A stretch of DNA of 64,000 nt from Actinomycetota bacterium. GTDB lineage: Bacteria; Actinomycetota; UBA4738; JBJMLN01. The position numbers were made by a program, and so were the translations under genes. Shown here piece after piece: positions 1 to 64,000 of this stretch; position 1 is the stretch's first letter, and every line of letters begins with the position of its first letter. The stretch covers positions 4,317-68,316 of the forward strand of contig JBJMLN010000009.1 of NCBI GenBank assembly GCA_045805285.1, in the 5' to 3' direction. Under the pieces are notes generated by a model that saw nothing but the letters and a program-made list of their open reading frames with translations, was not told where the DNA came from and made no database searches.

Positions 1-3000
1 GACGCGGCGGTCTTCTCGAGGCCGGACTGCTTCTCCAGCAGCTGGTCCTGGCGCTGACGGAACTCGTTCTCGGCCATCGAGATGCGGTCCTCGGTGACCG
101 CGAGCGATCCCTCCGCCTTCGCGGCGCGTTCCTCGATCTGCTTGATCTGCGCCTGATACCGCTGCGCGAGCTCGTTGGCGTGCTTCGCGCGCTCCTCCAT
201 CACGTGGAACTGCTCCTCGGCCTGGAGGAGCTTCTCCCGCGCCCTCGCGAGCTCGGTCTCGGCGGCCTTGTAGCGCTCCTGGAGGCGCGGGCGCTCTGCC
301 TCCGCGGCGGAGACGCGCTTCTCCAGGTCGGCGAGCTTCGAGCGCGTCGCCCGCAGCTCGTCCTCCGCCTTCGAGCGGTGTTCCTCGACGCCCGGGAGCG
401 CCTCACGGAGCTCCTGCATCTCGGTGAGCTTCTGCTCCGCCTCCTCGAGGCGTGCGACGGCGGTCATGATCGGATCCTCGAGCCCGCGTAGACGGTCGTC
501 CGCCTCCTTCGCTCGACGGTCGAGCGCCTCGCGCGTGAGCTCAGCGTCCGCGACCCGCTGTTCGAGGTCGCTGCGGCCGCGCTGGATCTCCGCGACCTGC
601 ACCTCGAGTGCCTTGCTGCGCTCCTCGGCCTGTCGGAGCTTGGTCTCGAGCTCGGAGCGCACCCCCGCGAGATCGGCGTCGCTCGTGCCGCCCTTGTTCT
701 CAGCCGCGGCCTTGGCGAGCTCCTTCGCGCGAGCGTCCAGCTGTGCGGTCGTGCGCTCGGCCTCTTTCAGGAGCGTCTCGGCGTCGGCGAGCCGCTTCGT
801 CGCCTCGGTCGCGCGCTCCTCCGCGGCCTTGACCCGTTGCTCGGCCGTCTTCGCTCGTTGCTCCGCCGCCTGGACCTGTTGGTCGCCCTCGCCCATCTTC
901 CCCTCCAGCTCCCGGAGCCGCTTCCTCGCCTCGTCCAGCTGCTTGCGAGTCTCCCAGCCCGTTTCGCGTTCTGCGCTGACGCGGTCCATCGCCTCCTTCA
1001 CCCGGACCTCGGCGGAGGAGAGATCGTGCTGAGCGGCCTCGGCCCGCGCGGACGCGACCCGAGTCTGCTTGTTCATCTCCGTCAGGCGGCGTTCGGCGTC
1101 GAGGAGCTTCGCTTCCGCTGCCTCGACGGGCGGCTGGAGCTGCTCGAGCCGGACGGCGGAGGACTTCGCGGTCTCCTCGGCCTTCGCGGCGCGGGACTCA
1201 GCGTTCGCTGCGCGCTCCGCAGCGGCCTTGCGATCCGCCTCCGCTTTCGTCGCGCGCTCCACGGCGGTCTTGCGGTCCGCCTCGGCCTTCGTCGCGCGCT
1301 GCTCCAGGTCGGTCGCGCGATCGTTCGCGGCCTTGAGTTCGGACGCAGCCTTCTGGCTTGACTCGGCCGTGGCCCGGTCGCGCCCGGCGTCGGCTTGTGC
1401 CCGGTCACGAGCGGCGCCCGCTTGCGCGCTCTCGAGGCCCGCGGTCAGCATGCCGAGCTGCTTCTCCGCGTCCGCGAGGCGGTCGGAGAGCGACCGCGTC
1501 TGCTGCTGAAACGCGGTGCGCTGCTTCTCCAGGTCCGCGCGCCCCTGCTGGGACTCCGTGCGGGAGGCCTCCGCACGGGCGATGCGGTCGGAGGTCTCAC
1601 GCTGTCGGTCCTCCGCGGCCTTGAGCTTCGTCTCGAGGGAGGCGATCGTTGCGGCGGTCGCGGCAACAGAAGCCGCGGCCTTCGCTGCGTCGGGGATCTC
1701 CTTCGCCGGAGCGGCGGACTTCTTCTCGGCGGCGGCGAGCTTCGTCTCCAGCTCGGCGCGACTCGACTCGAGCTGTCGGACGCGATCGGCGGCGCTTCGC
1801 GCTTGCGTCTCGTGTTGCTTCGCCTGCGACTCCACCACCTTGCGCTGGTCCTCCGCCGCCTTGACGCGTGACTCGAGCTGCGCGATCTGATCCTGGAGCT
1901 GCTTGCTCCGCGCGTCGGCAGCGGCAGCAGCCGCCGCAGCTCCAGCGCCCGCGGCGGTCCCTTCGGTTGCGCCGGCCGGCTTCGGCGGCGCGCTGGAGAG
2001 TGGCTGCGGCCGTGACGCCGGCTCGCCGCCGCGGAGGCGCTTCACCTCCGCCTCGAGCGCCCGGAGCTTCTCCTTGTCCTGCAGTCCGAGGGCTGCGGTC
2101 TGACGCGCGCGCTCCTCCGCGAGCTCGGCGCGCTTCTCGGCCTGGCGGAGACGGCGCTCGAGGCCGGCGGAGGAGCCCTCGTCCGTTCCGGTCTCGACGG
2201 GGGCTCCTCCTCCCGGCGGAGACACTGCGGGCTTCGGCGGCGATCGCGTCGTTCCCACGTGGCGCGTCCCCGGCAGCCCGGTCTGCGGCGCGGGCGATCC
2301 ACCCGGCGTCGCGGGCTCCTTTCGAGAGAGCGTCGGCATCTTCCGCGAGCCGGAGAGCATCGACGGCGTCGCGATGAGGCAGATGACCAGGCCGACCGCG
2401 AAGACCGCCACGAGCGGCCACCACAGCTTGTCGATCGAGGGCTGGATCTGCGAATAGGTCTGGTCCACCTCCACGACGCCCGGGACGACGCCCGAGGAGG
2501 TCTTCGCCAATGGAACGTAGGTGCGAAGGGTCTTCTCGCTGATCCCCGGGAGGTGCTGCTGCTTCGTCGACGGATCGAAGACGGAGCTCGCGACCGTCCC
2601 TTGGAACGCGTCGTCGACGCTCGACGTCGCGACGTGCGGCTTCTTCGCGACGAGCACCTTCTCGGTCGAGAACGTGATCAGTTTGTCCTTGCGCCACAGC
2701 GTGATCCGGACGGTCCGGCCGTCCGTGAAGATGTGGTTCCGCGCGAGCGTGTCCAGCTCCTGATAGCGAGTGCCGCTCACGGGCTTGATGACGTCTGATG
2801 GTTGCAGCACTGGCTCGACGGAGTTGCGCACGAGGGAGACCGCGTACGCGTTCCCGGAATCCTCTACGCGCGACGGCGCCGTGAGGGCCATGTACAGCGA
2901 GACCGCCGTCCCGATCGCGAACAGCGCGACGAGGCCGATCCACAGCAGCCTGCCGCTCCGTCGGGCAGAGGCGGACGCGTCCGGTTTCGGCGACAGCTTC

Positions 3001-3017
3001 TTCGGGCTCGAGGACAT
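1..3017 (-). CDS. Membrane protein with two TM helices flanking a Cache/PDC-like extracellular domain, then a Pro-rich linker and a very long coiled coil (3' end outside window, more than 1005 aa)
   Basis: Hand translation from ATG 3017: MSSSPKK...LLWIGLVALFAIGTAVSLYMAL (TM1)...VRITLWRKDKLITFST...TYVPL...GVVEVDQ...LWWPLVAVFAVGLVICLIA (TM2), then E/A/R/K/Q-rich heptads, still in frame at position 3. Missing from the ORF track because there is no stop in the window. Confidence 0.85.
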   Translation of the reverse strand, partial: MSSSPKKLSPKPDASASARRSGRLLWIGLVALFAIGTAVSLYMALTAPSRVEDSGNAYAVSLVRNSVEPVLQPSDVIKPVSGTRYQELDTLARNHIFTDGRTVRITLWRKDKLITFSTEKVLVAKKPHVATSSVDDAFQGTVASSVFDPSTKQQHLPGISEKTLRTYVPLAKTSSGVVPGVVEVDQTYSQIQPSIDKLWWPLVAVFAVGLVICLIATPSMLSGSRKMPTLSRKEPATPGGSPAPQTGLPGTRHVGTTRSPPKPAVSPPGGGAPVETGTDEGSSAGLERRLRQAEKRAELAEERARQTAALGLQDKEKLRALEAEVKRLRGGEPASRPQPLSSAPPKPAGATEGTAAGAGAAAAAAAADARSKQLQDQIAQLESRVKAAEDQRKVVESQAKQHETQARSAADRVRQLESSRAELETKLAAAEKKSAAPAKEIPDAAKAAASVAATAATIASLETKLKAAEDRQRETSDRIARAEASRTESQQGRADLEKQRTAFQQQTRSLSDRLADAEKQLGMLTAGLESAQAGAARDRAQADAGRDRATAESSQKAASELKAANDRATDLEQRATKAEADRKTAVERATKAEADRKAAAERAANAESRAAKAEETAKSSAVRLEQLQPPVEAAEAKLLDAERRLTEMNKQTRVASARAEAAQHDLSSAEVRVKEAMDRVSAERETGWETRKQLDEARKRLRELEGKMGEGDQQVQAAEQRAKTAEQRVKAAEERATEATKRLADAETLLKEAERTTAQLDARAKELAKAAAENKGGTSDADLAGVRSELETKLRQAEERSKALEVQVAEIQRGRSDLEQRVADAELTREALDRRAKEADDRLRGLEDPIMTAVARLEEAEQKLTEMQELREALPGVEEHRSKAEDELRATRSKLADLEKRVSAAEAERPRLQERYKAAETELARAREKLLQAEEQFHVMEERAKHANELAQRYQAQIKQIEERAAKAEGSLAVTEDRISMAENEFRQRQDQLLEKQSGLEKTAA

Positions 3018-3205
3018 AGGTCAGAGAGGGTATCGGCTGCGGCGGGGCATTCCCCGACCGCGCTATCTTGCCTCGTCCTCGCTGTTTGCCGCCAGTGGGG
3101 CGACCTTCCGGAGGGCCCGTCGGGTTCGGGGTTCCGAGAGCGATCCGCCGGATCCGTGGAGTCATCCCGCCGGAGGTGTCGGTGGAGGCGACTATCCTTC
3201 GGCGC

Positions 3206-4183
3206 ATGGTCGTCCGACCGAGCCTCCTCCCGGTCCGTCTTCGGGCCGATCCGTGGGCGCCCGACCACGGGATGGGCTTCGAGGCGGTCACCGACGAGAT
3301 CGCGCCGCGCGTCGATCCCGCCGTGGAGACCGCCGACTGGTCGCTTCCGCGCAGCCTGGGCGCGGTGGAGGAGTGTCCACTGCATTTCGTCGACGGCGTA
3401 CGGCGGGTGGAACTCCGTCTCATCGCCGAGCAGCAGGGCAGGCGCGTCCCGGGGTTGTTCGGCTCGTCCGCCGTCGGCGCCGTTCGCTGCGACGGAGACG
3501 CGACGTTCGCCGACGCAGCGATCGCGCGATTCGTCATCCTCGGTGGCGGTGTGCGCGGTGAGGCCGTGGACGTTCGCGCCCCGAACGGAACGCTCCGCTT
3601 CGAGCCCGTCACCGAGGCGGGCGACGATCCCGACGTGCCGTTGATGGGCCTTCAACAGCTGATGCGCAAGGCTGAGGCCGGTGTCGCCGCGCGGGTCGCC
3701 GCCGCGGAGGGTGAGCTCGTGCTCGTCGACGGACCGCTGATGTTCTCCGATCCGACGCAGAGTCCGGTCGTCGGCGTCGTGAAGCGCTTCGTGCGCGCGT
3801 ACCTCGATGGGGAGCACGATGCGCTCCTCGCGAAGCTCGGCGCGGGTGAGCGCACGCCGCTGTTCGGGCTCGGCCGCGCCGAGGGCCCGCTCGATCGATA
3901 CGCGTGGTACGCGCGCCTCGTTCCGTCGCGGCCGCACTGGCACGATCACGCCGGCGTCGTCCGCTGCGAGCTCCGCTCGGACCTCGGTCTCGAACGGGCC
4001 GTCGAGATCGCCGACCGGGTGACGTCGGTGCTCCCGCGGTTCGCGGGACGCCCGAGCGATCCCCGGTATCCGCAGAACCTCTCGGTCGTCGGAAGGCTGG
4101 AGGAGTGGCTCCGTCACCGCCTCGGCCACGCCGCGATCGTGCGCCGGAGCCTGATCCGCCATCTGACGCTGGAGGCCGCGTGA
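3206..4183 (+). CDS. nurA: NurA-family nuclease
   Basis: RLRADPW N-terminus, FVDGVRR and VLVDGPL acidic motifs, PQNL...LEEWLRHRLG C-terminus. Directly upstream of herA. Start at ATG 3206 is inferred. Confidence 0.8.
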   Translation: MVVRPSLLPVRLRADPWAPDHGMGFEAVTDEIAPRVDPAVETADWSLPRSLGAVEECPLHFVDGVRRVELRLIAEQQGRRVPGLFGSSAVGAVRCDGDATFADAAIARFVILGGGVRGEAVDVRAPNGTLRFEPVTEAGDDPDVPLMGLQQLMRKAEAGVAARVAAAEGELVLVDGPLMFSDPTQSPVVGVVKRFVRAYLDGEHDALLAKLGAGERTPLFGLGRAEGPLDRYAWYARLVPSRPHWHDHAGVVRCELRSDLGLERAVEIADRVTSVLPRFAGRPSDPRYPQNLSVVGRLEEWLRHRLGHAAIVRRSLIRHLTLEAA

Positions 4184-4199
4184 GGGCGGAACGGGACGG

Positions 4200-5894
4200 A
4201 TGATCGAACCCCAGGAGGTCTCCGAGCCGGTCGGGATGGTCCTTGGGACCGAGGACTCCACGCCGCTCACGTTCTGGGTCGGGGTCGCGGCCGACTCCTA
4301 TCTCCAGCTCGACGACGCCGTGATCGTCGACACGGAGGTGCCCGGACGGGGCATCGTTCGCATCGCCGGGATCGTGCAGGACGTCCGCGCCCGGCACGAG
4401 GGAGCGCAGTTCGACTCCGATGTGTTCCTGGTGGAGGAGGGCGTGCTGCCGGTCGACACCGCGGTCGCGGCGGAGATCGTCGCGACGCGCTTCGAGCCGG
4501 AGATCTTCGTTCCGCCGATGCCGGGCCTCCAGGCGCTCCGAGCTCGCGGCAAGGACCGCGACGAGGCGATGTACTTCGATCAGATGGAGCGCCGCGTCGT
4601 CGCGGGCCTCACGCGTGACGGAGAGCCGGTGTTCCTCGACCTCGACTTCCTCGACGGATCGCGCGGCGCGCACGTGAACATCTCCGGGATTTCCGGCGTG
4701 GCGACGAAGACGACCTACGCGCTGTTCCTGCTGTACGCGCTCTTCCACTCTCCGGTGCTCGGCGCGTACCGCGCGAACACGAAGGCGATCGTGTTCAACG
4801 TCAAGGGCGAGGATCTGATGTGGCTCGACACGCCGAACGCTCGGCTGTCGGAGGAGGACCGCGAGGACTACCGCCGAATCGGGCTCGAGCCGGGCGCGTT
4901 CGACTCCGTGGGGCTGTGGGCGCCGGTGCGTCCGGATGCGGCGGGGAACGCGCTTCCGCAGGTGGAGGGTCGTGCGACCGGCGTCACCGCGTACTACTGG
5001 ACCGTTCGGGAGTTCGTGCGCGAGCGCTATCTGCGGTTCCTTTTCGCGGAGGCGGACGACGAGCGCTCGCAGATCGCCGACCTCGTCGCGCGCGTCGAGT
5101 CCTATCTCGACAAGGAGTGCGAGGACGATCCGGAGCACGACGCCACCGTCTCCCATGGCGGGTACCCCGTCCGGAGCTTCGAGGAGCTCTCGGACCTGAT
5201 CCGCTCGCAGGTGGAGGACGACGGCTCTCCGTGGCGTGGACGGCTCTCCGACGCGACCGTCGCCGCGTTCGTCCGCCGCCTCGACGCCGCGCGGTATCGG
5301 ATGGGTCATCTGATCTGGGGCCGCGAGGCCGAGGACCCGCGCGCGCACCGGATCGACTGGGAGGCGAACCAGGTGACGGTGGTGGACATCCACAACCTCC
5401 ACGACCGCGCGAAGCGCTTTGTCACCGGCGTCGTGATCAAGCGCCTGTTCGAGCACAAGGAGCGGATGGGCCGGCGGGAGCCGCTCACGTTCCTGGTCCT
5501 GGACGAGCTGAACCGCTACGCGCCGCGCGACGGATGGAGTCCGATCAAGGAGGTGCTCCTCGACGTCGCGGAGCGCGGTCGCTCCCTCGGCATGATCCTG
5601 ATCGGCGCCGAGCAGACCGCGAGCGAGGTGGAGCGGCGCGTGATCGCGAACTCCGCCTTCCGTGTCGTCGGACGGCTCGACACCGCGGAGGCGCAACGCG
5701 GCGAGTATGGGTTCCTGCCGGCGGTCACGCGCTCGCGCGCGTCGATCCTGAAGCCGGGGTCGATGATCCTTCAGCAGCCGCACATCCCGATCCCGATCCA
5801 GGTGCGTTTCCCGTTCCCGTCGTGGGCGACGCGTGCGGACGAGGCAGCTTCCGACACGAGCGCCGATCCGTTCGGCGCGTTCGAGGGGGACTGA
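4200..5894 (+). CDS. herA: HerA-family ATPase/DNA translocase
   Basis: N-terminal HAS-barrel-like region, variant Walker A HVNISGISGVATKT, Walker B FLVLDE, ERGRSLG Arg finger, AEQ motif. Confidence 0.88.
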   Translation: MIEPQEVSEPVGMVLGTEDSTPLTFWVGVAADSYLQLDDAVIVDTEVPGRGIVRIAGIVQDVRARHEGAQFDSDVFLVEEGVLPVDTAVAAEIVATRFEPEIFVPPMPGLQALRARGKDRDEAMYFDQMERRVVAGLTRDGEPVFLDLDFLDGSRGAHVNISGISGVATKTTYALFLLYALFHSPVLGAYRANTKAIVFNVKGEDLMWLDTPNARLSEEDREDYRRIGLEPGAFDSVGLWAPVRPDAAGNALPQVEGRATGVTAYYWTVREFVRERYLRFLFAEADDERSQIADLVARVESYLDKECEDDPEHDATVSHGGYPVRSFEELSDLIRSQVEDDGSPWRGRLSDATVAAFVRRLDAARYRMGHLIWGREAEDPRAHRIDWEANQVTVVDIHNLHDRAKRFVTGVVIKRLFEHKERMGRREPLTFLVLDELNRYAPRDGWSPIKEVLLDVAERGRSLGMILIGAEQTASEVERRVIANSAFRVVGRLDTAEAQRGEYGFLPAVTRSRASILKPGSMILQQPHIPIPIQVRFPFPSWATRADEAASDTSADPFGAFEGD

Positions 5895-5901
5895 GCGCCG
5901 C

Positions 5902-7086
5902 TTGCGGCTGCTGCACACCGCGGACTGGCACGTCGGAAAGGCGATCCGCGGCCGCTCTCGCTCCGACGAGTTCGCGGCCGCGATCGACGAGGTCATCGGC
6001 ATCGCCGTGGACGAGCGCGTCGACTGGGTGCTCGTCGCGGGTGACGTTTGGGAGCACCGCGTCCCCTCTCCCGAAGCGGCGGGCCCCGTGTTCGAGGCGA
6101 CGATCCGTCTCCACGAGGCGGGGATCCGCGCCGTGCTCATCCCGGGCAACCACGATTCGCCCCAGCTGTTCCGATCGCTCGCGGGTCTCGTGCGTGGCGT
6201 CGGCTCGTTCCTCGTTCCGCAGGTCGTGCCGCCGAAGGACGGCGGCATCCTCCGGCTGCCGTCCCGCGACGGCTCCGAGGAGCTGGAGCTTGCCTGCGTC
6301 CCCTTCGTTCCGGAGCGCCGGTTCGGTGACGCCGCAGCACTCTTCGAGGCGAGCGAGTCCTGGTACCAGTCCTACGTCGAGGGGATGGGAAATCTCCTGG
6401 CGGCGATCGCGGCCGGCTTCACGCCCGGCGCCGCGTCGGTGATCCTCGGCCATTTCTTCACCGACGGCGCGCTGGTGACGCCGGGCGGCGGCGAGCGCGA
6501 GCTCACGATCGGGATGGCCTACGCCGTGCCGCCGTCGCGGCTGCCCGGAACCGTGAGCTATGTCGCGCTCGGCCACGTGCACCTCCCGCAAGCCGTGAAG
6601 GGGTCTCCCGTGCCGGCTCGGTACGCGGGCTCGCTGCTGCAGCTCGACTTCGGAGAGGCGGGGCAGCGGAAATCCGTCGCGATCGTCGACGTGAAGCCCG
6701 GCGTGCCCGCGAAGGTGACGGAGGTGCCGCTCACCTCCGGGCGGCCGCTCACCGACCTCCGCGGAACGTTCGACGAGGTCGTCGCGCAGGGCGCCGCCGC
6801 CGGCGACGCGCACCTGCGGGTCTACGTGCAGACCGACGGACCGGTGCCCGGCCTTGCGGACCGTATCCGGGAGGAGCTTCCGAACGCCCTCGACATTCAT
6901 CTCGTCTATGACCGCGACGAATACCACGCGTCGGAGACGCCGGTGTCCTCGCTTCAGCCGCGCGAGCAGTTCGTCGCGTACTACCGGCGCCAGCACGAGG
7001 CCGAGGTGCCGGAGGAGATCCTCTCGGCGTTCGACGAGGTGCTCGATCTCGAGCTCCACCCCGCGCAGCAGACGGTGGAGGCCTGA
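5902..7086 (+). CDS. sbcD: SbcD/Mre11 nuclease
   Basis: LLHTADWH, AGD, PGNHD, LGHF, ALGHVH and YAGS metallophosphoesterase motifs. TTG start at 5902. Confidence 0.92.
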   Translation: MRLLHTADWHVGKAIRGRSRSDEFAAAIDEVIGIAVDERVDWVLVAGDVWEHRVPSPEAAGPVFEATIRLHEAGIRAVLIPGNHDSPQLFRSLAGLVRGVGSFLVPQVVPPKDGGILRLPSRDGSEELELACVPFVPERRFGDAAALFEASESWYQSYVEGMGNLLAAIAAGFTPGAASVILGHFFTDGALVTPGGGERELTIGMAYAVPPSRLPGTVSYVALGHVHLPQAVKGSPVPARYAGSLLQLDFGEAGQRKSVAIVDVKPGVPAKVTEVPLTSGRPLTDLRGTFDEVVAQGAAAGDAHLRVYVQTDGPVPGLADRIREELPNALDIHLVYDRDEYHASETPVSSLQPREQFVAYYRRQHEAEVPEEILSAFDEVLDLELHPAQQTVEA

Positions 7087-9659
7087 TGCGGCCGATCCGG
7101 ATGGAGGTCAAGGGGTTCACGGCGTTCCGCGACGCGCAGACGCTCGAGTTCGACGGCCTCGACCTGTTCGCGATCTCCGGCCCGACCGGGTCCGGTAAGT
7201 CCTCGATCCTCGACGCCATCACGTACGCGCTGTTCGGCTACGTCGAGCGGGTCGGAAAACAGGTCGGGCAACTCATCAGCCAGGGGCAGCCGGCGATGTC
7301 GGTGTTGCTGGAGTTCGCGGTGAACGACGACCGTTACCAGGTCACTCGGCGAACGCCCGCGAGCGGAGCGACGAAGATCCTCCTCGCGCGCTGGAACGGC
7401 GACGAGTGGCAGCAGGTCGGCGAGGGAGCGGACCGCGTCCTCGGCGCCAACGCGATCATCCGCGACACGCTCGGTCTCGATTACGACGCGTTCACGCGGA
7501 CGGTGCTCCTGCCGCAGGGGAAGTTCGCGCAATTCCTCTCCGGCGACGCGAAGGAGCGCCGCGACATCCTGACGGAGCTCCTCGGCCTCGAGCTCTTCGA
7601 ACGGCTCGCACGAAGCGCGGGAGATCTCAAGCGCGCCGCCGACGCGGAGGTGAACGCTAAGGAGACCGTGCTCGCGCGCGAATACGCCGGCGTGACTCCC
7701 GAGGCGGTAGAGGCGGCCGTCCGGCTCGTGGAGCGATTCGCCGAACGCGATGCGATCCTCGCCAACGCCGAGGAGGCCGTTCGCGAGCTCGCGCAGCGCG
7801 GCGCCGACGCGGAGCGCTCGGTGGAGGAGCTCCGCTCCGTGGCGAGCGAGGCCGAGCGCGCGGCATCCACGGCGGCGACGGTTGCGGCGTCCCTCGAGGA
7901 GGTGGAGGACGCGATCGGCGACGCCGACGCGGTTGCGAAGACTGCGGCGAAGGATCTCGCCGCGAAGGAGAAGGACGCCGCCAAAGCGAGGTCGGCGCTC
8001 GCGAGGGCTGAGAAGGAGTCGGGCACCGCGGCCGAGCTCGGCCGAATGCGCGCGAGGGCCGAGAGCGTCGACGCCGCGCGCGCAGAGCTCGACGAGGCGG
8101 AAGCTGACGTGAAGGCCGCGGAGCGCGAACGTCCGCTCGCTCGCAAGGCGCTCGACGCCGCGGAACAGGTCCTTGCCGTCGCGACCGCCGATGCGGAGGC
8201 CGCGATCCTGGCCGTCTCCGGCGCGCGGGAGGATCTCCACGCCGCCCAGCACGCCGACATGGCGGCCACGCTCCGCTCCGGCGTCCACGCGGGCGACGAG
8301 TGCCCGGTCTGCGGCCGCGAGATCGAGCGGCTTCCCAGGGGGCGACGCGCGCCGACGCTCGAGAAGGCGAACGCCGCGATCGCGAAGGCCGAGGCGGTCG
8401 CGGCGAAGGCCGACGATGCGATCGACCGCGCGAAGGCCGCTCGTGACGACGCGAGGCGGAACGCGGAGGCCGCGGACCGAGCCGTCGGCGAGGAGCAGAA
8501 GCGCAGGACGAAGCTCGCCGCCGCGCTCGCCGCGATCACGAAGGAGCTCTCCGCAGCGCTCGGGCCGAAGGCAGCGTCTGATCCGGTCGCTGCGGTGGAC
8601 GCGCGACTCCGCAAGCTCGACGACCTGGAGTCGGCGTGCGACGTCGCCGACGACGCGGTCGCCGAAGCGAAGGAGTCGGCCGTCGCCGCCGACCGCGAGC
8701 GGGATGCGATCGCCGCGCGCGTGAAGGAGCTCCGCGCGCGAGCCGAGGGCCTGAACGCGGCGGGCATCGCCGAACGCGCGAGGACCGCGGGCGGAGCCGA
8801 CCTCGCCGTCGAGGAGCCACCGTCGGTCGGCGGGGGATCCGACGTCGCCGGCGTTCGGCGGAACGCGCAAGCGGCGGCGGAGCATCTCTCCGCGCTCTCG
8901 GAGCGGCTCCACGAGCTCGCGGAACGACGCGCGAAGCAGTCCTCCGCTCTGCTCACGGAGATGCACGCGGCGACGCAGGATCTGGTCGAACCCGGCGATA
9001 CGCCGCAGCGGCACGTGTCCGGCGTCGCCGCCGCGCGCGCGCGATCCGCGAAGGAGCTGGCAGGCGCCGAGCACCGCGCGGGAGATCTGGAGCGAAAGCT
9101 GGAGCACGTCGGAACGCTCACGGAGGAGATCGCCGAGCAGCGCTCGCGTCTGATCCGCTTCGACGCGCTCGCGAAGGAGCTCCGCGCCGACCGCGTGATC
9201 TCGTTCCTGCAGGCGGAGGCGCTCCAGCTCCTTGCTGCCGCGGGCTCGCAGCGCCTCGCGACGTTGTCGTCGGACCGTTACCGGCTCGCGTTCGAAGGCG
9301 ACGAGTTTTTCGTCGTCGACACGTGGAACGGCGAGGAGCGGCGGAGCGTCCGCACGCTGTCGGGCGGCGAGACGTTCCTGGCATCACTCGCGCTCGCATT
9401 GGCGCTCTCGGAGCAGGTCCGGTCGCTCTCCGTCTCGGAGAAGGCGCGGATCGACTCCCTGTTCCTCGACGAGGGCTTCGGAACGCTCGACCCGGAGTCG
9501 CTCGAGGTGGTCGTCGACGCGATCGAACAGCTCGGGGGCGACGGGCGGATGGTCGGCGTGATCACGCACGTCCAGGAGCTCGCGATCCGGCTGCCGGCGC
9601 GCATCGAGGTGGAGAAGTCGCCGCGGGGGAGCCGTCTCACCGTCGTCGCCGCCGAATAG
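7086..9659 (+). CDS. sbcC: SbcC/Rad50 SMC-like ATPase
   Basis: GPTGSGKS, LPQGKF Q-loop, CPVC zinc hook in mid coiled coil, LSGGE, FLDEGFG, ITH. Start overlaps the sbcD stop (TGATG). Confidence 0.93.
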   Translation: MRPIRMEVKGFTAFRDAQTLEFDGLDLFAISGPTGSGKSSILDAITYALFGYVERVGKQVGQLISQGQPAMSVLLEFAVNDDRYQVTRRTPASGATKILLARWNGDEWQQVGEGADRVLGANAIIRDTLGLDYDAFTRTVLLPQGKFAQFLSGDAKERRDILTELLGLELFERLARSAGDLKRAADAEVNAKETVLAREYAGVTPEAVEAAVRLVERFAERDAILANAEEAVRELAQRGADAERSVEELRSVASEAERAASTAATVAASLEEVEDAIGDADAVAKTAAKDLAAKEKDAAKARSALARAEKESGTAAELGRMRARAESVDAARAELDEAEADVKAAERERPLARKALDAAEQVLAVATADAEAAILAVSGAREDLHAAQHADMAATLRSGVHAGDECPVCGREIERLPRGRRAPTLEKANAAIAKAEAVAAKADDAIDRAKAARDDARRNAEAADRAVGEEQKRRTKLAAALAAITKELSAALGPKAASDPVAAVDARLRKLDDLESACDVADDAVAEAKESAVAADRERDAIAARVKELRARAEGLNAAGIAERARTAGGADLAVEEPPSVGGGSDVAGVRRNAQAAAEHLSALSERLHELAERRAKQSSALLTEMHAATQDLVEPGDTPQRHVSGVAAARARSAKELAGAEHRAGDLERKLEHVGTLTEEIAEQRSRLIRFDALAKELRADRVISFLQAEALQLLAAAGSQRLATLSSDRYRLAFEGDEFFVVDTWNGEERRSVRTLSGGETFLASLALALALSEQVRSLSVSEKARIDSLFLDEGFGTLDPESLEVVVDAIEQLGGDGRMVGVITHVQELAIRLPARIEVEKSPRGSRLTVVAAE

Positions 9660-9714
9660 AGCCTCGGCGCCGCCGGAGCACGCCGCGGATCCCCGCCGGA
9701 TAGCATCTTGCGCG

Positions 9715-10224
9715 ATGACGGACTGGAACCTCACGCCGAAGCCCGTCGCCGACTCGCAGGTCCTCCTCGCGGAGCTCATGTCGATCGTCGACACGAACGT
9801 CGCCGGGATCGTCCACGGCGGCACGATCATGAAGCTCGTCGACACCGCGGCCGGCCTCGCGGCGATCAAGCACGCCGGAGGGATGTGCGTCACGGCCTCC
9901 GTCGACGAGATGAGCTTCCTCGCGGCCGTCCACGTCGGCGACGTCGTCACGGTGAAGGCGTCGGTGAACGACGTCGGAACGACCTCCCTCGAGGTCGGCG
10001 CCCGCGTCGAGACGGAGAACTACGTCACGCACGAGCGTGTCCACACCTCCAGCGCGTATCTGGTGTTCGTCGCGCTCGACGAGCACGGCCGTCCGCGGCC
10101 CGTTCCGCCGGTCGTGCCGCAGACCGACGACGAGCTGCGGCGGCAACGTGAGGCGAAGCTCCGTCGCGACGTGCGGCTCGCCCACAAGCAGGCGATCGCG
10201 GAGGGCCGCGTCTCCGGAGCGTGA
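9715..10224 (+). CDS. Hotdog-fold acyl-CoA thioesterase
   Basis: DTNVAGIVHGGTIMKLVD and VTASVD motifs of the YciA-type family. Confidence 0.88.
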   Translation: MTDWNLTPKPVADSQVLLAELMSIVDTNVAGIVHGGTIMKLVDTAAGLAAIKHAGGMCVTASVDEMSFLAAVHVGDVVTVKASVNDVGTTSLEVGARVETENYVTHERVHTSSAYLVFVALDEHGRPRPVPPVVPQTDDELRRQREAKLRRDVRLAHKQAIAEGRVSGA

Positions 10225-10304
10225 CGTCGGGCGCATCGCGGCCATCTGGGAGGATGGATACGGAGGGCGTCCTCCACTGACCGAGCACGGAAAGGACGTT
10301 CAAC

Positions 10305-13079
10305 GTGGCGAGCGAAAACGGATCGAGCGACCTCCGCTCGGAGCTGCGCGGGGCCGCAGCGACGCTGGAGACGGCAAGCGGCCCGATCCGGTACGTGCGG
10401 CTCGGCTGGCTCGCCGAGAACGGATCGCCCGACCCGAGCCGGTTGCCGCACACGGTCAAGATCGTGCTCGAGAATCTCCTCCGGCGCGCCGGCACGCGCG
10501 ACGTGTCCGAGGACGACGTCCGAGCGCTCGCGGGATGGCCGGACGCGCCGCCCGGCGACATCGCGTTCATGCCGGCGCGCGTGCTGATGCAGGACTTCAC
10601 CGGCGTTCCCGCGGTCGTGGACCTCGCGGCGCTCCGCTCGGCGGTCGCGCGCGCAGGCGGGGATCCGGCGTCTGTCGATCCGCAGGTTCCGGTCGACCTG
10701 GTCATCGACCACTCCGTCCAGGTCGACCTGTTCCGGAGCCCCGAGGCGTACGAGGCGAACATCGACTGGGAGTACCGCCGCAACGGCGAGCGGTACGCGC
10801 TCCTTCGATGGGCGCAGCAGGCGTTCGAAGGCGTGCGCGTCGTTCCGCCCGGGGCGGGCATCTGCCATCAGGTGAACCTCGAGCACCTCGGGCGCGTCGT
10901 GCAGGTCCGGGACGGAACCGCGATGCCGGACACCCTCGTCGGCACCGACTCGCACACGACGATGATCAACGGCCTCGGCGTCCTCGGATGGGGGGTCGGC
11001 GGCATCGAGGCGGAAGCCGCGATGCTCGGCCAGCCGATGTTCCTTCCGAAGCCCGACGTCGTCGGCGTCCGCGTCCGCGGCGCGCTTCCCGCGGGAACGA
11101 CCGCGACCGACCTCGTGCTCACGTTGACGCAGATGCTCCGCGCGCACGGCGTCGTCGGACGGTTCGTGGAGTTCTTCGGCCAGGGGCTCTCCACGTTGGA
11201 GCTCGCCGACCGCGCGACGCTTTCCAACATGTGTCCGGAGTACGGAGCGACCGCCGCATACTTCCCCGTCGACGCGGAGACGCTCCGCTACCTGGAGCTC
11301 ACCGGCCGACGCGACGCGGTCGACCTCGTGGAGCGCTACACGAAGGAGCAGGGCCTCTTCCGCACCGACGCGGATCCGGAGCCGGTGTTCTCCGAGGTGC
11401 TCGACCTCGATCTCTCCTCGGTCGAGCCGAGCGTCGCGGGTCCGCGCAGGCCGCAGGACCGCGTTCCGCTCGCAGGCGTGTGGGACTCCTTCGTCGAGGC
11501 GTTCCGCGACCACCTGGAGCCCGAGCCGAAGCCGACCGAGGTCGGCCGATTCGTGGAGGAGGGGGGCTCCGCGGGCGGCACGGCGGAGCCGGAGGTCACG
11601 CTCGGTGACGAGTTCGACCTCGTCGACCCGGTGACGAAGATCGATGCCGTTGACGTGAAGCACGGCTCGGTCGTGATCGCGGCGATCACGAGCTGCACGA
11701 ACACCTCCAACCCGTCGGTGATGCTCGCTGCGGGTCTCCTCGCGCGGAAGGCCGTCGAAGCAGGCCTGCAGACGCAACCGTGGGTGAAGACGAGCCTCGC
11801 GCCGGGATCCCGCGTCGTGACCGACTATCTGGAACAGGCGGGACTGATGCCGTACCTCGAGAAGCTCGGCTTCTCCCTCGTCGGCTACGGCTGCACGACG
11901 TGCATCGGGAACTCCGGCCCTCTCCCCGAGGAGGTCGCGCACGCGGTCGACGAGCGCGACCTCGCGGTCGTCGCGGTCCTCTCCGGCAACCGGAACTTCG
12001 AAGGACGCATCCATCCGCAGGTGCGCGCGAGCTATCTCGCGTCGCCGCCGCTCTGCGTGGCGTACGCGCTTGCAGGCCACGTCGACCTCGATCTCACGAC
12101 CGATCCCCTCGGCGCGACGCCGGAGGGCGAGCCCGTGTATCTCCGCGACCTGTGGCCGTCTCCGGAGGAGGTTCGCGAGGCGATCCGCAGCGGCGTCTCC
12201 TCGGAGCAGTTCGCGCGCGAGTACGGCCGCATCTTCGAAGGCGACGAGCGGTGGCGTTCGCTGCCCTCGCCCGAGGGGCCGATGTACGAGTGGGATCCGG
12301 ACTCGACCTACGTTCGCGAGCCGCCGTTCTTCGAGGGCGTCTCCGGGTCGTTCGAGCCGCCGGCCGATCCCGTCGGCGCTCGAGCCCTCGTCGTCGTCGG
12401 CGACTCCATCACCACCGACCACATCTCCCCGGCGGGGGCGATCAAGCCGGACTCGCCGGCGGGACGGTACCTGCTCGAGCGCGGCGTTCCGCAGCCGCAG
12501 TTCAACAGCTACGGCGCCCGGCGCGGCAACCACGAGGTGATGCTGCGTGGGACCTTCGCGAACGTGCGGCTCCGCAACGAGCTCGCTCCCGGAACGGAGG
12601 GGCCGTGGACGACGCACCTGCCTGACGGTGAGCGGATGACGATCTTCGACGCCGCGGAGCGTTACCGCAGCGAGGACACGCCGCTCGTCGTCCTGGCCGG
12701 CAAGGAGTACGGCTCGGGGAGCTCCCGCGACTGGGCGGCGAAGGGTCCGATGCTCCTCGGCGTCCGCGCGGTGATCGCGGAGAGCTTCGAGCGGATCCAC
12801 CGGAGCAACCTGGTCGGGATGGGCGTCCTCCCGCTGGAGTTCCCGAGAGGTGAGTCGCGCAGCTCGCTCGGCCTGACCGGCACCGAGACGTTCACGATCC
12901 GAGGCCTCGCGGAGCTCGAACCGGGGCAGCAGATCGACGTCCAGGTCGGCCGTGAGGACGGTTCCACGGCGACGTTCCGCGCGCGGGTCCGCATCGACGG
13001 CGCCGCGGAGCTCGATTCGTTCCGCAACCTCGGCATCCTCCGGATGGTCCTGCGTCAGCTGCTCGCGGCGGAGGACTGA
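10305..13079 (+). CDS. acnA: Aconitate hydratase A
   Basis: QDFTGVPAVVDLA, DHSVQVD, GTDSHT, AAITSCTNTSNP, GYGCTTCIGNSG, GSGSSRDWAAKG. Confidence 0.97.
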   Translation: MASENGSSDLRSELRGAAATLETASGPIRYVRLGWLAENGSPDPSRLPHTVKIVLENLLRRAGTRDVSEDDVRALAGWPDAPPGDIAFMPARVLMQDFTGVPAVVDLAALRSAVARAGGDPASVDPQVPVDLVIDHSVQVDLFRSPEAYEANIDWEYRRNGERYALLRWAQQAFEGVRVVPPGAGICHQVNLEHLGRVVQVRDGTAMPDTLVGTDSHTTMINGLGVLGWGVGGIEAEAAMLGQPMFLPKPDVVGVRVRGALPAGTTATDLVLTLTQMLRAHGVVGRFVEFFGQGLSTLELADRATLSNMCPEYGATAAYFPVDAETLRYLELTGRRDAVDLVERYTKEQGLFRTDADPEPVFSEVLDLDLSSVEPSVAGPRRPQDRVPLAGVWDSFVEAFRDHLEPEPKPTEVGRFVEEGGSAGGTAEPEVTLGDEFDLVDPVTKIDAVDVKHGSVVIAAITSCTNTSNPSVMLAAGLLARKAVEAGLQTQPWVKTSLAPGSRVVTDYLEQAGLMPYLEKLGFSLVGYGCTTCIGNSGPLPEEVAHAVDERDLAVVAVLSGNRNFEGRIHPQVRASYLASPPLCVAYALAGHVDLDLTTDPLGATPEGEPVYLRDLWPSPEEVREAIRSGVSSEQFAREYGRIFEGDERWRSLPSPEGPMYEWDPDSTYVREPPFFEGVSGSFEPPADPVGARALVVVGDSITTDHISPAGAIKPDSPAGRYLLERGVPQPQFNSYGARRGNHEVMLRGTFANVRLRNELAPGTEGPWTTHLPDGERMTIFDAAERYRSEDTPLVVLAGKEYGSGSSRDWAAKGPMLLGVRAVIAESFERIHRSNLVGMGVLPLEFPRGESRSSLGLTGTETFTIRGLAELEPGQQIDVQVGREDGSTATFRARVRIDGAAELDSFRNLGILRMVLRQLLAAED

Positions 13080-13169
13080 GGACACCCGTTCGCCCACGGA
13101 GACCTACCCGAAGCTCGGTAGTCGCGAGCTAAGGGGCGGTGGCATCCGTACCGATAGACCAAGCAGACC

Positions 13170-14879
13170 ATGTCCGTGCCTCGACCCGAGCTCGAGCCCG
13201 AGCGGCTGCAGGTATTGCGTCGGTACGACATCCTCGACACCGGTCCGGAGGATGCCTTCGACGACCTGGCACGCCTCGCGACGCACGTCTGCGAGGCGCC
13301 GATGGCGACGGTCGCGTTCGTCGACGAGGACCGCATCTGGGCGAAGGCCGGGATGGGATTCCCGTTCCGTGAATGGTCTCGCGAGGAGGGGTTCTCCAGC
13401 CACGCGATCGCCTCCGGCGGGCTGACGGTCGTCCGCGACGCGTTGGAGGACGAACGCTTCGTCGCAAGCCCTCTCGTCACCGATGAGCCGCATGTGCGCT
13501 TCTACGCCGGAGCGCCGCTGCTGTGCGCGGAGGGCGTCGCGATCGGCGCGCTCTCCGTCTACGACACCAAGCCGCGAACGCTCGACGCCGCGCAGGCCGC
13601 GGGGCTCTGGGCGCTCACGCGGCAGGTGATGACCCAGCTCGAGCTCCGGCGGAGCATCACCGAGCTCAAGGAGGCCGACGCCGACCGGTCGCGAACGGAC
13701 CGCGAGCTCCGCGACACCAAGGAGATGTACCGGTCGCTGATCGAGGCCGTCCCGACGGTTACCTACATCGATCCCGTTCATCCCGAGCAGCTGAGCATCT
13801 ACGTCAGCCCGCAGATCACCGAGCTTCTCGGCTGCACGCAGGAGCAGTGGCTCCGTCAGATGGACTTCTGGCACACGCACGTCCATCCGGACGACGAGCC
13901 GCGCGTGTGGCAGGAGTGGGAGCGCTGCCGCGATACGGGCGAGCCGTACGTCGTGGAGTACCGGATGCTCCACGAGGACGGACGCATCGTGTGGGTGAGC
14001 GAGCGCGCCGCGATCCTTCGCAACTCCGACGGCGAGCCGTGGCTCGTCCAGGGTGTCCTGATGGACATCACCGAGCGCAAGCGCGTCGAGGAGGAGCTCG
14101 AATTCGCCTGGCAGCGGGAGCGCACCGCTGCGGAGCATCTCCGCGCGCTCGACGAGCTCAAGAACACGTTGCTCCACGCGGTCTCGCACGACCTCCGTGG
14201 CCCGATCACGGCGGTGACCGCGTCGGCGCAGGTGCTCGACCACATGGGAGACGACCTCTCCTCCGACGAGCGCCAGGAGCTGGTGCACGGCATCTCCGCG
14301 AGCGCGCGGAAGCTCAACCGCCTCGTCACCGACCTTCTCGACTTCGACCGGCTCGACCGGGGGATCGTGGAGCCGAATCGCAAGCCGACCGACATCGGAG
14401 CGATCGTCCGCTCGGTGGTTCCCGACGTGGAGGAGCTCCGCAACCGCGAGGTGGAGCTCGACCTCGAGCCGATCGAGGCCTCCGTCGATCCGACGGGCGT
14501 CGAGCGGATCGTCGAGAACCTCCTCACGAACACCGGCCGTCACACGCCCGCCGGGACCCACGTCTGGGTCCGCGTCCACGCGCAGGGCGACGGCGTCATG
14601 ATCGTCGTGGAGGACGACGGCCCGGGAGTTCCGGAGGACTCGCGCGGCGAGATCTTCGAACCGTTCCGGCAGGGAGGCGGAGAGCGACACGGCCGCGGGC
14701 TCGGCATCGGTCTGTCGCTCGTCGCGCGCTTCGCGGCGCTCCACGACGGATGGGCCGACGTCGTCGAGCGAGAGGGCGGAGGCGCGTGCTTCCGCGCGTT
14801 CCTTGCCGACGCATCGCCGGTCACGAAGAGCGGAACCGGCGAGGCCGGAACCGCGACGGAGCTCCACGTCGCGCGCTGA
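13170..14879 (+). CDS. Cytoplasmic GAF-PAS sensor histidine kinase
   Basis: GAF (ILDT...FDDL...RFYAGAPL), PAS_3 (VHPDD...EYRM), HisKA SHDLRGP, HATPase EDDGPG and GLGIGL. Confidence 0.92.
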   Translation: MSVPRPELEPERLQVLRRYDILDTGPEDAFDDLARLATHVCEAPMATVAFVDEDRIWAKAGMGFPFREWSREEGFSSHAIASGGLTVVRDALEDERFVASPLVTDEPHVRFYAGAPLLCAEGVAIGALSVYDTKPRTLDAAQAAGLWALTRQVMTQLELRRSITELKEADADRSRTDRELRDTKEMYRSLIEAVPTVTYIDPVHPEQLSIYVSPQITELLGCTQEQWLRQMDFWHTHVHPDDEPRVWQEWERCRDTGEPYVVEYRMLHEDGRIVWVSERAAILRNSDGEPWLVQGVLMDITERKRVEEELEFAWQRERTAAEHLRALDELKNTLLHAVSHDLRGPITAVTASAQVLDHMGDDLSSDERQELVHGISASARKLNRLVTDLLDFDRLDRGIVEPNRKPTDIGAIVRSVVPDVEELRNREVELDLEPIEASVDPTGVERIVENLLTNTGRHTPAGTHVWVRVHAQGDGVMIVVEDDGPGVPEDSRGEIFEPFRQGGGERHGRGLGIGLSLVARFAALHDGWADVVEREGGGACFRAFLADASPVTKSGTGEAGTATELHVAR

Positions 14880-14897
14880 CGCGACCCTTTCGAGCCC

Positions 14898-15629
14898 TTA
14901 GAGCGGTGCGGACATCACCGGCTGTGACGTCGGCGCCGCCGGACAGGCCTCCGACTCGACGGTGATCGCCATCGCGTTCGACGCGGAGAGGTTGGCGCTC
15001 ACCTCGTGCAGCACGTCTCCGTCCTCCTGCGGCGCGAAACAACCGGTCGAGACGGGCGTCTTCCCCTCGAACCTCCACAGCTCGTAGGCCTTGCCGCTGG
15101 GGGGCTCCTCGAGGCCCGCTCCGACGAGGAAGACGTCGGAGTCGCCCGGTCCGTAGACCACCTTCATTGTTCCCGGACCGGATCCGCTGAGCTGCACGGC
15201 TTGCGTTCCGGGCTGCTCGAGTTTCTCGGCGAGCGCCTCGGCGACCGTGTCCTGACGCGGCGCGAGCAGGTAGCCGCCGATCCCGGCCGCCACGATCAGC
15301 ACCGCGGCAACGAAGCCCGCGACCGCCCGCACTGGCGTCGCAAACCGGCGCCGTTCGCGGGCATGGTCACCCGACGACCGCGGCTCCTGCGCATCGCCGA
15401 GCGCGCGAGTGACGAGCTCGTCCTCGAACCCCTCTCGGATCTCCGCGGGCTCGAGCGAGAAGGCGAGGCGTCCGGCCACCTCCCCGTAGGCCGACTCGAG
15501 GTGGAGGCATTCCGCGCAGCCCGCCCCGTGATCGGAGCGCTGCGACGCGAGGGCGTGTTCGTCCGACGGGTCGAGCGCGTTGAGCGCGTGGAGCGCGATC
15601 AGCTCTTCGATGGCCGCGTGGTCTCTCAT
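14898..15629 (-). CDS. RskA-like anti-sigma factor
   Basis: HxxxCxxC-like site (DHGAGCAEC), one TM helix, C-terminal AYELW...AITVES...PTS. ATGA overlap with the sigma gene stop. Confidence 0.85.
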   Translation of the reverse strand: MRDHAAIEELIALHALNALDPSDEHALASQRSDHGAGCAECLHLESAYGEVAGRLAFSLEPAEIREGFEDELVTRALGDAQEPRSSGDHARERRRFATPVRAVAGFVAAVLIVAAGIGGYLLAPRQDTVAEALAEKLEQPGTQAVQLSGSGPGTMKVVYGPGDSDVFLVGAGLEEPPSGKAYELWRFEGKTPVSTGCFAPQEDGDVLHEVSANLSASNAMAITVESEACPAAPTSQPVMSAPL

Positions 15630-16198
15630 CGCTCCATCCCCAGGAGTGCGGCGCGGAGCCGGCGCATGCCCAGGAGCGTGCGCGACTTCACGGTGCCCAG
15701 GGGCAGCTGCAGACGCTCCGCGATCCTCGACTGCGAGAGCCCGCCGAAATACATCAGCTCGATGACCTGGCGTTGCTCGGCGGGGAGCGTCTCCAACGCG
15801 GAGCGGACGGCCTTGCGCTCCTCCGGCAGGCCGAGCTCCTCGACGACGACGACCGCCGGGTCCTCCTCGTCGATCTCCGGGAGCGACTCCGCGGCGCGGC
15901 GCTTGCTTGCCTCCTCGCGGCGGACCGCGTCGACGGCTCGGTGATGCGTCATCCCCATCAGCCACGCCTTGACGGAGCCGCGTTCGTCGTCATAGCCCCC
16001 CGGATCCCTCCACACGGCCAGGAACACCTCCTGGACGATCTCCTCGGCGAGGAACGGCTGGCGGACGATCCGCCGGGCGACGGCGAGTGCGGTCGGTCCG
16101 TAGCGCCGGAACAACCCGCGGAATGCTTCCTCGTCGCGGTCCCCGACGCGGCGAACGAGCTCGCGATCGCGAGCGCCGGAGAGGTCAACCGTCTGCAC
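15626..16198 (-). CDS. ECF RNA polymerase sigma factor, SigK-like
   Basis: Region 2 AEEIVQEVFLAVW, HHRAVDAVR; region 4 YFGGLSQSRIA...LGTVKSR. Paired with an RskA-like gene. Confidence 0.9.
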   Translation of the reverse strand: MQTVDLSGARDRELVRRVGDRDEEAFRGLFRRYGPTALAVARRIVRQPFLAEEIVQEVFLAVWRDPGGYDDERGSVKAWLMGMTHHRAVDAVRREEASKRRAAESLPEIDEEDPAVVVVEELGLPEERKAVRSALETLPAEQRQVIELMYFGGLSQSRIAERLQLPLGTVKSRTLLGMRRLRAALLGMER

Positions 16199-16277
16199 GA
16201 CCGAGCTCCTGATGGCGAGAACCCCTCTCCAGGGGCGCCGCCGCGCCTCCGTCCGATCGATCGTCTCCCGCCCTCGG

Positions 16278-16303
16278 TTCGGAGTGGAGGCCGTCGCGGA
16301 TCA
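16278..16303 (-). promoter_or_regulatory. Putative SigK-type autoregulatory promoter
   Basis: Minus strand TGATCC-N15-CCGAA about 80 nt upstream of the sigma gene; resembles the mycobacterial SigK consensus CCATCC-N15-CCGAA. Confidence 0.6.
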
Positions 16304-16425
16304 ACGCGGCTCTCCGGCCGCGGCTCGGCAGAGGAATTCGGTGGGTCACGCGGGGAACGGCTCCTGGGTATCCGGGGACCCCGGGAAGCTAGCGGAACCC
16401 TCCGGAGTGCGACAAGGGCGCCGAG

Positions 16426-17331
16426 CTACCCCGCCTCGCGGGCGCGGTGGTGGCGCTGCTTCTCCTCGTACATCAGCGCGTCCGCTCGCTCCATCAACTC
16501 CTCGATCGAGCAGGACTCCTTCGGGTCGTAGGGCGCGGCGCCGACGGAGAGCGACAGCTCGTAGGAGCGTCCGGCTCGCGCGTTGTGCGTCGCGACCGCC
16601 TCGACGAGGCGGATCAGCACGCGCTGTGCGTTGACCGCGTCCTCCCCGGTTAGCAGGACGCAGAACTCATCCCCGCCGACACGGGCCATCACGTCGGAGT
16701 TCCGCAGCGTCTTCGTCAGGACCGAGGCGGTGTCCTGGATCATCCTCGAGCCCTCCGCGTGGCCGTGCACGTCGTTCACCTTCTTGAGGCCGTCGAGGTC
16801 GATGAACAGCAGCACGAGGGGCTCCCCGTTGCGGTCGGCAAGGTTCACGTGGTGCTCCGCGAGCGGAAGGAAGCCTCGGCGGTTGAACAGCCCGGTCAGG
16901 TCGTCCACGGTTGCGAGCCTGCGGAGATCCTCCTGCATCCGGTGGCGCTCCACGGCGTAGCGGAGCGATCGCGCGATCACCTCGGCGTCGAACGTTCCCT
17001 TGACGAGGTAGTCCTGCGCTCCCGCCTGGACGGCGGCGGTCGCGGCCTGTTCGTCGTCGAGGCCGGTCAGAACGACGATCGGAACGTCCTCCGCGCACGA
17101 GCGCACGAGCGCGAACGTCTGAAGCCCGGAGCTGTCCGGGAGCGAGAGATCGAGCACGACGATGTCCACGCCGCCGTTCGCGAGCCGGTCGATCGCGCCG
17201 GCGATCCGGTCGGCATGCTCCACGACGAAGGCACCCTCCGCTTCCTCGAGCGCGCGCTCGATGAGACGGGCGTCCCCGAGGGTGTCCTCCACCACGAGCA
17301 CCGTGAGATGCGTTCCGTTCATCGCGCTCAT
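16426..17331 (-). CDS. REC-GGDEF diguanylate cyclase response regulator
   Basis: REC VVED...LDLSLPD...DYLVK; DDLTGLFNRR; RVGGDEF. Confidence 0.93.
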   Translation of the reverse strand: MSAMNGTHLTVLVVEDTLGDARLIERALEEAEGAFVVEHADRIAGAIDRLANGGVDIVVLDLSLPDSSGLQTFALVRSCAEDVPIVVLTGLDDEQAATAAVQAGAQDYLVKGTFDAEVIARSLRYAVERHRMQEDLRRLATVDDLTGLFNRRGFLPLAEHHVNLADRNGEPLVLLFIDLDGLKKVNDVHGHAEGSRMIQDTASVLTKTLRNSDVMARVGGDEFCVLLTGEDAVNAQRVLIRLVEAVATHNARAGRSYELSLSVGAAPYDPKESCSIEELMERADALMYEEKQRHHRAREAG

Positions 17332-17588
17332 CCCGGTGGCAGCCGGACGATCGTCAGGCGGAAGTCGCTCGGCATTGGCTCAGCCCCCTCATGACTCTCC
17401 TACTGCTCGGGCGCCACCCGCTCGGACTTGAACCGGTCCGTGCCGGAGCGACGCAGAACCCGTTGCCTAGAGGAGGGGCGGCGCGCCCGACGATCTTGGC
17501 GAAACGGGTTCGGGCGGACGGTCTCCACACGATCGCCATCGCGCCCCGTTCCATCGATTCGAGGTTCCTCGGTACGCTTGCTAACGAT

Positions 17589-19076
17589 ATGGCGCAGCAG
17601 ACACCGCCGCCCGATCATCTCCACGCTGGCCGCCTCGGCCGGTTGCTGCTTGTCGTCGGAGCGGCGCTCGCTCTGGTCGTCGCGGCCGGCTCCGGAGCGA
17701 CCTTCGCGTACTACTTCCATCTATACGGCTCGATCCGGAATCCGACGGAGACCACGACGGGGATCCAGCGGGAGAAGCACGCAGAGCAAAACGCACCCGG
17801 CAGCAAGGTCGTCGACCAGTGCCAAGAGAGTGGCTGTAACTTCCTGCTCCTCGGAAGCGACTCGCGGTCCGGACTCTCCAAGCAACAGCAAGAGGAGTTC
17901 GGCACGAACAAAGACATTGGCGGGTCCCAGCGATCCGACACGATCATGGTTGTGCATGTCCCGCCCGGGAACCAGAAGGCAGTCATCCTTTCGTTCCCGC
18001 GTGACCTGTGGGTGCATATTCCGGGCCACGGCGTCGACAAGATCAATGCCGCCTTCGAGGGTGGCGTGAACGGCGGAGGCGCGCAAGTCGTCGCGAGCAC
18101 GCTCTACAAGCTGAGCGGGCTCCGCATCAACCATTGGATGTACGTCGACCTCGCAGGGTTTGAAGGGCTCGTGAACGCTCTCGGTGGCGTGCACATGTGC
18201 GTTCCGTCGCCGATGTACGATCCGCTGACTGCGCTCTCGATCCCGAAGCCGGGCTGCCAGGACTTCAGCGGTCAAACGGCCCTCGCGTATGTTCGAACGC
18301 GACATTGGAAAGCGTCTCCGTCGCCGACGGCACCCGAGTGCGACGTCATCGGAGACTTTGCGCGGATCGGGCGCCAGCAGCAGTTCCTTCGAGCGATCTT
18401 CGCGAAAGTGCTCTCGCCATCGGAGCTCCTCCACGTGCAGAACATCATGCCGAAGCTGCTTCAGAACTTCGTCGTCGACAAGGGTTTGAACCCTGCGGAC
18501 CTTGCCTACTTCGTCGGGCAGCTTCAAGGCCTAACGACGGGTGCGGCGGACTTCCGCACGGTTCCGACCAAGGTGGGCTGGGCGAACGTGAACTACCCTC
18601 CTTACCGCCTCTCGATCGTGAGTCCGATCCAGCCTCAGGCGAACGAGCTCTTCCACCGGATCCTGAACAACCAGCCGCTCGGAGATCTGGGCAAGGAGCA
18701 GCAGGACACGCCTCCGTCGCCCGCGAATATCTCCGTCCAAGTCTTCGACCACGGCTCTCAAGGCACCGCCGCGATCGCGCTAAAGACGCTCCAGGACAGC
18801 GGGTTCCTCGCGCCGACGACGGTGTCGCCGTACACCTCGCTCAAGAAGCCGGTGAAGGGCTCCGTCCTCCTCTACCGGCAGTCCGCGCAGGCGATGGCGG
18901 ACGTCGTCGCGGGCTACCTCCCGAACCTGAAGCTCGTCGCGGTCCCCGACTCCGCGCTGCCTGACGCTCCGGTCGCCGCGGTGATCTCCTCCGGCTATCA
19001 GGCCGCCGAGCCCGGCGCCTCGTCCGGAGGAGGCGGTGGCGGTGGAGGGGCGTCCGCCGCACAATGCCCCGCATGA
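17589..19076 (+). CDS. LCP-family glycopolymer transferase with LytR C-terminal domain
   Basis: N-terminal TM, LLLGSDSR, RSDTIMV, SFPRD, KINAA, YVRTR, GDFARIGRQQ. Start inferred at ATG 17589. Confidence 0.9.
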   Translation: MAQQTPPPDHLHAGRLGRLLLVVGAALALVVAAGSGATFAYYFHLYGSIRNPTETTTGIQREKHAEQNAPGSKVVDQCQESGCNFLLLGSDSRSGLSKQQQEEFGTNKDIGGSQRSDTIMVVHVPPGNQKAVILSFPRDLWVHIPGHGVDKINAAFEGGVNGGGAQVVASTLYKLSGLRINHWMYVDLAGFEGLVNALGGVHMCVPSPMYDPLTALSIPKPGCQDFSGQTALAYVRTRHWKASPSPTAPECDVIGDFARIGRQQQFLRAIFAKVLSPSELLHVQNIMPKLLQNFVVDKGLNPADLAYFVGQLQGLTTGAADFRTVPTKVGWANVNYPPYRLSIVSPIQPQANELFHRILNNQPLGDLGKEQQDTPPSPANISVQVFDHGSQGTAAIALKTLQDSGFLAPTTVSPYTSLKKPVKGSVLLYRQSAQAMADVVAGYLPNLKLVAVPDSALPDAPVAAVISSGYQAAEPGASSGGGGGGGGASAAQCPA

Positions 19077-20131
19077 AAGCGGTCGTCCTCTCGGGTGGGG
19101 AGGGCTCCAGGCTCCGCCCCATCACGCACACGAACGCCAAGCAGCTGATCCCGATCGCCAACAAGCCGATCCTGTTCTCCGCCCTGGAGGCAATCCGTGA
19201 CGCCGGGATCGACGAGGTCGGCATCGTGGTCGGTTCCACGGCGCCGGAGGTGGAGAACGCCGTCGGCTACGGCGACGCGTGGGGACTCTCCGTCACGTAT
19301 CTGCACCAGGACAATCCACGAGGCATCGCCCACGCCGTCGGCCTCGCGCGGAAGTTCGTTGCCGACGATCCGTTCGTCGTCTATCTCGGCGACAACGTTC
19401 TGCTCCAGGGCGTCGCCGGCTTCGTGGAAGAGTTCGAGCGCTACCGGCCGAACGCTCAGATCTACCTCGCGAGGGTGCCGGAGCCCGAGCATTTCGGCGT
19501 CGCGGAGCTCGACGGCGACCGCGTCGTCCGTCTCGTGGAGAAGCCGCAGAGCTACGTCTCCGACCTCGCGCTCGTCGGTGTGTACCTGTTCGATCCGACG
19601 GTGTTCGACGCGATCGACCAGCTGAAGCCGTCGTGGCGGAACGAGCTCGAGATCACCGAGGCGATCCAGCTCCTGATCGACGCGGGAAAGACGGTCCGCG
19701 CGGAGATGGTCAGCGGCTGGTGGAAGGACACCGGTCGCCCGGAGGATCTCCTCGAGGCCAACAAGATGATGCTCACGAACCAGGAGCCCCGGATCGACGG
19801 AGAGGTCGACGCGGACTCCTCCCTCAACGGGAGCGTCGTCGTGGAGGAGGGCGCGAAGGTCGTCCGGTCGCGTTTGGAGGGCCCGGTCATCGTCGGTCGC
19901 GGAACCGTGATCGAGGACGCGACGATCGGCCCCTGCACGTCGGTCGCCGGCGGTTGTCGCGTCGTCGGCAGCCGCGTGGAGAACTCCATCGTGCTGGAGG
20001 GATGCCGGATCGAGGGCGTCGGACACCTCGCGGACTCGATCCTCGGACGCCACGTGGCGGTGCGCCCGAGCGGAAGCGCCGGTGCCCACCGGCTGATCGT
20101 GGGAGACCAGAGCCAGCTCGAGCTCTCCTGA
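19073..20131 (+). CDS. rmlA: Glucose-1-phosphate thymidylyltransferase (long form)
   Basis: LSGGEGSRLRPIT..NAKQL, YLGDN, VEKP, ELEITEA, WWKDTG, C-terminal hexapeptide domain. Confidence 0.9.
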   Translation: MKAVVLSGGEGSRLRPITHTNAKQLIPIANKPILFSALEAIRDAGIDEVGIVVGSTAPEVENAVGYGDAWGLSVTYLHQDNPRGIAHAVGLARKFVADDPFVVYLGDNVLLQGVAGFVEEFERYRPNAQIYLARVPEPEHFGVAELDGDRVVRLVEKPQSYVSDLALVGVYLFDPTVFDAIDQLKPSWRNELEITEAIQLLIDAGKTVRAEMVSGWWKDTGRPEDLLEANKMMLTNQEPRIDGEVDADSSLNGSVVVEEGAKVVRSRLEGPVIVGRGTVIEDATIGPCTSVAGGCRVVGSRVENSIVLEGCRIEGVGHLADSILGRHVAVRPSGSAGAHRLIVGDQSQLELS

Positions 20132-20139
20132 CGCGCGCG

Positions 20140-21294
20140 ATGCGCGTAGCGATCGACGCTCGCCCCGCGATCGACGCCGAGAAGACGGGCGTCGGTTGGT
20201 ACGCGTGGCATCTCCTTCATCGACTGCCCTTGGTGGATCCCGAGACGCAGTACCTCGCGTGGTACCTCCACGCGAAGGGTCTCTTCGGCCGGAAGCGGTT
20301 CTTCCCGGAGGCGGCGCGGAGGAACTTCGCGGAGTACGCATCCCGATTCCCGGCGCGGCTGTTCTCTCCGGTCGCGTCGCGTCTCCACGTTCCGAGAGTG
20401 GAGTGGCTCGCCGCGTTCGACGTCCTGTTCGCGCCGAACTTCATCCCGCCGCCGACGGAGCGACCGTTCGTCGTCACCGTGCACGACATCGCATTCACGC
20501 TCTTCCCGGAGACGGCGACGCATCTCAGCCCGCGGTGGCACGCGGGCTTCCGGGGCGGCATCGAGCGCGCCGGCCGTGTGCTCGTTCCATCGGCGGCGAC
20601 GCGCGACGACCTCGTGGAACGGTTCGCCGTCGAGAACGACCGGGTGCGTGTGATCCCGCTCGGAGTCGAGCCGGCTCGAGCAACGAACGACGCCGACGTC
20701 GAACGCGTCCGGCGCAGGTTCTCGATCGACGGCCCGTACGTGCTCTTCGTCGGCGGCATCGAGCGGCGGAAGAATCTCCCCGCGCTCGTTCGCGCCTTCG
20801 CATCGCTCCGGCAGGACCTCGGCATCTCCCTCGTCCTCGCGGGCGGAGCCGTCGCCCGAGATCCGGGCGCGAGCCGCGAGCTCGAGGCCGCGGTGCGAGC
20901 ACTTCCCGAACGCGTCGGGCGCCGCGTCGTCGCGACCGGCTACGTCTCCGAGCAGGACAAGGCGGCTCTCCTTTCCGGGGCCGAGGCCCTCATGTATCCG
21001 TCCACCTACGAGGGGTTCGGATTCCCGGTGCTGGAGGCGATGGCCGCGGGAACCCCGGTACTGACGTCGGATCGCTCGTCGCTCCCCGAGGTCGCCGGTG
21101 ATGCGGCGCTCCTCGTCGACCCCTCGAGTGAGGAGGAGATCGCCCGCGGCATCGAGCGCCTGCTGACCGACTCGGAGCTTCGCACCCGCCTGCGCGAAGC
21201 CGGCCTCGAGCGTGCGCGTTCCTTCACGTGGGACCGCACGGCGCGGGAGACCGCGGAGGCGCTTCACGCCGTGGCGGCGGAGGCCGGACGGTAG
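20140..21294 (+). CDS. GT4 glycosyltransferase
   Basis: [35 protein letters not shown] (EX7E). Confidence 0.92.
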
Positions 21295-21322
21295 ACTTCG
21301 CAGGTCCTGCGAGGGAGGCGAC

Positions 21323-21787
21323 GTGGCGGACCGGATCGACGGCGTGTGGGAGAAACCGCTGACCGTGCATCCCGACGAGCGCGGCCGTCTGATGGAGATC
21401 CTCCGCGCCGATGACGACGGCTTCCGGAAGTTCGGCCAGATCTACATGACGACGACGTATCCCGGTGTCGTGAAGGCGTGGCATCTCCACAAGGTGCAGG
21501 ACGACAACTTCTGCTGCGTGAAGGGCATGGTGAAGCTCGTGCTCTTCGACGGACGCGACGACTCTCCGACGCGCGGAACGCTGACGGAGTATTTCCTGGG
21601 CGACCACAACGCGATGCTCGTTCGGGTGCCCGCGGGCGTCCACCACGGATGGAAGTGTGTCTCCACCGAGGAGGCGATCGTGATCAACGCCGCGAGCGAG
21701 CCGTACAACCACGCGTCGCCGGACGAGTTCCGGATGCCGTGGGACGCCTCCGAGATCCCGTACAGCTGGGACATCGAGTTCAAGTGA
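21323..21787 (+). CDS. rmlC: dTDP-4-dehydrorhamnose 3,5-epimerase family
   Basis: DERGRLME, VKAWHLH, DGRDDSPT, VPAGVHHG cupin motifs. GGGAGG RBS before GTG. Confidence 0.88.
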   Translation: MADRIDGVWEKPLTVHPDERGRLMEILRADDDGFRKFGQIYMTTTYPGVVKAWHLHKVQDDNFCCVKGMVKLVLFDGRDDSPTRGTLTEYFLGDHNAMLVRVPAGVHHGWKCVSTEEAIVINAASEPYNHASPDEFRMPWDASEIPYSWDIEFK

Positions 21788-22785
21788 GCGGAGGACGTTC
21801 CGTCCTCGTCACGGGGGGCGCCGGCTTCATCGGGTCGCACCTGGTCGATCTCCTGCTGCTCGATCCCGACACGCGTGTGACGGTGCTCGACCGGCTCTCC
21901 ACGGGCGGCAGCCGCGTGAATCTCGAGGACCACGAACGGGACGCACGGTTCGCGTTCGTTCAGGGGGACGTCCGAGACGACGCCATCGTCCGTCCGCTGG
22001 TGGACGAGGCCGACGCCGTGATCCACGCCGCTGCGGAGGCGCACGTCGACCGCAGCGTCGACGCGCCGCTCGATTTCGTCGGAACGAACGTGCTCGGGAC
22101 CGCAGTGGTTCTCGACGCGTGCCGGGAGCACTCCACGCGGATGTTGATGCTCTCCACCGACGAGGTCTACGGGCAGGGGAGTCCCGACGGGGGAGCGTTC
22201 TCGGAGGACGACGCGCTGCGGCCGCGGAGCCCGTACGCTGCGAGCAAGGCCGGCGCGGACCTGTTGTGCGTCGCATACGCCGCGACGTACAGCGTTCCCG
22301 TAACGGTGGTGCGCGGCACCAATGCGTACGGTCCGCGACAGATCGAACGTGTCGTCCCGACGTACGCGCTCGCCGCGCTCGAGGGCCGCCCCGTTCCCGT
22401 CTACGCCGACGGGCGCGAGCGCCGGGAGTTCCTCCACGTTCGCGACTGGGTGCGCGCCGCGCTCCTCGGGCTCGACCGCGGCGTGAACGGCGAGACGTAC
22501 AACATCGGCGGCGGTTTCGAGCTCGAGAACGTGGAGCTTGCGCGGCGGATCTGCGCTCTCGCCGGTGTCGACGCTTCCGCGATCACGTACGTTGCCGACC
22601 GCCCCGGGCACGACTTCCGCTACGGCCTCGACAACGGCAAGCTCGCGGCGATGGGCTGGCGCCCGGAGATCTCTTTCGACGACGGTCTCGCCGAGACCGT
22701 TGCGTGGTACCGGACGCACGCGGATCGGCTGCGCGCAGCGCACGCCGGTCCGGTCGTCACCGAGCCGAGGGCCGCCGGGGCGTGA
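21784..22785 (+). CDS. rmlB: dTDP-glucose 4,6-dehydratase
   Basis: [37 protein letters not shown]. Confidence 0.93.
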
Positions 22786-22798
22786 GGCCCGCGCGCAC

Positions 22799-23632
22799 AT
22801 GAAGCTCCTCGTTACGGGCGCTCGAGGAGGAGTCGGCCGTGCGTTCCTCGCATCGCTCCCTCCGCACCATCGCGTCGACGCGTTCGACCACGACGAGCTC
22901 GACATCGGCGACCACTCGGCCGTCATGTCCGCGGTCCTCGACGCGGAGCCCGACGCCGTCGTGAACCTCGCCGCATTCACCCGCGTCGACGCATGCGAGT
23001 CAGACGAGGAGGCCGCGTTCCGCGTGAACGCCCTCGGGCCGCAGAGCCTCTCGCTCTCGGCACGCGAGGTCGGTGCGGTGTTGCTGCACGTCTCCACCGA
23101 CTATGTGTTCGACGGCGAGAAGGACGCGCCCTACGACGAGCTGGACGAGCCGCGCCCGATCTCGGTCTACGGCCGGAGCAAGCTGGCAGGAGAGCGGCTC
23201 GTCCGCGAGGTTCTCGCGGAGCACTTCATCGTCCGCACGGGCCACCTGTTCGGCAGCGGCACGGACCACCTCTCCCGGTCGGTCGAGGCCCTGCGCCGCG
23301 GAGAGACCGCCGGCGGCCTCGTCGACCGGGTCGGAACGCCGACTTCCGTGACAGAGCTCGCGGCACGATTGGTCCCGCTGCTGCTGACCCGGCGGTTCGG
23401 GACTTACCACCTGAGTGGGCCCGAGGCAGCGAGCTGGTTCGAGGTCCTCTCCCGGGCCAAGGAGCTCGGAGGACTTCCGGGCCGGGTGGAGGAGCAGCGC
23501 GCCGCCGACCTCGGGCTTCCGGCTCCGCGCCCGCGGAACGCCGCCCTCCGAAGCCTCTACGCGAGCGGGATCGGCATCGAGCCCATGCCCTCGCTCGACC
23601 TCTCCCTCAAGGACCTCCTCGAGCGCCGGTAG
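22799..23632 (+). CDS. rmlD: dTDP-4-dehydrorhamnose reductase
   Basis: [34 protein letters not shown]. Confidence 0.92.
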
Positions 23633-23645
23633 ACTCGCCCGCATC

Positions 23646-24086
23646 ATGGGTGAGGAACGCTCCTCCGGGAGCCTCGACGACGCAGGCTGGGCCGACGACG
23701 CGCTCGAGCGGGAGCTCTACTGGGCGGAGCAGCGCACGACGCGAGGGCCGACCGTTCACACGATCGCGGAGCTCCGGGAGGCCCTCCGTGAGTTCGAGGC
23801 GCTCATGCTCGACGACGAGAAGGCGATGTTCCCCCGCGCGGAGCCGAACCTCGCCGCCGGCTCGAAGTCGCGCCGGGCGCTGAAGCTCCGGGTCTACCGG
23901 TTCCTCCGTCCGGTCACGCGGCGCTACGACCGCCTGATCGCCGAGCTCGCGGGCCTCACGCTCTCCCTCGCCGAGCGCCTCCGGGAGACCGAGGCGGAGC
24001 TCGGGCGCCTGCGGGCCGCAACCGGTCGCGCCGCGCCGACTGCGGACGAGCCCGCCGGCCGATCCACCGAACCGGAGCCGCGCTGA
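23646..24086 (+). CDS. Hypothetical helical/coiled-coil protein
   Basis: 146 aa, GC3-biased. Stop overlaps the start of the next GT (TGATG). No family recognised. Confidence 0.65.
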   Translation: MGEERSSGSLDDAGWADDALERELYWAEQRTTRGPTVHTIAELREALREFEALMLDDEKAMFPRAEPNLAAGSKSRRALKLRVYRFLRPVTRRYDRLIAELAGLTLSLAERLRETEAELGRLRAATGRAAPTADEPAGRSTEPEPR

Positions 24087-25135
24087 TGCGCATCGCGGTC
24101 TGCCATCCGCAGACGGCGTTCGTCCGCGGGGGCGCGGAGACGCACACGAACGCGCTCGTTCGCGCGCTCAACGAGGCCGGCCACGAGGCGGAGGTGGTCT
24201 CTGTCGCGGGGAAGTGGTATCCGGCGACCGAGATCGTCCATCAGATGGCGGTGTGGCGGAGCATCGACCTCACGGAGTCGAACGGCCTCCCGATCGACAT
24301 GGTGATCGCGCTGAAGTTCCCCGCCTATCTCGTCAAGCACGAACGGATGGTCGTCTGGCTCATCCATCAACACCGCTCCGCGTACGAGCTGTGGGATCAC
24401 CCCGTCTACGCGGACCTCTCGAAGCAGGACGAGGGGCCGGCGGTTCGCGACATGATCTGGCAGGCCGACCGCATCGCGCTCGGCGAGGCGAAGCGCGTCT
24501 TCACGAACTCGATCAACGTCCGCGACCGGCTGTACAACAGCACCGGGCTTCCGTCCGAGGCGCTGTACCACCCGTCCCCGCTGACGGAGATGCTGCTGCG
24601 CACCGAGGCGCGCGACCTCGGCGACTACATCCTGTTCCCGAGCCGCCTCGAAGGTCTGAAGCGCCAGACGCTCGTCGTCGAGGCGATGCGGCACGTGCGC
24701 TCCGACGTGCGCCTCGTCCTCGTCGGAAGTGGTCCGGACGAGCCGGCGCTCCGGCGCCAGATCTCCAAGGCGGGACTCTCGAGCCGCATCTCGATCGAGG
24801 TCGCGGTGTCGGACGAGCGCCTGGTCGACCTCTACGACAATGCGCTCGGCGTCTACTACGGGCCGTACGATGAGGACTACGGCTACGTGACGCTCGAGGG
24901 GATGGCCGCGAGGCGTCCGATCGTGACGCTCACCGACGCCGGAGGACCGCTCGAGTTCGTCGCCAACGGCGAGACCGGCCTCGTCGCGCCTCCCGAGCCG
25001 GCGGAGATCGCCGCCGCATTCGACCGGCTCGCCAAGGACCGCGCGCTCGCGAAGCGCCTCGGGAACGCGGGCTCGGAGAAGCTCTCCGCATCGATGCCGA
25101 CCTGGCCGGAGATCGTCGCACGCCTCGTCGACTGA
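24086..25135 (+). CDS. GT4 glycosyltransferase
   Basis: FVRGGAE, WLIHQHR, KRQ, DEDYGYVTLE (EX7E). Confidence 0.9.
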   Translation: MRIAVCHPQTAFVRGGAETHTNALVRALNEAGHEAEVVSVAGKWYPATEIVHQMAVWRSIDLTESNGLPIDMVIALKFPAYLVKHERMVVWLIHQHRSAYELWDHPVYADLSKQDEGPAVRDMIWQADRIALGEAKRVFTNSINVRDRLYNSTGLPSEALYHPSPLTEMLLRTEARDLGDYILFPSRLEGLKRQTLVVEAMRHVRSDVRLVLVGSGPDEPALRRQISKAGLSSRISIEVAVSDERLVDLYDNALGVYYGPYDEDYGYVTLEGMAARRPIVTLTDAGGPLEFVANGETGLVAPPEPAEIAAAFDRLAKDRALAKRLGNAGSEKLSASMPTWPEIVARLVD

Positions 25136-25191
25136 TCCTCTCGCGGGCCGCCCGGCTGCGGGCGAAGGCCCTCTCGCGCAAGGTCACGCGG

Positions 25192-26454
25192 ATGGCCTAT
25201 CTGTCGCCGATGCCGCCCGCCAGGACCGGCATCGCGACGTACTCGCGCGCCGTCCTCGCCGGGCTGCACCGGACGGGGTTCGACAAGCGCAACGACATCG
25301 ACGTGCTCTGGCCGTTGAAGCGCCGATACGAGGCCACGCTTCCCTGGTACGACATCGGGATCTATCACCTCGGCAACAACGTGGAGTTCCACCGCGACAT
25401 CTACCGGCACTGCATCCAGACGCCGGGGCTCGTGGTCCTCCACGACATCGCGCTCGACGACTTCGTCCGCGGGATGCTCGCCGTCGGAGATCCGCTCGGC
25501 TTCGCGGCGCATCGGGAGGCGATCCAGCTCAAGGGCCGCATGACGTCCCGCGACGTGATCTCCAACGAGCCGCTGCGGATCCCGTGGTGCGCGCACGCCG
25601 TCCGGAGATCCCGCGGCGTGATTGTGCACTCGGAGTTCGGCAGGCGCTATCTGGAGGAGTTCGGTTGCAGGACGCCGGTCTTCGTCGTTCCGCATCCACC
25701 GGTCTGGACCGAGGCAGCCCTCCGTCGCGCCGAGGCCGCCGCGCCGCGATACCGCGCGGAGATGCCGCGCGATGCCGTCGTCGTCGGCGTGTTCGGCGAC
25801 CTCAACGCGTCGAGGGGCATCGAGGCGATCCTCGAGGCCGTCGGAAAGATCGAGACGCCCGTGCACGTCCAGCTCGTCGGCCGCCGGATCGAGGGCTACG
25901 ACATCGACGCGGTGATCGAGCGGAGCGGGCGCAGCGCCATCACGACGCTCGCCACCGACGTCGAGGAGGCGGAGTTCCAGGCGCGGATGTTCGCGGCCGA
26001 CGTCGTGGTGAACCTGCGCTTTCCGCACCGGGGAGAGGTGAGCGGCGCGCTGACGAGCGCGTTGCAGGCCGGCCGCGCGACCGTCGTGAGCGCCACCGGC
26101 ACATATCTCGACGTTCCGGACGACGTCGTGCGACGGATCGACGGAGGACCACCTCGGGCGAGCGAGCTGGTGCGCGTCCTCGGCGACCTCGCTGCGAACG
26201 AGCCCGCGCGGAACGCGCTCGGCGCTCGCGCGCGGGAGCACATGCGCGATCTGGCGCGTTCGGAGGCGACCGCGCGCGGCTACGAGCGCGCGATCACCGA
26301 GACCCTCGGGCTCCTCCAGGACCCGGCGCGCCAAGCGCTCGCCCGGTGGGCGGGAGCGCTGCTCGACTGCGGCGTGTCGGAGGAGGAGATGCAGGAGGGC
26401 TTCGGCCTGTCCTACATCCAGGCGCTCAGCACCTTCGCGCGGTCGGTCGGATAG
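25192..26454 (+). CDS. GT-B glycosyltransferase-like protein
   Basis: SPMPPARTGIATYS, YHLGNN..H, VLHD, NLRFPHRGEVSG; the type seen in ABC-exported glycan loci. Confidence 0.8.
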   Translation: MAYLSPMPPARTGIATYSRAVLAGLHRTGFDKRNDIDVLWPLKRRYEATLPWYDIGIYHLGNNVEFHRDIYRHCIQTPGLVVLHDIALDDFVRGMLAVGDPLGFAAHREAIQLKGRMTSRDVISNEPLRIPWCAHAVRRSRGVIVHSEFGRRYLEEFGCRTPVFVVPHPPVWTEAALRRAEAAAPRYRAEMPRDAVVVGVFGDLNASRGIEAILEAVGKIETPVHVQLVGRRIEGYDIDAVIERSGRSAITTLATDVEEAEFQARMFAADVVVNLRFPHRGEVSGALTSALQAGRATVVSATGTYLDVPDDVVRRIDGGPPRASELVRVLGDLAANEPARNALGARAREHMRDLARSEATARGYERAITETLGLLQDPARQALARWAGALLDCGVSEEEMQEGFGLSYIQALSTFARSVG

Positions 26455-26527
26455 CGGGAGAACCGGGAAAGCGCCTTGTTAGACTCCATCCACTTCCGGC
26501 GCCGTCCGGCGTGATCCGAGGGTAACC

Positions 26528-27445
26528 GTGGCCACTGCCGACTCCGACGTGATCGTCCGAAGCTCCGAGCCGCCTCAGCTCCATTGGCGATCGCGGCTGC
26601 GGGATCTTCGTCGTTTCCGCGAGGTCCTGCTGAACATCATACGCAAGGAGCTGAAGGTGAAGTACACGTCGTCGGTGTTCGGCGCCGTGTGGTCGATGGT
26701 CAATCCACTCGTGTTCCTCGGTGTGTTCTGGCTGGTGTTCACGATCGTTCTCGCCACCCCCGTTCCGAACTTTCCCGTCTACTTGCTGTCCGGCTTGCTC
26801 GCGTGGAACCTGTACTCGACGTCGGTCTCGAGCGCCGTCCGTTCAGTGATCGACAATGCGAACCTCGTCAAGAAGGTGTACTTCCCGCGCGAGGTCCTTC
26901 CGCTCGCGTCGATCGGCTCCGCGCTCGTCGACTTCGCGCTCCAGGGGGCCGTGCTGATCCTGTTCATGCTCGCGTTCCGCTACCCGATCCATCCCGAGAA
27001 CCTCGTGCTGCTCCCGGTGGCGATCGTTGCGCTGCTGTTGTTCACGTGCGCGATGTCGCTGCTGGTCGCCGCGATCAACGTCCACTACCGCGACACACAG
27101 CACCTCCTCGCGCTGCTACTGCTCGTGTGGTTCTGGTTCACGCCGGTCGTGTATCCGAGCGGCTACGTCCAGCAGGAGACGAGCAAGCGCGCGATCCTCG
27201 GAGTCAATCTCTGGCACATCTACCTGCTGAACCCCTTGGCCGACATCATGTACGGCTTCCAGCGCGCGCTGTACGGCGTCGCGACCCCCCTCGTGAACGG
27301 CGTGCCGAAACAGATCCTCGTCGACGAGAGCGTCGCGTGGATCCTCGGGCTGCTCCTCGCCGTGTGCGTCGGATCCATCGGGTTGCTATACCTCACCTGG
27401 AAACTGTTCTTCCGGATGTCCGGCGACTTCGCCGAGGAGCTCTGA
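26528..27445 (+). CDS. wzm: ABC-2 polysaccharide exporter permease
   Basis: ELKVKY.SS.G..WS..NPL, LVKKVYFPRE, YRD, TPVVYP, LNPL; multi-TM. Confidence 0.92.
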   Translation: MATADSDVIVRSSEPPQLHWRSRLRDLRRFREVLLNIIRKELKVKYTSSVFGAVWSMVNPLVFLGVFWLVFTIVLATPVPNFPVYLLSGLLAWNLYSTSVSSAVRSVIDNANLVKKVYFPREVLPLASIGSALVDFALQGAVLILFMLAFRYPIHPENLVLLPVAIVALLLFTCAMSLLVAAINVHYRDTQHLLALLLLVWFWFTPVVYPSGYVQQETSKRAILGVNLWHIYLLNPLADIMYGFQRALYGVATPLVNGVPKQILVDESVAWILGLLLAVCVGSIGLLYLTWKLFFRMSGDFAEEL

Positions 27446-27446
27446 C

Positions 27447-28625
27447 GTGGCGACGCCCTCGGTGGAGATCCGCGACGTCAGCAAGAAGTTCCGGCTCTAC
27501 AAGGAGAAGCCGAGCTCGCTCAAAGCCCGGCTGATCAGCGCGCGGATGCGCGCCGAGGATTTCTGGGCGCTCCGCGACGTGAGCTTCGACATCGAGCCCG
27601 GAGAGTCGGTCGGCCTGATCGGTCCGAACGGCTCCGGAAAGACGACGCTGCTGAAGATGATCGCCGGGATCCTGCGCCCGACCTCCGGGAGCGTGATCAC
27701 GCGCGGGCGGATCGCGGCCCTCCTCGAGCTCGGCGCAGGGTTCCATCCGGAGCTCACCGGTCGGGAGAACGTCTACCTGAACGCCGCCTTCCTCGGCCTC
27801 TCGCGCAAGGAGACCGACGCGGTCTACGACGACATCGTCGCGTTCGCAGAGCTCGAGGACTTCATGGACAACCAGGTGAAGTTCTACTCCTCGGGCATGC
27901 TCGTCCGCCTCGGATTCGCGGTCGCCGTGCACGTCGACCCGGCGACGCTCCTGGTCGACGAGGTGCTCGCGGTCGGCGACGAAGCGTTCCAGCACAAGTG
28001 TCTCGACCGGATCCGTCGGTTCCAGCGCGACGGACGCACGATCATCTTCGTGACGCATGCCGTCGACCTCGTTCGCCAGATCTGCGACCGCGCCGTGATG
28101 CTCGACCACGGCTCGATCCATTCGCAGGGCGTGCCGGACCAGGTCGTTCGCGACTTCCGTCTCGTGATGCTCCAGCACGACCTCGACTACGCGACCGACG
28201 AAGGCACGAAGGAGATCGAGATCGTCTCCGCCGAGCTCGTCGGTGGCGACGGCGCGAGCGCATCGGTGATCCGTCCCGGGGAGGAGCTCACGATCGTCGT
28301 CGACCTCCGCTCGGTGACGCCGGTCGCGGACCCGGTGCTCTCCTTCGCGCTCCACGACCAGGACAACCGGTTCGTGTTCGGCTCCAACACCGACGAGCAC
28401 GGTGTGGATCTGAGCGGGCTGGAGGGGAAGCGCCGGGTACGCTTCCGGCTCCGCAACGTCCCGTTCGTGAGCGGGAGGTACTGGGTGACGCTCGGCGTGC
28501 ACTCGCGCGACTCGAGCCGGGTCTACCACGTGCAGGAGCAGCGCTACCGGTTCGAGGTGAGCGTCGGGGAGGCGACCGCCGGTCAGGTGTTCATCCCGGT
28601 GGACGTCGAGGTCGAGGAGCTCTAG
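27447..28625 (+). CDS. wzt: ABC polysaccharide exporter ATPase with C-terminal carbohydrate-binding domain
   Basis: GPNGSGKT, GAGFHPELTGRENV, YSSGM, VDEVLAVGD, plus about 150-aa beta-rich Wzt_C extension. Confidence 0.93.
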   Translation: MATPSVEIRDVSKKFRLYKEKPSSLKARLISARMRAEDFWALRDVSFDIEPGESVGLIGPNGSGKTTLLKMIAGILRPTSGSVITRGRIAALLELGAGFHPELTGRENVYLNAAFLGLSRKETDAVYDDIVAFAELEDFMDNQVKFYSSGMLVRLGFAVAVHVDPATLLVDEVLAVGDEAFQHKCLDRIRRFQRDGRTIIFVTHAVDLVRQICDRAVMLDHGSIHSQGVPDQVVRDFRLVMLQHDLDYATDEGTKEIEIVSAELVGGDGASASVIRPGEELTIVVDLRSVTPVADPVLSFALHDQDNRFVFGSNTDEHGVDLSGLEGKRRVRFRLRNVPFVSGRYWVTLGVHSRDSSRVYHVQEQRYRFEVSVGEATAGQVFIPVDVEVEEL

Positions 28626-28627
28626 CC

Positions 28628-29089
28628 GTGGCGCCCGATCCGATCGTGCAGCCGGACGACGCGATGGAGCGGACCGCGGCCGCCGCCGCCGCCGCCGAGG
28701 AGGGACACAAGACGATGTTGATCGGACTCATCCTGGTTTCCGTCACGCTCGCGGCGGGGGCGCAGCTCACGCTCAAGCACGGCGTCAACCTCGCGTTCCC
28801 GCCGCCGGCGACGTTCAAGCTCGACGGCGCGTCGATCAAGAACATGCTCGGGACGCCCGTCGTCTGGGTCGGCATCGTGCTGTTCGCGTGCTCCGCGGTC
28901 GCCTGGGTCGCGGTCCTGTCGCGCACGTCGCTGTCGTTCGCGTACCCGTTCGTGTCGCTGACCTACGTCTTCATCATCGCCGTCGATCGGTTCGTGCTGC
29001 ACGAGTCGGTGCCGGCGCTCCGCTGGGCGGGAGTGGCGTTCATCGTCACCGGGATCGTCCTCGTTTCCCGGACGCCGCACAACGCGTAG
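28628..29089 (+). CDS. SMR/EamA (ArnE/F-like) small membrane transporter or flippase
   Basis: Four TM helices, AGAQLTLK.G, LSFAYP, HESV...WAGV. Start uncertain. Confidence 0.75.
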   Translation: MAPDPIVQPDDAMERTAAAAAAAEEGHKTMLIGLILVSVTLAAGAQLTLKHGVNLAFPPPATFKLDGASIKNMLGTPVVWVGIVLFACSAVAWVAVLSRTSLSFAYPFVSLTYVFIIAVDRFVLHESVPALRWAGVAFIVTGIVLVSRTPHNA

Positions 29090-29974
29090 ATGGCCGGCAC
29101 GCGCTCCGATCTCTCCGTCGTCATCGTCAACTACAACGCGGGCGACTATCTCCCGCGGTGCGTCGCATCGGTCTTCGTCGCGTCGAGCGGCATCGACGTC
29201 GACGTGCTCGTCGTCGACAACGCCTCGCACGACGGGAGCGCGGCCGCCGCAGCGGCTGCGGAGCCGCGGACGCGCCTGATCGAGAACGCGGAGAACCGCG
29301 GCCTCTCCGCGGCGTGGAACCAGGGAGCGCGGGAGACCTCGGGGCCGTGGATCCTGTTCCTGAACCCCGACGCGGAGATCTCGGCCGGGGAGCTTTCCAC
29401 GTTCCTGAAGGTGGCGGGGGGGCGGCCCGACGTCGCGGTCGTCGGCCCGTTGATCCGCAACCCCGACGGCTCGATCTACGAAAGCGGCCGCGTGTTCCCC
29501 ACGGTCGCGCAGGCGGTCGGGCACGCGTTCCTCGGTCCGTTCCGCCAGGACAACCGGTTCAGCCGCGCGTATCGCCAGACCGACTGGGACCGCCGCTCCG
29601 AGCGCGAGGTCGACTGGGTGAGCGGCGCGGCGATGCTCGTGCGCCGCTCGGCGTTCGAGGAGGTCGGCCGTTTCGACGAGGGCTTCTGGCTCTACGGGGA
29701 GGAGCTCGACCTCTCCACGCGGCTGCGCGACGTCGGGTGGAGCGTCCTGTTCTCCCCGGAGCTCGAGGTCGTGCACGAGGGCGCCGTCTCCACCGGGCGG
29801 TCGCGAAGGATGGCGGTCATGCACTCGATGAGCATCTATCGCTATTACACGAAGCACCGGGCGCGCGGATGGCGCCGCGTGCTGCTTCCGTTCGCGTGGA
29901 TCGCTCTCCGGGCTCGAGCGGAGCTCGTCGCGTTCCGACAGCGCCGCGCCGCGGGCGGCCGGAGCGCCGCGTGA
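29090..29974 (+). CDS. GT2 glycosyltransferase, WbbL-like rhamnosyltransferase
   Basis: VIVNYN, VVDNAS.DGS, FLNPD, DWVSGAAM, FDEGFWLYGEELD. Followed by a mannose-1-P guanylyltransferase as in actinobacterial loci. Confidence 0.88.
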   Translation: MAGTRSDLSVVIVNYNAGDYLPRCVASVFVASSGIDVDVLVVDNASHDGSAAAAAAAEPRTRLIENAENRGLSAAWNQGARETSGPWILFLNPDAEISAGELSTFLKVAGGRPDVAVVGPLIRNPDGSIYESGRVFPTVAQAVGHAFLGPFRQDNRFSRAYRQTDWDRRSEREVDWVSGAAMLVRRSAFEEVGRFDEGFWLYGEELDLSTRLRDVGWSVLFSPELEVVHEGAVSTGRSRRMAVMHSMSIYRYYTKHRARGWRRVLLPFAWIALRARAELVAFRQRRAAGGRSAA

Positions 29975-29990
29975 CCGGAGGGGGGCTCCG

Positions 29991-31013
29991 GTGAAGGCGG
30001 TCGTCCTCGTCGGCGGAGAGGGAACGCGCATGCGGCCGCTCACGGAAACGATCCCGAAGCCGCTGCTGCCGCTCGTCAACCGGCCATTCCTCTCGGAGGT
30101 GCTCGACCGGCTCGCGGAGCACGATGTCGACGAGGTGGTCCTCAGCTCTCCGTATCTGGAGGAGACGTTCCGGCCGTTCATCGACTCTCGCGAGGGGAGC
30201 GCGCCGCGGATCACCTGGATCACCGAGACGGAGCCGCTCGACACCGCGGGCGCGATCGTGAACGCGCTTCCGCTCCTCGGCGAGGAGGCGTTCTTCGTCC
30301 TGAACGGCGATATCCTCACCGACCTCGACTTCACGGCCCTGCTTCGATTCCACCGTGCGCGCGGCTCCGCGGCGACGATCACGCTCTCGCACGTGGAGGA
30401 CGCTCGCGCGTTCGGCCTCGTGACGACCGACGGCGACGCGCGCGTTCGGGAGTTCCGCGAGAAGCCCGCGGATCCGATCGCAGGAGACGTCAACAGCGGC
30501 ACGTACGTGTTGGAGCCCTCTGCGCTTGCCGCGTGGGAACGAGGGCAGCGCGTCAACATCGAGCGGGAGGTCTTTCCGGCCCTGATCGAGCGCGACGTCC
30601 CCGTCTACGGGTTCCTCTCCGAGGCCTACTGGATGGACCTCGGAACGCCGGAGAAGTACCTGCGCGCGCACTTCGACCTCCTGGAGGGGCGGCTGGCGGG
30701 CCGCCGCTACGACGCGCCCCTCGTGCCGGACGACGCGCGCGTCGACGACTCCGCACGGATCGGCACCCGCGTGGTGCTCGCGCCCGGCGGCGTCGTGGAG
30801 GAGGACGCTTGGGTGGAGGACTCGGTGCTCCACGCGGGCGCCGTCGTGGAGCGGAACGCGACGGTGTCGGCGTCGATCCTCGGGCCCGGGAGCCGGGTGG
30901 GCGCCGACGCGATCGTCGAAGGCGTCGTGCTCGCGGAGGGCGCGGAGATCGCCGAGGGGGCCCGCGCGGAGGGCCAGAAGGTCGGTCCGGGGGAGCGGTT
31001 CTCCGGCAGCTGA
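29991..31013 (+). CDS. NDP-sugar synthase (mannose-1-phosphate guanylyltransferase-like)
   Basis: LVGGEGTRMRPLT..PKPL, VLNGD, FREKP, YWMDLGTP, hexapeptide tail. Confidence 0.88.
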   Translation: MKAVVLVGGEGTRMRPLTETIPKPLLPLVNRPFLSEVLDRLAEHDVDEVVLSSPYLEETFRPFIDSREGSAPRITWITETEPLDTAGAIVNALPLLGEEAFFVLNGDILTDLDFTALLRFHRARGSAATITLSHVEDARAFGLVTTDGDARVREFREKPADPIAGDVNSGTYVLEPSALAAWERGQRVNIEREVFPALIERDVPVYGFLSEAYWMDLGTPEKYLRAHFDLLEGRLAGRRYDAPLVPDDARVDDSARIGTRVVLAPGGVVEEDAWVEDSVLHAGAVVERNATVSASILGPGSRVGADAIVEGVVLAEGAEIAEGARAEGQKVGPGERFSGS

Positions 31014-31058
31014 AGGCCGTTCCTCAAGACTCCGGCACGCACGGTCGATGGAGATGCC

Positions 31059-32597
31059 GTGCGCATCCGCTTCTCCCTCCTGGTCGTGATGACGGTCGTC
31101 GCGTCGCTCGCTTCCCTTGCAGCGCTGCCCGCCACGGCGTCTGCGGACACCAACTTCACGTTCTACGGCGCCGGATTCGGCCACGGTCTCGGGATGTCGC
31201 AGTGGGGCGCCTTCGGCCTGGCGCAGGACGGCTGGACACATCAGCAGATCCTGACGCACTACTACTCCGACACCACGGTGACGACGTGGACGAAGGCAAT
31301 GCCGCAGGTGCGCGTCGGCCTGACGTCGGGCCGCCAGACGATCCACGTCGAGGCCAAGGGAGGCCCGCTTCCCGTCTCTCTCGCGACGAGCGACGCGAGC
31401 GTCGGCGAGATCCCCTCCGGCGCGGCGTGGACGTTCACCGCCGCGCAGAACGCGTACCGGATCCTCGACGAGCACGGGAACCAAGTCGGCGGCCACCTCT
31501 GGGGCGGAGAGGCCGACGACGTCGTCATCGCTTTGTCTCCGGCGGCTCGCGCCACGGTCCCCGAGGTCGCACACACGTACGCGCGCGGACGGCTCCAGCT
31601 CGGTCTCTACGACTGCGCCGGATGCAAGCTCCGTCTCCTCGCGGTCGTCCCGATGGAGGAGTACCTCTACGGCATCGCCGAGGTGAGCAACAGCTGGCCG
31701 ACCGAGGCGCTGGAGGCTCAAGCGGACGCCGCGCGCACCTACGCGCTGCGCAAGATCCTCACGTACGGCCAGCACCGGCCGGGATGCGACTGCGGCCTCT
31801 ACGCGACGACCGCCGACCAGGTCTACGCCGGCTGGGGCAAGGAGTCCGAGGTCATGGGCGATCGGTGGGTCTCCGCCGTGGACGCGACGGCAGGCGAGGT
31901 CGTGGAGTACGGCGGCCAGCCGATCCAGGCTTTCTACATGGCCTCGAGCGGCGGATACACCGAGAGCAACGAGAACGTCTGGGGTGGCACGCCGCTGCCG
32001 TATCTCCGCGGCGTCTGCGATCCCGGCGACTACGTGCCGGAGAACTCCTCGCGCGCATGGACCGCGACGTTCTCGGCGGCGACGCTCACGTCACGTCTGC
32101 GGCCGTACACCGGCGACATCGGGACGGTGACGTCGTTCGGAAAGGCCAAGCGGGGCGTGTCCGGCCGCATCATGAGCGTCGCGGTTTCCGGAACCGGCGG
32201 CTCCGACGACGTCACGGGCTCGCAGCTCAAGGCGGCGCTGGGTCTCCGCGACGACCGTGTGTGGATCGGCCACGACCGGTTGATCACCGGCGAGATCCGC
32301 GCGCGCTACGACCACTCGATGTGCGCGCCCGGCGCGGCGAAGAGCGCGGAGCGGAGCGTTCCCGGCGGCACCCGTCAGCGGTTCGAGCACGGCGCGATCT
32401 ACGACTCCTCGACGCCGAAGACCGTGTGGCTCCACGGGCCCGTGTACGACTACTACCGCTCGATCGGCGGCCCGGGAGGAGGCGCCGGTTTCCCCACGTC
32501 CGGGATCAAGGGCGGCGGAGGCTCGGGATCCTCGCACGCGACCTTCACGGACGGAACGATCACGTGCGCGAAGGGGAGCGGCTGCACGCTGTCGTGA
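31059..32597 (+). CDS. Secreted SpoIID/LytB-domain protein with LGFP-like C-terminus
   Basis: Signal peptide, GFGHGLGMSQWGA, EEYLYG.AE...ALEAQA.AARTYA, DQVY; C-terminal QRFEHGAIY...HGPV...GFPTS. Confidence 0.87.
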   Translation: MRIRFSLLVVMTVVASLASLAALPATASADTNFTFYGAGFGHGLGMSQWGAFGLAQDGWTHQQILTHYYSDTTVTTWTKAMPQVRVGLTSGRQTIHVEAKGGPLPVSLATSDASVGEIPSGAAWTFTAAQNAYRILDEHGNQVGGHLWGGEADDVVIALSPAARATVPEVAHTYARGRLQLGLYDCAGCKLRLLAVVPMEEYLYGIAEVSNSWPTEALEAQADAARTYALRKILTYGQHRPGCDCGLYATTADQVYAGWGKESEVMGDRWVSAVDATAGEVVEYGGQPIQAFYMASSGGYTESNENVWGGTPLPYLRGVCDPGDYVPENSSRAWTATFSAATLTSRLRPYTGDIGTVTSFGKAKRGVSGRIMSVAVSGTGGSDDVTGSQLKAALGLRDDRVWIGHDRLITGEIRARYDHSMCAPGAAKSAERSVPGGTRQRFEHGAIYDSSTPKTVWLHGPVYDYYRSIGGPGGGAGFPTSGIKGGGGSGSSHATFTDGTITCAKGSGCTLS

Positions 32598-32600
32598 TGC

Positions 32601-33377
32601 TCAGGGTTCCAGCAGCCGACCGACCAGGCCTCTCGGCGGCTCCGGAGCGTTCGAGGTTCCGCGGAACGCCTCCACGAATCCGGCAGTGATCGTCCTCGCT
32701 TGATCGGCGCTCACCGAGGCCGGGCAGGTCTGGATCTTGTTCCACGCCGTCAGCGCCAGCGCGGCGCCCTGCGGCAGTTGCGGGTACGGCGCCATCAGCA
32801 TCCGGTCCTGCGACCGGACGTACGCTCCGAGCGCGTCGACGGCGTCTTTCGGGAGCGCGTCACGGCCGACCTGGCGGTAGTACACGATCACGAACGCGTG
32901 CTCGAGGTTGTGCACGGCTCGCGTCTCCACGAGCGGCCGCGTGTACACCTTCGGCTCGAACGGGAGCGGCGAGGGATCGTGGTAGCCGGACGTCGCGGGA
33001 TGGCGCGCGTAGTCGTACGCCTCTCCGGGTTGGAGATGCAGGCCGCCGACCGCTTGGGACTGCGGGATCGGCGACGTGACGACGGAACAGCCCGCGCTTT
33101 TCGCGGCCGCGACCGCGGATGCCGGAACCGGCTTCGGACCGGCCGCGGGAAAGAACAGCACGTAGCCGATAAGCCCGACGACGCCGATCACGAGGAGTCC
33201 ACGGAGCGGTCCTCGTTCGCGGCCGTCGCGCGACGCTCGGCCCCGGCGCGGCCGTTCGTCGCGCTTCGGCGTCTGCCCGCGGGGAGCGCTCTTCTCCGCG
33301 GGCTTCTGTCCGGCGGGGGGTCCCGCTCCCGCGCGGCCGGCCTTTCCGCGCCGGCGTGACTTCTTGTTCCCGGCCAC
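32601..33377 (-). CDS. DUF3105-like membrane-anchored protein
   Basis: Basic N-tail, TM, Y..HPATSGYH, AVHNLEHA..VYY, ALTAW, APEP. Confidence 0.8.
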   Translation of the reverse strand: MAGNKKSRRRGKAGRAGAGPPAGQKPAEKSAPRGQTPKRDERPRRGRASRDGRERGPLRGLLVIGVVGLIGYVLFFPAAGPKPVPASAVAAAKSAGCSVVTSPIPQSQAVGGLHLQPGEAYDYARHPATSGYHDPSPLPFEPKVYTRPLVETRAVHNLEHAFVIVYYRQVGRDALPKDAVDALGAYVRSQDRMLMAPYPQLPQGAALALTAWNKIQTCPASVSADQARTITAGFVEAFRGTSNAPEPPRGLVGRLLEP

Positions 33378-33386
33378 GCGAGGGCG

Positions 33387-34157
33387 CTACTCGCCCTTGA
33401 TGAAGTGGAACGACGACGGCACCGGAGACGGGACGTCGGAGGGAGCCCCGTACGCGAGGACGATCTCCTCGTGCTCCTTCAGCGGGATCGCTCGCGGGTC
33501 CGGAACGAGCTTGCCGTTCACGAACGCCTGCAGCGTCTGGTTGCCGTTCGTGCAGTAGCCGCCGACGCACGCGTCCGTCAGCCGAACGCCCCAGACGTCG
33601 AAGAACTGTCCGAGGGTGTACGCGTCGTTCGTCGGCGCCTCCACGTGGATCGTCGCGGAGTCCGACGTCGTCGTCACCGTCGAATCGTGCGTGTGGATCG
33701 GCGAGCTGTACGTGCTGCCGATGCCGACGTCTGCGGGAACCGCCACCTTGTTGCCGTCGACGTAGATGTCGAGGTGCGCGTGGATGTGCTGCTTGATCGC
33801 CATCGACTGTCCGAGCGCCGGGAGCCCGATCGCCTTCAGGCGGTCGAGGAGATCCGCGGTGTTCGCCGGCCACGGAGCGCTGGAGGTGAGCATCCCCGGC
33901 AGCTCCTGGGATCCCGAGCCCTGTGTCGCCGCGATGAGAGCGGTCGCGCCACCGAGCACGATCAGGGCGACGAGCGCGATGCCGGTCCAGCGCATCCGGC
34001 GCCGGCGGACCATCCGGCGTTGGAGGCGCTCCCGCTCCAGCCGGGCTTCCTCCTTGCGCGCCTTCCGGTTCGGGCCGCCCTCCTCGTCGGCGGGACGGAC
34101 CTGGACGCGCGGCGGCGTCTGCCGGTCGCCGTCGCCTGATCTGGATTTCTTGGCCAT
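33387..34157 (-). CDS. Membrane-anchored His-motif hypothetical protein (paralogue A)
   Basis: Basic N-tail, TM, HIHAHLDIYVDG, HTHD, IHVE, YTLGQFFDVWGV. Confidence 0.82.
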   Translation of the reverse strand: MAKKSRSGDGDRQTPPRVQVRPADEEGGPNRKARKEEARLERERLQRRMVRRRRMRWTGIALVALIVLGGATALIAATQGSGSQELPGMLTSSAPWPANTADLLDRLKAIGLPALGQSMAIKQHIHAHLDIYVDGNKVAVPADVGIGSTYSSPIHTHDSTVTTTSDSATIHVEAPTNDAYTLGQFFDVWGVRLTDACVGGYCTNGNQTLQAFVNGKLVPDPRAIPLKEHEEIVLAYGAPSDVPSPVPSSFHFIKGE

Positions 34158-34315
34158 GGACGAGAACCTCGGAACGCGGGTCGGCGCCTGGGCGCGCCCG
34201 TCTCTCGAGGAAAGAGCTTACGAGGCTCGGTCGGGTTACGGCGGCGGTAGCATGACCCTTCCCTTCGCCGGGTCGGGCCGGCGAAGCGTTTCCAGGACGA
34301 CGCGAGGATCGACCG

Positions 34316-35191
34316 ATGGCGAAGAAACGGAAGCAACGCCGTCCCCGGACGGTTCCGGCGCAGGCCGGCGCGGCTCGGCCGGCCGACCGCCAGGCCGGAG
34401 GCGAGGGCGGCCGCCGCGAGGAGCGTGACTCAGGCCCCTCGCGCGGAAGCGCCGACGGTCCGGCCGGGCCCGGACAGGCCCCGCGCGCGGCACGTAAGGA
34501 GGAGGCGCGTCAGCAGCGCGACCGCATCCGCCGTCAGGTGTCTCGCCGTCGCCGCACGCGCCAGGGAGGCATCGCGCTCGTCGCGATCGTCCTGGTCGGT
34601 GTCATCGCGTATCTCGTCAGCAACAACAGTCAGACGTCCACTCCGAAGGCGCAGCCGGATCAGCTGACCGGCCTGAGCACCGGCCCGCCGCCGTGGCCGG
34701 CGAAGCTCGACGGGCTGTACCAGCGGCTCCAGGCGATCGGCCTCCCCCCCCAAGCGGTCGAGGGGCAGGGGCTCCACTCGGACCAGCATCTCGACATCTA
34801 CGTCGACGGGCGCCCCGTCCAGATTCCGCAGGGGATCGGGATACCGCCCGGCTATCGAGGCGACCCGGGAACGACCCCGACAGACTTCATCTCGATCCTG
34901 CACACACACGACACCAGCGGGACCGTGCACGTCGAGGCCCCGTCAGTGACGCAGTACACGCTGGGGGAGTTCTTCGACGTGTGGGGCGTCAAGTTCACGC
35001 CGCAGTGTCTCGGGAGCCTCTGCGAGACGAAGGACAAGAAGATCGAGGTCTACGTCAACGGAAAGCTTCAGACGGGCGACCCAACGAAGGTCTCGTTCAG
35101 CCTCGAGCCGCTCTCGCAGGAGATCGTGCTGACCTACGGGACGAAGGCGGAGCTGCCGAACCCGATCCCGTCTCAGATCCCGGGCGCGTAG
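34316..35191 (+). CDS. Membrane-anchored His-motif hypothetical protein (paralogue B)
   Basis: Basic N-tail, TM, HSDQHLDIYVDG, HTHDTSGTVHVE, YTLGEFFDVWGV. Confidence 0.82.
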   Translation: MAKKRKQRRPRTVPAQAGAARPADRQAGGEGGRREERDSGPSRGSADGPAGPGQAPRAARKEEARQQRDRIRRQVSRRRRTRQGGIALVAIVLVGVIAYLVSNNSQTSTPKAQPDQLTGLSTGPPPWPAKLDGLYQRLQAIGLPPQAVEGQGLHSDQHLDIYVDGRPVQIPQGIGIPPGYRGDPGTTPTDFISILHTHDTSGTVHVEAPSVTQYTLGEFFDVWGVKFTPQCLGSLCETKDKKIEVYVNGKLQTGDPTKVSFSLEPLSQEIVLTYGTKAELPNPIPSQIPGA

Positions 35192-35197
35192 CCCGAG

Positions 35198-35530
35198 CTA
35201 CTCCTCCGTCTTCGCCGGCGGGTACTTGAACTCGAGCGGGTCCGCGCCGATGCGCGTCGCGATCCGGCCAAGAGCGAAGATGACGAATACCCCGATGACC
35301 GTGATGAGGATCGCGTACAGGAACAGCGCCACGACACGCCCCCCCGGGCCGAGATAGTGCGTGAACAGCGCCGTGAGCGCAGAGTTCCACGCGAGCGCGG
35401 CCACGACCCCGAGTGCGGTCGTGAGGAGCGAGATCACGGTCGCGACGAACTCCCGCGAGTAGCGGCCCGCGCTCCGCCCGGCTCGTCCGATCGGGGAGAG
35501 CTCCCCGGTGTCCTTGCGCTGGTCGCTCAT
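35198..35530 (-). CDS. Small membrane protein (DUF5654-like)
   Basis: LLTTALGVVAALAWN...FLYAILITVI. GGAGG RBS before ATG 35530. Confidence 0.75.
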   Translation of the reverse strand: MSDQRKDTGELSPIGRAGRSAGRYSREFVATVISLLTTALGVVAALAWNSALTALFTHYLGPGGRVVALFLYAILITVIGVFVIFALGRIATRIGADPLEFKYPPAKTEE

Positions 35531-35719
35531 CGGTGCCTCCTGACGGGTTCTGAACGTCCGGCGCGAGGATAGTGGCGAGCGCGGCTCCGATGCGGCCCGC
35601 ATTGCGCGCCGGCGGAGGAGCCTCCTATCCTGTGCGCGCCTTCCCCGTCGGCCGGGAGTTCCCGGTGCCGTCGCGGCGCTTGACCGTGGCCGAGAAGCCG
35701 GGAGTGAGGGGGCGCCGCA

Positions 35720-37132
35720 ATGGCACGGACGGAAGCTCCGCCGGGAGCGGCGAGCGGACTCGATCGCTACTTCCGAATCAGCCAGCGAGGCTCGACCATC
35801 CGCACGGACGTCATCGCGGGCGTCGCCACCTGGCTGACCATGGCCTACATCCTGTTCGTGAACCCGACGATCCTCGGCTTCCTGGGGATCCCCGGCCTGC
35901 AGGGCCACGGCCTCCCCTTCGATCAGGTGCTGACCGTGACGGCGCTGGTCGCGGGCGTCCTGACGATCGCCATGGGCGTCTACGCTAACTATCCGTTCGC
36001 CCTCGCGGCGGGGCTCGGTCTCAACGCGTTCGTCGCGTTCGGCCTCGTCGCGGGCCACGGGCTGTCGTTCCCCGATGCGATGGGCGTGATCGTCGCAGAA
36101 GGGATCCTGATCACGATCCTCGTGCTGACGGGCCTGCGGGAGGCGATCCTCAACGCGATCCCGATGGACCTCAAGCGCGCGATCGGGATCGGCATCGGCC
36201 TGTTCATCGCGTTCATCGGCCTCGTGAACGCCGGCATCGTCGTTCACCCCGCGGGCGGAGAGCCGATCGTGACGATCGCCTCGGACCTCAGCACCCTCCG
36301 CATCCTGGTCTTCGCCATCGGCCTCGCGATCACCGCCGCGCTCGTGGCGCGCCGGGTCCGCGGAGCGCTGTTGATCGGGATCGCGGTCACCACGATCGTT
36401 GCGACGGTCATCAACGAGATCTGGGGGAACCTCGGTCTTTGGGCGAGCACCCCCGGCGTCGCCGCGGTGCCGCACAAGATCGTTGCGGCGCCCGACTTCA
36501 CCCTCGTCGGCAACTTCTCGTTCCATTTCTGGAGCGCTCTCGGGGGGTGGACGGCGATCGCCGTCGTGCTTTCCGTGATGCTGTCGGACTTCTTCGACAC
36601 GATGGGCACCGTGATCGGCATCGGAGGAGAGGCCGGACTGCTGGACGAGCGCGGCCGGCTCCCCGGCATCAACCGCGTGCTGCTCGTCGACTCGCTCGCG
36701 GCCGTCGCGGGCGGAGCGGCGTCGGCGTCGTCGAACACCACGTTCATCGAGAGCGCCGCGGGCGTCTCCGAGGGCGGCCGCACGGGACTCACCTCGGTCG
36801 TGGTCGGCGTGCTGTTCCTGCTCTCGCTGTTCTTCTCACCGCTCGCGGGCGTGATTCCGCCGGAGGCGACGGCGCCGGTCCTGATCATCGTCGGCTACTT
36901 CATGATGACGCTCGTCCGCGACATCGACTGGCACGATCCGGGGATCGGCATCCCGGCGCTGCTCACGATGGTCGTGATGCCGTTCACCTTCTCGATCACC
37001 AACGGCGTGGGTGCGGGGTTCCTCTCCTACACCGTGATCGAGGTGCTCCGCGGCCGGGCGCTGAAGGTGCACCCGCTGATGTACGTCGTGTCAGCCGTCT
37101 TCCTCTGGTACTTCATCCACGGCGTCGTCTGA
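35720..37132 (+). CDS. NCS2/AzgA-type purine permease
   Basis: TMAYILFVNP, GLGLNAF, DFFDTMGT, FIESAAGV.EGGRTG, MPFTFSI.NG. Confidence 0.92.
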   Translation: MARTEAPPGAASGLDRYFRISQRGSTIRTDVIAGVATWLTMAYILFVNPTILGFLGIPGLQGHGLPFDQVLTVTALVAGVLTIAMGVYANYPFALAAGLGLNAFVAFGLVAGHGLSFPDAMGVIVAEGILITILVLTGLREAILNAIPMDLKRAIGIGIGLFIAFIGLVNAGIVVHPAGGEPIVTIASDLSTLRILVFAIGLAITAALVARRVRGALLIGIAVTTIVATVINEIWGNLGLWASTPGVAAVPHKIVAAPDFTLVGNFSFHFWSALGGWTAIAVVLSVMLSDFFDTMGTVIGIGGEAGLLDERGRLPGINRVLLVDSLAAVAGGAASASSNTTFIESAAGVSEGGRTGLTSVVVGVLFLLSLFFSPLAGVIPPEATAPVLIIVGYFMMTLVRDIDWHDPGIGIPALLTMVVMPFTFSITNGVGAGFLSYTVIEVLRGRALKVHPLMYVVSAVFLWYFIHGVV

Positions 37133-38416
37133 ACGAACGAGGAGATGCTCCCCGAGGTCGAGCGACGGTCTCGGGGGAGGGTTCCCCCGCGGCGGAGGAC
37201 CGACCGCGACCGACCCGAGGGGGATCCAGTCGTCGTCGAGGCCGAGGTCGTCGCGCGTCTCCTGCGCGCAGAACAGCGTGGAGGAGATCCAACTCGAGGC
37301 GATGCCCTGCGCGTGCAGCCCGAGGAGAAGGCTCTGGATCGCGGCGCCGCCGGAGAGCATGAACATGTCGCGTTCCGCGGCGCTCCGTTCGGCGTCGGGA
37401 TAGGAGTGCGCTCCGCGGAGCCGGATCAGCGGCACGATCAGCACCGGCGCCGCGCCGAGCACCGCATCGGACTTCGCGATGCGCCTGGCGATGACGTGCT
37501 CCGGCGTTTCGTCCCGCTCGAGGTCGGCGCGCCACGCGACGGCCATCGCCGAGAGGAGCCGCTTCTTCGCGGCGGCTGAGGTGACGGCGACGAACAACCA
37601 CGGCCGCGTGTGGTGGGGCGCCGGGGCGGTGCACGCCGCTCGAACCGCCTCCTCGAGGGCGCCCGTCGGCACCTTCCCGGAGCCGAACGAGCGGATCGTC
37701 CTCCGCGCCGAGATCGCTTGGAGCGGCGACTCCCGGAACAGATCCTCCTCGGGAGGCCGGACGATCTCGTGGGCGTTCGTCGGTTGCGCGCCCGCGGTGA
37801 CGACTCCGCGGACGATCGCCACGGGCACACGCGCCGCCTTGCCCATGACGAGCCCGGCCGCCGCCGCGACCTGATCGGCGAGCGCAACGATCGTCGCATC
37901 GAGCGTGCGGCCGGTGTGGTCGGCGGTGCCACGGAGATCGATCAGCGCCGGGAGCCCGGCCGCACCGATCGCGACGTCGACGACGCCGCGCCGCCATGCG
38001 CGCCCGAACGTGTCGGTGACGACGACGCGGATGTCCACCCCGGCCTCCACCGAAAGGCGCTTGCGGAGCTCCTCCGCGGATCGGTCGGGGTCCTCCGGCA
38101 GGAGCGACAGCCATCCGTCCGCCACGTTCGACGCGTCGACGCCCGCGTTCGCGCAGACGAAGCCGTGCGCGGTCTCGGAGATGACGACGTCCTCACGCGA
38201 CGCGACGACTCGACGAGTCTCCCGCCGGACCCATTGGTCGCGGTCGTCGGACTGCACGAGGCGCCCCTCCGCCTTGGAGACGACCTTCTGCGTCACCGCG
38301 ACGATGTCGCCCGCCCGGAGCTCCGAGGCGGGGATCGCGGCGCTCACGACGGCGGCGAGGTCGTCGCCGGGGTGGATCTCCGGGATGCCCTCGACGGGCA
38401 GGACGCTGATCGTCAC
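37091..38416 (-). CDS. fbiB: Coenzyme F420-0:L-glutamate ligase fused to nitroreductase domain
   Basis: PEIHPGDDL, TQKVVSKAEG, ANAGVDASN, TDTFGRAWR; C-terminal RRTIR, APAPHHTRPW. GTGA overlap with the fbiA stop. Confidence 0.93.
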   Translation of the reverse strand: MTISVLPVEGIPEIHPGDDLAAVVSAAIPASELRAGDIVAVTQKVVSKAEGRLVQSDDRDQWVRRETRRVVASREDVVISETAHGFVCANAGVDASNVADGWLSLLPEDPDRSAEELRKRLSVEAGVDIRVVVTDTFGRAWRRGVVDVAIGAAGLPALIDLRGTADHTGRTLDATIVALADQVAAAAGLVMGKAARVPVAIVRGVVTAGAQPTNAHEIVRPPEEDLFRESPLQAISARRTIRSFGSGKVPTGALEEAVRAACTAPAPHHTRPWLFVAVTSAAAKKRLLSAMAVAWRADLERDETPEHVIARRIAKSDAVLGAAPVLIVPLIRLRGAHSYPDAERSAAERDMFMLSGGAAIQSLLLGLHAQGIASSWISSTLFCAQETRDDLGLDDDWIPLGSVAVGPPPRGNPPPRPSLDLGEHLLVRSDDAVDEVPEEDG

Positions 38417-39354
38417 AGCAAACCGAGGGCGGCGCGCGCCACGGACTCCGCGACCGCGTCGCTCTCCATCACGGTGTCGGTGACGGCGCAACGCATGCCG
38501 AGCGCCTCGATCCGCGGCGCCAGCTCGCGGTCGCGTTCGTCGATGACCCAGCCGGACACCAGACCGCGATACGCCTCCGCCGCACCCGCAGCGGAGACCT
38601 CGAGGCCCGCGACGGGCATCAGGCGATCCGCCATCCCTCGCAGCGGTGCGCCCGCGACGATGGGGGAGACGCCGACGGCGCTGTCTCGTCGCTCGCGCAC
38701 GGCATCGGCGATCCCGGGAACGGCGAGGATCGGTCCGATCGACGCGACGGGGTTGGAGGGACAGACGACGACGGCGTCGGCGGCTCGGATCGCCTCGAGC
38801 ACGCCGGGCCCTGCGGTCGCCTCGGACGCGCCGGAGTAGCGCACGCCCTTGACGTCGTCGCGCGCACCGCGGAGGACCCAGTACTCCTGGAAATGGAGAT
38901 CCAGCGGTCGCCCCTGCTCGTCGACGGCGTCGATCCGCGTCGTGACGGTGTCCTCCGTCATCGGCAGCACCTGCGAGCGCACGCCGAAGCGCTCCGCGAG
39001 CGCGCGCGTCACGGAGGCGGCTCCGTCGCCGCGGCCGAGCGCGGCCGTCCGGTACAGGTGCGTCGCGAGGTCGAGGTCGCCGAGGCCGAACCAGGCGTCG
39101 GGCGCCTCCATCCGGCGGAGCTCCTCCGTCCCGCGGAACGTCTCGTCGGCGCGGCCCCATCCGCGCTCCCGGTCCATCAGCCCGGCGAGCCAGTAGAGAA
39201 CGGAGTCGACGTCCGGGGAGATCCGCAGGCCGTGCATCTCCACGTCGTCGGCCGTGTTCACGATGACCGTGACGTCCTCGGCCGGAACGGCGCGGACGAG
39301 GCCGCGGAGGAACTTCCCTGCCCCGATGCCGCCCGCGAGCGCGGTGACCTGCAT
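38413..39354 (-). CDS. fbiA: 2-phospho-L-lactate transferase (CofD)
   Basis: LAGGIGAGKF, NTADD, SPDVD, WFGLGD.DLATH, HFQEYWV, PSNPVASI. Confidence 0.94.
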   Translation of the reverse strand: MQVTALAGGIGAGKFLRGLVRAVPAEDVTVIVNTADDVEMHGLRISPDVDSVLYWLAGLMDRERGWGRADETFRGTEELRRMEAPDAWFGLGDLDLATHLYRTAALGRGDGAASVTRALAERFGVRSQVLPMTEDTVTTRIDAVDEQGRPLDLHFQEYWVLRGARDDVKGVRYSGASEATAGPGVLEAIRAADAVVVCPSNPVASIGPILAVPGIADAVRERRDSAVGVSPIVAGAPLRGMADRLMPVAGLEVSAAGAAEAYRGLVSGWVIDERDRELAPRIEALGMRCAVTDTVMESDAVAESVARAALGLL

Positions 39355-39423
39355 CCGCTCACGATACCGACCCACGCGCCGGCGACGGCGGGGCGTCCGA
39401 GGAGCCCGTAGTACGCTCGCCCG

Positions 39424-42000
39424 ATGGAGCTCCGGGAGGCCCCGAGCACGGAGTCGAAGCCAGAGTCGAGCCCGGAGTCGCGGAACATCCGCCGCGCGCT
39501 CGCGCGGGCTGAGTCGGGCAAGAGCCTCTCCGTCGCGGAGGTCGCGGATCTTCTCTCCTCGCGCGGCGACGACCTCGAGCGACTGATGGCGCTGGCGTCA
39601 CGGCTCCGCGAGCTCGGTCACGGCACTCGCGTCACCTATTCCCGCAAGGTCTTCGTGCCGCTGACGATGCTCTGTCGCGATCACTGCCACTACTGCACGT
39701 TCGCCAAGCCGCCCGCGCGTCTGGACCACCCCTACCTCACTCCGGAGGAGGTCGTGACGATCGCGGAGGCCGGTCGCGCGCGCGGCTGCAAGGAGGCGCT
39801 GTTCACCCTCGGCGACCGTCCGGAGGAGCGTTATCCCGTCGCGCGGGATTGGCTCGAGGAGCGCGGATATCGCTCGACGCTGGACTACGTCCGCGCGGTC
39901 GCGATCCGTGTGATCGAGGAGACCGGACTCCTCCCGCACCTCAACCCCGGCGTCATGACGTGGGAGGAGATGGCGCGGCTCAAGAACGTCTCCGCCTCGA
40001 TGGGGCTGATGCTCGAAAGCTCCTCCGTGCGACTCACCGAGCGCGGCGGTCCGCACTTCGGATCGCCGGACAAGGAGCCGGCGCGCCGTCTCCGCACGAT
40101 CGAGGACGCCGGGCGGCTCTCGATCCCGTTCACGACGGGGATCCTCGTCGGGATCGGCGAAACGGAGGTCGAGCGTGCGGAGTCGCTGCTCGCGATCCGC
40201 GATCTCCATCGCCGGTACCGCCATGTCCAGGAGGTCATCGTGCAGAACTTCCGCGCGAAGCCCGGCACTGCGATGCGGAACGCGCCGGAGCCGGACGAGG
40301 AGGAGTTCCTCGCAGCCGTCGCGACCGCGCGGATAGTGCTCGGTCCGAAGATGAGCGTGCAGGCTCCGCCGAACCTCTCCGACGTCGAGCAGCGGCTGCG
40401 GCTTCTCGACGCCGGGATCGACGATTGGGGCGGCGTGTCTCCGGTGACGCCGGATCACGTGAACCCCGAACGGCCGTGGCCGGAGATCGGCCGGCTCACG
40501 GAGACGACCGCGTCACGCGGCCTCGAGCTCCGCGAGCGGCTCACGATCTACCCGACCTTCGCGCAGCGGCCCGATCCGTGGATCGCGGGAACGATGCGGA
40601 GCGCCGTCGCCGCCCTCTCCACCGACGACGGCCTCGCGCGCGAAGGCCTCGCCCCGGAGCCGGTCGCCTGGCAGCACCAGGAGGTTCGCTGGAAGCCCCG
40701 GACGACCGACCTCACGTTCGCGAAGGCGGCCGGTCGCGGCTTGCGCGACGACGCACTCGCCGTCTACGGAGACTTCGACGCCCTCCCGGTCACGAAAGCC
40801 TGGGCCGAACAGCAGCGCTCGCCGGAGCGCCTCGACGAGGACGTCCGGCGCGCCCTCCGCAACGCATCGGAGGGCCGTGAGATCTCCGACGACGAGGCGC
40901 TCGCCCTCTTCCGCGCGGAGGGCGACGCCCTCGAGGCGCTCTGCGGCGTCGCCGACGACGTCCGCCGCGACGTCGTGGGCGATGACGTCACCTACGTCGT
41001 CAACCGGAACATCAACTTCACGAACGTCTGTTACGTCGGCTGCCGCTTCTGCGCGTTCGCCCAGCGGGAGGTCGACGCGGAGTCGTACACGCTCACGCTT
41101 TCCGAGGTGGCCGACCGCGCCGAGGAGGCCCGCGACTGGGGCGCGACGGAGATCTGCATGCAGGGCGGCATCCATCCCGATCTCCCCGGCACGTTCTACT
41201 TCGATCTCCTCGACGCGTTGAAGTCCCGCACGCCGGAGCTCCACCTCCACGCCTTCAGCCCGATGGAGATCCTCAACGGGGCGACGCGGCTCGGCATCTC
41301 CTTCGCGGAGTTCCTCTCCGAATGCAAGCGCCGCGGTCTCGGAACGATCCCCGGCACGGCCGCGGAGATCCTCGACGACGACGTCCGCTGGCTGCTCACG
41401 AAGGGGAAGCTGCCGGCGGACACCTGGGAGGAGATCGTTCGGACCGCGCACGGGCTCGGGATCCGGTCCTCCTCGACGATCATGTACGGGCACGTCGACG
41501 CACCTCCGCACTGGGTCGCTCACATCCGCCGGATCGCCTCGATCCAGCAGGACACCGGAGGCTTCACGGAGTTCGTCCCGCTCTCGTTCATCCATCAGAA
41601 CGCGCCGATCTACCTCGCCGGAAAGGCGCGTCCCGGTCCGTCGTTCGACGACAACCGGCGGATGCACGCGGTCGCGCGGATCCTCCTTCGTGGACTGATC
41701 GACAACGTTCAGGTGTCGTGGGTGAAGCTCGGTGAGGCCGCGTGTCAGTCGATCCTTCGCGGCGGCGCGAACGACTTCGGCGGCACCCTGATGGAGGAAA
41801 CGATCAGTCGCATGGCCGGCGCGGAGTGGGGCATCCGCATGGAACCCGCGCAGTTCCGTGCAGCGATCCACGCGATCGGTAGAACGCCCGTCGAACGTAC
41901 GACGACGTACGAACGCGTCGTTCGCACGCACGAAACCGGCGTTCGCAACGCGTCGCTCACAAACGCGCACGTTGTGGAAAACCTGTCCGAGAGGTCGTAA
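39424..42000 (+). CDS. fbiC: Bifunctional FO synthase (CofG-CofH fusion)
   Basis: Two radical-SAM motifs, CRDHCHYC and CYVGCRFC; YSRKVF, GTAAEILDD, GANDFGGTLMEE. Confidence 0.95.
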   Translation: MELREAPSTESKPESSPESRNIRRALARAESGKSLSVAEVADLLSSRGDDLERLMALASRLRELGHGTRVTYSRKVFVPLTMLCRDHCHYCTFAKPPARLDHPYLTPEEVVTIAEAGRARGCKEALFTLGDRPEERYPVARDWLEERGYRSTLDYVRAVAIRVIEETGLLPHLNPGVMTWEEMARLKNVSASMGLMLESSSVRLTERGGPHFGSPDKEPARRLRTIEDAGRLSIPFTTGILVGIGETEVERAESLLAIRDLHRRYRHVQEVIVQNFRAKPGTAMRNAPEPDEEEFLAAVATARIVLGPKMSVQAPPNLSDVEQRLRLLDAGIDDWGGVSPVTPDHVNPERPWPEIGRLTETTASRGLELRERLTIYPTFAQRPDPWIAGTMRSAVAALSTDDGLAREGLAPEPVAWQHQEVRWKPRTTDLTFAKAAGRGLRDDALAVYGDFDALPVTKAWAEQQRSPERLDEDVRRALRNASEGREISDDEALALFRAEGDALEALCGVADDVRRDVVGDDVTYVVNRNINFTNVCYVGCRFCAFAQREVDAESYTLTLSEVADRAEEARDWGATEICMQGGIHPDLPGTFYFDLLDALKSRTPELHLHAFSPMEILNGATRLGISFAEFLSECKRRGLGTIPGTAAEILDDDVRWLLTKGKLPADTWEEIVRTAHGLGIRSSSTIMYGHVDAPPHWVAHIRRIASIQQDTGGFTEFVPLSFIHQNAPIYLAGKARPGPSFDDNRRMHAVARILLRGLIDNVQVSWVKLGEAACQSILRGGANDFGGTLMEETISRMAGAEWGIRMEPAQFRAAIHAIGRTPVERTTTYERVVRTHETGVRNASLTNAHVVENLSERS

Positions 42001-42011
42001 TACGTCAATGT

Positions 42012-42032
42012 GATTGACCGAGATGGTCAATC
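42012..42032. promoter_or_regulatory. Inverted repeat GATTGACC-N5-GGTCAATC, candidate operator
   Basis: Perfect 8-bp arms in the AT-richer stretch upstream of whiB. Confidence 0.45.
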
Positions 42033-42181
42033 TAGTTGATGGCGAAATTTCCTGCGCGAATCCCTTGCAACGTCGAAAGAAGCCAGGGAGCATTTGCGCG
42101 ATGGTGAAACGGACCGACCGCGTCGAGCGCGCGGACGACGAGTCGTCGGATCGCTCGACCATCGGAATGCAAGATCGGGAC

Positions 42182-42226
42182 TTGCCAACGAGGGCCCCTT
42201 TCCTTCAGAATCACACGCGTGTGATT
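42182..42226 (+). promoter_or_regulatory. Sigma-A-type whiB promoter overlapped by an 18-bp palindrome
   Basis: TTGCCA (42182) - N18 - CAGAAT (42206). AATCACACGCGTGTGATT at 42209-42226 is a perfect palindrome covering the -10 end and predicted TSS. Confidence 0.6.
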
Positions 42227-42242
42227 TGGGGGGAGGAAAAGG

Positions 42243-42470
42243 GTGCATCACTACATCCCCTGGCAGGAGCGGGCCCGCTGTCGGGAATACGACCCGGAGG
42301 TCTTCTTCCCGGAGAAGGGCGGCTCCTCTCGGGAAGCGAAGCGGATCTGTGCGGAGTGTCCCGTCCGCATCGAATGCCTCAACTACGCCCTCCGGCGCGA
42401 CGAGCGCTACGGGGTCTGGGGCGGGATGAGCGAACGGGAGAGACGACGCCTGAAGCGCATGGCGTCCTGA
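42243..42470 (+). CDS. whiB: WhiB-family Fe-S transcription regulator (WhiB/WhiB2-like)
   Basis: WQERARC...DPEVFFPEKGGSSREAKRICAECPVRIECL.YAL...YGVWGG.SERERRRL; GGAGG RBS; next to the F420 genes. Confidence 0.93.
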   Translation: MHHYIPWQERARCREYDPEVFFPEKGGSSREAKRICAECPVRIECLNYALRRDERYGVWGGMSERERRRLKRMAS

Positions 42471-42490
42471 CTCGCGAAAGGGGGTGACAG

Positions 42491-42922
42491 ATGGCCACCG
42501 CCAGAAAGTCGACCAGACGACGCAAGTCCACGGCCCGGAAGTCCACGGCGCGCAAGTCCACCGCCCGGAAGTCCACGGCACGCAAGTCGACCGCACGCAA
42601 GTCGACGGCACGCAAGTCGACGACGCGCAAGTCGGCGGCACGGAAGGCCGCCGCAACGCGGCGGAAGACGACCGCTCGCCGGAAGACCGCGGGACGGAAG
42701 GCCGCCGCAACGCGGCGGAAGTCCACCGGACGCAAGTCCACCGCACGCAAGTCGACGGGACGCAAGTCCACGGCGAGGAAGTCGACCGCACGCAAGTCGA
42801 CGAGAAGGAAGTCGCCGGCACGCAAGTCGACGGCACGCAAGTCGACGGCACGGAAGTCGACGAGAAGGAAGTCGGCTGCCAAGAAGTCGACGGCACGCAG
42901 ATCGACGGCGAAGCGTCGCTGA
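42491..42922 (+). CDS. Ultra-basic ARKST pentapeptide-repeat protein (histone H1/protamine-like)
   Basis: GGGGTG RBS and ATG 20 nt after the whiB stop; 143 aa, 62 K+R, no D/E; variation between the 15-nt units is largely synonymous in this frame; followed by a terminator hairpin. Confidence 0.8.
   Translation: MATARKSTRRRKSTARKSTARKSTARKSTARKSTARKSTARKSTTRKSAARKAAATRRKTTARRKTAGRKAAATRRKSTGRKSTARKSTGRKSTARKSTARKSTRRKSPARKSTARKSTARKSTRRKSAAKKSTARRSTAKRR
42500..42910 (+). repeat. Degenerate 15-nt coding tandem repeat (GCNMGNAAGTCSACS)
   Basis: Consecutive units such as gcacgcaagtcgacg and gcccggaagtccacg, with no spacers. Confidence 0.9.
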
Positions 42923-42946
42923 ACGCCTGGCCGTCTGCCAGACCGC

Positions 42947-42971
42947 GAGAGGGGGCCATCGGCCCCCTCTC
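42947..42971 (+). terminator. Intrinsic terminator-like hairpin
   Basis: GAGAGGGGGCC-atc-GGCCCCCTCTC, 11-bp perfect stem 24 nt after the ARKST gene; weak U-tract. Confidence 0.7.
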
Positions 42972-43049
42972 CGCTTCTCCGGGCAACGATGAGATAGGAC
43001 GCGCGGAGGTGCGTGTTACCCTGCCTCGGCGCGTACGGCGCGCCCTTCC

Positions 43050-46000
43050 ATGAAGCGCTCTCGAGCCGACCGTCCTTCCTCAACGCGTACCGTCAGCGTT
43101 CAGAGCGTCGCCGTCGTCCTGGTCGTGCGGGACGCGGCGCGTTGGCTTCGCGATTGCATCCAGGGACTGTCGTCGCAGACCCATCCGCGGCTCGGCATCG
43201 TGGCGGTCGACAACGCCTCCAGCGACGGATCGGCCGAGCTCCTTCGCCAAGCGCTCGGGGAGGAGCGCGTGATCGCCCTTCCGGACAACCGCGGCCTTCC
43301 GGGAGCGATGAAGGCGGCGCTCGAGCATCCGGCCGTCCGGGAGGCGGACTACCTCCTGCTGCTGCACGACGACACCGTCCTGTCGCCCGACGCCGTCTCC
43401 CACATGGTCGACGCCGCCGAACAGATCGAGAACGTCGGCATCGTCGGCCCGAAGGTGGTCGACTGGGATGACCCGAGGGTCCTGCGCGAGGTCGGGCGCT
43501 CCACGGACCGGTTTGGTTTCCCGTATTCGCCTCTCGAGGACGGGGAGCTCGACCAGGGCCAGTACGACCGCGTGCGGGAGGTGCTGTTCGTCTCCTCCTG
43601 CGCGATGTTGATCTCCCGCGCTGCCTGGGAGCGCACGGGGCTCCCTGACGAGCGATTGGCCGCGCATCACGACGATCTGGACCTGTGCTGGCGAGCGCGC
43701 CTCGCCGGGTTCCGCGTCGTCATGACCCCGCTCGCAACGGCGCGTCACCGCGGCTCGTCGATGCGCGGCGAGCGAGCCGACCGCCGCGCGGCGAAGCGCG
43801 GACGTTACTTCGCCGAACGAGCCGCGCTCGCGTCGATGCTCAAGAACTACGGTCTCGTGACCCTGCTCTGGGTGCTGCCCCTCTACCTGCTGCAGGGGAT
43901 CGGCAAGCTGCTGCTGTTCACCTTCGAGCGCCGGTTCGAGGACGTCTGGCAGATCCTCTCCGCGTGGGGATGGAACATCAGGCGCCTCCCCGGAACGCTC
44001 GCCCGCCGTCGCAGGACCCAGTCGGCGCGGAAGGTCCCCGACCGCGAAGTCCGGCGCTATATGGCGCCGAGCAGCGTCCGAGTGCGGCGGTGGTTCGAAG
44101 CCGCGGGGGAGCTGGTCGAGCCGATCGTCGCGGCCGACGGCGACGAACCGGCAGCGGTGCCGCTCCGCTCGAGGGCCGCGTCGCTCGCGGGTTCGCGTCC
44201 CGTCTTCGTCGGATGGACCGTCGGGATCCTCGTTGCCGTGGTGGCGATGCGGCGGCTCTTCGGAGGAACGGTCCTCGACGGAGGCGCCCTGCCGGTCTTT
44301 CCGGCGCACGCCCAGTCCTTCTATACGGAGCTCCTGTCCGCCGTCCGGACGACAGGTCTCGGCGGAACGCAGGCGGCGAGCCCCGGTCTCGGTCTCCTCG
44401 GTGGGCTCTCCTCGCTGTTGTTCGGCAGCACCTCCCTCGCACAGAAGGTCCTCCTCGGCGTGCTCCCGTTCGCGGGCGCCGTCGTCGTCTACCGCGCCGT
44501 TCTCCGACAGACGGAGCGCACGCTCGCGGGCGTCGTCGCGGCCGCGTGCTACGCGCTGACGCCGGTCATGCTCTGGTCGTTCTCGCAGGGGCGGATCCCC
44601 GTCCTGTTCGCACTCGCCGCCCTCCCGATCCTTGCCGACCGTCTCGAGTGGGCGTTCGGAGAGGACCCGCCGTACCGGGAGTGGCGCTTCGTCATCGGCA
44701 CCGGGGTCGTCCTCGCGGTCGGCGCGGCCTTCTTCCCCGGCGTCGCGCTCGCGGCCCTTCCGCTCCTCGCCGCGCAGCTGCTGTTCGCGCGTGGCAGCCG
44801 TGTCACCGGAGTCCGGCTGACGGTCCTGTTCGTTCTCGCCGGCGCTGTGCTGGTGTTCCCGATGGTCCCGACGTTCGTCACGGGAGCCGGATCCGCGTTC
44901 GCGCTGCGCGTCGGCGGCGCGGACTTCGCCTCGCTGGCTCGGCTCGTTCTCGGCCCCGCCCCGGGCGCGTGGGCGGTGTCGTGGTTCATCCCGGCGTCCG
45001 CGGTGCTCTCCGCGATGCTTGCCGCGCCGGAGCTCCGCGGCCGAGCGTTCCGGATGCTCGTCGCCGCCGGGGCCAGTACCGTGCTCGCCTGGTGCGCGGC
45101 CGCGGGATGGCTGCCGGCCGGGTTCGCGAACCCCGTCGCCTACACGGCGGCGGCGGCCGTCGCCGAGGTCCTGCTGATCGGCTACGGCGTCGCGTCGCTC
45201 CTCTCCTGGATCGGGCGACAGTCGTTCGGTCTGCGCCAGGTCGCCGGGCTCGTGCTCGGAACGCTCCTCGCCGGAGGTCTGGTGCTCCAGTCGGCGACGG
45301 CGATGATCGGCAGCTGGGCGATCGGCCCCGGGAAGCTCCCGCCGGCCTGGCCGTCGATCGCATCCAAGGGCGGCGGCGACTTCCGGGTCCTGTGGATCGG
45401 ACGTTCCTCGGGATCTGCTTTCCCGGCGCCGGGCGGCGATCCCGAGGGCCTTGTCCCGGCGGGAGACGCGTCGCTGCGGTACGGGGTCACCGACCGACAG
45501 GGGAGAACGGCGCTCGACGTCGGCCGGGCGGGAGTCGGTCCCGGCTACGACCGCGTCGAGCACATCCTTGACCTCGCCCTCTCCGGCACGACGAGCCACG
45601 CGGGTGCGCTCCTCGGCCCCTTCGGCATCCGGTACGTGATCGCGGGCGACGGAGACCTCCCCGAAGGGGCGGTGACGGCCCTCGGTCACCAGCTCGATCT
45701 CAATCTGGTGCCATTCGGCGGCCTGCAGATCTATCGGAACGCCGCGCAGCTTCCGCCCGCGGCGGTCATCTCCTCCGACGCGTATCGGAACGCCGCTGTG
45801 CGGGCCGACCCGAGCGTGCTGGCGGCGCAACCGCCGCCCCCGGCGACCGCCCTCCAAGAGGTCACGGGCGGCTGGATCGGCACCGGGCGCGACGGCGGAG
45901 TCGTGTCGATCGGAGACCAGTTCGCGGACGGCTGGCGCCTACGCTCGAATGCGGACGAGGTTGCTCCGAGAGAGCTGTACGGCTGGGCCGTCGGGTTCCC

Positions 46001-46136
46001 GATGCCGCCCGGCGCATTCTCCGTGTTCTACAGCCTGCAATGGATCCGGACCGCGGAGATGATCCTCCTCGGTGTCCTGTGGCTCGCGGCGCTGTGGATG
46101 ACTCGAAGGCGTTCTGACGCGGCGGGCGCGCGATGA
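43050..46136 (+). CDS. GT2 glycosyltransferase fused to large multi-TM domain
   Basis: AVDNASSDGS, LLLHDD, VGPKVVDW, DLDLCWRAR, then more than 10 TM helices. The gene usually found after whiB in actinobacteria. Start approximate. Confidence 0.87.
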   Translation: MKRSRADRPSSTRTVSVQSVAVVLVVRDAARWLRDCIQGLSSQTHPRLGIVAVDNASSDGSAELLRQALGEERVIALPDNRGLPGAMKAALEHPAVREADYLLLLHDDTVLSPDAVSHMVDAAEQIENVGIVGPKVVDWDDPRVLREVGRSTDRFGFPYSPLEDGELDQGQYDRVREVLFVSSCAMLISRAAWERTGLPDERLAAHHDDLDLCWRARLAGFRVVMTPLATARHRGSSMRGERADRRAAKRGRYFAERAALASMLKNYGLVTLLWVLPLYLLQGIGKLLLFTFERRFEDVWQILSAWGWNIRRLPGTLARRRRTQSARKVPDREVRRYMAPSSVRVRRWFEAAGELVEPIVAADGDEPAAVPLRSRAASLAGSRPVFVGWTVGILVAVVAMRRLFGGTVLDGGALPVFPAHAQSFYTELLSAVRTTGLGGTQAASPGLGLLGGLSSLLFGSTSLAQKVLLGVLPFAGAVVVYRAVLRQTERTLAGVVAAACYALTPVMLWSFSQGRIPVLFALAALPILADRLEWAFGEDPPYREWRFVIGTGVVLAVGAAFFPGVALAALPLLAAQLLFARGSRVTGVRLTVLFVLAGAVLVFPMVPTFVTGAGSAFALRVGGADFASLARLVLGPAPGAWAVSWFIPASAVLSAMLAAPELRGRAFRMLVAAGASTVLAWCAAAGWLPAGFANPVAYTAAAAVAEVLLIGYGVASLLSWIGRQSFGLRQVAGLVLGTLLAGGLVLQSATAMIGSWAIGPGKLPPAWPSIASKGGGDFRVLWIGRSSGSAFPAPGGDPEGLVPAGDASLRYGVTDRQGRTALDVGRAGVGPGYDRVEHILDLALSGTTSHAGALLGPFGIRYVIAGDGDLPEGAVTALGHQLDLNLVPFGGLQIYRNAAQLPPAAVISSDAYRNAAVRADPSVLAAQPPPPATALQEVTGGWIGTGRDGGVVSIGDQFADGWRLRSNADEVAPRELYGWAVGFPMPPGAFSVFYSLQWIRTAEMILLGVLWLAALWMTRRRSDAAGAR

Positions 46137-47554
46137 GGGCGCGCGCGCAGTTCCTGGGAACGCTCCTCGTCGTCGTGGTCGTCGTCGCCGCCGGCGTGTA
46201 CCTCGAGCGCCAGCTCGGTCCGAAGGCGCAGGCCGCTCCCGTCGGCGGCACCGCGACGTCGGGAGCGTGGTTCTGCCCGCACGGCGGCGCGCCGGAGGGG
46301 ACGAAGGACTGGAAGGCGACGCTCGCCGTCGCGAACCCCGGCTCCAGCCCGGTCCGCGTCCGCGTGACGGAGCTGGCGGAGGAGAAACCCGGCCCGTCCC
46401 AGGCGTCCGTCGTACCGCCCGGCCGGGAGATCCTCCTCGACGTTCCCGTGAGCTCCCCGGCCGCCTCGACGTTCGTGGAGTACTTCGGCGGCTGGGTTTC
46501 CGCGGGCTGGGTCATGCGAGCGCAGGGTCCCATCTCCGGCGTCGCCGCGGAGTCGTGCACGCCGGAGGCGGACCGTACCTGGACGCTCGCCGACGGCGAC
46601 ACCAGCCTGCCGCAGGGGGCGAAGCCGAAGGAAGGCAACGACACCGATCTCGTGATCATGAACCCATTCGCCACCGACGCGGCCCTCTCCGTCGTCCTGT
46701 ACGCGAGCCAGCGGCCGACAACCACCAAGGACCTCACGGACTTCGTCCTGCCCGCGATGCGGAGCGTCTCGATCCCGCTGGCGAAGCTGGTCGTCGGGCC
46801 GGAGGCGCTCGGCGCGCAGGTGCGCGTCTCCGTCGGGCGCGTCGCCGCCGCGACCCTCTCGACCTCGTTCGTGAACGGCATCCGGTCGTCGGAGGGGATC
46901 CCGGGGACTCCCCCACAGCGGATGTTCCTTCCGGCCGGAACGGGGCACGCTGCCACCCAGCTCGCGGTCACGGCGCCCGCGCCGCAGGGCGTCGAGGTCA
47001 CGGGGGGACTCCGCGGGCCTCAGTCTCCCCAGGTCGTCGCTGAGCTCGACCACCGCCAGCAGCAAGGTGGAACCTCCGCCGCGGTCGACGGCTCGATCCA
47101 GGGCCCGTCGACCTACCAGCTCTCGGCTTCGGGGGGAGTCGGCGCGGCGGTCCGGACGCTCGCGTCGGACACCTCGCACGATCGCGGCGGCACGTCCGGG
47201 AGCGTGGTCGCGGCGCCTGCCTGGGTGGTTCCTCCTGCCGCGGCGTCCGAGCCGGCGAGGCCCTCGATCGTCCTGCTCGACGCCGGAACGCAAGATGCCC
47301 GGGTGACGCTCACGGCGCTGCCGTCCGGGAAGGCCAAGGCGCCCAAGCCGGTCACCGTGACTGTTCCTGCAGGCCTGAGCGCTTCGGCTCCGACGAAGTT
47401 CGTCTCCGCCGCGGCGACCTCCAGCGTGGTTGCGGTCTCCTCCGGCCCGCCGATCGTGGCGGCTTCTATGGCGTTCTCCGAAGGGCAACACGGGGTGGGT
47501 GGTTTCGCCCTCGCAACCGGTGTCGTCGAACCGGGAGATGGGAACAACAGCTGA
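46133..47554 (+). CDS. Secreted/anchored DUF5719-like protein
   Basis: N-terminal TM, WFCP, VANP, LVIMNPF, beta-rich. ATGA-coupled to the GT2 gene. Confidence 0.72.
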   Translation: MRARAQFLGTLLVVVVVVAAGVYLERQLGPKAQAAPVGGTATSGAWFCPHGGAPEGTKDWKATLAVANPGSSPVRVRVTELAEEKPGPSQASVVPPGREILLDVPVSSPAASTFVEYFGGWVSAGWVMRAQGPISGVAAESCTPEADRTWTLADGDTSLPQGAKPKEGNDTDLVIMNPFATDAALSVVLYASQRPTTTKDLTDFVLPAMRSVSIPLAKLVVGPEALGAQVRVSVGRVAAATLSTSFVNGIRSSEGIPGTPPQRMFLPAGTGHAATQLAVTAPAPQGVEVTGGLRGPQSPQVVAELDHRQQQGGTSAAVDGSIQGPSTYQLSASGGVGAAVRTLASDTSHDRGGTSGSVVAAPAWVVPPAAASEPARPSIVLLDAGTQDARVTLTALPSGKAKAPKPVTVTVPAGLSASAPTKFVSAAATSSVVAVSSGPPIVAASMAFSEGQHGVGGFALATGVVEPGDGNNS

Positions 47555-47612
47555 TACCGCAGCGGTTCTCCATGCGTCTACTATTAGCGGCACTTTCCTG
47601 GCGGAGGCATGC

Positions 47613-48680
47613 GTGCTGAACAAGGGACGACACGTCCAACGAAGGTTCTTCGGCCGCACCTGGCTCGTGGTGCTGCTGGTCATCGCAGGGGTCGTCCTCC
47701 TGGCCGGGGGCGGGTCCGCGTTCGCTGCCTACCGCTACGACCAGGCGACGGAGCACAAGCTCCTGCCCGGAACGGAGATCTCCGGCGTCGACGTCGGCGG
47801 GATGACTCGGAAGGAGGCGATCGCCGCCGTCCGGAGCCAGGTCGACCATTCGCTCACGACGGGTCTGTCGATCTCCTCCGCGGGTCAGCAGTGGCAGGTC
47901 ACTCCGGAGCAGCTGGGCGTCCAGGCGAACATCTCCAAGTCCGTGACCCAGGCGATGCGGCAGACGGAGTCGCTTCCGTGGTGGCAGCGCGTGTACCACC
48001 GGATCGCCGACAAGCCCGTGCACTCCTCGACCCCCGTCCACTACGACTACGACCAGTCGAAGGTCGACGAGTTCGTCCACCAGATCGCGAGCAAGGTGGA
48101 GGAGCAGCCGCAGAGCGCGAGCCTTGCCCTCGTCGACGGCAAGGTCGTCCACCAGAAGGCCAAGCCGGGACAGCAGCTGAAGGCCCCGTTCGGCGCGCAG
48201 CGCGTGCTGAACGCTCTGGAGCACCAGCAGACGTCCGTCACCCTGCCGGTGAAGAAGGTCCAGCCGGAGTCGAACGACGCCGGCGTCACGGTCGTCGTCC
48301 GCCTCTCGGAGAACCGCCTGTATCTCTACGACGGCTTCAACCTGGAGAAGACCTACCCGGTCGCGACCGCGATGCCCGGATTCACCACTCCGGTCGGCAC
48401 GTGGCAGATCGTCAACAAGGTGGAGAACCCGACGTGGGTGAACCCTGCTCCGACGGGTTGGGGAGCGGGAGAGCCCGCGACGATCCCGCCCGGCCCCGGA
48501 AACCCGCTCGGAACGCGCGCCCTGTACCTCAACGCTCCGGGCATCCGGATCCACGGCACGTACGACACGGGCTCGATCGGCACCTATGCCTCGCACGGTT
48601 GTATCCGCATGACGATCGCGGACTCCGAGGACCTGTATCCGCGGGTGCCAGTCGGCTCGACCGTCCTCATCACCCAGTAG
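47613..48680 (+). CDS. L,D-transpeptidase with PG-binding domain
   Basis: TM; GVDVGG.T..EA; YkuD NPLGTRAL...IRIHGT...SHGCIR. GGAGG RBS before GTG 47613. Confidence 0.9.
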   Translation: MLNKGRHVQRRFFGRTWLVVLLVIAGVVLLAGGGSAFAAYRYDQATEHKLLPGTEISGVDVGGMTRKEAIAAVRSQVDHSLTTGLSISSAGQQWQVTPEQLGVQANISKSVTQAMRQTESLPWWQRVYHRIADKPVHSSTPVHYDYDQSKVDEFVHQIASKVEEQPQSASLALVDGKVVHQKAKPGQQLKAPFGAQRVLNALEHQQTSVTLPVKKVQPESNDAGVTVVVRLSENRLYLYDGFNLEKTYPVATAMPGFTTPVGTWQIVNKVENPTWVNPAPTGWGAGEPATIPPGPGNPLGTRALYLNAPGIRIHGTYDTGSIGTYASHGCIRMTIADSEDLYPRVPVGSTVLITQ

Positions 48681-48768
48681 CGATCCCGGCGAACGATCCG
48701 CCCCCGAGCGATCCCCGCACTTCCGCGCGTCGTTGGAACTTACACGCATGTGATCTACCATCCTCGGC

Positions 48769-49014
48769 GTGCGTCGATGCTCGAAGACACGGTGTGAGCG
48801 GTCGCCTGCCGCGACGGCGTCGCTCCTCTACGGAGCGCGAGAGGTCTGCCTCGTCGACCTGATCCGCGAGCCCGATCCACGGTTCGTCGACCTCTGCGAC
48901 GAGCACATCACACGTCTCGTCCCTCCGATCGGCTGGGTCGTTCGCGACGACCGTTCGGACGGTCCGGCCGACGGATCGGACGCACCTCGGGGGATGCAAC
49001 CCATCCACCGGTAG
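48769..49014 (+). CDS. DUF3499-like protein
   Basis: RRCSKTRC...DLCDEH..RL.PP.GW; usual position before manB. Confidence 0.78.
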   Translation: MRRCSKTRCERSPAATASLLYGAREVCLVDLIREPDPRFVDLCDEHITRLVPPIGWVVRDDRSDGPADGSDAPRGMQPIHR

Positions 49015-49101
49015 GCCGATGGCTCCCTCGGTCGAGAGGGTCTGCCAAATGGGAACGGCGAGCTATGGCCGGGAGTGTCGCGGCAGAGGACCATGGTCGC
49101 T

Positions 49102-49293
49102 ATGAGCGACATGCCAGAGGGAACCTGTCCCGCCTGCGGAACCGGTGAGCTCATCTCGATCACGATGGCCGTGAACGGCAGCGATCTCGCGTTCACGACG
49201 TGCCACTTGTGCGAAGCGAAGTGGTGGTACCGCGACGGTGAGGCCGTCCCCCTCCAGAGCGTCATCGGCCTCGTCGTCCGTCCGACCGCCTGA
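49102..49293 (+). CDS. Small zinc-ribbon protein
   Basis: CPAC...CHLCE.KWW. Start uncertain (49093, 49102 or 49111). Confidence 0.7.
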   Translation: MSDMPEGTCPACGTGELISITMAVNGSDLAFTTCHLCEAKWWYRDGEAVPLQSVIGLVVRPTA

Positions 49294-49374
49294 CCGAGCC
49301 CCCCGCCGCTCCGGCTCGGCCGGCCGTGCGTTTCCGATCGGTGACGTCCGCGCGTCTGTAGGATTCGCTTCCTC

Positions 49375-50757
49375 GTGAGTGCGGAGCGCGATCTCGACCG
49401 GATCTTCAAGGCGTACGACGTCCGTGGCGTCGTGCCCGACGACCTCGACGAGGACGTCGCCTATCGGATCGGCGGCGCGTTCGCCGAGTGGGTCGGCGCA
49501 CCCCGCATCGCGGTCGGCTACGACTGCCGGCTGTCCTCCGAGGCGCTCGCGGAGGCGGTCCGGAGCGGCGCCGCGGACCGGGGGACCGACGTCCTCGATA
49601 TCGGGCTCGCTTCGACCGATCTCCTCTACTTCGTCTCAGGGGCGCTCGAGGTCCCAGGCGTGATGCTCACCGCGAGCCACAACCCGCCGCAATGGAACGG
49701 CCTGAAGTTCTGCCGCGCCGGAGCGGCGCCGGTCGGGGAGGAGACGGGTTTGCGGGACATCCGCGCGCTCGCCGAGCAGGCGCCCCCGAAGCCCGCAGCG
49801 GGAAGAGGCACGATCGACCGCGAGCGGATGCTCGATGCCTACGTCGAGCACGTCCTTTCCTTCGTCGACGTCTCCACGATGCGGCCGCTCACGGTCGTCG
49901 CCGACACGGCGAACGGCATGGGGGGCCTCGTCGTACCGGCGGTATTCGAGCGCCTGCCGTTCGAGCTCGTCCACTTGTTTCCGGATCTCGACGGCACCTT
50001 CCCGAATCACCCCGCGGATCCGATCAACCCGGAGAACCAACGCGACCTCAAACGCGTCGTGAAGGAGCGCTCTGCCGACGTCGGACTCGCGTTCGACGGC
50101 GACGCCGACCGCGTATTCCTCATCGACGAGCAGGCGAACGACGTCAGCGGCTCCCTCGTGACCGCGCTCGTCGCGGAGGCGATGCTTGAGCGGAACCCGG
50201 GCGCCTCCATCGTCTACAACCTGATCTGTTCCTGGACGGTGCCGGAGGTGATCCGCGAGCACGGCGGAAAGCCCGTCCGCACACGGGTCGGTCACTCGTT
50301 CATCAAGAAGGTCATGGCCGACACCGGCGCCGTGTTCGGCGGAGAGCACTCCGGCCACTATTACTTCCGAGAGAACTACCGAGCCGATTCGGGCCTCATC
50401 GCCGCGGTCGTGGTGCTCGAGCGGCTCGCGTCGCAGGAGCGACCACTCTCGGAGCTCCTCGCGCCATACCGCCGCTACGTCGACTCCGGCGAGATCAACA
50501 CCGAGGTGGAGGACCAAACGGCCGCGACCGAACGCGTCGCGGAAGCCTTTGCCGACGGCCGGCAGGACCGCACCGACGGGCTCACGGTAGAGTTCGACGA
50601 CTGGTGGTTCAACCTGCGACCGTCGAACACCGAGCCGTTGCTGCGACTGAACGTCGAGGCGAAGGATGAGACGCAGCTCGTAGAGGGCACGCGGCGTGTC
50701 CTCGAACTGATCGGCGGTGACGCGGGGCCGATCGAAGAACCCGAAGGAGAGCGGTGA
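49375..50757 (+). CDS. manB: Phosphomannomutase/phosphoglucomutase
   Basis: FKAYDVRG, TASHNP, FDGDADR, GEHSGH, RPSNTEP. Confidence 0.93.
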   Translation: MSAERDLDRIFKAYDVRGVVPDDLDEDVAYRIGGAFAEWVGAPRIAVGYDCRLSSEALAEAVRSGAADRGTDVLDIGLASTDLLYFVSGALEVPGVMLTASHNPPQWNGLKFCRAGAAPVGEETGLRDIRALAEQAPPKPAAGRGTIDRERMLDAYVEHVLSFVDVSTMRPLTVVADTANGMGGLVVPAVFERLPFELVHLFPDLDGTFPNHPADPINPENQRDLKRVVKERSADVGLAFDGDADRVFLIDEQANDVSGSLVTALVAEAMLERNPGASIVYNLICSWTVPEVIREHGGKPVRTRVGHSFIKKVMADTGAVFGGEHSGHYYFRENYRADSGLIAAVVVLERLASQERPLSELLAPYRRYVDSGEINTEVEDQTAATERVAEAFADGRQDRTDGLTVEFDDWWFNLRPSNTEPLLRLNVEAKDETQLVEGTRRVLELIGGDAGPIEEPEGER

Positions 50758-50924
50758 TGGCGGTCGAGAAGGACCTGCTCGAGATCCTGGCGTGTCCGAA
50801 CTGCCGCGGAGACGTCGAGTACCGCGAGGCGGAGTCGGTGATCGTGTGCACCAAGTGCGGGTACCGGTATCCGGTGCGCGACGACATCCCGGTGATGTTG
50901 ATCGACGAGGCGGAGAAGCCCTAG
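50757..50924 (+). CDS. Trm112-like protein
   Basis: Hand translation MAVEKDLLEILACPNCRG...CTKCGYRYPVRDDIPVMLIDEA (55 aa, below the ORF-track cutoff). Confidence 0.88.
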   Translation: MAVEKDLLEILACPNCRGDVEYREAESVIVCTKCGYRYPVRDDIPVMLIDEAEKP

Positions 50925-50954
50925 CCGTTTGACCGGCGCCGGCGGAACGCTCTC

Positions 50955-52013
50955 GTGAACCTCGACGACGCGGCGTCCCTGCGCGAGGGGGACCCCTCGG
51001 GGATGCTCGGCGCGATCGAGCGTCTCCCCGGCGACTGTCGCGAGGGCTACGAGCTCGGCCGCGCGACGAAGGAGCTTCCCTCCGGCGAGGGGATCTCCTC
51101 GCTGACGTTCTGTGGGATGGGGAGCTCCGCGCACTCCGGCGATCTCGTTCGTGCGCTGTTCCGCGACCGCATCAGGATCCCGGTGGACGTCGTGCGCTCG
51201 CCCGAGCTTCCGGAATACTGCGGCCCGCACACGCTCGTCGTCGCGTCCTCCTACTCCGGCGACACTGCGGAGACGCTTGCGTGCTTCGACGAGGCCGTCG
51301 CCCGCGGCTGTCGCGTGCTCTCGATCGCGTCGGGTGGCGCACTCCGCGAACGGAGCCGCGAGCGGAATCTCCCGATCGTGGAGATCCCCTCCGGTCTGTT
51401 GATGCCTCGCGTGTCGTTGGGCTACTTCGCTCTCGGCGTCCTCGGGGCGCTCGAGCACGTCGGGATCCTGCCGCCGCTCCACGCCGACGTCGAGGAGACG
51501 CTCGAGGTCCTCGTCGAGGTCGTGGAGCGGATCCGCGCAGGGACGCCTTCACAGGACAATCCCGCGAAGCGGCTCGCAGCCTCGATCGGAGATCGCATGC
51601 CCGTGATGTGGGGTGCGGAGGGCCTGGGCTCGGTCGCCGCCGCTCGGTGGCGCACCCAGTTCAACGAGAACGCCAAGGTTCCGTCGTTCTCCTCCGCGCT
51701 TCCGGAGCTCGACCACAACGAGGTGGTCGGATGGGCGCCCGGGTCCGGCGCCGCGTTCGCCCTCGTCGCGCTCCGCCACGACGGGGAGCACCCCGACGTC
51801 GCGCTCCGGTTCGCCGCTTCGATCGAGATCGCGGAGTCGGCCGGCGCCCATGCGGAGGAGGTGGCGGCTGCGGGCCGTTCGCCGCTCGCGCAGCTGATGT
51901 CGCTGCTCGCGATGGGCGACTTCACCAGCGTGTACTCGGGGCTGCTGCGCGGCGTCGATCCGACGCCGATTGAGGCGATCGTCCGGCTGAAGGCCGCGCT
52001 CGACGGCGGCTGA
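50955..52013 (+). CDS. Bifunctional phosphoglucose/phosphomannose isomerase (SIS type)
   Basis: GMGSSA, SSYSGDTAET, MPR, RWRTQFNENAK, PELDHNE, GVDPTP...I..LK. Confidence 0.9.
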   Translation: MNLDDAASLREGDPSGMLGAIERLPGDCREGYELGRATKELPSGEGISSLTFCGMGSSAHSGDLVRALFRDRIRIPVDVVRSPELPEYCGPHTLVVASSYSGDTAETLACFDEAVARGCRVLSIASGGALRERSRERNLPIVEIPSGLLMPRVSLGYFALGVLGALEHVGILPPLHADVEETLEVLVEVVERIRAGTPSQDNPAKRLAASIGDRMPVMWGAEGLGSVAAARWRTQFNENAKVPSFSSALPELDHNEVVGWAPGSGAAFALVALRHDGEHPDVALRFAASIEIAESAGAHAEEVAAAGRSPLAQLMSLLAMGDFTSVYSGLLRGVDPTPIEAIVRLKAALDGG

Positions 52014-52014
52014 C

Positions 52015-52845
52015 GTGCCGCCCCCGGTTCCTCCCGGCGACGCGTGGCGTTCCGCGACCGACGCGGCCCGTGAGCGTCTCCAGGAGCGCCCGGTCGCGGC
52101 GCTCGTCCTCGGGTCCGGCCTCGACGGCGCGACCGACGCGATCGACATCGAGATGGAGATCCCCTACGCGGAGCTTCCCGGGTTCCCCGAGCCGACCGTT
52201 CCCGGACACGCGGGCCGACTCGCGTTCGGACGGGCGGATGGCATCCCTGTACTCGTCTTCCGCGGCCGTATCCATCTCTACGAGGGACACGGCGCCGCGG
52301 CGTCGGCGCTTCCGTCGGTCCTCGCGTGGGCGCTGGGAGCGCGCGCGATCGTACTGACAGCCGCGGTGGGCTCGCTCGTCGCGGAGATCCCGCCCGGCTC
52401 CGTCGCCGTCTGTGCCGACCACATCAATCTGCTCCGCGAGGACGTGCTGCGCGGTTGGACGCGCAAGGACGGCTCGCCCGCGTTCGTCGATCTCTCCGCC
52501 GTGTACGACGCGGAGCTCGCGGACGCCGCCGTCGCGGGAGCGGGCCTCGAGCGTGCCGTGTACGCTGCCGTGCCCGGACCGTCGTTCGAGACCCGGGCCG
52601 AAGCGGAGTACCTCCGGCGGATCGGAGCGGCGGTCGTGGGGATGTCGTTGGTGCCGGAGGCCGTGCCGGCGCGAGCCCTTGACCTGCGCGTTCTCGGCCT
52701 CCTCTCCGTGGCGAACGCGGTTGGGGTAGAAGTGAGCCACGACGCCGTCCTCAAGGCCGGCCGGAGAGGCGCTGACGCCATCGGTTCGGTGCTCGCGGCG
52801 GTGCTGCCGCGGCTCGCCGAGGGGGAACCGGCTTCGGAAGCCTGA
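52015..52845 (+). CDS. Purine-nucleoside phosphorylase (trimeric type), divergent
   Basis: [38 protein letters not shown]. Confidence 0.85.
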
Positions 52846-52868
52846 AGAGCGACGACGTAAGGAGCGAG

Positions 52869-54125
52869 ATGGACTGCGACGTACGGGATCTGGGGCTCGC
52901 CCCGAAGGGCCGCGAGCGCATCGCGTGGGCGGGCGCGGAGATGCGCGTGCTGCAGCTGATCCGCGAGCGCTTCGAGAAGGAACGCCCGCTCGAGGGCATC
53001 CGGATCGGCGCGTGTCTGCACGTGACGACCGAGACGGCGAACCTCGTCCAGACGCTCGTGGCGGGCGGCGCGGAGGTGATCCTGTGCGCGTCCAACCCGC
53101 TCTCCACGCAGGATGACGTCGCGGCGGCGCTCTGCGAACAGGACGACGTCGAGGTTTACGCGATCAAGGGCGAGGACAACGAGACGTACTACCGCCACAT
53201 CGACTCGGTCCTCGACCGGCACCCACAGGTCACGATGGACGACGGCGCCGACGTCGTCGGACGGCTCCACAAGGACCGAGCCGGCCAGATCTCCGAGGTG
53301 ATGGGCGGCACGGAGGAGACCACGACGGGCGTCATCCGTCTCCGCTCGATGGCGGAGGCCGGGGTGCTGAAGTACCCGATCGTGTCGGTCAACGACGCGG
53401 ACACCAAGCACCTGTTCGACAACCGTTTCGGAACCGGACAGTCGACGATGGACGCGATCATGCGCTCGACCAACTTCCTGATCGCCGGGCGCACGGTCGT
53501 CGTCTGCGGCTACGGCATGTGCGGCCGCGGCGTCGCGTCTCGCGCCCGCGGACTCGGCGCGCGCGTGGTCGTCGTGGAGGTCTCGGCGCTCCCAGCCCTG
53601 GAAGCGGTGATGGAGGGCTACACCGTCATGCCGCTCCTCGAGGCAGCGCGGATCGGCGACATCTTCGTCACCGTCACCGGTGACACCTCGATCCTGCGCC
53701 GTGAGCACATGGAGGTCATGAAGGACGGCGCAGTTCTCTCGAACTCCGGCCACTTCGACGTGGAGATCGACAAGGCGGCGCTCGAGGATCTCTCCGTGGA
53801 GCGCCGGCGGCTCCGTGACTTCGTCGACGAGTACACGATGCCGGACGGACGCAAGCTCTACCTCCTCGCGGAGGGCCGCCTCGTGAACCTCTCCGCGGCG
53901 GAGGGCCACCCCGCCGCCGTGATGGACATGTCGTTCGCGAACCAGGCGCTCTCCGCCGAGTGGGTCGTGAAGAACGCGGACGGATTGAAGCCGGCGGTCT
54001 ATCCGGTGCCCGCCGATATCGATTCTGAGGTCGCCCGTCTGAAGCTTCGCGCGATGGGCATCGAGATCGACGAGCTGACGAACGAGCAGGAGACGTACCT
54101 CAAGTCCTGGGAGATGGGAACGTAG
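52869..54125 (+). CDS. ahcY: S-adenosylhomocysteine hydrolase (short, 418 aa)
   Basis: [57 protein letters not shown]. Confidence 0.96.
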
Positions 54126-54178
54126 ACCCGGCCGACCTCCTCTCGCTCCGCGTCCACTTCGAGCGGTTCCCGGCGACG

Positions 54179-54784
54179 GTGAAGGGAGCGTTCGTCCTCC
54201 GCGGCGCCGACCCGAACCCGCATCAGGTGGTCGTCAAGAAAGCGCGCGTGCGCTCCGTCGGCGACGACGAGCAGCGTGATCTCCCGCTCGCGAGCGCGAC
54301 GCTCGACGTCGCTCCGCGCCGCGACGTGTTCGTGCCGTTCGAGCTCTCGGTCACGGAGCTTCCTCCGGGCTGGTACGGACTGGAGTGCGACCTGGACGTC
54401 GACGGGATGCCCTCCACGATGGCGGGCGAGCGCCGGTTCTTCGTCCCGTGGCCGCGCGCGAGCGTGCGGAAGGGAGAGGTCCGCATCGACGCGAACGTCG
54501 CGCTCGCCGACGGCGCCAAGGTCGCGATCGAGCGTGCGGAGTGCGCGCTCGATTCGGTGAAGATCTCCTACGCGGTCGAGCCTCCGGTCGACGTTCGCAT
54601 CCGGCTCTCCGCGGACGGCGAACCGCTCCACGAGCTCGAGCGCGAGTTCGAAGCCGAGACCGGCAAGGGCCGGATCACCGCGACGCCCATCCTCAGGTCC
54701 CAGACGATGCTGCGCGTCGACGTCGGGCCGGAGACGGAACGCGGCCGGTCGAAGGAGACGACGGTGGACGTTCCGCTCCCGTAA
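54179..54784 (+). CDS. Hypothetical beta-rich protein (5' end uncertain)
   Basis: GC3-biased ORF filling the ahcY-comF gap; the frame stays open upstream of the first canonical start. Confidence 0.65.
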   Translation: MKGAFVLRGADPNPHQVVVKKARVRSVGDDEQRDLPLASATLDVAPRRDVFVPFELSVTELPPGWYGLECDLDVDGMPSTMAGERRFFVPWPRASVRKGEVRIDANVALADGAKVAIERAECALDSVKISYAVEPPVDVRIRLSADGEPLHELEREFEAETGKGRITATPILRSQTMLRVDVGPETERGRSKETTVDVPLP

Positions 54785-54815
54785 CGATGTCGTACGCGCG
54801 CGCTAGCGTTCGTGC

Positions 54816-55550
54816 GTGCTCGGGTCCGTCCTCGATCTGTTCTTTCCGCCGCGCTGCGCGGGGTGTGGACGGGGCGCATGGCCGTTCTGCGAGTCGTGCG
54901 TTCCGCGGATCGCCGCGATCGACGATCCGATGTGCCGGCGGTGCGGTCGCCCGACGGACGTCGCGATGTCGTACTGCATGGACTGCCCTCCTCCGCCGAT
55001 CGCCGTGGCGCGCGCGCCGTTCCTGTTCGCCGGGCCGGTGCGTTCCGCGATCCATCGGCTGAAGTTCGCCGGTTGGAGGGGCGTCGCCGACGCGCTCGGC
55101 GACGCGATGGCCGCGGTCAACGTGTTCTCGCCGGATGCGGTCACGTGGGTGCCGCTCTCCAGGCTCCGGCTCGCGGAGCGCGGCTACGATCAGGCGCGAG
55201 CGCTCGCCCTCGTCGTCGGCGTCCATCTCGACGCGCCCGTCCAGCCGTTCCTCCGGCGCAAGGACTCCGACGGTTCGCAAGCCCGGCGGAGCGGCGTCGA
55301 CCGACGGACGGCGATGCTCGACGCGTTCGGGTCGGCCGGACGCTCGCCGCCGGAGCGGGTGCTCCTCGTCGACGACGTGCTCACCACGGGCTCGACGGCG
55401 GCCGCGTGCGCGCGGATCCTGCGTGACGACGGCGCGAGGGAGGTCGGGTTGCTGACGGCCGGTCGGGCGATATCCGGCGAGATACCCGCTCGATATACTC
55501 GGCCCGGCTCTCGTCTGGGTCTGTGGTTGCCCGGGGATCGTCCCCGGTAG
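54816..55550 (+). CDS. comF: ComF family protein (double zinc ribbon + PRTase)
   Basis: PPRCAGC, CESC, CRRC, CMDC; RGYDQ; LLVDDVLTTGST. Confidence 0.9.
   Translation: MLGSVLDLFFPPRCAGCGRGAWPFCESCVPRIAAIDDPMCRRCGRPTDVAMSYCMDCPPPPIAVARAPFLFAGPVRSAIHRLKFAGWRGVADALGDAMAAVNVFSPDAVTWVPLSRLRLAERGYDQARALALVVGVHLDAPVQPFLRRKDSDGSQARRSGVDRRTAMLDAFGSAGRSPPERVLLVDDVLTTGSTAAACARILRDDGAREVGLLTAGRAISGEIPARYTRPGSRLGLWLPGDRPR
55494..55499 (+). promoter_or_regulatory. -10 element for the raiA-motif RNA
   Basis: TATACT, with 6 nt between it and the first base of the RNA's closing stem. Confidence 0.6.
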
Positions 55551-55742
55551 TCGATGCCAGTCGCAGGCGAAACGACCCACGTAAGGCGACCCTTGGTCGC
55601 TGAGCATGGTGCGGTTTAGACGTAAGACCTGCCTCGCGGGGGCACGCCTCCGCGGGAGAAGGAGCTAAGCGGTCCGTCTCGGGCGGTGAACCCCTCAGCA
55701 GGCGAGTGTGGGGCCAAAGACCAGGTCAGCCGGACGAGAGCC
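55506..55742 (+). ncRNA. raiA-motif RNA
   Basis: Conserved blocks GUGGUUG, AGUCGAUGCCAGUCGCAGGCGAAACGACCCACGUAAG, UGAGCAUGGUGCGG.UUAGA.GUAAG.CCUGCC and CAGCAGGCGAGUGUGGGG.CAAAGACCAGGUCA. 13-bp closing stem 55506-55518/55730-55742. Typical comF-raiA gene context. Confidence 0.93.
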
Positions 55743-55806
55743 TTTCCGCTCCGGCGGCGGATAGGGAGCGCACGGCGGGGGCGTCGACGAGGCCCGAGGG
55801 GGCGGC

Positions 55807-56142
55807 GTGGATCTGATCGTGAAGTCCCGCGGCGTTGTCGTCGAGGACCGGTTGCACGATCTCGCGCTCCACAAGCTGGAGAAGCTCGCACGGCTCGAGC
55901 GACGGATCCAACGCGTCGAGATCGAGGTGATCGCCGAGCGCCATCGCCCGGAGGGTCACCGACGATTGGAGGCTGCGCTCAGCATTCCCCGGAAGACGTT
56001 CCGCGCCCACGCGGAGGGACCCGACGTGGAGCACGCGCTCGATCGGATCGTGCAACGCCTCGAACGCCAGCTGCGCGACCACCACGGCAAGCGCGCGAAA
56101 CACAAGGGCGCGACGGGCAATCGACTAGAATCCGCTGGATAG
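55807..56142 (+). CDS. hpf: Ribosome hibernation factor HPF/RaiA (short form)
   Basis: MDLIVKSR.V...KLEKL.R...EIEV...EAAL...ALD....LERQLR; S30AE N-terminal domain only. Confidence 0.85.
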   Translation: MDLIVKSRGVVVEDRLHDLALHKLEKLARLERRIQRVEIEVIAERHRPEGHRRLEAALSIPRKTFRAHAEGPDVEHALDRIVQRLERQLRDHHGKRAKHKGATGNRLESAG

Positions 56143-56177
56143 CGGACCGGGCCCCGGTGCGTTCTCCCTCGAGGAGC

Positions 56178-56882
56178 GTGAAGGCGTTGGCGGACAGCAA
56201 GAAGCAAGGCCCGGCCGAGCAGGACAAGCTCCGCGTCATGGTGGTCGACGACCACGCGTTGTTCCGACGCGGCCTCCAGATGGTCCTCGACCAGGAGGGC
56301 GACCTGGAGCTCGTCGGCGAGGCGGCCGACGGCGCGGAGGCGATCGAGCGGGCGCAGGAGCTGATGCCCGACGTCGTCCTGATGGACGTGCGGATGCCTC
56401 GGCGCTCCGGGATCGAGGCCGCGCGCGAGCTCAAGGACACGCTTCCGCACGCGAAGATCCTGATGCTCACGATCTCCGACGACGAGGCCGACCTCTACGA
56501 CGCGATCAAGGCCGGTGCCTCCGGCTACCTGCTCAAGGAGATCCCGATCGAGGAGGTCGCCGACGCGATCCGCTCCGTGTGGGCGGGGCAGTCGCGCATC
56601 TCGCCCTCCATGGCGTCGAAGCTCCTGTCGGAGTTCGCGACGATGAGCAAACGTGCAGACGAGCCACGGTCGGTGCCGGCACCGAAGCTCACGGAGCGCG
56701 AGCTCGAGGTCCTCCAGCTGGTCGCCCAGGGGATGAACAACCGCGATATCGCGAAGCAGCTCTTCATCTCGGAGAACACCGTCAAGAACCACATCCGCAA
56801 CATCCTGGAGAAGCTCCACCTCCACTCGCGGATGGAGGCCGTCGCGTACGGCATCCGCGAGGGGGTCATCGAGATCAAGTAG
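56178..56882 (+). CDS. NarL/LuxR-family response regulator
   Basis: VVDDH, LMDVRMP, GYLLKE, LTERE..VL...TVKNH. GAGGAG RBS before GTG 56178. Confidence 0.92.
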   Translation: MKALADSKKQGPAEQDKLRVMVVDDHALFRRGLQMVLDQEGDLELVGEAADGAEAIERAQELMPDVVLMDVRMPRRSGIEAARELKDTLPHAKILMLTISDDEADLYDAIKAGASGYLLKEIPIEEVADAIRSVWAGQSRISPSMASKLLSEFATMSKRADEPRSVPAPKLTERELEVLQLVAQGMNNRDIAKQLFISENTVKNHIRNILEKLHLHSRMEAVAYGIREGVIEIK

Positions 56883-57039
56883 CGCCCCGGGCCGGCCGGC
56901 CGGGAACATCCTCGACCGCCTGAGCGTTCCAGCTGCAGACGTCCCGTCGAGCTGCCGAGGGTTGCCGCAGGGGCTTCGGTAGAATCGGCTGGAAAGGCCG
57001 GAACGACGCTCGGAAATCCCCCACAGGAGACCTGACCTC

Positions 57040-59703
<2,664 letters not shown>

Positions 59704-59730
59704 GCTCCGCGAACCGCTAGCATCCCGGTC

Positions 59731-60841
59731 GTGAGCGAGTACACCGAGCGTCTCAAGCAGCTCTCCTCCCGCGTGTCGGCCGCGAAGGAGTTCCTTTGAC
59801 GTCGAGGCCAAGCGCTCGCGCGCGATCGAGCTGGGGGAGCAAGCGTCGGACCCGTCTCTCTGGGAGGACCAGGCCCGCGCCCAGAAGGTGACGACGAGCC
59901 TCGCGCGCCTGCGCGATGAGCTCGACCGAGTGGATTCCTTCGACCGGCGTCTCTCCGATGCCGCCGCCATCGACGATCTCCTTTCCGACGGCTCGGACGC
60001 GGAGCTGGCGGCGGAGCTCGAGACGACGACGAGGCAGCTCGAGGGGGAGCTCGACAAGCTCGAGGCGGCGGCGCTCCTCGGCGGGGAGTACGACGACCAC
60101 GACGCGGTGGTCACGCTCCACGCCGGCGCGGGTGGCACGGAGTCGCAGGACTGGGCGGAGATGCTCCTGCGCATGTACCTGCGCTGGACGGAGCGCGAGC
60201 ACATGGAGGTCGAGCTCGACGAGGTGCTCCCCGGCGAGGAGGCCGGCATCAAGAGCGCGACGTTCATCGTCCACGGCCGGAACGCCTACGGGCTGCTCTC
60301 CGCCGAGCGAGGCGTGCACCGGCTGGTGCGGATCTCTCCGTTCGATGCCGCGAAACGGCGGCACACGTCGTTCGCGAGCCTCGATCTGATCCCGCTCCTG
60401 GAGGAGGAAGACGACGACGTCGACATCGATCCCAAGGAGCTCCGGATCGACACGTACCGCTCCTCGAGCGCCGGTGGACAGCACGTGAACGTCACGGACT
60501 CGGCGGTCCGGATCACGCACCTACCGACCGGCATCGCGGCGGCGTGCCAGAACGAGCGCTCCCAGATGCAGAACCGCGCGGTCGCGATGCGGATCCTGAA
60601 GGCCCGGCTCGCGGAGCGCGCTCGCCAGGAGCACCAGGAGAAGCTGGAGAGCCTCCGCGGCGAGCACCAGAACATCGACTTCGGCTCGCAGATCCGCTCC
60701 TACGTCCTGCATCCGTACCGGATGGTGAAGGACCATCGCACCGGCCTGGAGACGGGCGACGTCGATCGCGTCCTCGACGGCGACCTCGACCGGTTCATGG
60801 CGGCGTACCTCCGCTGGCGTGCAGGCGGTCAAGCGGCGTAG
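59731..60841 (+). CDS. prfB: Peptide chain release factor 2, with +1 programmed frameshift
   Basis: GTG 59731 gives 22 codons ending CTT TGA (59794-59799); the +1 frame continues DVEAKR... to GGTESQDW, SPF and GGQ. Confidence 0.93.
59785..59800 (+). promoter_or_regulatory. RF2 frameshift cassette
   Basis: AAGGAG-ttc-CTTTGAC: internal SD, 3-nt spacer and slippery CUU-UGA-C. Confidence 0.9.
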
Positions 60842-63315
60842 CCGTCTGAACGCGTCGCTCGCGACGCGAGCTGGCGTCGTTCCCGTCGTCGTTCCCGCGT
60901 GACGGCGAACGCGATTCCGACGAGCAGCAGCAGCCAAACGACGCCGGACGCGAGGAGTCCCTCTCCGATGCGCGGGTCGTCGTAGGTGAACCGCACCGTT
61001 GAGTTTCCCGCAGGAACGGCGACGGCCTGCAAGAAGTAGTCGGCGCGCAGGATCGGCGCCGGCCGACCGTCGATCGTCGCGTGCCACGCGCGGTCGTAGG
61101 GCTCGCGGAGCAGGAGAAGCGCCGGCTCCTCCGACCGGACGGAGACGTCCACCTCAGAGGTGCCGTTCGGCCGCGTCTCCGCGGAGCCCGGGGGGGCGCC
61201 ATCCGTCGCGGCAGGAACACCGGTGGGAAGGGACGGACGCTGTTCCACGACCGCCGTGGCTGCGGGATCGAAGCCCGGCACGAGGATGCGGCGGAGCGCT
61301 CCGGCGCCGTCGGAGGCGACCGACCACGCCGGAACGACCGACGCGCGTGGCTCTGCGCCCGTGATGGCGTACAGGTCGTAGCCGTACTCCCGGGCGACGA
61401 CGCGTCCGGAGACCGGCGGCGGGATCCCCGACGGAACGACGAGATAGCGCACGCCGAGGAGCTGCGCGTTCTGAAGCGTCGGCCGTTGGATCACCGATGC
61501 GTTGTAGAAGATCGACAGGTCGTCGGTCGCGCGCACGTATGACCAGTAGCGCGGGAGCTGCAACGGGTTGTAGCCGAGCGCGTCCTCGATCCCGAAGAGC
61601 GTTCCGCGTCCGTCGGCGAGCGCGGGCCAGTCCTGCGGCTGCTGATTGAACAGATAGCCCTTCTCGAAGTACGAGGCGTCCGGCGCCCACGTCAGGTACC
61701 GCCCCGGATGCGTCTGCAGGTAGCGCGCGATCGGGCCGGGCGTCGTGTAATCCGCGATGGAGACGTCCGGCCATCGCACCGGTCCGGCGAGCAGGTTCGG
61801 ACCCGTCGTCCCCTCCAGCCCGAGGAACACGGTTCCGCCTGAGTAGACCTGCGCATAGATCGCGCCCGCGAAGAGCTCCACGGCGAGCACACCGACGATC
61901 ACGAGCGGCATCCACCTCCACCGCCCGATCAGCAGCAGGAGCGGAGCGGCGATCGCGATCCCGATCGCGAGCGGGACGAACCGCACGAGGTCCGCGCCGA
62001 ACAGCAGCGGCAGGCCGAGGAACACGATCGCTCCCGAGGCGATCCACGCGATCCCGTTGCGACCGACGCGCAGCGGCCGCTCGATCAATCCCTGGAGTCC
62101 GACGGCGCCCAGCACGGGAACGACGAGGAAGATCAGATATCGAAGCCTCCCGGGGTTGTGGAGGTAGACGTCACCGAAGGGGAGGCGCAGCACGAATGCG
62201 CGGAACCACGACGCCGTGATCAGCGCATCGAGCGTCAGGACGTAGGCGATGACGCCCGTCAGGAAGAACGCCATCGCGAGATAGCGGTAGCGTGGCGTCC
62301 GGAGCGCGAGCGGAACCGCAAGGAGCGTCACCGCGCCCGCGTACGCACCGGGAGCGCTTCCGACCACGAACGGCCATCCGCTGAAGACGCCGTTCGTCAT
62401 GAGCGGCCGGTCGTGGATGCCCGCCACCTGCGCGAGGCGTGCTCCGAGCGCCGCGTAGCCGCCGCGGAGGCTCGAGCGCGCGATCACCGACAGCCGCGGA
62501 ACGAACACCGCGAGTGTCGCGAGCGGAAGGAACCCCAGGAACAGCAGGACGCGCCCGATCGCCGGGAGCGGCCGGACCCTGCCGCGACGAACGTCCTGGA
62601 GCGAGCGCGCGACGACGTAGGCGGCCGTGACGAGCGTGCACATCGCGAGCCCGTGGCTCATGTGCGCGTTCGCCACCTGGCTCCACGCGAACCCCGACAA
62701 CGCCATCCACGCGAGCCGCCGCGACCATCGGGACGCCCTCAGGTACCCCGCCGCGCCGACGAGGACAAACGGCGTCCACGCGAGCGTTCCTGCGAACGGA
62801 AGCGAGATGCCGATCTGCGACACGGCGATCATCACGGCGATCGACAGCCCGCCGAGCGTCGCGGCGATGCGCCCGACGTCTTCCTTGCGGAGGAACCAGT
62901 AGATGCCGAGCCCGGCGAGCAGCGGCTGCACGACGATGAACAGCCGCAGCGCGGTGCCACACGAGAACAGCGAGAACAGCGCCATCGCGGGGACGTAGAG
63001 CCAGCCGGACTGGGGGTCCGCGGCGAACGGCGTTCCGGCGAACTGGAAGGGGTTCCACGCCGGGATGTGACCGGCCGCGAGGCTCCGGCCGAGGAAGCAG
63101 TACTGTGGGAGCCAGAACGCCAGGATGTCGGGGTGCCGGTTCGTGAGGAGCGGCTCGAACGCGAACCCGCGCATCGCGAACAGCACCGACGCCACGATCA
63201 GCGACGGGCCCGCGAGCGCGCGTCCGATCCGCCGCCGTCGCTCGGTACGCTCGCTCGGCGGAGGCGTCTCCCCGGCGCCCGGCTCCGCTTGCGCTCGTCG
63301 CGTGAGGATCGTCAT
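60829..63315 (-). CDS. YfhO-like (GT-C type) multi-TM membrane protein
   Basis: [18 protein letters not shown], many TM helices, C-terminal W.ATIDG....ILRADY..QAV.VPAG...V.FTY. Confidence 0.85.
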
Positions 63316-63456
63316 CGCGGCGCTAGGGTATCGGCGAGCCCGATCGCCTGCGGTTTCCCGCCGGTGCGACGGTGCGGACGTCTTGTGCTTGCTTCATCCA
63401 TGAGCGCGAGACCCTCTGATAGACTGCGCCGTCATCCAACTTCCCCTGCGTACGCG

Positions 63457-64000
63457 ATGATTAGCGTTCAACACGTCTCCAAGGTCTATCGGGGCTCGGT
63501 GCCGGCCCTCGACGGCGTCAACGTCGAGGTCGAGAAGGGCGAGTTCGTCTTCATCGTCGGCCCCTCCGGCTCGGGCAAGTCCACTTTCATCCGCCTCCTG
63601 CTGAAGGAGGAGGAGCCGACGAAGGGCCAGATCTTCGTCGCCGGAAAGCGCCTCGACCGCATGAACTCCTGGAAGATCCCGCACCTGCGCCGGAACATCG
63701 GAACGGTGTTCCAGGACTTCAAGCTCCTCGCCGACAAGACCGTGTTCGAGAACGTCGCCTTCGCGCTCGACGTGATCGGAAAGCCCAAGAGCGTCGTCGA
63801 CGCGCGCGTGCCGGAGATCCTCGAGCTCGTGGGCCTCGGAGAGAAGCTGAACAGTTATCCGGACGAGCTCTCCGGCGGCGAGCAGCAGCGCGTCTCCATC
63901 GCGCGTGCGTGTGTGAACCGACCGCTGATCCTGCTCGCCGACGAGCCGACGGGGAACCTCGACCCGGCGACGTCGGTGGACATCATGAGGCTGCTGGATC
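63457..64000 (+). CDS. ftsE: Cell-division ABC ATPase FtsE (3' end outside window)
   Basis: [11 protein letters not shown]...[42 protein letters not shown]. Confidence 0.92.

What the first reader, a model, noticed from the sequence alone, without database searches (positions are those of the whole stretch)
42243..42971. whiB operon encodes a protein made of tandem histone-H3-K9-like ARKST motifs: candidate modifiable nucleoid-condensing system
Seen: 143 aa using only M/A/T/R/K/S/G/P, with 62 K+R, no acidic residues and no folded domain. It has 13 exact ARKST copies plus GRKST/RRKST/RKSA/RKSP variants, and one TARKSTG. Codons vary synonymously (gcc/gcg/gca, cgc/cgg/aga/agg, tcc/tcg), so the peptide rather than the DNA repeat appears conserved. 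It has its own RBS 20 nt after whiB and a strong hairpin after it, which suggests a bicistron. Knowledge: TARKSTG equals histone H3 residues 6-12 (the K9/S10/T11 modification hotspot); known bacterial H1-like repeats (AlgP KPAA, HupB PAKK, chlamydial Hc2) are K/A/P-rich without a regular Ser-Thr pair; WhiB/WhiB2 governs septation and sporulation. Inference: a protamine-like DNA compactor co-expressed with WhiB, whose charge could be switched by Ser/Thr phosphorylation or Lys acylation/methylation. The H3 match may be convergent given the low complexity.
Basis: partly seen in the sequence, partly recalled or inferred. Interest (0 to 1): 0.85.

Follow-up and report, generated by a model that had tools for sequence, protein, structure and literature searches.

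The report
WhiB-linked histone H1-like repeat protein
A real gene for a very basic, mostly unfolded repeat protein sits directly behind the cell-division regulator gene whiB in many uncultured soil actinobacteria; it looks like a bacterial histone H1-like nucleic-acid-coating protein, and its match to histone H3 is a by-product of the repeat.

Summary
Window 42491..42922 (+) encodes 143 aa made only of M/A/T/R/K/S/G/P, with 62 K+R, 13 ARKST and one TARKSTG. It starts 20 nt after a 75-aa WhiB and is followed by a strong hairpin.

It is a real gene. An acid-free basic ORF follows the whiB orthologue on the same strand in 30 of 30 loci of the order. It is intact in 67 of 83 unique loci, with a conserved Shine-Dalgarno site (61 of 67) and hairpin (64 of 67). 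Soil metatranscriptome contigs bridge whiB into it.

The H3-like motif is not conserved: ARKST occurs in 15 of 67 orthologues and TARKSTG in 1 of 67. The general grammar A-[KR][KR]-[S/T/P] holds in 66 of 67.

The protein passes Pfam HC2 (55.1 bits, cut-off 40). Its nearest database relatives are tails on HU, SWIB and ribosomal proteins.

Best reading: a free-standing Hc2/H1-like polycationic nucleic-acid binder co-transcribed with a WhiB/WhiB2-type regulator. What is new is the conserved whiB linkage, also seen in four other actinobacterial families. No SET gene was found.

The parts
42182..42211 (+). Weak sigma-70-like promoter match (TTGCCA-18-CAGAAT) in the 242-nt intergenic region upstream of whiB. 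Tentative only.
   Evidence: 9 of 12 matches, against a mean of 0.1 in shuffles. An RNA-library contig of a relative (X3 record 17) spans 42115-42622, so it begins upstream of this match and does not support it as the transcript start.
42243..42470 (+). whiB: a 75-aa WhiB-like regulator of the WhiB/WhiB2 type, with a GTG start.
   Evidence: Pfam Whib E 1.2e-28. Best PDB match 8dy9_H/8dy7_H 'Transcriptional regulator WhiB', 111.9 bits, against WhiB1 69.3, WhiB4 56.8, WhiB3 45.4 and WhiB7 41.7. Best match 91-99% identical in 38 of the 40 other genomes of the order.
42471..42490 (+). 20-nt spacer with a Shine-Dalgarno site (AAAGGGGGTGA) for the second cistron. It has no room for a terminator.
   Evidence: An SD-like motif lies upstream of the start in 61 of 67 orthologues; the median gap is 23 nt.
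42491..42922 (+). Basic repeat protein gene: 143 aa, 43% K+R, no acidic or hydrophobic-core residues, H1/Hc2-like.
   Evidence: (PF07382 HC2, 55.1 bits, cut-off 40).
42520..42909 (+). 15-nt tandem repeat array (27 copies, consensus ACGCAAGTCGACGGC) that encodes the pentamers. It is interrupted at 42635-42744 by a 54-nt unit (2 copies) that overlaps most of the predicted central helix (residues 44-79).
   Evidence: for the helix.
42945..42974 (+). GC-rich terminator-like hairpin (13-bp stem with one bulge, 3-nt loop) 22 nt after the stop codon. No long T-run follows it.
   Evidence: -37.7 kcal/mol, z -3.88. In 64 of 67 orthologous loci the 70 nt after the stop fold at -30 kcal/mol or lower, against 45 of 134 control windows. 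The consensus scan missed it because there is no T-run.

Best explanation
The locus is a two-gene operon: whiB (WhiB/WhiB2 type), then a free-standing histone H1-like / Hc2-like polycationic protein, then a terminator hairpin.

The second product is mostly disordered. It carries two basic residues in every five, about +62 net charge, and a short central helix. I infer that it coats the phosphate backbone of DNA, and possibly RNA, without sequence specificity, neutralises charge, and so compacts or bridges the nucleoid. This is what chlamydial Hc2, Bordetella BpH1 and the lysine-rich tails of actinobacterial HU do. Because it is translated from the whiB mRNA, its supply is tied to the regulator that controls septation in other actinobacteria.

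Shown here: the gene is real, it is conserved in position, strand and frame, it is present in RNA libraries, it meets the Pfam HC2 threshold, and the same repeat type is fused to DNA- and RNA-binding domains elsewhere.

Inferred: nucleic-acid binding, compaction, and any link to division or dormancy.
For: (1) Conservation of position. An acid-free basic ORF starts 7-102 nt after the whiB stop on the same strand in 30 of 30 loci of the order. Of 83 unique loci whose WhiB is at least 88% identical, 67 are intact and strongly basic, and 2 more carry longer AKPAA-type versions. Seven begin in the basic frame and then shift frame, 1 is N-masked, 2 run off their contig and 3 have under 120 nt of flank. 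One locus lacks the gene.

(2) Coding signals. GC is 0.445, 0.698 and 0.876 at codon positions 1, 2 and 3, and an SD-like motif is present in 61 of 67. The termini are conserved (M-A/S-x-A-K/R-K ... A-K/R-K/R-R). Variation among the RKSTA units is silent.

(3) RNA. Contigs from four soil metatranscriptome studies bridge whiB into the ORF: X15 record 3 (42365-42528, 0 differences), X20 record 9 (42212-42546, 12), X5 record 28 (42386-42561, 7) and X3 record 17 (42115-42622, 38).

(4) Kind. PF07382 HC2 scores 55.1 bits against a cut-off of 40. The pentamer design of two basic plus three small residues is how PMC2848022 describes Hc2 and the Hc2-like proteins of Bordetella and Burkholderia (passages).

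(5) Fusion evidence. Of 72 database hits, 37 carry an HU domain, 4 carry SWIB, and others carry L21, L22 or an HTH domain, each with AKKST/ARKST-type tails. The PDB match is to the basic N-terminal region of sigma HrdB/SigA.

(6) HU tails. HU in this order has only an 8-37-aa tail (12 copies in 11 genomes). In lineages without the whiB-adjacent gene, 8 of 10 genomes with HU have a copy with a 51-158-aa basic tail.

(7) Conserved hairpin after the gene.
Against: No binding assay exists, and low-complexity matches such as Pfam HC2 largely reflect composition. The curated NCBIfam models for Hc2 (41.1 bits, cut-off 135) and the Burkholderia H1-like protein (36.3, cut-off 80) are not met.

The same tails sit on ribosomal proteins, and Hc2 itself binds RNA strongly (PMC2848022), so the target could be RNA or ribosomes.

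The HU-tail complementarity is not strict. Families f18 and f40 have both the pair and 41-85-aa HU tails, G142 and G157 have neither, and the whole order counts as roughly one evolutionary event.

RNA-library contigs can contain DNA and do not prove a single transcript (tool caveat).

The exact protein and 7 orthologues were not found in the 15-billion-protein collection, so there is no independent gene call or proteomic record.
Confidence: 0.65

Rival explanations
1. One reading: the ARKST units imitate the histone H3 K9/S10/T11 hotspot, and the protein is a nucleoid compactor switched by Ser/Thr phosphorylation or Lys methylation/acylation.
For: A hydroxyl residue follows the basic run in 905 of 1313 cases across 67 orthologues, and [RK][RK][ST] occurs in 66 of 67. 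The genome has three strong Hanks-type kinase matches. One exact TARKSTG is present.
Against: ARKST is in 15 of 67 orthologues, TARKSTG in 1 of 67 and Ser is absent from 7 of 67. Some orthologues are KKKAAAKKKPAA or AKRKPARRK with almost no S/T. TARKSTG arises mechanically where an ARKST unit precedes a GRKST unit. No SET domain was found. ARKST tails are common on unrelated proteins. The organism comes from soil MAGs, so there is no evident eukaryotic host to mimic (titles).
Confidence: 0.1
2. It is mainly an RNA- or ribosome-associated polycation (a translation damper or RNA chaperone) rather than a nucleoid protein.
For: The same tail type is fused to L21, L22 and, in this genome, an L13-like ribosomal protein (identified by eye, not scanned). 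Hc2 is reported to bind RNA with higher affinity than Hc1 and to repress translation (PMC2848022, Background passage).
Against: HU fusions dominate the hits (37 of 72), and SWIB, HTH and sigma-factor regions also carry such tails. HU in this order lacks the long tail.
Confidence: 0.15
3. It is a dedicated partner of WhiB. In lineages without WhiA it supplies the DNA contact that WhiA gives to WhiB-sigma in Streptomyces.
For: WhiA was not found in 0 of 41 genomes of the order (PF02650). With TIGR00647 it was not found in 0 of 11 genomes of the order, 0 of 10 of family f9 and 0 of 10 of f16, all of which have the whiB-basic pair. The phylum as a whole has it in 91 of 151, and the controls are positive. 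The gene pair is conserved in at least five lineages.
Against: Families f18 (WhiA in 9 of 10) and f40 have both WhiA and the pair. f11 and f32 have neither WhiA nor the pair. No interaction was tested. A non-specific polycation cannot replace a sequence-specific WhiA. Related genomes are not independent observations.
Confidence: 0.07
4. It is not a gene: a non-coding 15-nt DNA repeat, or the real gene lies in another frame or on the other strand.
For: Other frames are also stop-free across the span: 33-62 of 67 loci, depending on the frame, and 189-, 234- and 319-aa ORFs overlap it in the window. The protein is not in the public protein collection.
Against: Start, SD, stop and hairpin are conserved in register with this frame. 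Only this frame keeps one composition (K/R/A/T/S/P, no acidic residues) while the repeat unit and DNA drift. GC3 is 0.876. The minus-strand ORFs overlap whiB itself. RNA-library contigs cover it.
Confidence: 0.03

Closest known systems
Chlamydial Hc2 (hctB) and Hc2-like/BpH1 proteins of Bordetella, Burkholderia and Herminiimonas (Pfam PF07382)
   Same: Consecutive pentamers with two basic and three small residues, and evenly spaced positive charge. Length varies through repeat number: 37-154 aa here, 165-237 aa in Hc2. The protein stands alone. The Pfam HC2 threshold is met.
   Different: Ser/Thr-rich rather than Ala/Val/Pro-rich in this genus. It lacks the non-repeat C-terminal domain and conserved flanks of Hc2, and the NCBIfam Hc2 model scores 41.1 bits against a cut-off of 135. 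It is actinobacterial and sits in an operon with whiB.
Lysine-rich C-terminal tails of actinobacterial HU (HupB/Hlp of mycobacteria, HupS of Streptomyces)
   Same: Same composition and short motifs (KKST, KKTT, AKKA/PAKK), seen here in Mycobacterium-like and Streptomyces-like HU tails. HupB's tail is described as indispensable and eukaryote-like in PMC5676037 (title and abstract seen in the listing).
   Different: There is no HU fold (no PF00216 hit). It is a separate gene, and HU in this order has only an 8-37-aa tail.
Streptomyces DdbA (H1-like domain fused to a DksA-like domain) and AlgP of Pseudomonas (KPAA repeats)
   Same: Bacterial H1-like low-complexity basic modules tied to development or stress (DdbA: PMC3643593 abstract) or to polyphosphate granule spacing (AlgP: PMC9239181 abstract).
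   Different: It has no fused folded domain. The window's protein has a single Pro, so it is not a KPAA repeat.
Histone H3 N-terminal tail (residues 6-12)
   Same: One exact TARKSTG and 13 ARKST. The identity to H3 is recalled, not tested.
   Different: The motif is not conserved in orthologues (1 of 67 and 15 of 67). There is no histone fold, no SET enzyme was found, and the motif is a by-product of the repeat.

Membership tests
Pfam HC2 (PF07382), histone H1-like nucleoprotein | Score above Pfam's gathering cut-off | tested here: met
   55.1 bits against a cut-off of 40, aligned over residues 1-141. Caveat: this is a low-complexity family, so the score largely reflects composition and periodicity.
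Hc2-like pentamer-repeat proteins (as described in PMC2848022) | Consecutive pentamers with two positively charged and three small residues, giving evenly spaced charge | tested here: met
   26 in-register 15-nt units, 11 of them RKSTA. The basic residues have a period of 5 in 33 of 67 orthologues, 6 in 18 and 11 in 13. The definition is taken from passages read.
Chlamydial Hc2 proper (NCBIfam NF038052) | Curated whole-protein cut-off, which includes the non-repeat C-terminal part | tested here: not met
   41.1 bits against a cut-off of 135.
Burkholderia-type H1-like DNA-binding protein (NCBIfam NF038053) | Curated equivalog cut-off | tested here: not met
   36.3 bits against a cut-off of 80.
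Hc2/H1-like nucleoid proteins | Binds and condenses DNA | not testable with these tools
   Indirect evidence only: the same repeat type is fused to HU in 37 of 72 hits.
HU/IHF family (PF00216) | HU fold domain | tested here: not met
   No PF00216 match in the protein. The genome's one HU gene found is elsewhere, at C8:1164-1430.
Histone H3 tail mimic | The ARKS(T) motif is kept by orthologues | tested here: not met
   ARKST in 15 of 67, ARKS in 23 of 67 and TARKSTG in 1 of 67.
Histone H3 tail mimic | A cognate SET-type writer encoded in the genome | tested here: not met
   PF00856 gave 0 matches in the 93.65%-complete genome, and the control genome rang. An incomplete genome does not prove absence.
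WhiB/WhiB2 class (for the neighbouring gene) | Wbl domain and closest similarity to Streptomyces WhiB rather than to WhiB1/3/4/7 | tested here: met
   Pfam Whib E 1.2e-28. PDB WhiB (8dy9_H) 111.9 bits against WhiB1 69.3. There is one match per genome at E <= 1e-25 in Streptomyces-like and Mycobacterium-like genomes. Four Cys (C13, C36, C39, C45) and GVWGG are visible in the sequence; that these are the defining Wbl motifs is recalled.
AlgP-type KPAA repeat proteins | KPAA repeat unit | tested here: not met
   The window's protein has one Pro. Two orthologues (L017, L021) do carry AKPAA-type repeats.

The most novel reading that the evidence does not exclude
The WhiB2-type regulator of several deep-branching, largely uncultured actinobacterial lineages has an obligate operon partner: a polycationic disordered protein. 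In three of these lineages no WhiA was found. The partner either tethers WhiB-sigma complexes to DNA or couples nucleoid compaction stoichiometrically to WhiB-driven septation. Its regularly spaced Ser/Thr after each basic pair would serve as a charge switch for Hanks kinases.
Probability: 0.1. Interest if true: 0.75.

Novelty: new variant of a known kind. Interest (0 to 1): 0.45.

Why it matters
Stand-alone H1-like repeat proteins are known from Chlamydia and beta-proteobacteria. In actinobacteria the equivalent sequence is known mainly as a tail on HU and other proteins.

Here the module is a separate gene locked to whiB. The pairing was seen in every assessable locus but one of an abundant soil order, and in four further families. 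The exact protein was not found in a 15-billion-protein collection, so annotation pipelines may miss it.

If its synthesis really is coupled to WhiB, this is a simple, testable link between the division regulator and chromosome compaction in bacteria that cannot yet be grown. It also warns that short matches to histone tails inside low-complexity repeats are not evidence of mimicry.

Tried and rejected
- **Literature search for 'ARKST'** with match 'anywhere' returned only place and surname matches and was useless. Searches found no paper linking whiB or whiB2 to a downstream H1-like gene. This covers only the held open-access library, and supplements were not seen.
- **Frame-openness test** does not discriminate. 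I chose the basic frame by definition, and the other frames are stop-free in 33-62 of 67 loci.
- **Exact look-up of alternative ORFs**. None of the three alternative-frame ORFs nor 7 orthologues are in the collection, so I cannot say which frame, if any, annotators call.
- **RNA coverage of the flanks.** In X3, X15 and X20 the bins at 41851-42105 and 42973-43300 have no depth.
- **Consensus terminator scan** missed the hairpin, which has no T-run. Its single hit, inside whiB, is within chance expectation.
- **Rfam** found nothing meaningful in 41800-43200 (one hit at E 0.85).
- **'Basic protein replaces the HU tail'** is only partly borne out.
- **'Basic protein replaces WhiA'** has no clean complementarity.
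- **Complex prediction** of WhiB with the basic protein was not run, because I do not claim that they bind.
- **Earlier-findings look-ups** by place and by words gave nothing.
- **Class or order name.** I did not determine it. Record titles say only Actinomycetota or Actinomycetes, with one Acidimicrobiales.
Full report
**What is in the sequence.** The window has 69.5% G+C. At 42243..42470 (+) lies a 75-aa WhiB-like gene (Pfam Whib, E 1.2e-28). Twenty nucleotides after its TGA, behind AAAGGGGGTGA, an ATG opens the ORF 42491..42922.

Its 143 residues are R 35, A 28, K 27, T 26, S 22, G 3, M 1 and P 1. That gives 62 K+R, no acidic residue, 13 ARKST, 17 RKST and one TARKSTG. Tandem Repeats Finder sees a 15-nt array of 27 copies at 42520-42909, with a 54-nt unit (2 copies) in its middle.

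The 11 units that encode RKSTA differ at third codon positions and at one CGG/AGG first position. A hairpin at 42945-42974 folds at -37.7 kcal/mol, with z -3.88. AlphaFold2 without an alignment gives no globular fold (pTM 0.29). The ARKST arrays are predicted as coil and only residues 44-79 as one helix.

**Surroundings.** Upstream, at 39424..42000, is an 858-aa protein with two radical-SAM stretches and a CofH C-terminal region. I read this as an FbiC-type F420 synthesis enzyme; the name is my inference from the Pfam hits. Downstream, at 43050..46136, is a 1028-aa family-2 glycosyltransferase.

**Is it a gene?** The window is G000:C9. The whiB orthologue (best match 91-99% identical) was found in 38 of the 40 other genomes of the same order. 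In 30 of 30 loci fetched, the own locus among them, an acid-free ORF with 26-56% K+R starts 7-102 nt after the whiB stop on the same strand.

Adding 80 named public loci gave 119 unique loci with a complete whiB, of which 83 have a WhiB at least 88% identical. These 83 break down as follows:
- 67 hold an intact, strongly basic ORF.
- 2 (L017, L021) hold longer AKPAA-type versions with 26-27% K+R.
- 7 (L069, L072, L073, L075, L081, L085, L087) begin in the basic frame and then change frame. Six of these seven are from one series of MAGs, so assembly indels are a likely cause, though I cannot show this.
- 1 (L052) is N-masked.
- 2 (L088, L106) run off their contig.
- 3 have under 120 nt of flank.
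- 1 (L110, a 56% G+C contig labelled Saccharibacteria) has no such ORF.

For the 67 intact genes, length is 37-154 aa (median 117) and the median gap is 23 nt. Mean composition is K 0.276, A 0.256, R 0.183, T 0.141, S 0.070 and P 0.040, with no D, H, Y, W or C. GC at codon positions 1, 2 and 3 is 0.445, 0.698 and 0.876, and 61 of 67 have an SD-like motif. In 64 of 67 the 70 nt after the stop fold at -30 kcal/mol or lower, against 45 of 134 control windows.

The other five frames are often stop-free too (33-62 of 67), so openness alone proves nothing. What argues for this frame is the conserved start, SD, stop and hairpin, together with a constant composition while the repeat unit drifts.

Three of the 67 (L015, L026, L031) come from genomes flagged as unpublished. 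No conclusion rests on them alone.

**RNA.** Nine RNA runs hold part of the stretch. In four soil metatranscriptome runs from four studies, contigs bridge the whiB end and the start of the basic ORF:
- X15 record 3: 42365-42528, 0 differences.
- X20 record 9: 42212-42546, 12 differences.
- X5 record 28: 42386-42561, 7 differences.
- X3 record 17: 42115-42622, 38 differences, so from a relative.

These are assembled contigs from RNA libraries. They show presence in such libraries and continuity across the junction. They do not show strand, level or a single transcript, and DNA carry-over cannot be excluded.

**What is conserved and what is not.** ARKST occurs in 15 of 67 orthologues, RKST in 24, [RK]KST in 36 and TARKSTG in 1 (the window only). 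Seven have no Ser, and one has neither Ser nor Thr. The commonest shared 7-mer is TAARKPA, in 31 of 67. The period of the basic residues is 5 in 33, 6 in 18 and 11 in 13.

A looser grammar is kept. Basic runs are preceded by Ala in 1141 of 1375 cases. They are followed by Thr 497, Ser 408, Pro 242 and Ala 108 times out of 1313. [RK][RK][ST] occurs in 66 of 67.

So the family is selected for spaced charge with small residues, often hydroxylated ones, and not for the H3 heptapeptide. In the window, TARKSTG arises simply where an ARKST unit precedes a GRKST unit.

**What kind of protein.** Pfam HC2 is met at 55.1 bits against a cut-off of 40. The curated NCBIfam models for Hc2 (41.1 against 135) and the Burkholderia H1-like protein (36.3 against 80) are not met.

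[quoted passage not shown] Its size varies with repeat number, and similar proteins occur in Bordetella (BpH1), Burkholderia, Herminiimonas and Ralstonia. That is the design seen here.

A search of 5.8 billion proteins gave 72 hits. Of these, 37 carry an HU domain. Others carry SWIB (4), L21, L22, an HTH domain or DUF3175, or are named phasin. Their sequences show AKKST/ARKST arrays as tails. The only PDB similarity is to the basic N-terminal region of sigma HrdB/SigA (E 1.3e-4).

The own genome holds a second HC2-type array on a 299-aa protein (C144:38-934, 49.1 bits). It also has basic S/T-rich tails on an L13-like protein and on two small proteins with a PKRGR(K/R)PG motif.

ARKST-type arrays are thus a common form of basic tail in high-G+C bacteria, mostly attached to nucleic-acid-binding domains.

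**HU.** The genome's HU gene found (C8:1164-1430) has a 15-aa tail. In 11 genomes of the order, 12 HU copies have tails of 8-37 aa. Among 10 genomes that have HU but no whiB-adjacent gene, 8 have a copy with a 51-158-aa basic tail. These include Mycobacterium-like and Streptomyces-like genomes, whose tails contain KKST and KKTT. Two (G142, G157) have no long tail. Six genomes of f18 and f40 have both the pair and 41-85-aa tails.

The idea that the free-standing protein stands in for the HU tail is therefore suggestive for this order but is not a rule.

**The neighbour.** The WhiB's best solved relative is Streptomyces 'Transcriptional regulator WhiB' (8dy9_H/8dy7_H, 111.9 bits), well ahead of WhiB1 (69.3), WhiB4, WhiB3 and WhiB7. 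In a sample of 151 genomes of the phylum, 76 have one such match at E <= 1e-25. That this class governs septation and sporulation is established knowledge, recalled and not tested here.

**Range.** Outside the order I examined 56 loci, of which 53 were assessable. Thirteen have a basic ORF after whiB:
- Family f18: 6 of 7.
- Family f40: 1 of 1.
- Family f9: 3 of 3, with ARKST/GRKKST repeats starting about 117-188 nt after whiB.
- Family f16: 3 of 3 assessable, with AKRKPARRK repeats about 140-240 nt after whiB.

None was seen in f14, f15, f27, f41, f17, f11, f32, f38, f42, f44, f48, f50 or f51. None was seen in the 17 lower-identity loci (L114-L130) either, among them records titled Brevibacterium, Gordonia, Nocardioidaceae, Streptosporangiaceae, Nanopelagicales, Egibacteraceae and Cumulibacter.

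**WhiA.** PF02650 found nothing in 41 of 41 genomes of the order, 27 of which are at least 90% complete. TIGR00647 found WhiA in 91 of 151 genomes of the phylum. By group: 0 of 11 in the order, 0 of 10 in f9, 0 of 10 in f16, 9 of 10 in f18, and present in f40, f14, f15, f27 and f41. The control genomes were positive.

Three pair-bearing lineages thus lack a detectable WhiA, and two have it. Some of these tallies include unpublished genomes (G006, G014, G027, G030, G031 and G039; G041, G057, G085 and G152 in f9; G117 in f16).

**Modification enzymes.** No SET domain was found. Three strong Hanks-kinase matches exist. Neither result says anything specific about this protein.

**Verdict.** The locus is a real, conserved whiB-basic-protein operon ending in a hairpin. 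The protein is best read as a free-standing Hc2/H1-like polycationic nucleic-acid binder. The H3 resemblance is coincidental. The new element is the conserved coupling to a WhiB/WhiB2-type regulator across several mostly uncultured actinobacterial lineages.

It is an unchecked lead, not independent evidence.

Noticed in passing
whole genome G000 and 40 relatives of the order; phylum sample: WhiA was not found in any of 41 genomes of the order (PF02650). With TIGR00647 it was not found in the order (0 of 11), f9 (0 of 10) or f16 (0 of 10). These lineages nevertheless keep a WhiB/WhiB2-type gene; within the order it is 91-99% identical in 38 of the 40 other genomes. The phylum has WhiA in 91 of 151.
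   Followed up: partly
G000:C144:38-934 (-), locus L182: Second HC2-type protein in the same genome: 299 aa, with an acidic N-terminal part, an Ala/Gly-rich stretch, then about 190 aa of RKST/RKAT/RKTT repeats. PF07382 scores 49.1 bits.
   Followed up: partly
G000:C135:16071-16427 (-) (L183:72-428) and G000:C114:4505-4801 (+) (L184:106-402): Two small paralogous proteins with a CDxCG...INGRN..KDLC core, a PKRGR(K/R)PG motif that resembles an AT-hook (by eye) and a basic Ser/Thr-rich tail. No Pfam match.
   Followed up: partly
G000:C8:1164-1430 (-), locus L131: The genome's HU gene found has only a 15-aa basic tail. HU tails are 8-37 aa across the order, but 51-158 aa in most sampled actinobacteria that lack the whiB-adjacent gene.
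   Followed up: yes
loci L069, L072, L073, L075, L081, L085, L087: The basic gene begins normally and then changes reading frame. Six of the seven are from one series of MAGs, so these are probably indel errors in the repeat rather than pseudogenes.
   Followed up: partly
locus L110: A 56% G+C contig labelled Candidatus Saccharibacteria carries a WhiB 89% identical to the window's but has no basic gene after it. This may be a mis-binned or mobile sequence.
   Followed up: no
window 42491-42922 and 7 orthologues: None of these exact proteins, nor three alternative-frame ORFs, is in the 15-billion-protein collection, whereas the neighbouring WhiB is (a cluster of 552 members). Gene callers may skip this gene.
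   Followed up: partly
window 42620-42727 (residues 44-79): The central non-ARKST segment, with two KAAATRRK motifs, is the only part predicted as a helix (pLDDT up to 93). KAAATR[KR] recurs, usually twice, in 9 of 67 orthologues.
   Followed up: partly
window 39424-42000 and 43050-46136: whiB is flanked by an FbiC-like F420 synthesis gene (two radical-SAM stretches plus CofH_C) and by a 1028-aa family-2 glycosyltransferase.
   Followed up: no
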